Below are positions 1 to 32,000 of a stretch of 32,000 nt of DNA, piece by piece. The translations under genes and the position numbers were made by a program. Position 1 is the first letter of the stretch. Each line of letters opens with the position of its first letter. The stretch lies in assembly GCA_054661495.1 (NCBI GenBank), contig BAAFSQ010000020.1:30001-62000 (forward strand), in the 5' to 3' direction. Source of the DNA: Zygophlyctis sp. KS116. Its lineage: Eukaryota; Fungi; Chytridiomycota. The notes beneath the pieces were generated by a model, which saw nothing but the letters and a program-made list of their open reading frames with translations, was not told the DNA's origin and ran no database searches.

Positions 1-58
1 CTATAATGAGGCAAATGAAAAAAAGATCTCTACTACCAATGATGCATCAGACATATAA
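1..58 (+). CDS. Possible 3' end of an upstream gene converging on UTP14
   Basis: Frame 2 is open to TAA 56-58 (YNEANEKKISTTNDASDI*); too short to identify. Confidence 0.25.
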   Translation, partial: YNEANEKKISTTNDASDI

Positions 59-123
59 TTTCTTAAATCTAGAATTTTATTCTTAAATAGAATGACAAAA
101 GTGCAGAAATGCGTTTCGTCTCC

Positions 124-2809
124 TTAAAGTTTCCTGCGATTATGAGATTTCTTGCCTTGGGATACAAATTTAAGAGGCTGTATTGGTACCCCCAATTTCT
201 TTTCAATTCTGGGAGCGATCTTTTCTAAATAAATATTTTGAGCGTTCCACTCCTTTCCAATAGGCATACGAATCGTTCTTTCGTACTGGTCACGATTTTG
301 AAATCCATGAGGAACATGAGGAACTAGATATTGGATGGATTTTTTCAATCTCTTTTCATTTATAACAACATGCTTCAAATTGGCATCTTTACGCTTTTCT
401 GCTTCGATTCCAGGGATTTCTTTTACCACCTTCTTCTGCTTCTGCGGCTTCAAACCGATTCCTCCCCATGATCCCTATAGATTAAAAATTATATTTTATA
501 TACCCATCCGGGTAAAGTTAAATCTTCTTCCTTGGGCATATCTCTCTCAATGATTTTCTTCTTTTCAATTTCAAATTCCTACATAATTGAATATAATAAT
601 ATAATACCTCGACAACATTGTCATTTTCGAATGTCATACGCATAATGTCAGAGCGAGAGAGTTTTTTAATATCAGTAGAATGAATCACATCCAATTCCTC
701 ATCATGATTCGATTCATCATCTCCTGAGAGTGCAGAGGATTCATTCTCATCCTGGTCTTTTTGAGAGTCTTCTTCATCAGCAATACCATCATGATCACTC
801 AGATTCTCCTGAACTGAGGCCACTTCTAAATTTTGGCCATCTTCTAAAGCCGTATCTATGTGAATCATACTTTTTTCCTTTTCAGATTCAAACTTTTTCT
901 TATGCTTTTCTAATTTGAGAGCAGATCGAGCACTGTCATCTTTATGGATATGTTTCCTGCTTTTTTGAAGTGGCTCAGATATATCAACCTGAAGCCATGG
1001 ATTTGAAATCGTTTCATTGCTAATAGCCACCTCTACGGATTTAGGCTGTTCATCAACAGATTGTTCTTCTACCAAATTTTCATCGTTTTCGTCAGATGAA
1101 GTATTATCGGCACTGATTTTTTCTGTGGTGTCTGTGGGTTTATTAACATTTCCAAAATAAGCTGTTTGATACTGCTCTTTAATTTCAAACGGCTGTACTT
1201 CAAAAAGAGGCTTGAGTTGCTTTACAGCCCCAACTGTGATTGGCCCAGAAGTTTGTAAGCCAACTATATTAACTTGATCCTTAAAATCCTCAGAGTCAGT
1301 TGATAAATATCCATCACTAACAACTGGAGATTCCATATGATTGATGGTAGGATTTTCAGGGTTAGCATCTTCTGATATTTCTCCTTCATCTTCATGTCCC
1401 ATCTCTCTAACATTTCTAATCATTTCTTTTGTTTCTGTCCTTTGACGCTCGAGAGCTTTTTGCATAAATTTCATGCCCATCAGTCCCTTCAAAGGCGGGG
1501 TCACATTATCAATGTCTTTCTCCAAGTTGTCCAATTTAATCATTTGATTATCAATAGTGTCCTGCTCATCATTAATATCTGAGTCATCTGATTCGTTCCC
1601 AGTAATCCTCTTCTTCAACTCTTGATGTTTTTCTAGTTGTTTCATCAAGGCGACTCTAGTTTCGGGATCATTATCCTTTCTGGCCAAGATTTGCTTTGCC
1701 CATTTACTAGTATTCTTATGCTTTAGGGAGACTCTTTCTTTTGCTCTGTCTAGCTCCAACTTTTCTAATTTTTCTTTAGCAAGTTGAGGATCAATTCTTT
1801 TTAGCTCTTCCAAATCCAAATCAAGTGCATCCACAGTCTTTTTACGATGCAATTTTCTATAAACCTTGCTCTTTATTTTTGCCACTTTTTTTTGCTTCTG
1901 TTCTTTATAAAAACAGAGCGCTCTCATTTTAGACAACTCTTTTTGTCTTTCTAGCAATTGTTCCTTTGATAAATTAAGCAATTTCAACTCTTCATTTTCT
2001 GCAACATCATTCTCACCCATTCCTGATTCCTTGATCAAACTCGAAATTTCCTTCTCTAAATCCGTCACTGGATTAAATTGGCCAACCAATGCAGAGCTAT
2101 AATTAATCAACAAATATCCAACTTACCTAGTCATATTAATCCCCTTCTCTTCATCAAAATGCAAATGATCAGCTTCTCTATTTTTCTTTATAATTGGTGT
2201 CCATTTAGAGATTTTTTTACTTGCCTCATCATATGCTGCAATTCTCTCCATTCTATATTTAGCGATAATGCATTACCTATTCTTTATCCTTGTAGCAGCG
2301 GGTGCATCCACTCTATTAGAGTTTTCCAGTCCCTTGAGTTTCTTCTTCAAAGCACCAAAAGATGTTTCTTCCTGCACACTCTCCATTAAATCACTTATCG
2401 AGACTTTCCCAGTTGATGGAATAGTGAATTCCCCTTGTTTAGCATTCAGATCAACAGTTTTCCTCTTTTTAGAAACCATGTATGATAAATCTTTGACTGA
2501 TCCATCCGAATCCGAATCTGAAAATTCATTCAGCGGATCATCCAATTGTTCCAAAGGATCAATCAGATCTTGAAGATTTTCTCTTTTGATGAGATCGCTC
2601 AAATCCCCTTCTTGTCCGAAATCATCATCGTCCAATGATTCATTTTCCGAGCCATTTTCTGTATGGAAATAAGATCCAAACTTTTCTTCATCGCTTTCAT
2701 TGAAAACCATGTCCTCATCAATTTCCTCATCATCCTTTGGATCTACTTGTTCGGACTCTGATGCATCATCCTCCTGCTCTTCCCGATAGATATTGTAAAT
2801 ATTCTTCAT
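124..2809 (-). CDS. UTP14: U3 snoRNP/SSU processome protein Utp14 (857 aa, 5 exons)
   Basis: Introns 2253-2276, 2097-2126, 579-607, 475-503 (GT..AG, 24-30 nt). Splicing restores MERIAAYDE..KW, KVAKIKSKVYRK, RAKERVSLKHKNTSKWAK, LPGW|GSWGG and YERTIRMPIGKEWN, all Utp14 hallmarks. Confidence 0.95.
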
Positions 2810-2813
2810 TGGT

Positions 2814-2823
2814 TGAAATTTTT
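2814..2823. promoter_or_regulatory. RRPE-like element TGAAATTTTT just upstream of UTP14
   Basis: Resembles the yeast ribosome-biogenesis RRPE motif and sits next to a ribosome-biogenesis gene. A chance match is plausible in AT-rich DNA. Confidence 0.3.
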
Positions 2824-2998
2824 AAAAAGAATAATTTTCTTTTTTGCAAAAAACTCAATGGACAAACGGAAAAGTCATATTCTCAAAAATGCATTCAAAC
2901 AGCTACAGTTTAATTAGTTTATTAAATTGATATTTGATTTATTTGATTTAAACTCAACGACACCGACGGTCTGCGGTTGTGCAGTTTGTTCATAAACC

Positions 2999-5900
2999 CT
3001 ACTCTTGAACTACTTCTTCAGGAGCTTTTTGTACAGTGGGCCGTATCCAATGAGATTTTGAGTTTCTAAGAGTTCCAATTTCTTTAATAAGGCCTCTATT
3101 CTCCATAATTGAGTTTATGTTGACAGATTTAAATCGGGAAATTGAAGAATCTGTCTGAATGCGTAAAGAAGCAATCTTTTCTCTTAAAAATTCTTGCTGA
3201 TCTAGACATTCTTTTTTAATAGATTGATTCATTTTTGAATTTTGAAGTTCAGACTCTCTTGATCCATATTTCTTTGCGAGATTTTCAATAGACTTTTTAA
3301 GTAGATGAGGTTCTTGAAAGTAGTGGATGCAATCTTGAAGATCAGCACGGAAAGATTTGATCTGTGAGTTATATTTCATGAGTTTTTCATGTTCCTTGAC
3401 GTAGTCCTTCTTTTTGACTTGTAAGACATTACATAGTTTGGCAATATTTTCTTCTAATGATATCTTTTGTCGAGATAAGCTATCTAATTCAGTATTAATA
3501 TCTTGAATTTCAGATGTCATTTCGGCAATTTCATTCTCTCTTGGCTCTACTTGTTCCTTTAATTCCTTGATCCTGAAATCAAGAACAAACTTGTACTTTT
3601 CGAGCTCTTGATTTCTTTTCTTGAGATCATAAACTTTTCTTTCTTTTTCTTGAATGTGTTCGTCTCTTTCAGTCATCTATTATAATAAAAGTTTTGATTA
3701 TTACCTCTTTTCGTAGATTTACAATGTCTTTTTCAAATCCTAGAATAATGTTTTGTAGTTTTTTCTGATTATCAGCCATCCTGGCCATTTCAGACTTGTT
3801 TTCCTCAATATCCTTATTCAAAGTATTGAATTTTTTTCTCATGATTCCATTCTCTCCTTTTAGTCTAGCTGCCTCTTCTCTTTCCGATTTGACCTTTTTT
3901 TCATATCGATTGGTTAATGCTACAACTTCAGTGTCGATGTCTTCTTCATTTTGTTTTGTCATTTCTTCAAGCTCTTTAACCTGTTCTTTCAGCTCATCTT
4001 TTGTCTGATTTTTAGTCTAAATTTCATTTACCTTGTTTATTGCAGAGATTTTAGAATTCAAATGATTCTCAGCAACTGTTTGTGTTTCTGTAAGAGTTAC
4101 ATGTGTCTCTCTTTCGAATTCAACCATTTCATCTTGCCGACCTTTTTGTAATATATTGGATTTTTCTTGTTCTCGTTCATATTTCTCATACTCTTCCATG
4201 AGTTGTGAATTGTTTTTTGTTTCTACATCCTATGTTTAATATTAAATCAAATATTACATGAATTTCTTGAACATGTTTTGATTTTAAATTGGAAAGTTCT
4301 TCTTGATGTTTAACACTTTCCTTATCTTTTTCTGTTCTTAGCACAGATGCAGAGATTTTAAGAGCCTCAATCTCTTGGGTATACTTTTCAGTAATATCCT
4401 TTAATTTCTCATTGAAATTCATATCCTTTAATCGTAGCTGATATTCATGTTCCAGTTTTAATTCTTCGAGTCCTCTTTGCAGTTCTCCCATTATTACTGT
4501 TTTTTCTTCAAGATCAGATTTGGTAATTAAAACCTTGCGATTAATTATATACTATTACCTCATCAGAGTAAATAGGAGCTTTAGTGCTTTTGATTGAATG
4601 CTCATCTTTGTCTGAAATTCTGAAAATGTATACACACCCATCTTCAGCTGCTGAGAAAAGGTATTGATCATCCGCTGAAATTCGTAACTTTGTAACTGGA
4701 CCAGAATGAGCTTCATGTTCTTGAAAGTCACTAACATCTGACAATGGAAATTTAAAGGCCTTTATAGAACCAGTTGAAGTTCCTATTAATTAAAAATCTT
4801 GGGAAAAAATACCTGCAAACATCATTCTTCCAGAATTTGAAAGGATAACTTGTGTTAGAATTGAGCTGCTATGCAGTTCCCGAGTGACAGAAGACTCTGT
4901 GATTTCTTTCAAAAGATGATCTATCCCAACAGCATAGACTGTTTTAGCGTCAGAAGTACATATTGCAGATGAATAACTGCATACTTTCAATATATGCTCT
5001 GTTTCACGCTTGAATTCTCTTGTATTCCAAGTATATACGGCACCATCAGTTCCTGCAGAGACTAGAACACTATCGTCCGGGGTGAAATATAAACTTCGAA
5101 CTTTTCCATTATGACCTTTAAGCACTCCAATCATCTCAAAGGTCCATACAGAATATATTTGAATCATATTTCCATGTGTAGCAGCAAAAAAATGACCGCC
5201 ATTAGAGAAACGACACTAATCATCAGAAATTAAACAATACTTCTTGACATGATCGCAATGGAAATTCTCTAAAGGTTCGTAAATCATCTAATAAGATATT
5301 CATCAATCGTAGCTTATCGCTGAATCCTGCTAAAATATACAGCCCTGAAGGATGGAGTGAAACTGATAAAATATCCTCTGGGAAAGTTTTGACCTGTTCA
5401 CAAGTTGCTGTTATATAATTCCATATCCGAATTGATTTATCTGTACTGCATGTGACAAGAAAGGGCTTCCTGGAACATACATCCATACCTTTAACCGGAC
5501 CATAATGAAAACCATGAGCGATTGTATCATATTGTAGTTCATTTTCCTAATATTTTAACTTTTTTAATTACCTTTTTAGCCAAATCGGTATCTTCCAAAG
5601 AAATTTTAAATATTTGATTTTGATCAGAGGATATTATAATATCACGATATGAAGGACTGATAGACATTGTCTTTATATGTAATTCTTGATCTGGAAATTG
5701 AATTTTTCTTTTAATTTCATAACCATCCGCTCTCACATCTTGAAAAACTCGAGAATATAATACAATAGTTCCATGAGCCCCAGCAGCAGCAAACCCATTA
5801 TCAAAATTAGCAAGACAATCTACCGCCAAATTAGTAGCAAAATTCAATTCTTGTATCAGATTACCATCTAAAACAATGTAAATTTTCCCATCAGAACTTC

Positions 5901-6610
5901 CAAGAGCAATTGCATTATTTTGAAGCCAAATATGATTATAAAAATCCTTGTTCGGACAAGATGTCCGAATTGATCTTAGTAGCCCTTCAGAATATCTAAA
6001 TATTTTAAATATTTTATCCCCAATAACACAAATTTCCGTGGCATCAAATGGATTAATTGAAATTTGTGTTATATTTCCATTAAATCCTACTGGAGCAGAT
6101 GGAATAGATGCAATTGCTTTCCCCTTCTCCCAAGCATAATAATGTAATTGAAACTCTGGGCCATTCATTTGAGCTGCTAAATATTTTCCATCTAAAGAAA
6201 AAGACAATGCAGTAAATTCCTAAATTAAGTCTAGATCATATTACCTTATTTTCACCAGGATCTGCAAATATTGTTTTTCTCTTTCTAAAGGTGTTTAATT
6301 CATAGACTGTAATCGTTGGTTTGACTGATGATGCTTCTGCGAGTGCCATCATTGTCCGATCAGCAGTTACTGCCACTGACGAAATCCCTTCTCCATGCTC
6401 TGGAACCTGTATAAACTTTTGAGTATTATTTTCAATATTATAAACTATGAGTTTAATCTGTAGACACGTACCGACAATATTAGATCCTGCTGGATACAAA
6501 ATCGTATTTTCATCCAAAAAGAATAAGTTATCCTTGATGCGATTGATGCCAAAAACATGACTAGCATTAATAAGTAAGATTTACGTATGAGATACTGAAG
6601 CGATTGACAT
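2999..6610 (-). CDS. CFAP57: Cilia- and flagella-associated protein 57 / WDR65 (WD40 + coiled coil; 1115 aa, 11 exons)
   Basis: Introns 6561-6584, 6445-6471, 6220-6244, 5547-5571, 5216-5240, 4783-4812, 4534-4558, 4230-4257, 4005-4031, 3677-3704. Motifs HVFGI..YPAGSN, MDVCSRKPFLVTCSTDKSIRIWNY, CRFSNGGHFFAA, EVLITKSDLEEK, LKGENGIMRKKF, LKKRNQELEKYKFVLDFRIKELK. Confidence 0.93.
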
Positions 6611-6859
6611 TATTTCCGATAACTCGAAACAATAGGAATTACTCAAGTTTATGCAATGGAAAAATCTCAAAATTTAAAATCATCATGGCATAAAGAATGC
6701 GGTGTTTTTTATTATAGACTAAAATCATTAGCATAGGCATAGATTGAAAGTCTTTGGACATGGGCAAACTCGCGTCGTAAAATTTCCGCAGAGCGTCAAG
6801 CACGCTATTTCCCCACTAGATCTTGGTATCAACCTTTACGCTCATAATGATAGATAGAA

Positions 6860-9034
6860 ATGGCACATTGTTTAACAGAGTTGTCTGTCTCAGATGGCTC
6901 AACCCCAATAAATGATAAAATAGAAGATATTCCCTGTTATGGGAAGCTAAAGGATTTGGAAATCATGGTTCCGCCGCAATGGTGGAAAACTGTCTTTGCA
7001 GACTCTACATATCTCAAAACAGATGGGGATTGTGTAGAGGATCCTCAAATTACAAAGGAAGAAATATCACTGCTCCTATCAAATACAGAATTAAAGTCAT
7101 TGATTGAAAATGGTATGTATTTTAACTATTGTCCGCTTTAATAATATGCGGACAACAAATAAAAATGTTTCTAATATAAAGGAAAACCAAAAATTTTAGA
7201 TCTTTGTTGTGGTCAAGGAAGACATTCACTATATTTGGCAAATTTATATCCGCATTTACAAGTTTATGGTCATGATCAGTCGTCTTTTCTTATTTCATTA
7301 GCTAAAGAACGCGCAAATTATCAAAAGAGTCAAACCAATTTTACAGTAGGAGATTGTCGGGAAATTCCTTATGATGATCAAATGTTTGATATTGTCTTGC
7401 TTTTGGGAAATTCTTTTGGTTATTTTTCCGATAATGATTCTGACAAAAAAGTTTTGGATCAAGTTTTGAGAGTTTTAAAGCCAGGAGGGATTGTGGTTTT
7501 AGATATAACAGATGGAGAATATATGCGGAGTAATTATGTTCAGCGTGCTTGGGAATGGGTAGATGATTCTACATTTGTTTGTAGAGAAAGGCAACTTTCA
7601 AAGGATAATCTACGGTTAATATCCAGGGAAATTGTTACTGTTGCTAATAGAGGAGTTGTGAGAGATCAATTTTATCAGGAACGACTTTATGGACGAGCAG
7701 AGCTGGAAAATCTTGCAGTCTCGGCGGGTTTAGACCTGATTGCTCAACCACAAACAAACAATGTTGAATCGGTCATTACTGTTGCCAAGGAATTAAGTAA
7801 ATTAAAGGATGATTTAGGAATGATGGAGCAGAGAATTTTGTTTTTTGCCAAAAAACCTCTTTCTTCGCCAAGTAGTGAAAGTGAAACTTCATCTAGTACC
7901 TTGGTGACAAAAAATTTGGAAAATGTATCAATTTCAGCTGAACTACCTTCTATTTCTGATATGGTGATACTTTTAGGAGATGCCACTCAGCCATGTGTTG
8001 GAAAATTGAATGATACTTGGAACAGTGAAGATTTAGCTACTAGACAAATCTTACTAGCAGCCATCAGTTCTTTAGGATTTTCCAGTGATGCTGTAACTGT
8101 ATTAGACAATCACGAATCATTTCATCGAATTTTAGCAGCTAAAAAGCCAAGTTTTGTTTTTAATTTATGCGATGAAGGATTCAATAATGATGCTTTAAAG
8201 GAGTTACATGTCCCTGCTATCCTGGATATGCTTAATATTCCTTATTCTGGAGCTGGGCCCAATTGTCTTGCCTATTGTTATGATAAAGGACTAGTTAATC
8301 GGACAGCCGAAGCTCTCGGTGTTCCGACTCCAAAAGAGATTTTATTTTTAGGAGATTCTGGTACACCAGCTATTTCAAGTGTTGAAAAGTTGGATGCAGT
8401 TGTAAAATCTGATATCAAATATCCAGCATTCATCAAGCCAGTTAAAGGAGATAATTCCTTGGGAATCACTCCACAGTCCATTGTAAATAACAAGGAAGAT
8501 CTCTCGAAATATTTATCTCATTTAAAAGAAATTGGTATAGTTGATGTACTAGTTCAAGAATATCTCCAAGGAACAGAATATGGAGTGGGAGTAATTGGTA
8601 ATATTGGTCAAGGCTTCCATTTCTTTCCTATTTTAGAGGTTGATTATTCAAATATTATTGCTTCTCATCTACCCCCTATTCTTGGATTTGATTCAAAATG
8701 GAATCCCTCATCTCCTTACTGGACAGATATTGTTTATAAGAAAGCAGAAATTCCAAAACAAGTTGAATCACGATTGCATGCAGCATGTATAAGTCTTTGG
8801 GAAAGATTTGGATGCCGTGATTATGCCAGATTTGATTTTCGTGCAGACAATGGCTCTGGCTATGATCAGCCAAACAGCAGTATTAAATTACTAGAAGTGA
8901 ATCCTAATCCTGGATGGTGCTGGGATGGAAAGTTGGCACATATGGGAAGATTTGAAGGGAAAGAGTATCATGAAATATTGGGAATGATTTTAGAAGCCTC
9001 ATGGGGGAGAATATGCCGGGAAAATCAAAATTAG
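6860..9034 (+). CDS. Class I SAM-dependent methyltransferase fused to a D-Ala-D-Ala-ligase-like ATP-grasp domain (701 aa, 2 exons)
   Basis: Intron 7113-7181 (GTATGT..CTAATATAAAG) joins exon 1 to ILDLCCGQGRH (SAM motif I); also GNSFGYF and VLKPGG. C-terminal ATP-grasp motifs: CYDK, FIKPVKGDNSLGI, VLVQEYL.G.E, RDYARFDFR, LLEVNPNPG. Confidence 0.9.
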
Positions 9035-9059
9035 AGAAGGCGTAGGTTGAAAAATCGCC

Positions 9060-9880
9060 ATGTTTGATGAGATATCGTCGTTTATTGAGAGAATCCCTCC
9101 ACTGACCCGTTATATTTGCCTTTCGACATTCTTCCTGTCCTTGTCTGCACAATTCGGACTGGTCAACCCAATGCAGTTGATTCTAGATATGAAGCAAATC
9201 GTGAATTTCCAGGTATTTCAGGCGCAACTAAAGATAGTTTTGGAGGCTTTTTACATGTATGTGCCTCAGCTCTGGCTTTGGTCTTTTAATGCATTTGTAC
9301 TTTGTGCACTCTTGGCTTTCGTCTTTGGAATCTCAAACGTTTCGTGGAAGAAAAGGGTAATCAGTTGATTCGCTAAACTAACTAGCGATTGTTTTATGAT
9401 GTTGGTGTTTATCATGTTATCAATTTCAGTCATTGGTATGGCTGTAAAATTAGCAGTCTTGACAAATTCTTTCAGTATGGCGATTGTGTATATTTGGTCA
9501 TCATTGAATCCAGAAGAAATTGTACAATTCATGTTTGGCTTAAGATTCAAGGTATAAAAGTTGGAATTTTATTTTAGGCAGCAATGCTTCCATGGGTCTT
9601 TTTAGGATTTGATGTTTTACAAGGAGGTAGTCCTATCCCAGGGATAATTGGAATTATTGTAGGTCATTCTTACCATTTCCTGGAAAATATTTACCCATCA
9701 ACGCACAATGGATCTAAATTATATTTCACGCCTGAAATTGTTAAGAATGCATTTGATCCTTTAGAGCCTAAAGAAATGACTAGTTCAGCTAGTGGATATT
9801 CTTCTCAGCCTGGTAATCAAGCCAAGGCATCAGACTCTTCAGGGACTTTTGGTGGCAAGGGCTATAGACTTGGATCTTGA
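9060..9880 (+). CDS. Derlin (Der1/Dfm1-like ERAD rhomboid pseudoprotease, 246 aa)
   Basis: Introns 9213-9237, 9357-9385, 9552-9577. IPPLTRY, Q|FWRLFT, FMFGLRFK|AAMLPW, GIIVGHSYHFL, and a C-terminal SHP box FGGKGYRLG. Confidence 0.92.
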
Positions 9881-9891
9881 TAACTGTGTTG

Positions 9892-10929
9892 ATGACTTTG
9901 CCGTATATTCTGAGAGAATCAACGCCTGAAGAGTATTTAAAGGTGATATCAATAAATTATGGATCATGGGGGCATCCTCTTTCCTTGGAAGATTATATTG
10001 ATCGTGAGTTTACACTAGCAAAAGTATCAAGGGAAGTTCGCAGATCTTGGGTTTTGATGAGCGGCGATGAGATTCTTTCAAGTTGTGAAACTTATCAAAC
10101 TCCATTGATTGCAAAGATTGATGGTCAGATCGTTGATGGATCTAGTTTTGGTGTAGCATCAGTGTATGAATTATTGTTTTGATTTGGTAGTTTTACACCA
10201 GTGAAACACAGAGGAAATAGTTATGCTACGTCAATGATGAAGATGTTGTATGGCGAATTGTTCAGTGACAAACAAGATTTAATCGGTATCATTACAAAAA
10301 TTTAAAAACTCTTAGGATCGCATCTGTATTCAGATGTTGGACCCAATTTTTATTCTAAAATTGGATGGGATTTGTATCCTTCATTATCTGCTGAAATAGA
10401 TGTTGATAATTACAAGTCAATCAAGCCCAGAGGTATAATAAACACAATATCCATTCCAGACCTGGAGATACTCTTGAAAACGGATGTAGAAAGATTGGTG
10501 GAGAATATGCAAGACAATACATTTTTGCTCAAACCAACGACACAATCAATTGGTTGGTTGTATGCTCGGTCTGTTTTTGTTGCAGAAAAAATGGGTAAAC
10601 CATCAGTTACATCAGTAGGTGTTGGATATGATGATTCCTTTTTACTCTGGTATTTATCATTCAAAGAGAATTCCATGTATGTAATCAGATTACACGATCC
10701 TTTCAAGTCTAAAATTCCCAATTTGATTGAAGCTGCAGTTGCAGAGGCAAAGTTTTACGGTCTTTCAAAAATTGTGATTTGGAATCCAGATATAGAATAT
10801 TGGAGCAAAGTAGACTCTGTGAAAATTGTTGAAAGAGAAGACTCACTATCTTCCATGGCTCTGCAATATAAAGGTATGAAATTAGAGAAATTTGGTTGGA
10901 TGCAAAATGAAAAATATTCTTGGGTGTGA
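9892..10929 (+). CDS. GNAT acetyltransferase, fungal LYC1-like (326 aa)
   Basis: Introns 10164-10190, 10286-10315. WG..LS.EDY..RE, LSSCET, VASVFTPVKHRGNSYA (acetyl-CoA motif A), SHLYSDVGPNFYSKIGW and C-terminal W..NEKYSW. Confidence 0.85.
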
Positions 10930-10933
10930 TTTT

Positions 10934-12516
10934 TCAGTCTGAGTTTTTTTCTTGTCTGTTTGAAATGTCATTTAGTGATGGCCAAGATGTCTTTTCTGAT
11001 CTATCATGTTTACTACGGACACGACCTATACTAGATTTAATAGAATTCACTATATTTTTGCGATATGATCCTAGAGAAGGGGTCAGATGTACAGAATCTA
11101 GATTCATTTCAACTGAATCCTTTTTCCTATCAACAAGGCTAGTATTTTTTCTTGGCTCGCGAAGTAGTGATAACTCATCTATTCCCTTTTCCGTGTAGAA
11201 TTTTTGAGTTAAAATACAGTGCGATACAAAAATTCCAACACTCTCTTCACTCATTGAATTTAGAGACTGAAGAGCAAAAGGTGCATTTGGTTGAATAGGT
11301 GGCTTTCTTGGTTTTGGATATAAGTTCCCAGTTAAAAGAGACACGAAATATTTATAAGTATAGAATGGTTCAGATTGGAAATACTTTATCTGATCCATTA
11401 TTTCAATTGTAACCTTTTTAGGAGTATTTGATTTTCTTTCCATCTCTGAGATATATGTCAAATCATGAATATATATTCCAAAATATGGAATCATTGGCTT
11501 TGAAATATTGAGTTTCATCCATTGACGATACTGAGAATAATTATCTTGTTCCGAACAGAATTCTAACAAAGCATTCAAGTCCTTGATTTTCTTTTTTGAT
11601 ACCAATGACCAAGTAATTTTTAATCTGTAAAGAGGGGGGGATTGAAGTGCACTAGTGATTGCCTTTAACGACTGAAAGTTACGAAGCTGATATAATCGTT
11701 TACTTGTTTTAATCCAATATTCCAAAACCTCGGCTCTTGCATTAGGTGTCTTTGGATTTAACGCTGCATGTTCAACAACTCTACATAGATAATTGAAAAA
11801 TTGTGTTGATGGTTCAATTGATGATTTGGATTGATTCTTATTAAAAAAGTCTGATGGTAAAATTCCACGAAATAGTTCCTGATCAATAAGACATAACTGA
11901 AAGGCCAGATAAAAAGGTCTTATATGATGAATTTCTGTTAAAGAGGCTGCTATATGTATAAAATCCATAATCTTTTGTAGCAATTCGATCTTTGATGAAA
12001 ATCCTCCAAATAAATCCTTTTCGGGATTAAAATCTGGATCTTTTTGAATCAATTTAGTATACATTTTAAGAAGAGTTGATTGCGGCGCTATCGGTATATA
12101 TACATCTTTTTCATGCCCTGATTGATCATGATTCACAAAATCATTTGTCATACTTTCCGGAGAATCATACATTCTTTTCATATTCAGCAAGTCTTCTGGT
12201 GAAGATTCTTCTAATTCTTTTGTTGAGCGATTACTCAAATATGCCGGTTTCGGTGGAACTAGAGGAGGAATCCGCCGATTATTAATCGATTGTAGCTTTG
12301 CAGCACATTTTTTTACAGTTTCTATTAATTCATCGTGTGATTTCTTATCTAGACTATAATCATTAGAATTATCAATCAAGATTGTTGAGATATCATTTAA
12401 AATCAATGCATAGATTGCATACGCATCCTGATCTTTTTAGATTCTGTAAGACTTACCTTGTGCTGAGAACTTTGCTCAAATGCATTAGCTTTTTCTAGAT
12501 AATCTTGAAAATGCAT
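10934..12516 (-). CDS. Cdc25-type RasGEF domain protein (517 aa)
   Basis: Intron 12428-12456. LAFQLCLIDQELFRGI, RAEVLEYWIK, LRNFQSLKAITSALQSPPLYRLKITW, NYSQYR, PMIPYFGIYIHDLTYI. Confidence 0.88.
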
Positions 12517-12549
12517 TGATATTAATTTTGTATTTTTCAAATCATCCGT

Positions 12550-12638
12550 CATTCAGCTGACGTATCATATCGAATGCGCGTAAAATTAGCATGGAATAGA
12601 ATGGAGTGATCTACCAGAGTCGGTTGAGCATCAGCTGA
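12550..12638 (-). ncRNA. Candidate box C/D snoRNA with 18S rRNA guide (snR53-like)
   Basis: Minus strand: variant box C CUGAUGC (12628-12634), 14-nt guide UAUUCCAUGCUAAU (12585-12598) antisense to conserved fungal 18S AUUAGCAUGGAAUA, box D CUGA (12553-12556), and a flanking inverted repeat (12536-12546 / 12637-12650). The D' box is poor. Confidence 0.5.
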
Positions 12639-12694
12639 TGATTCTTTGAAATTAATTAGGCTAACGCTTGCCATTTGGTGACAGAGAAAGCGAA

Positions 12695-12720
12695 CGCGAA
12701 AGTTTCGTGAGGATTTCGCG
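12695..12720. promoter_or_regulatory. Cluster of three CRCGAAA (SCB/E2F-like) sites
   Basis: CGCGAAA 12695-12701, TTTCGTG 12703-12709 and TTTCGCG 12714-12720 in the divergent RasGEF/apyrase spacer. Confidence 0.45.
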
Positions 12721-12727
12721 TCGAAAG

Positions 12728-14348
12728 ATGCCAAACCGACTTTACGCTGATTGGTTGCTCTCAACTGTGAAAAAGCGATACTTGCTGATTGTTTGCCTAT
12801 TGATCCCATTAATCATCTTCTCATATTTGAAATCTGATCATGAAAAATTCGCAGTTGTCGTTGATGCAGGAAGTTCCGGTTCCAGATGCCATATATATTC
12901 ATATCATTCAACATGGTTCTTACCAGAAATCAAGAATCTAAAAAGTATTAAGACGGAGCCTGGTATTTCAACTTTGGATGACATTACTAAATATGAACCT
13001 TATCTTTCAGAGATTTTGGATTTTGCATCAAATAATATTCCAAAACGATTGCATTCAAAGACTCCGATCTTGTTTTATGCAACTGCAGGAATGCGTTTAT
13101 TACCTGTCCCCCAACAGACTGATATCATGAAATCTTGTTGTGATTTTTTCAGAAATAATTCAGAATTTCACATCCCAAACTGTAAAGAATTCAAGGTCAT
13201 TTCAGGTCATGATGAAGGAATATATGGCTGGCTAACAGTAAATTACTTGAAAAAATCTCTATCACGCACGATAGAGCAGTTAAATAAACAAACCTTTGGA
13301 TTTTTAGACATGGTAATTTATTTCTTGATAAATTTGATAGGGAGGTGCTTCATTACAAATTGCTTTTCAGCCTAGTCTAGATATGTCAATTACTCACAAG
13401 GACGATTTATCAGAAATTAATCTGGTCTTGGCAGATGGATCAGTTGTTTCATATAACATATTTGTAACAACTTTCCTTGGATTTGGTATGATCTTGATAT
13501 ATCTTATATATAAGGAGCTAATGAAGCTAGAAGAAGATATCTTGAAAACAAGATTAAAAACAAAGCAACCAATCAAATAAAAGATGATTGTCTAATGAAT
13601 GGTCATAAAGTTGCAGAAAATGGTGTAAGTCTGGAAGGGACTGGAAATTATTTGAAATGTATAAAGGAAGTCTCTGGATTGTTAAATATCGGAAAGTCTT
13701 GTAAGGATGATCCTTGTTATTTCAATGGAGTTCATATACCAATTTCAAATTTTTCAGAATTCAATCTCATCGGAGTCTCTGAATTTTGGTATACATCAAC
13801 TAATGTTTATGATTTAGGAGGATTGTATAATGCTACAGCCTTCTTATCAAAATTTAAAACTCTTTGCTCATCGAATTGGTCAGATATTTCTCAATCCAAA
13901 CTAGAGAATTTGATTAGTCATTCTGGGGGGCTTGATCCAACTTTTTTAGAGTACCAATGCTTCAAATCATCTTGGATTTACAATTTTTTACATTATGGAT
14001 TACTTTTATCAACACAAACCACCCAAAGCACAGCTCAATATTCTCTGGAATTTATGAATGAAATTCAAAATGTGGAAGTGGTAATAAGTTTATTATTTTA
14101 TAATTTAGTCATGGACCCTTGGTGCAATTCTAATGTCGATTTGCTCTACCAATACTAATCAACCTGGGCTTACATCTCTTCAGTATTGGAATTTAGGTTT
14201 TGCATTCTTATTTTTTAGTTTTTTGATCACATTTTCCGTCTGCATATATTATAAAAAGTGTCTTAGGATGGCATCATCAGAGACAACATTTTCACGATTC
14301 ATGATGGGTAGACGAAGGTCGAGTGAAGATTATAAATCAATTGTCTAA
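12728..14348 (+). CDS. GDA1/CD39 family apyrase (Ynd1/ENTPD4-like; 511 aa)
   Basis: Introns 13313-13340, 13486-13514, 14081-14108. Apyrase conserved regions 1-5: DAGSSGSR, ATAGMRLL, EGIYGWLTVNY, FLDM|GGASLQ, SWTLGA; also FLGFGANEARRRY. Confidence 0.93.
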
Positions 14349-14354
14349 TGTGCA

Positions 14355-16419
14355 TTAATTCATGGGGCTTTGATTTCGGTACAGCCTTCTTACAGTTGCA
14401 TTTGACGAACATTCTTCTAAGTTTGGAGCGAACCGCACACTATTTTGAGACAAATTAGTTCTCGCAGATAGTGGGCGTTGACGTCGCATGATCGACTCTA
14501 TTTCTGGTTTTGTAATTGGTTTGGAAGATTCGTCTACATCTGATTTTTGGCTTTCTGCTTTCTCAATCAGAGAAACCGCCATAATTCCGGGTTTTGATGG
14601 CGGACATTTATTTTTTGCTGCGATAACCCAATTCTTTACAGAATAGAATTCATTACAACTGCGTTTTTAGATAAATATATTCATTCATACCGCTTCTTTA
14701 CTTTGATAGATTTTTCAGATTTCAGCTGAATGGGAACAATTGGAGCTCTAGTTGACAAGTTGTCTTTTGTGGATGGTATTCCTATAGAATATGGTCTAAA
14801 GCCTCGATTCATCTGACTATCTTCTTTATCAGTGCTGCTGTAATAATCATATTCTACCGATTGACCATTTAGTCCGCTTATTAGATTTTTTAGTAGTTCT
14901 TTCCGTTCATAGATTGCCTCAACACCTTTAATTCTGCTACTGATTGATGAGATGGATTTCGTATCCTAATTTTAGTAATTATCATTTATATTACTGAATT
15001 ATTTACAGTAATATCAGCATCTTTTTTATCATTTTGAAGTTCCTCAAGGCAGTCCGAAAGTATATCAATGATCCTATTCATTTTAATATTTCTTTTCTTA
15101 TTGATCTTTGTTATGTTCCTAGAATTTTGTCTTTCATTTTCTAATTGAAACTTTAAATTTACTATTTGATTTTTGTATTTTCTTTCCATATTCTGGAGAA
15201 TATCTTCTTTAAAATTATCGGTTTGAATTCTTCCTTCGTTGTATTTTTCAGAGATAGTTTTTGAATCATCAATATATTCAATATTATGCATTATGCCATA
15301 AATTTCCTTCTTCAGAGCGTCATTTTTACGTGAGATGTTCCATTTTGGCTTTATTTGATCAACATTTGAATACCAGTCTGTAATTTCGTCCTCTGAATCT
15401 TCATTCGTCTGGATATTTAAGGTTTCCTGATGCTCTAAATATTCATTTTCGCTAGGACAACTTTCACGGCACGTTTGTTCTTCTTGCGTATCGGTACTTT
15501 TCAATGCCAGACTTTCTTGTGTCTTTTTTAATTTCTTTTTCAGAATGTGAATATAAGTTTTTCTACTTGCCAATTTCTCGCTCATTAAGCGTTCTTCTGA
15601 TTGTGCATTAGACTTATACATTCTTAAATCAGATACTTCTGAAGATAAATGCGCATTATTTTTAATCAATTCCTCCAGCTCCTGTTTCATTATCGACATC
15701 TTTTTACTTAAAATGGCTATTTGAGAATCACACTTTTTATGACTGCTTAGAGTTTCATACTGTAAGTTTAGTTTAGCTTTGAATTTTTCTTCGGTTTCAA
15801 AGTGCTTTTGATAAAACAAACTTTCCATCTGATGCTCTTTATCTTTCAAAACCTTTTCCATGATTGAATCATAATGATCAACGGTGATGTCGAGTTTCTT
15901 ATGTACCTCTTTTATATTTAAAATTTCTATAGGCTCTGTACGTTGATCCGATTCTTTTTTCAGCTTTGAAAATAAGCCAACTTGAACTAATTTAGATTGC
16001 AATTTGGAAATGGCAAGATTACTCTTTTCTCCAAACACAACATTTTCATGATATTCATACTCTTCAGAGAAATCTGAATCTAAATCATCTGATTCATTTT
16101 CATCCTGATTTTTTTTCTCAATTGCAGAAGGATTAACCGGTGCCACTTTAGCGTCTAACAGATTAAGTTGAATCTGCTCTTCAGCCGCTCGTATAATACC
16201 TTTGGCAGCAAGTATTGCATCGGCTTCAGATTTGCCTTCTTTAGTAGCCTAATCATTAAAGCGAAATCTTACAGTAATGATCGCATCATAATATGCAGCA
16301 TTATTAGAAGCTGCCTGTACATTCATCGAGTTTAAAAATGCAGATCGGCGCCCACTTCTACGACTCATTGATCTAGAGAAATCATCAGTCGTAGGTAGAG
16401 TCATAAAAGTGTCACTCAT
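14355..16419 (-). CDS. Uncharacterised coiled-coil protein (659 aa, 4 exons)
   Basis: Introns 16249-16272, 14966-14994, 14659-14690 give one continuous frame. K/E-rich heptad segments, acidic patches and an RPLSAR-containing tail; no family recognised. Confidence 0.7.
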
Positions 16420-16635
16420 AGCAGCGGAAAATAAGATGTCGCCGAATTAAGAGTTTTGACTCAAGACTCTTCAACTGACGGATATGTGGCGACTCAAGAG
16501 TCATATAGCTGAAGGCTTCAATTTCATCAAGATTTAGCTAACTTGCAAGCTGATCGAAAATAATATCTATTAAACTCAATGATTTTTTAGATTCATACCA
16601 AATGATTTCTATTTTAATATGATTTGATAAACATA

Positions 16636-19600
16636 TTAATTTAAACTTCTTTGTACAATCTTTCCTTTGATTTCCTCCCATTCCGGTAAATAAGGTAAAG
16701 ACTGATAGAGGCTGGAGTCTGGAGGTGCATCTAAAAATCCGACATGTATAAAATAACCCAGATATAATGACATGAGACCATCAACCGCTTCACATCGAAC
16801 ACCTTTTCTTTTGATAATTTCACGAGTGTTTGAATCATCCAATTCCGCAGATTTGGTGGATGTTGGGAGATCATCCAAAACGAAATGAAGCAAAGGATAT
16901 AATGCATGATCAGCTGTTGCGACAGTAAAGTCCATTAATGATGATCGCCAGTGCATATATTCAGTAGGCTCAACTGGGTATTTTAATTTCAGTAAATGTG
17001 CAAACATATCATCAAAACAAAAACTAACTTTAGAAAATAATAAGTATACCCTTGAGAGTTCCAAATATGAAATATTTTCTTTGGAAGACTTTTTTCTGTT
17101 CCGGCTATTTCAGCGATTGCATTCGCAACATAATCAACAGGGCACATATTAATAATATTTGATATTCTTGGAATTTTTCCTAACTGAATACATCCTTTTA
17201 CAAGACGCCAAAGGAAATCATCACTATTAGAAACACCTGTTTTAGAGTCACCAACAATATAACCTGGTCGAATTATTGTTGCCGGAACTCCGCGAGATTG
17301 AGCTCGCATTATCAGTTTTTCTGAAACCCATTTGGTTTGTCCGTAACCACTTCCAAGTCCTGTTCGAGATCCCTCTAAGTCATCAGATTCAGACACCGCG
17401 TCACCAATATCCAAAAAGTTAATATAATAAGGAGTATCCAATACAGAAGTAGACGAAACAAAGTGAAAAGGCTTGATCTTTTTCAGAACGGAGAGGCGAA
17501 GTGCTTCAATAGTCCCCAAAATATTTGGTGCCTTTAACTTTTCATACGGATAAACCCAGTGGACCTAAATATTAAATTGTTGTTAAATCATACCAGTGCG
17601 CCATTATGTATAATAATGTCTACAATTGTAGCTAATTCATCCCAAACCTTAATTGATAACCCAAATTTAGGTGACGCCAAATCTCCGCATATGGCGATGG
17701 ATCTGGTAGAGAAATCTTCTTTCCAGAGTAAATGTCTGGTCAAGTTATCTCTGATTCTCTTAAAACCTTCCTTCTCATTTTGCGCCCTTACGAGACAATA
17801 TGCTTTTGAGCCAGGATAACGAGTTAGAATTGACGACAGCAAAAAAGCCCCTAAAAATCCAGTAACCCCAGTGACAAAGAAAATAGGATTAGACATATCT
17901 GGAAAATTAATTTCCACACCATCAACACTGATCGAAATATCATCTAATTCATCCAGTTCACTATCGTACTTGAAAATAGAATCGGCTGGTGTTTCAGGGC
18001 GTGAGGCATTTGCTGCAGAATGAAGATTCTCTTCACTTGTGTTGAGAATAGCCTGACCAGCCAGATTAAGGTCTTTAGACTTTAAAATCTCAATTCCACT
18101 GGCCATTCCCTTCAAAGTTGGTTGACGATAAACTAAATCTAAAGGAGCATTCAATCCTATTTCCTTGCGAATCTCGAAAATTAGCCTTGTGGCCAAAATA
18201 GAATGTCCCCCACGATCAAAAAATGAGTCAGCAGCTGTTATAGACTCATCCGAGACTTTCAGAATAGTTGCCCAGATTTTTCGTAACATAGTTTCCGTAG
18301 CCGTTAAATTTGTGGCAGCGGAATCACCCAGTCCCGCGATTAATGCAGTATCTGGAAATGGCAATGCATTCTTATCTATTTTCCCATTCGGAGTCAGCGG
18401 CATACGAGTAAGGGGTACAAAAACTAAATTATGAATCAAACATTATGTTACCTGCAGGTATGGCATATGATGGAAGCTTTTTTTTCAGAAAGTCCCTGAT
18501 ATCTTTCACCAAAAGGGAAAGATCTATTTCATTCTTAAGCGGGACAAAATAATTGACTAGTGTTTGTTCTTCATATTTGTCACGGCGCACTAAAGTAACT
18601 GTTTCCCTAATATCTGGATGTTGCGATAAATGTGTATTGATCTCATTCAATTCAATTCTAAACCCTCTGATTTTAACTTGATCGTCAGCTCTTCCGGTGC
18701 ATTCTACGCTCCCGTCAGACTTATATCGACCCAAATCTCCAGTTCTATACATCCGGTCGCGCGCACCCAAATAATAAGGAATGCTTTCATCCGAATTTGG
18801 ACTTCCGAGCTTATTGAATGGATTTAGTAAAAATTTGGCCGCTGTAACATCTTCTAGCTGTAGATATCCTTCTGCTAAACCGCTGCTTCGCACGTATATT
18901 TCTCCTACTTCTCCTACACCACAGAGCAGCCCAAAAGAGTTCACCACTAAGAGCTGGACATTCTTCATACCCTTTCCTGCAGGCATTATATCTTTCTGCT
19001 CCGAAATGTAACTGGGGTGAGTGGATACAGGTGGAATCTTTAAATAAGATACTGCCCGCTGTGTTTCAGTTGTCCCATACATATTTATCACATTAGTATT
19101 TTGAGCCAATGTTTGGAGTCTAGTAACGTCACGTTTGGTCAAAACGTCTCCAACAAAAAATGCATTACGTAAAGTCGGGATAGGATGTGTTGCATTAGCC
19201 GATAACAATTGACCCATTGCAGGAGTAAGATGAGTTATAGTGATGTGATTTTCCGCCATCCATTCAGACAATCTTCCTGGCTGCCCAATATCATTTGCAG
19301 TTGGAATATAAAGCTGCGCTCCTAGAAAAAGAGGAGTAAAAACTAAAGTTATCATAAATTAAAGTTCATACTGTCCCTTTGAATAGGATCATGAGCTATT
19401 CCACTCAGCATTGTAAACTTTTCATTTCCATCGAGTTCAAATTCATTCTTCATCCAAGGATAAAAATGAGTCAAAGAAAAATGCCGCCCTCTGACACCTT
19501 TTGGTATTCCAGTAGATCCACTAGTAAAGCTTAATGTTCCAATAGAATCTGGTCCTAAAATTATTCCAGGATCTTTATCTTTCATTAAAGCGTCCTCGTA

Positions 19601-20711
19601 AAATAATTCATTCTTTAAGTCACCGCTTAAAACCCCATCTGATTCAATTTGAAGTGATGGAACTTCAACTATCACAGTAAGCTCCTGCTTTATATAATTT
19701 CGGACTTCTTCATGTAGTATCCCAGCCTTTCTTAGTATAACTAGACCACGAGGCTGAGCAACAGACAAATATACATTCTGCCTTGTAGGTGGATACGCAG
19801 GATCTATAAATTAGTTTTTACTCAATACCTATTACGCTAAAAGCCGCACCAGTCTTCAATACACCTAATACTGCAACAACCAAATCCACACATCGATACG
19901 AATATAAAACCACCACATCTCCTCTTTTTATTCCTTTCCGTGTAAGATGATGTGATAACACATTTGATGCTTCAAGAATCTGTTTATAAGTAAAAACCCG
20001 TTTTCCATTTTCTAAACTTTCCACTACACATATAGAGTCTGGAGATTTATGAGCATTTCTAGTAAATATATCTGTAATTGCACCTTCAAATTTATCCCAT
20101 CCTAAATCAATTGTTGGATCTGGAAGCCTTAATTTTGAGTTTTGGGTCATTAATGAAATTTTCCCAATTTCAATAGATGGATTATTAGAGACTGCATGTA
20201 TTATTTCTTCTATCTGATCTAAAAGATCTTCCATCCTCTGCTGATTAAATAGCAACGAATTATAAACCAATCTTAAGGATATATCTAGCAAGGCCCTAGC
20301 TGACGATGATTGACTAACGTACAAGATCAATTCAGCTTGACTATAAGACTCATCAGCATCAGAAGCATTAACACACGCAACTCTAGTTTGACCTTTTTTT
20401 AATAATGGAACCTTTTCCTTTTCTTGTATTTGAGCCAATAATTGACCAAATGTAGCATTTAGATCAATTTTCAGAGATATTGGAAATAAAGCCCCTTTAA
20501 GTGCAGATCCCAATTCCAAAGACTCTTGAGCAGATATACGACTACATATAATTACAAATGCAGTTTGTATGACTAAGAATGGTGACAATCCAGACATTAA
20601 AGACATTTTGATCAGATCATTTGTGTTTGTAACGGCTTTTTTAATATCGCTTTCGATAGACTTTATCGGAAATGGTCTAGAGAAATCAGTCGGTAGAACA
20701 AGCTGTGTCAT
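16636..20711 (-). CDS. LYS2: L-2-aminoadipate reductase (A-T-R, NRPS-like; 1312 aa, 6 exons)
   Basis: Introns 19804-19828, 19343-19371, 18424-18451, 17565-17593, 17024-17049. [62 protein letters not shown], carrier site [35 protein letters not shown]. Confidence 0.97.
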
Positions 20712-20806
20712 TCTACTTGGCCAATAAAAGGTTTACACACCTACTGACCAATTAGGAGCCATTAGCCACTACAATGGCCATTCGCCTTAGCCTGCATACT
20801 GATATA
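20712..20806. promoter_or_regulatory. Short bidirectional promoter LYS2/AAR2 with CCAAT boxes
   Basis: CCAAT at 20721-20725 and 20748-20752, CCATT variants, and palindrome AATGGCCATT at 20773-20782. Confidence 0.4.
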
Positions 20807-21826
20807 ATGAGTAGACTCTTACTCTTGGGAGCTCCGGAAGGACTTTCGATCACTGTAGATTTTAATTCATGGACGACAGGACCACTCTTCAAAGGCATAA
20901 AGGATATTCCAACTGGAATGCATTTCATCACTAGTAATTTAGATCAATTGTTTGGACGATCTGGATTTTTCATTGATGGCAATAATCCGCTAAATATCTG
21001 GCAGTGGGATAATGCATCAAATAGATTCATTCAAGTCTCTGATCAGGATCAGCTAAATAGGATAAAGCTAGGAATCAAGGAGATTGAATTGGGCTTGGGA
21101 CCATATCCGAATAATCTTGAGCAGTCTTGGGCAATGCATTCATCATATTTAAGTCTGCAATTGTTGAAAAAGATTTGTCCTGCTAATTTGGTAGATACTG
21201 TAACTAGTAGCTCGCAGTTATCAGAAGTAGCCGATCCAAGATTAGAGTCGGATTCTCATACAATTCATTTTACTCCTATAGACTTGAAGCATTCTTTTCC
21301 GGCTGGTACTATGGGGGCATTAAGATCAAAGTATTCAATGGATAAGAGTTGGTTGCTATCTAGGTTAATATCTGAGAGTTCGGCTGAAGAATTGTTGGGA
21401 GAAGTACAGATTTCATTCATAATGTTTATTTTGGGTCAATTTTATGATGGTTTTGATCAATGGAAGTTATTGATTCATTTGATCTGTAATTCAGAGCAAA
21501 GGTTGGAAGAAGATCCTGATTTTTACATTCAGTTTTTAAGTAAGAATTCATTTATTTACACTATAGATATTTTAATGGTGCAGCTTAAAGAATGTCCAGA
21601 AGATTTTTTCCGTGACATAATCTCGCAAGATAATTTTTTACAAGATGCTTTAATTGCACTCGCAAGTAATGCTTCAGAGATGAACCTAACCGGTCGGCTT
21701 TGTGATGCTCTCAATCGCTTATGGACTCTTATCTATGATCGTTTTCAGTGGGATATACAAAGTCAAGTAAAGATGACGGACTTGCAACAAGATAATGATG
21801 AATATGCTCCCGTGGTTGTAGAATAG
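20807..21826 (+). CDS. AAR2: U5 snRNP assembly factor Aar2 (330 aa; alternative in-frame start 20774)
   Basis: TGPLFKGIKDIPTGMHFI, LGPYP, MDKSWLL, ELLGEVQISF, QWKLLIHLICNSE, CPEDFF.DIISQDNFL, DEYAPVVVE. Probable in-frame intron 21540-21566. Confidence 0.92.
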   Translation: MSRLLLLGAPEGLSITVDFNSWTTGPLFKGIKDIPTGMHFITSNLDQLFGRSGFFIDGNNPLNIWQWDNASNRFIQVSDQDQLNRIKLGIKEIELGLGPYPNNLEQSWAMHSSYLSLQLLKKICPANLVDTVTSSSQLSEVADPRLESDSHTIHFTPIDLKHSFPAGTMGALRSKYSMDKSWLLSRLISESSAEELLGEVQISFIMFILGQFYDGFDQWKLLIHLICNSEQRLEEDPDFYIQFLSKNSFIYTIDILMVQLKECPEDFFRDIISQDNFLQDALIALASNASEMNLTGRLCDALNRLWTLIYDRFQWDIQSQVKMTDLQQDNDEYAPVVVE

Positions 21827-21889
21827 CGCCAATGCTATCCAGTGAGATATTTAAAACAATCTCATTTAGCAGTTTTACTCTTTTTATCC

Positions 21890-23713
21890 TTACCGCATAC
21901 GAGGTTTCTTATCTGAACCTCTTTCATCATCAAATGAATCACGCTTTGATGAGATGATTCCACGTTCACCAGGTCGGCCGCCTCCTACCCTGCCAATTCC
22001 ACCGCCATGACCTACTTCTTTAATATTAACTTGTGGTTCCTCCATAGTATATCCTGGCATTATACTCATCATTCCACCTCTTTCTGCACCAGTGATAGCC
22101 TTAATGTCCAATTCAGTTAGTTTAGATAAAGGGATAGTCACAGTTCCTTGGATACTATCGAAAAATTCACGCGGCCCATAGCCTAATGCCCATCCAATCT
22201 GAATTTTAGATTCTTAGACTTACCTTGAATTGTGATCCATCGTCAAAGGGAAATAAAGGAAGTAGCTCTCTTAATTTTTCTGCATGAGCTCGAGTATACA
22301 TTTTGACAAATGCACAATTTTTGGCAGGCTGTGCCTATAAAATTAATTAATTTGCAACGTACAACAAATGTTTCAACCTTGAGTTCTGTCAAAGATTCTA
22401 TTATCTGGATCATTTGAGATTGAGTGATTTCTGATTTAATATTTCCAACATAAACAGTTCTACTTAATACTATCATTAGAATAATTATTCAAAGTTACTT
22501 CTGACCGCATCCAAAGGTGTAGATGGATCCAGAAAAGGTTCACCAGTAGCATATGGATCCCTTTCACCCGACTGAATCATCTCTTCTTGTTTTGGCGTCA
22601 TTGAGTTTTGTAATAAATCCTGCTGATTATTATAAGCCTGTTGCTGATATCCTTGATCGTGTCCTCTCTGAATATTCTGAGGATTAAAGTGTAAATTTGA
22701 ATATTCTTCAGCAGGTGTTGAAGGAGTCATAAATTGCGCAAACATATTCATTTGATTAGATGAAATCTGGGAATTATTAGGAGCTAAAAACGCATTTTGA
22801 GAAGGCCTAATAATCATTCTTGAAAACCTTACATAACATCAGGTCTTGCTGAAAGAGGTTTACTATTCAGCCCATCATCTTCATCTTCATAATCAAAATC
22901 ATTTGGATCTTCTGAAACAACTGCATTTTGTTGATTAGATTGAAACGAAGGGACCGCATATGAAGAAGCATTTGGTCCTGCACCCATCAAATTTAGTAAA
23001 TGAGCCAATACAGCATCTGGAGGAGGAGCATTTGGTGGTAAAGCAGCTAAAGGAACTTGAGGCTGTTCGAAATTAGATATATTTGAAGGAGGCGCAGAAA
23101 TTGATGGAATCTGAGAAATGATTTCCGGCTGAGTCGTTTGAGATGTCACAGGTAAATTTGTAGGAGCAGAAGCTAAACTTGAAATCAGACTTGATAAATT
23201 TGGCTTTGTAGAACTTGTTGGTTCTATATGATTTGAAGGAACAAATTCAGCAGGTACGGTCAATTCTGCTATTTCTCAGATATTTCTAAAATTACCTTTT
23301 GGCAAGTAATCCTTTTCCAATTTCTTTAAAAGCTCTTCCTCAAACAGATTTGATTTCTTCCAAACTCCCAATAACTTTCTAATCTTCTCCTTATCTTTGT
23401 CTGGCGCATCGACTGCGTTAGAAAGCATGGATTCCAACTTTTCTGCAAATCTTGAGACATATGCCTTTACATCTCCAGAAGAAGACTTTGACGCCGCTCT
23501 AGAAATTGAATCAATGACATACATGGCTGCCAATTTCAGCTCATTTGGACACTTTTGTATAAACTTTTCAATTGAAAACACAACATTCTTGTATCCCTTG
23601 TAGTTCTTGATGGCAAGCTTTGTTACCGCCTGAATTCTCGATGCTGAAACTGGAAGCTTGACTTCATACAATGCATGCAGTTCTTTCTCAAAGTCTAGCA
23701 CATCTTTTGACAT
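21890..23713 (-). CDS. Nrd1/Seb1-like Pol II CTD-interacting domain + RRM termination factor (562 aa)
   Basis: Introns 23269-23295, 22807-22832, 22470-22498, 22335-22362, 22199-22223. CID motif KLAAMYVIDSISR, RRM ILSRTVYVGNI..CAFVKM, then GWALGYGPREFFD..G...IP and ERGG. Confidence 0.9.
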
Positions 23714-23750
23714 TTTTGTGAGCAGGTCGGTGGTTGGGCGCCTCAAGACA

Positions 23751-25261
23751 ATGCAAACTCTAAACAGTATATTATCAGACATTGGTATGAAATCGTATCA
23801 GTGGAATCTATTCTTTGTTTGTGGCTCAGGATGGATTGCTGATAATATGTGGTTACAGGGAATTTCCGCGGTCTTGCCAAAAGTACAACAGGAATTTGGA
23901 CTCAGTAATGAATTATCCGGACTCATGATTACAATGTCAATGTTGGGTATGACGGTAGGAAGTAGTATTTGGGGACGTCTCTCTGATAAAATTGGTAGGA
24001 AACCTTCGTTTACGTATACTCTATTGATTGCATTTTTGTTTGGATCAGCATGCGCATTGAGTAATTCTTTTACATTACTATGTATATTTCTTTTTGGGAT
24101 GGGGACAGGAGTTGGAGGTAATTTACCTGTTGATGGGGCACTGTTTTTAGAGTTTATGCCGCCAGAAAGACAAGGACTTTTAACTCTATTATCTATATTT
24201 TGGCCTGTTGGATCAGTGATTTCATCATGTTTGGCATGGGGTTTTATTCCAAATTATGAGTCTGGATGGAGATTTGTGTTTTTTTCTCTTGGAATTATTA
24301 CACTAATCATGTTTGTTATGAGGACTATATTCTTTAAATTATACGAATCACCAAAATTCTTGATCTCTTGTGGTAGATTTGAAGAGGCTTTTAAAGTTTT
24401 ACAAATCTTGGCAAAACAAAATAATGTTGAAATTGAAATTGATTTTCAAGAATTCAAGGATAGTTTTCAAATAGAGTCAAAAAGTAATGAATCAATCACT
24501 AGTAATCATATTGAATCGGATTCAATGTCACCAAACGAAAATCAAGTTCTTTTAGATCAAGAAGTATCATCTGAGAATTCATCATTTTGGAAAAGAATTA
24601 TGGATCCTTTAAAATCAGAGCCATGGTCTGAATTGTTTTCACACGAATATAGACAGACTACAATTCTTATATGGTAACCTTTAAAAAATAAAGTAAATTA
24701 GGTGTATTTGGACTTTTGTCTCATTTGGTTATTCAATGTTTAACGGATTTTTAACAAAATATCTTGAAAAGTCTTCATCTTCTGAAGGCGGTTTGTACCA
24801 AAAATATTTATTGATTAACAGTTTTGGAATTCCTGGATCTATTTTGGGTATGTTTAGTTTATTGATTTCAAGGTTGTTACTTGGTTGATTCTAGATTAGG
24901 TAGAAAAGGAACAATGGCATTAGCAACAGTTGGGACGTCAATTGCATTATTTGTTTCTACTCTATTTTCAGGTTCTGGGGCAGTTTTTGGAAACTGTATA
25001 GCTTCCTTTCTTCAAAACATCATGTGGGGAGTTATCTATGCATATACCCCAGAAGTATTTCGCCCATCATGTCGAGGGACAGCTGTGGGAATTGCGGCTT
25101 CATTATCTAGAATATTTGGATCAACAGCACCTGTAGTAGCAGGAGCCTTATTTAATATCAACTCAAATTTGCCGTTGATTGTCTCATCTATGTCTATTTT
25201 GATAGCATCCTTTTGTATGATTTTGTTACCTATTGAAACACGAGGATTGGATAGATTTTGA
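23751..25261 (+). CDS. MFS transporter, SV2/SVOP-like (485 aa)
   Basis: Introns 24674-24701, 24848-24872. WGRLSDKIGRK, GVGGNLPVDGALFLEF.P, ESPKFL, LGRKG, YAYTPEVF...RGT, LPIETRG. Confidence 0.92.
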
Positions 25262-25546
25262 AACAGCATTTGGTCTCTCTCAAATCTTTTCAGAAAGCAG
25301 TAAATATGATACTGAAGCTTTTAGTAGCTGCTCATCATATCAGCTGATCAATCCCAATTCGAATGCGACCCATCGTTTCATGTCTTTAAATCAGATCAAT
25401 TCATTTTATTATTAGCTAATGCATCAAATTACTTTAACTATTTACATGATGATAAATCTCATTTTCAAGCTAAAGGCGGTACACGTCACTCACACACTAC
25501 ACTGACCTCACCTTCCATTGTTTCAAATTTTTAGTTAAAATCATTG

Positions 25547-26634
25547 ATGGCTTTAGACATGTCCTTGATATACTCTTTGATTCTTATGCTTTCTGCTAAT
25601 GTTGAATCTGCAACTATCGCTGAGCTGATTGCAGAGCGAAAAGCTACCATGGGTCGTGCAGATGCAGCGATTGCTTCCAATCCTGAATGGAATCAACCAG
25701 GAGCCTATTCTCTCTTTATCTCAACTGATGCAGGAATGCAAAGAGCTAATCTCCCTTCAAACTCTTTGGGAAGCATTATGGTGGCTCAAAGCATTGCGTT
25801 TAAAACTGCCCCAAATTACCAAATTCTCAAAGACACTAAATCCCAAAATATAATGGTTTATGGTAAAGTTTTAATTATTTAACTCTCAAGATAACTATCT
25901 TGGAGGTCAAGACATTCCTGAGATCCACTGTAGATTTGGAACTGGAGAGGTTTTGGCGCCTCAACAGATCCAAGCTGACAACGGATGGCTTTACATCATG
26001 GATGGACCAATATTCCCTCCCGGACCCGCTGATGCAGCTATAAGATCTATTGGGACAAGACATGGTTCAGGTGGCTCTGCTTTTCTTCAATTGGTTCAAT
26101 CCGCAGGCATGACTGATTTCCTAAATTCGCTTAAGGATGTTACCATGTAAGATTATGATTTATCTGATCAATAGGTGGATTCCGGTTGATGCTGCAATTC
26201 TTAGTTTTAATGCTACGCAATACACCCCGGAGCAACTAAAATCAATCATTCTCTATCATGTCACTTCAAGTGTTCGGTATTCAACTGCTTTCAATCCTGG
26301 GACTATTCCTTCGCAGTTGCAGGGTCAAACAGTGACAGTCGCTGTCGGCTTCGACGCTGCGGTTGGGCATGACTCTCTCACCTTGAATGGTAATGCTAAA
26401 GTTGTTGTTGCAGATACTTTTGCCACTAGTGGGGTGATTCATTTGATTGATAGAGTTCTGATTCCTGCCCAGTTCCCAACGGTGGTAATCCCCACAATTA
26501 CATCTTCTAAGGGAGCCACTGTAACTGCCACTGGCTCTACAACTTCAAAGTCATCCGACATTCCGGCTAAAAATGGTGGAACAAAGGTTATTGCTGGTAT
26601 TTTGGCAGGATTCTTTGCTTATATGCTTTTGTAA
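25547..26634 (+). CDS. Secreted, probably GPI-anchored fasciclin (FAS1) protein (343 aa)
   Basis: Introns 25863-25890, 26147-26174. Signal peptide, ADNGWLYIMDGPI, VTM|WIPVDAA, LLYHV-type ILYHV, ATSGVIHLIDRVLIP, S/T-rich stalk and hydrophobic C-terminus. Confidence 0.85.
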
Positions 26635-26769
26635 GCTGGAATTAATGGTCATTAGTATGAAATTAGAATGCTCTTGACAAAAATTGAATTTTTGTTTGAG
26701 ATTTTGAGTTTGCAAGTATTATCAGTTAATCCGGGATAATTTATCGGACATTTGAGTTTGTCGTGTTTG

Positions 26770-28254
26770 ATGGGAAATCGTGTGTCTCGAACAGGCTACG
26801 GTTCTTCAACTGAAAATCCACAAATGCAGGCCGAAGAGCTAATTAATCTAGAGCGGGTAGATGCCGTGCCTAATGCAGAAGTTTTAGAATCAAATCTTTA
26901 CTTTGGGCCAAAGTTTCTATTGGATTTCTCACAGCATCCTGCATATGACTCTGGCCTATCAAGAAATGAAATAGCAAGAATATTTTGGGATGAAATATGG
27001 AGTCTTTTTTCTGGAAATGGTGGATTAATGACTGAATCGCAAATGGCGCAATATGGAAATTTATATCAGCAGGCGAGTCTCTAAATTCTAATATTAGTCA
27101 GCAATATCATGCCAGCAAACATCAGTCATTGAATCTAGAGTAAATCTGATCAAAAACTCTATCGAAGTGCGTAAAAGATCGTCCGATCAGTTTTCTGTCT
27201 CATTTACATTTGATTCATCCGAAACTTGCATGATACATTTTTATTGGATAGCTTCAGAATACATTAATTGGTCAAACGACGTCATAAAATCAATAGATTA
27301 CAAATCAAAGGAATCCGAAAATAATATGCATTGGACCTTTGGTCCTTTTACACCTGCCCTCCAGCAAACTTTTGATCTTCCGGATTCTCATCTTCTTGAT
27401 TTATCAGTCATCAATTTTAGAGATCTGGATGTTGATGATGATATACCCCGAGAGGAAGAAATAGATTCTCTTCAAAGTCTAGAGAACGGTGAGCCGAAAG
27501 AGAATCAAATTTCGGACGGAGAGAAAAAACAAATTTTCCCATTGATTATTGTATTAGAAACAATCGGATCAGGTAAAGATACATTTTCGCATTTATGTTA
27601 TAGGAATCCCATCAGAAGATTTATCGCATGTATCCAGTAACCAAATGACGTATGTCCGATTCAAATTAAAAGATGAAGGGATGATTCCAAAAGTCTTAAA
27701 GCAAAAGATAATTGTACGAAATTAGATATTTTAAATGAAAGATTGATGGTGTTCCATATATATTGCAGGATATATATGGTTTTCCGGATGGGGGGACGGA
27801 TGATCCCGTGAATAACGGTAAAGTTGTAGTTTCTAATTCTTAAGATGATTTAAAATCAATGAGAGAATGTGTGATTTGTATGTCTGCTCCAAAAGATACA
27901 ATTGCGATCCCATGTCGTCACTTGTGTGTTTGCAAAGATTGCGCAGACATTCTCCGTCAGCCCCCAACCAGTCAACCATCTCCTCCTAAATGTCCAATTT
28001 GTCGTCAAGGTATAATTCTTCAAATAATCTTTAAAGTACTCCATTCGTTGCTTCAGATTAGTCTGCCAAAAGAATTTAGGAAAGAAGCATCAAGGGCGTC
28101 GCTCAATACAGGCATTCTAAAAACTGCTCCAATTATCGAAAAAGATGTTCCTGAAATACCATGCTCGTCAAACGCTACAGAAGGAGATAATATTCTTGGA
28201 AATTCAAATCTCGATGAGGATGATTATGATAGAATGGAATGGAGGAGACTTTGA
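26770..28254 (+). CDS. MGRN1/RNF157/LOG2-family RING E3 ligase (448 aa)
   Basis: Introns 27073-27097 (GC-AG), 27573-27603, 27714-27741, 27818-27844, 28010-28036. N-myristoylation-type start MGNRVS, VNLIKNSI, VLKQKIIIDGVPYILQDIYG, and RING CVIC..PCRHLCVC..C..CPICR. Confidence 0.9.
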
Positions 28255-28308
28255 TGACGGGTATTTTCCGCTAACAATGGGATCACAAACAAACGTTTAA
28301 ATAATTAA

Positions 28309-29823
28309 ATGAGTCACAACAGCCTAGTTTCTTTACTTCGCACATTTAGCGACAGTCTTTTATTAACAGCCCCAAATCCGTCCGATTTTCTTTCCCAAAA
28401 TGATCAAGATAATTCGGACATACAATCCATTCAAGAACCAGCATCTGATCAAGATATGGATGATTCATGGGTTTCACATAGTGAAGATTTGTCTTGCTCT
28501 AATACTGAAGAAAATGATCATGGGTGCTCTTCCAACAGCTTGTGTCATTCTCAAGGAAACCATTCTGACTTGAGAAAAAAGATTATGGCAATTCAGACCG
28601 ATTCATCAATAGCACCTAATGAAAAGTCAAAAAAAATCCAGGAGTTGATGTCCAGTAAATGGGATGCCAAACAGCAAGAGGAGACTCGATCAGATGGAAA
28701 ATCCCAAAATCTTTTAAAGGATAAACGAGATGATTTTTCAACTCTGTTACCAAAAGATAAAGAGGTCACATATCATAGTCCAACTATAATGGGCTGTAAA
28801 CATTATCAACGAAGAATCAAACTTCAAGCTCACTGTTGTGGTAACTGGTATGTTTGTAGATTTTGCCATGATGAAGTATCAGATCACACAATCACTAGGT
28901 AATTTTTATACCTAAAGTTTATAGAAACTTGATTTCAAAAATGCTATGTATGAATTGCCTCACAGACCAGCCTGCTGGACAGGAATGCGTAGAATGCAAA
29001 GAGAAAATCAGTCGCTATTACTGCAAAGAATGTAAACTATGGGATGATGATCCAAGAAAAGACATTTATCACTGTTATGACTGTGGAATATGTCGAATTG
29101 GAAAGGGCCTAGGAAAAGACTACTTTCACTGTGAGACCTGTAATGTTTGTATGGCAATCGGTCTTAAAGGTCGACATAAATGTATCGAGCGAAACTTAGA
29201 GTCTGATTGCCCTATTTGTGGAGAATATATGTTTACTTCTACTTCAACAGTAATTTTTATGCCTTGTGGACATTGCATGCACCACAAATGCCACCAACAA
29301 TATATTCAAACATCTTATCAATGCCCAACATGTCTTAAATCACTTGCAGATGTTTCTGATTACTTTAAGAGAATTGATCAAGCTTTAGAAGAACATAAAA
29401 TGCCCGTAGAATATAACAACTCATACTCATTTATCTATTGTAATGATTGTGAAAAGAAATGCCATGCAAAATATCATTTTATCTATCATAAATGCGCATT
29501 TTGCAATGGATACAATACAAAAATATTAGGGACTTGCGAAGGATTACCTGAAGGAGCAGTTATTGCAGAGTTAAAAGAAACACCATCATCAGAGTCTGCA
29601 ACAATTCAAGCCGAATCACAGAATTCCTTAGAATCGGGTATTGATGGAGATGGCGCAGATGCCACATCAGATCATGAATCTCAAAATGATTTTAGCGGAT
29701 ACTTTTGTCACGAGTGTGAGGTAGATAATTTATTATTTTAAATACTAGCTACCAGCAGAAATATCTAATACAGAGACTCCAGTATGTAATACTTGTGGAT
29801 CACATTTTATAGAGGAATTTTAA
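28309..29823 (+). CDS. Pirh2/RCHY1-like CHY-CTCHY-RING E3 ligase with extra C-terminal zinc ribbon (486 aa)
   Basis: Introns 28899-28924, 29721-29748. GCKHYQRR, CRFCHDE, YHCYDCGICRIG, CPICGEYMFTS..PCGHCMH..C, YQCPTC, CNDC...YHFIYHKC..C.GYNT. Confidence 0.92.
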
Positions 29824-29871
29824 TAAAGATCTTTTTTAGTTAGTTTTTTGAATTTTCACGTAAATTTCCCA

Positions 29872-31696
29872 ATGAAAGATTCAGTTGGTTCAGTCGACGA
29901 TAAATCCATTGGCAAGGCTGAGCAGCTGCTACAAAATATTTATTCAAAAACGGCAAACATTATTGTTAACGGGAGGACGCCATGTACTTCTAAAAAGCTC
30001 AACAAATGGTTCAATTTGGAAGAAATTGATTCGCTAAAGGAAGAATTAAAGTTATGGGGGGAATTTTCTATCAAGGGAAGCATGCCTCCATTGATTATTC
30101 AGATTTACTTGGATACTAGTAAACTTCATCCTTTGCATATGCTCTTGTTAAAAAACGAGAGTACCGGTCGCTACGAAACACTGGGAAACGATCAACTAGC
30201 TGATTTTGAAAATGATACTCCAATCAGGAAAAAATCAATACTCTTGGAAAGCTGGCAATTAACTCTAGCGCCGTCGGGGAACTCTCAAAAGGCGGATTTA
30301 CCTCTGATTTACAAGAAACATATTGCATTTTTTAGAAGATTATATTTTTATGTAAGGCTAATGCCTTCTTTTAGGTTAAAGAAACGAATGGAAAAAGGAG
30401 ACATTGGATTTAAAAGTCATCAATTGGGATATAGAATATCTAATTCTAGAGAAAATATACCAAATGAAGCTGGATTAGGTAAATAAATCTATATAATAAA
30501 CTATGAAGATCAATTGCATTTATCTGGAAATTTAACAAATGGAATTGTAGAGACTAATTTTGGCGCAATGGATACGCCTTTTGGGTAATACGAGATTGTA
30601 ATTAATCAAAGACTTGCAAATCTTCATGTTACATTTAGAAGGGATTGTGATTTTCGAATTGATACCTCAGAACTAGTTTTAGCTGAAAGATTTGCAGATG
30701 TTCAAGATGAATATTTTTCAGTGAATCAAGGCCACGTAAATGTTGCGTCTTCAGTACAAAGAGCATATTTGATACAGAGGAAATCATCTACTGCATCATT
30801 TTCTACAGATAGCGAGCCTCCGAAAAGTTATACCGCACCTTCTTTTGAGTTTAGAGCAGGTTCTCTAAAGTCTCATGATATAATTGGTCAAAGTCTAGGA
30901 GATTCTCAAAATTTGAGATTTAGAAGTGCTGGAAATCGACGATCAAGTATAACTCCAGGTTCTTTACCATCACCCTCTATGTTGGCTTTTACGCCTCCTT
31001 CAGTCACTTCATCTTTTAGAAATAATGTGGGTAGCTATATCTCTAACCGTGATATTCCTCCCTTTTCAACGGCACCAGATTTCAAGCCAGATTTTATAAA
31101 TAGTACAGAAGGAAGCCCTCCATTTGCTTTGGGTGGAATCATGGTATAATATTCATTATTAACTATAGGCTTCTGTCAAGAGTCATGTTTCGGAAAAACC
31201 TTCTGATGCAATGGTATTACTTCGTCAAGCTCCTGTTCCCCAATCACTATCAATGTCTATTCGGCCTGACTCGGAGATGTACTCTATTAGCGCTCCTCAG
31301 CAATATGTATTTAGTCCAAGGCATTCATCTGTATTGCTTTTTAATCGTAATCAAAGAAATTCGCCTCCAGCATTTACAATTGATCAGGTACGCATTTTCA
31401 TTTTGATTTTAGGCTTTACTCTTTCGTAATGAAGAATCCAGGAATAAAACCATTCAAGCTATAACAAATGAATCCCAAGATTCTAGAAATAGTGTGATTG
31501 ACTCTGGGCCGTATTTAAAAAGAGCAAAGGTGATTTCATAAGGCTGATTCTTTAGGAAGCAATTTTAAGATTTAAACAATTAAAGGAAACTAATCTTGTA
31601 TTTGCAGCGTCTATTTTGGGTAGCTCAAGTACCAAATCATTTGCTGGGGATGGAGATGATGATTTGCTGTTTGCCATGAGTGAGCTGGGTCATTAA
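29872..31696 (+). CDS. ATG13: Autophagy protein Atg13 (HORMA + disordered tail; 563 aa)
   Basis: Introns 30479-30508, 30585-30611, 31144-31168, 31388-31412, 31530-31555. NKWFNL, ILLESW, IYKK.IAFFR.LY.Y.RLMP, TPFG..V.FRRDCDF, and C-terminal DDDLLFAMSEL resembling the Atg1-binding motif. Confidence 0.9.
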
Positions 31697-31736
31697 AAGA
31701 TTTAGCTTCGCGAACAAGAAGAAGCTTTTCCCCAAA

Positions 31737-32000
31737 ATGATTGACATTGATGAAAAACACAAAGTTGGGACTCTAAGCAGAACCACATGCATTCCTGATA
31801 ATTTTTACGGATCACATCGTTCTTTTCTCATTTGCATGGATGGATCAGAAAATTCAGAATATGCTTTTCATTGGACTATTTCAAATCTTGTTCAGGATGG
31901 TGACCATATCATGCTACTACGCATACTCCCCGAACTAGATTTGACTGATATCTATGTTTTGGGGTATGACTTTGTTGATGAAATCCAAGAGTCTGCTGAA
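31737..32000 (+). CDS. Universal stress protein (USP) domain protein, 5' part only
   Basis: Open frame from ATG 31737 to the window end: RSFLICMDGSENSEYAFHWTISNLVQDGDHIMLLRI. Absent from the ORF track because there is no stop in the window. Confidence 0.85.
   Translation, partial: MIDIDEKHKVGTLSRTTCIPDNFYGSHRSFLICMDGSENSEYAFHWTISNLVQDGDHIMLLRILPELDLTDIYVLGYDFVDEIQESAE

Follow-up and report, generated by a model that had tools for sequence, protein, structure and literature searches.

The window analyzed here, 32,000 nucleotides of one contig from the chytrid Zygophlyctis sp. KS116, carries on its forward strand a gene of two exons (Table 1) whose product combines a methyltransferase domain, a linker and an ATP-grasp domain, in that order, in a single polypeptide. 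Exon 1 encodes the cap at the N-terminal end of the methyltransferase domain, with the motif WW..F...YLKTDGD, and removal of the intron restores the context of SAM-binding motif I (...KILDLCCGQG). One contig from a freshwater metatranscriptome (run X14) joins 7111/7112 to 7181/7182 and skips exactly 69 nt, and RNA contigs lie on the stretches that encode methyltransferase, linker and ATP-grasp domain alike. The gene model and these contigs confirm a preliminary description of this DNA, in which 6860-9034 was read as one spliced ORF of 701 residues with both domains in it. Searches and structure predictions were run on exons 1 and 2 separately rather than on the joined protein; exon 1 matched the N-termini of orthologues from Batrachochytrium (67% identity, 2e-27) and from a bacterium (49% identity, 3e-16). 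The same contig bears eukaryotic neighbors (genes for a Der1-like protein, an LYC1-type GNAT, a RasGEF and an EML-like propeller), GC content is even over the whole window, and the gene occurs once in the 12.7-Mb assembly. In the chytrid, this is a native nuclear gene, present in one copy, transcribed and interrupted by an intron.

Table 1. Features of the fusion gene, in window coordinates.
Feature	Position	Strand	Details
Whole gene	6860-9034	+	two exons, 702 codons, 701 aa
Exon 1	6860..7112	+	84 codons + 1 base; ATG at 6860; ends in phase 1
Intron	7113..7181	+	spliceosomal, 69 nt, GT..AG (GTATGT...AAG), phase 1
Exon 2	7182..9034	+	in-frame 7184-9031, 616 aa; TAG stop 9032-9034
Methyltransferase Rossmann core and post-beta5 cap	7184..7858	+	exon-2 aa 1-225; Pfam Methyltransf_25/31/11
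SAM-binding motif I (ILDLCCGQG)	7193..7219	+	columns invariant or nearly so in 75 homologues
Ser-rich disordered linker	7868..7921	+	exon-2 aa 229-246; sole segment with pLDDT < 50 (AlphaFold)
Ddl-fold ATP-grasp ligase domain	7958..9031	+	exon-2 aa 259-616; three subdomains, all present
Omega-loop equivalent (GFDSKWNPSSPYW)	8684..8722	+	HMMER alignment to E. coli DdlB 1IOV
ARFDFR	8825..8842	+	R549 = Arg255, D551 = Asp257 (Mg/transition state)
EVNPNPGWCWDG	8894..8929	+	E571 = Glu270, N573 = Asn272, G577 = Gly276

Within exon 2, Pfam places Methyltransf_25 at residues 4-102 (2e-20), and AlphaFold models the methyltransferase region, which also holds GNSFGYF, FVCRER.LS and DQFY.ERLY, with pLDDT above 85. 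The cap is rich in charged residues that are invariant among 75 homologues. The best solved relative of this domain is NmbA of Chlorobaculum tepidum (PDB 9RI2), retrieved at 3e-18 with a single sequence and at 3e-38 with a family profile, which spans residues 13-239 of its 266 and so takes in the N-terminal cap, with exon 1 aligned to the NmbA N-terminus; the profile's next match (3e-23) extends over the core only. NmbA (PMC12719100) and the window protein are both class I SAM methyltransferases, and they are homologous in motifs I-VI, in the N-terminal cap (EWFEEWF..LYLK in NmbA, WW..F...YLK here) and in the post-beta5 cap (ER.LS); class I fold, SAM motifs and both NmbA-like caps are all present at the level of sequence. 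Superposition of the predicted domain of the Batrachochytrium orthologue on 9RI2, whose crystal structure shows a narrow-basket cap, gave a mediocre match in the cap (TM by target 0.57, rmsd 9.5). The NmbA authors remark that AlphaFold gets this very cap wrong (PMC12719100). Unlike the fusion, NmbA is a stand-alone protein of 266 residues from bacillithiol-producing bacteria; TDGD, LCCGQGRH and DQFY.ERLY distinguish the fusion family from it, and the identity between the two (about 25% by Foldseek with the same domain model) lies below the 35% or more by which the NmbA cluster was delimited (PMC12719100).

Further structural matches to the Batrachochytrium-orthologue model were CcbJ, CypM, 3D2L, TylM1, DesVI, CalS10, KedS8 and GNMT, mostly amine N-methyltransferases with some C-methyltransferases, and the top NCBIfam model for a bacterial member of the family is the daptide amine methyltransferase. 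These nearest structural and HMM neighbors (CcbJ/LmbJ, CypM, the daptide enzyme and the TylM1/DesVI type) methylate amines of small molecules or of peptide termini; they are stand-alone tailoring enzymes of secondary-metabolite or RiPP clusters, a context that the fusion does not share. We assign the N-terminal domain to the SAM-dependent methyltransferases of the NmbA/CcbJ/CypM/aminosugar type. Because C-methyltransferases occur among the structural neighbors, N-methylation is likely rather than proven.

The linker varies in length and sequence among homologues. Beyond it, Pfam recognizes Dala_Dala_lig_C at exon-2 residues 401-603 (7e-16), and Foldseek comparison with Ddl structures gave a TM by target of 0.85-0.87 across some 350 columns; among the 50 best matches, 47 were chains of Ddl or D-Ala-D-Lac ligases. 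The domain thus shares with DdlB/DdlA and VanA-type enzymes the three-subdomain ATP-grasp fold, the residues for ATP, Mg and the transition state, and an omega-loop with its catalytic Lys: equivalents of DdlB K144 (here K418), S151, K215 (K505), R255, D257, E270, N272 and G276 are all present and nearly invariant among the 75 homologues, as are W506, P508, S510, P511, Y512 and W513 of the omega-loop. The substrate sites differ from those of Ddl. The GGxSxE motif is not present, the N-terminal subdomain opening instead with LLGD; the D-Ala1 site is not kept, Asn424 standing at the position of Ser150 and Trp506 at that of Tyr216; at the D-Ala2 carboxylate site the nearly invariant D581, with G582 and the next residue, K583, takes the place of His280, Ser281 and Leu282; and R553 is a family-invariant Arg where Ddl has Met259. 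Every NCBIfam Ddl cut-off (243-246 bits) is missed by far, the scores being 79-90 bits (NF002378, 89.7 against 243; TIGR01205, 79.3 against 245.65). The C-terminal domain is a Ddl-fold ATP-grasp ligase with intact catalytic residues and with pockets unlike those for D-alanine. Pfam, AlphaFold and Foldseek agree with the earlier outline of a class I methyltransferase, a Ser-rich linker and a Ddl-like ATP-grasp domain, and all the motifs then quoted recur in the translations; the view that this is not a true D-Ala-D-Ala ligase, then based on the missing GGxSxE motif, gains from the low scores and the lost D-Ala sites.

An alignment of 75 rows revealed family signature columns that are invariant or nearly so (LDLCCGQGRH, GNSFGYF, CRER.LS, DQFY.ERLY, NLCDEG, SKW.P.SPYW, RDYARFDFR and NPNPGW..DG), all of them present in the window protein. 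Relatives were found in at least 556 prokaryotic species genomes, bacterial and archaeal, and the order of methyltransferase before ATP-grasp is constant across hundreds of species, which substantiates the statement, in the preliminary description, that bacteria and archaea have an uncharacterized fusion family of this kind. The prokaryotic fusions (in Hyphomicrobium, Filomicrobium, Catalinimonas and Methanoculleus, for example) are orthologous, with the same order and signature motifs, and are annotated [quoted passage not shown]; the window protein is 42-46% identical to bacterial homologues over its full length. Eukaryotic members differ in that their genes have introns and their proteins reach further at the N-terminus and have longer linkers of low complexity. 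Among zoosporic fungi, members occur in some 45 named genera, Rozella and an aphelid included, and essentially all sampled lineages of these fungi carry the fusion, as do four choanoflagellates. The closest relatives of the window protein are from chytrids (57-65% identity), and it is 54% identical to BATDEDRAFT_34316 of Batrachochytrium. The homologue search revealed no fusion among named non-flagellated fungi. Both Pfam families occur together in an Ascomycota cluster of the ESM Atlas (score 0.90). This cluster, which the Atlas shape search did not recover, may mean that the family is not entirely missing from Dikarya; another candidate for an ascomycete form (P0135) was rejected when the homologue search identified it as a Parachlamydiales-type bacterial orthologue. 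Literature searches on the fusion, the Batrachochytrium locus tag and choanoflagellate Ddl yielded no characterization and nothing beyond Sun et al. 2016. The window protein is the chytrid orthologue of a widespread bifunctional family for which we found no characterization in the literature.

Gene neighborhoods were surveyed by all-against-all clustering of ORFs from 80 GTDB loci. No neighbor was common across phyla in this set, in keeping with the fusion being a self-contained enzyme. Recurrent neighbors were each confined to one alphaproteobacterial lineage: RsmB adjoins the fusion in 18 loci, RluD and a sigma factor in eight, ornithine decarboxylase in five and Leu/Phe-tRNA transferase in five, with IMPDH/GMP synthase also recurring. 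RsmD and InfA are further ribosome or RNA-modification neighbors in alphaproteobacteria; such genes could hint at a translational target or reflect housekeeping synteny only. In one Sumerlaeota genome, a gene for SAH hydrolase lies directly upstream of the fusion, with SAM synthetase nearby, a context in line with a flux of methyl groups. Rhodospirillaceae-like genomes have a membrane ORF of 53-65 residues and a secreted ORF of 90 residues upstream of the fusion; we rejected these as RiPP precursors, as they are missing elsewhere and one is a transmembrane helix. An AstE/AspA deacylase gene adjoins the fusion in five planctomycete or gammaproteobacterial loci, and the Zygophlyctis genome has one AstE/AspA gene; its product is 32% identical to the planctomycete neighbor, too weak a resemblance to uphold a synthase/hydrolase pair.

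The domain composition suggests that amide formation by the ligase is coupled to methylation of a nitrogen on a small metabolite that bears an amine, a reading to which we give a probability of about one half. By analogy, the ATP-grasp domain would activate a carboxylate as acyl phosphate and join it to an amine, and the methyltransferase would methylate a free amine of the ligase substrate or product, yielding in two steps, from common cellular precursors, a small N-methylated aminoacyl-amide or dipeptide-like metabolite. Enzymes of the NmbA/CcbJ/CypM/aminosugar type act on amines, primary or secondary, and typically on the free alpha-amine of an amino acid that is bound through an amide to another moiety. 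NmbA itself is reported to methylate bacillithiol at its Cys nitrogen, an alpha-amine of this kind (PMC12719100). A split version of the family, in which a methyltransferase gene (300 aa) overlaps the start of a Ddl-like gene (348 aa), is a translationally coupled pair and backs joint ligation and methylation, as does the domain order fixed in hundreds of species. With this pair and the affinity to NmbA and other amine N-methyltransferases, coupled ligation and methylation of an amine or amino acid, as first proposed, is still the best reading. The roles first suggested for the product or activity, as an osmolyte or a defense metabolite or in protein tailing, are conjectural. We infer that the two activities are coupled on one substrate, that this substrate would be a small molecule and that the methyl group would go to nitrogen; the product is probably a methylated amide. 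Analogies with mycosporine MysB/MysD, carnosine/anserine synthesis, RimK and GshF were also weighed, and none was adopted as a statement of membership; MysB, carnosine synthase and RimK represent other methyltransferase or ATP-grasp subfamilies.

The target might alternatively be a protein or peptide, which we consider possible though distinctly doubtful. The ATP-grasp domain would then attach an amino acid to some conserved protein, in the way of RimK or TTL, or form an isopeptide at lysine, and the methyltransferase would methylate the N-terminal or lysine amine of that protein in the manner of PrmA, CypM or NTMT. In Penicillium and a liverwort, this type of methyltransferase is joined to a SET domain, and on one contig (L099) the methyltransferase/ATP-grasp pair carries one as well; SET domains of two different types have entered such fusions independently, and a SET gene lies near the Methanoculleus copy. 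SET domains are not known to be anything but protein-lysine methyltransferases, and their presence favors a substrate that carries lysine and may be a protein. Two close relatives, CypM and the daptide methyltransferase, work on peptides; genes for ribosome biogenesis neighbor the fusion in several alphaproteobacterial lineages, with RsmB in 18 loci, RluD-like in eight, and RsmD and InfA in others; and identity of about 45% between bacterial and eukaryotic members would suit a universal macromolecular target. However, the ligase is Ddl-like in all three subdomains and retains a conserved omega-loop lid, an architecture typical of enclosed small-molecule sites and not of RimK or TTL enzymes, and the invariant charged residues of the methyltransferase cap likewise resemble those of small-molecule enzymes. 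Moreover, no precursor peptide or target gene is kept beside the fusion across phyla in the 80 loci, and the ribosome-related neighbors are lineage-specific synteny blocks.

In a special case of the small-metabolite reading, which we regard as improbable, the product would be a low-molecular-weight thiol comparable to N-methyl-bacillithiol, with cysteine joined to an amine by the ligase and methylated at its own nitrogen by the NmbA-like domain. GshF-type glutathione synthetases carry a Ddl-like ATP-grasp domain, a precedent for such a ligase, and NmbA is by far the closest characterized relative of the methyltransferase domain. Known thiol cofactors arise by ATP-dependent ligation of Cys followed by a block on the Cys amine (PMC12719100). 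Cysteine is nevertheless at most a candidate substrate; identity to NmbA is about 25% (Foldseek), under the 35% of the cluster definition (PMC12719100), and NmbA is without the TDGD motif. Proline-amide, aminosugar and peptide amines are the methyl acceptors of structural relatives that are just as close, the organisms concerned are expected to use glutathione, and the BshA/B/C bacillithiol pathway is reported for no eukaryote (PMC12719100).

That the protein is a genuine D-alanine--D-alanine (or D-Ala-D-X) ligase fused by chance to an unrelated methyltransferase, as database names such as "D-alanine-D-alanine ligase" and the best fold and sequence matches (Ddl and VanA) would have it, is extremely unlikely given the scores far below the NCBIfam cut-offs, the loss of both D-Ala sites and the occurrence of the protein in fungi and choanoflagellates, which are not known to make peptidoglycan.

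Phylogenetic trees (quick LG+G4 searches, unrooted, with SH-aLRT support) united all eukaryotic copies in one clade (97 and 96) that broadly matches the species tree. The choanoflagellate copies (100 and 99) form the sister group of those from Holomycota (90 and 94), with Rozella basal among the latter. The window protein belongs to an environmental clade (SH-aLRT 99) of Chytridiomycetes, next to either Rhizophydiales or Rhizophlyctis depending on sampling. Distribution and tree fit a single ancient bacterial-type acquisition or ancestry followed by vertical descent and loss: the gene would have entered, or already been present in, the opisthokont stem, passed vertically through choanoflagellates and zoosporic Holomycota, and been lost in animals. 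The preliminary description had proposed horizontal acquisition, in favor of which patchy fungal hits would speak. A bacterial origin is likely, as an ancient event at or before the opisthokont stem; the fusion is not patchy but present in essentially all sampled zoosporic fungal lineages and in choanoflagellates, in one clade resembling the species tree, and because of that distribution recent transfer into a fungus is not supported. The broad vertical spread that the same description named in advance as evidence against its proposal is largely what we found, in zoosporic fungi and choanoflagellates.

An earlier survey bears on this history. Sun et al. 2016 listed, as HGT family no. 20, a "D-alanine-D-alanine ligase" of Batrachochytrium dendrobatidis with SAM-methyltransferase GO terms and 39% identity (8e-167) to bacteria, on a criterion of homologues in five or fewer fungi (PMC5005798). 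This family is very probably the same orthologue group as the window gene, so that the Batrachochytrium orthologue was probably already recorded as a bacterial transfer in 2016; current sampling, in contrast, finds the gene throughout zoosporic fungi and in choanoflagellates. That listing, the prokaryote-like architecture and the 42-46% identity to bacterial homologues could be taken to indicate recent lineage-specific transfer into a fungus, or bacterial contamination of the assembly, a scenario made most implausible by the RNA-confirmed intron, the eukaryotic genes flanking the locus on the same contig, and the position of the protein, with chytrids as nearest relatives (57-65% identity), within a fungal and choanoflagellate clade.

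A bolder extension of our preferred reading, a coupled ligase and N-methyltransferase acting on a small metabolite, is that the family makes an undiscovered N-methylated aminoacyl-amide, which might be an N-methyl-cysteinyl low-molecular-weight thiol or might contain methylated lysine. Zoosporic fungi (with the amphibian pathogen Batrachochytrium among them), choanoflagellates and aquatic bacteria and archaea by the hundreds would have this compound in common, and its loss would date from the time when fungi and animals gave up life as flagellate single cells; we regard this full account as unlikely.

These results correct the naming of the protein in databases, as it is not a D-Ala-D-Ala ligase, and move the 2016 reading of horizontal transfer into B. 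dendrobatidis to an ancient event. Identity of about 45% over more than 600 residues between bacterial or archaeal and opisthokont members indicates a strongly constrained reaction, and the link to NmbA offers a concrete, testable hypothesis for it, N-methylation of the free amine of an amide-linked amino acid. No human counterpart of the Batrachochytrium orthologue occurs among the named matches, and the product and its essentiality may consequently interest those working on chytridiomycosis. Named eukaryotic matches are confined to lineages with swimming unicellular stages, and the gene thereby marks something that was lost as animals and terrestrial fungi arose.

The window encodes an enzyme with two functional domains, the chytrid representative of an uncharacterized family that is ancient and under strong constraint. 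In the reading we favor, with a probability of about 0.5, its Ddl-fold domain would most likely form an amide bond and its NmbA-like domain would most likely N-methylate the same small molecule at a free amine. The two exons were translated, searched and folded separately rather than as a joined protein. The splice is in phase, joining exon 1 to ...KPKILDLCCGQG, which is SAM-binding motif I, and the spliced total is exactly the 701 aa given in the preliminary description, whose listed motifs were all found in the translations. The 69-nt intron is real, beyond prediction: a freshwater metatranscriptome (run X14) contains a 251-nt contig in which 7111/7112 is joined to 7181/7182 and the 69 nt between them, bounded by GT..AG, are missing. 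Two metatranscriptomes have RNA contigs on 6858-7327 (methyltransferase part), 7797-7936 (linker) and 8025-8565 (ligase part); none of them bridges both domains, and the frame between the domains is unbroken. One contig starts 2 nt 5' of the start codon, at 6858, which hints that the 5' leader may be very short, although contigs do not define transcript ends. DNA of the window recurs in more than 10 freshwater metagenome studies, marking the organism as a freshwater microbe. Exon 1 shares 67% identity with the Batrachochytrium orthologue and 49% with one from a bacterium; in exon 2, Pfam recognizes Methyltransf_25/31/11 at aa 3-109 and Dala_Dala_lig_C at aa 401-603. The gene is native to this genome, given eukaryotic-type neighbors on the same contig (among them an EML-like beta-propeller gene), a GC content uniform across the window, and a single copy in the 12.7-Mb assembly. 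A Der1-like gene on the same strand has its ATG just 25 nt (9035-9059) beyond the stop codon of the fusion gene, and gene spacing at this locus is very compact for a fungus.

Coordinates of the fusion gene, its neighbors and features at related loci (positions are those of the window or of the locus named)
Feature	Position	Strand	Remark
Start codon ATG	6860	+	opens frame
Exon 1 as translated	6860-7111	+	
Intron donor GTATGT	7113	+	reached by frame from 6860
Intron acceptor AAG	ends 7181	+	sequence reading
Exon 2 frame	7182 to TAG 9032-9034	+	sequence reading
Exon 2 as translated	7184-9031	+	
Der1-like gene	9060 onward	+	neighbor survey
LYC1-type GNAT	10372-10926		follows Der1-like gene
RasGEF	10934-12406	opposite to fusion gene	
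L099, methyltransferase ORF	4387-5004		nanopore metagenome contig (region 4387-7156)
L099, Ddl-like ATP-grasp with C-terminal minimal SET domain	5001-6773		abuts methyltransferase ORF
L001, ORFs preceding fusion gene	7209-7959		Rhodospirillaceae-like
L005, ORFs preceding fusion gene	7265-7965		Rhodospirillaceae-like
L008, ORFs preceding fusion gene	7205-7964		Rhodospirillaceae-like
L024, AstE/AspA-family deacylase	7695-8702		adjoins fusion gene
L029, L030, L066, L073, AstE/AspA-family deacylase			adjoins fusion gene
L098 (contig 158 of the window's assembly, G000), AstE/AspA gene	1137-2520	-	intron-split

The best solved relative of the methyltransferase domain in a single-sequence search was PDB 9RI2 (3e-18; next match, 4e-12); a family-profile search retrieved it at 3e-38 (residues 13-239 of 266), a span that takes in both the N-terminal WW..F...YLK segment and the cap after beta5, the next match (3e-23) comprising the Rossmann core only. 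The structure is that of Chlorobaculum tepidum NmbA; a 2025 study demonstrated that this enzyme methylates bacillithiol on the nitrogen of its cysteinyl amine, and presented it as a new class of N-directed natural-product methyltransferases (PMC12719100). For a bacterial member of the family, the best NCBIfam model was the daptide amine methyltransferase, with a score below that model's cut-off. The N-terminal cap and methyltransferase domain were modelled on the Batrachochytrium orthologue (pLDDT 89.7), and shape matches of this model comprise CcbJ, CypM, TylM1, DesVI, CalS10, KedS8, NmbA and GNMT, together with a few C-methyltransferases. CcbJ N-methylates the amino-acid moiety of celesticetin, CypM is a peptide N-terminal dimethylase, and TylM1, DesVI, CalS10 and KedS8 are aminosugar N-methylases. 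What these relatives have in common is amine methylation, often of the free alpha-amine of an amide-linked amino acid.

NmbA-like methyltransferases 42-48% identical to that of the window also occur fused to a SMYD-like SET domain, with no ATP-grasp, in the proteins P0196 (Penicillium atrosanguineum, 622 aa), P0238 (the liverwort Calypogeia fissa, 647 aa) and P0250. On the metagenome contig L099, an additional SET fragment follows the ATP-grasp/SET ORF, so that the locus would be a methyltransferase/ATP-grasp/SET triple or else one gene with a frameshift; this contig may be eukaryotic, since it also encodes a pepsin-like protease. A SET gene lies 2.6 kb from the Methanoculleus copy of the fusion. 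Because SET domains are, to our knowledge, known only as protein-lysine methyltransferases, these associations, whether with the methyltransferase alone or with the methyltransferase/ATP-grasp pair, suggest that the substrate may contain lysine; a protein or peptide as target is a possible, if rather unlikely, reading. In the carnitine pathway of Neurospora, no gene has yet been assigned to the N-methyltransferase that acts on free lysine (PMC8085414). The methyltransferase-SET family is a speculative candidate for it. Of the favored mechanism, amide formation and N-methylation on one small molecule, a thiol-specific version appears improbable.

The AlphaFold model of exon 2 has a mean pLDDT of 90.1, its sole disordered stretch being the Ser-rich linker (aa 229-246), and Foldseek matched aa 259-616 to all three subdomains of D-Ala-D-Ala ligases (TM by target, 0.85-0.87), with Ddl or D-Ala-D-Lac ligases making up 47 of the 50 top matches. 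In a profile-to-sequence alignment with E. coli DdlB (1IOV), the catalytic and ATP/Mg residues K144, S151, K215, R255, D257, E270, N272 and G276 are retained as K418, S425, K505, R549, D551, E571, N573 and G577 (exon-2 numbering), and are nearly invariant across 75 homologues. The determinants of D-alanine specificity are changed: the GGxSxE motif (Glu15) is absent, Ser150 is replaced by Asn424, Tyr216 by Trp506, His280/Ser281/Leu282 by Asp581/Gly582/Lys583, and Met259 by an invariant Arg553. With catalytic residues kept, the ligase is predicted from alignment and model to work in the manner of Ddl, by ATP-dependent acyl-phosphate chemistry under an omega-loop lid, yet not as a D-Ala-D-Ala ligase; those substitutions, and NCBIfam Ddl scores of 79-90 bits against cut-offs of 243-246, make a true Ddl extremely improbable.

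The domain order, methyltransferase then ATP-grasp, is fixed in hundreds of species. At one metagenomic locus a 300-aa methyltransferase gene of the fusion type overlaps the start of a 348-aa Ddl-like gene by 4 nt, a classical Rosetta-stone pair. In a Sumerlaeota genome an SAH hydrolase lies directly upstream of the fusion gene and a SAM synthetase nearby, as would suit a genuine flux of methyl groups. When the neighbors in 80 loci were clustered systematically, none proved to be conserved across phyla, so the enzyme probably works alone on ubiquitous substrates. Two ORFs lie ahead of the fusion gene in Rhodospirillaceae-like genomes, one for a conserved secreted protein of 90 aa that has a CEKCK motif, the other a single-pass membrane ORF of 53-65 aa ending ...GLLFR; both are confined to that lineage. 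Five planctomycete or gammaproteobacterial genomes have an AstE/AspA-family deacylase beside the fusion gene; the window's own genome has one AstE/AspA gene, located elsewhere and only 32% identical to the planctomycete one. According to Sun et al. (2016), the bacterial-type genes of Batrachochytrium also include one for a 'succinylglutamate desuccinylase' (PMC5005798).

Searched with exon 2, a set of 5.8 billion proteins yielded the same two-domain architecture from essentially every sampled zoosporic fungal lineage, including about 30 genera of Chytridiomycota, Gonapodya, Olpidium, Caulochytrium and six Blastocladiomycota, and from the aphelid Amoeboaphelidium, Rozella and Monosiga; a second search seeded with Monosiga added Salpingoeca rosetta and two EukProt entries that group with choanoflagellates. 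The best named match is Rhizophlyctis rosea (59% identity). Among the named matches of both searches there was no fusion from animals, Dikarya or Mucoromycota, an Ascomycota cluster in the ESM Atlas with both Pfam families (feature score 0.90) being a candidate exception. Prokaryotic relatives, all 41-46% identical to the window protein among the matches listed, occur in at least 556 GTDB species genomes of those scanned, archaea included, in agreement with the preliminary description of a bacterial and archaeal family. Carriers include many Alphaproteobacteria (Hyphomicrobiaceae, Rhodospirillaceae, Stellaceae), Planctomycetota, Sumerlaeota, Hydrogenedentota, Nitrospirota, Nitrospinae, Omnitrophota, Chloroflexota, Myxococcota, Bacteroidota and Parachlamydiales, and, among archaea, Methanoculleus, Bathyarchaeia, Nitrososphaeria and Jordarchaeales; an exhaustive representative search gave 229 clusters at E < 1e-30. 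Other methyltransferase/ATP-grasp fusions in the ESM Atlas (ranks 15, 17 and 19) were noted, with the Ascomycota cluster (547 aa, Methyltransf_25 and Dala_Dala_lig_C), an actinobacterial cluster (CPSase-type ATP-grasp and methyltransferase) and a Thermodesulfobacteriota cluster of 375 members (PrmA/RsmD-type methyltransferase and Ddl-like domain); such pairings seem to have arisen repeatedly.

Two maximum-likelihood trees (LG+G4; 79 and 57 rows; support as SH-aLRT only) have an identical backbone. Eukaryotes form a single clade (97 and 96), in which monophyletic choanoflagellates (100 and 99) are the sister group of Holomycota (90 and 94). Within Holomycota, Rozella is basal; it is followed by the aphelid, Olpidium, Caulochytrium and blastoclads (99), branching without resolution, and by the chytrids with Gonapodya. 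The window protein groups with environmental sequences (99) inside Chytridiomycetes, and its neighbors are Rhizophydiales in one tree (86), Rhizophlyctis in the other (97). In a midpoint-rooted drawing, whose root is not inferred, prokaryotic sequences surround the clade of eukaryotes. Read most simply, the pattern reflects a single ancient event, no later than the opisthokont stem, in which a gene of bacterial type was acquired or was ancestral, followed by vertical descent with loss in animals and, judging from named matches, in non-flagellated fungi. This broad, single-clade eukaryotic distribution tells against a patchy transfer into fungi, by the test that the preliminary description itself had set, and recent transfer or contamination is scarcely credible. 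A bacterial origin was probably proposed already by Sun et al. (2016), whose 19 bacterial transfers into B. dendrobatidis, filtered for 'homologues in five or fewer fungi', include a protein named 'D-alanine-D-alanine ligase' that carries GO terms for SAM-methyltransferase (39% identity to bacteria, 8e-167; PMC5005798).

The sequence family is already present in databases, and the idea of transfer in one paper; the window gene itself is an ordinary orthologue. The fusion family is a solid conserved unknown, with a testable chemical hypothesis and an informative phyletic pattern.
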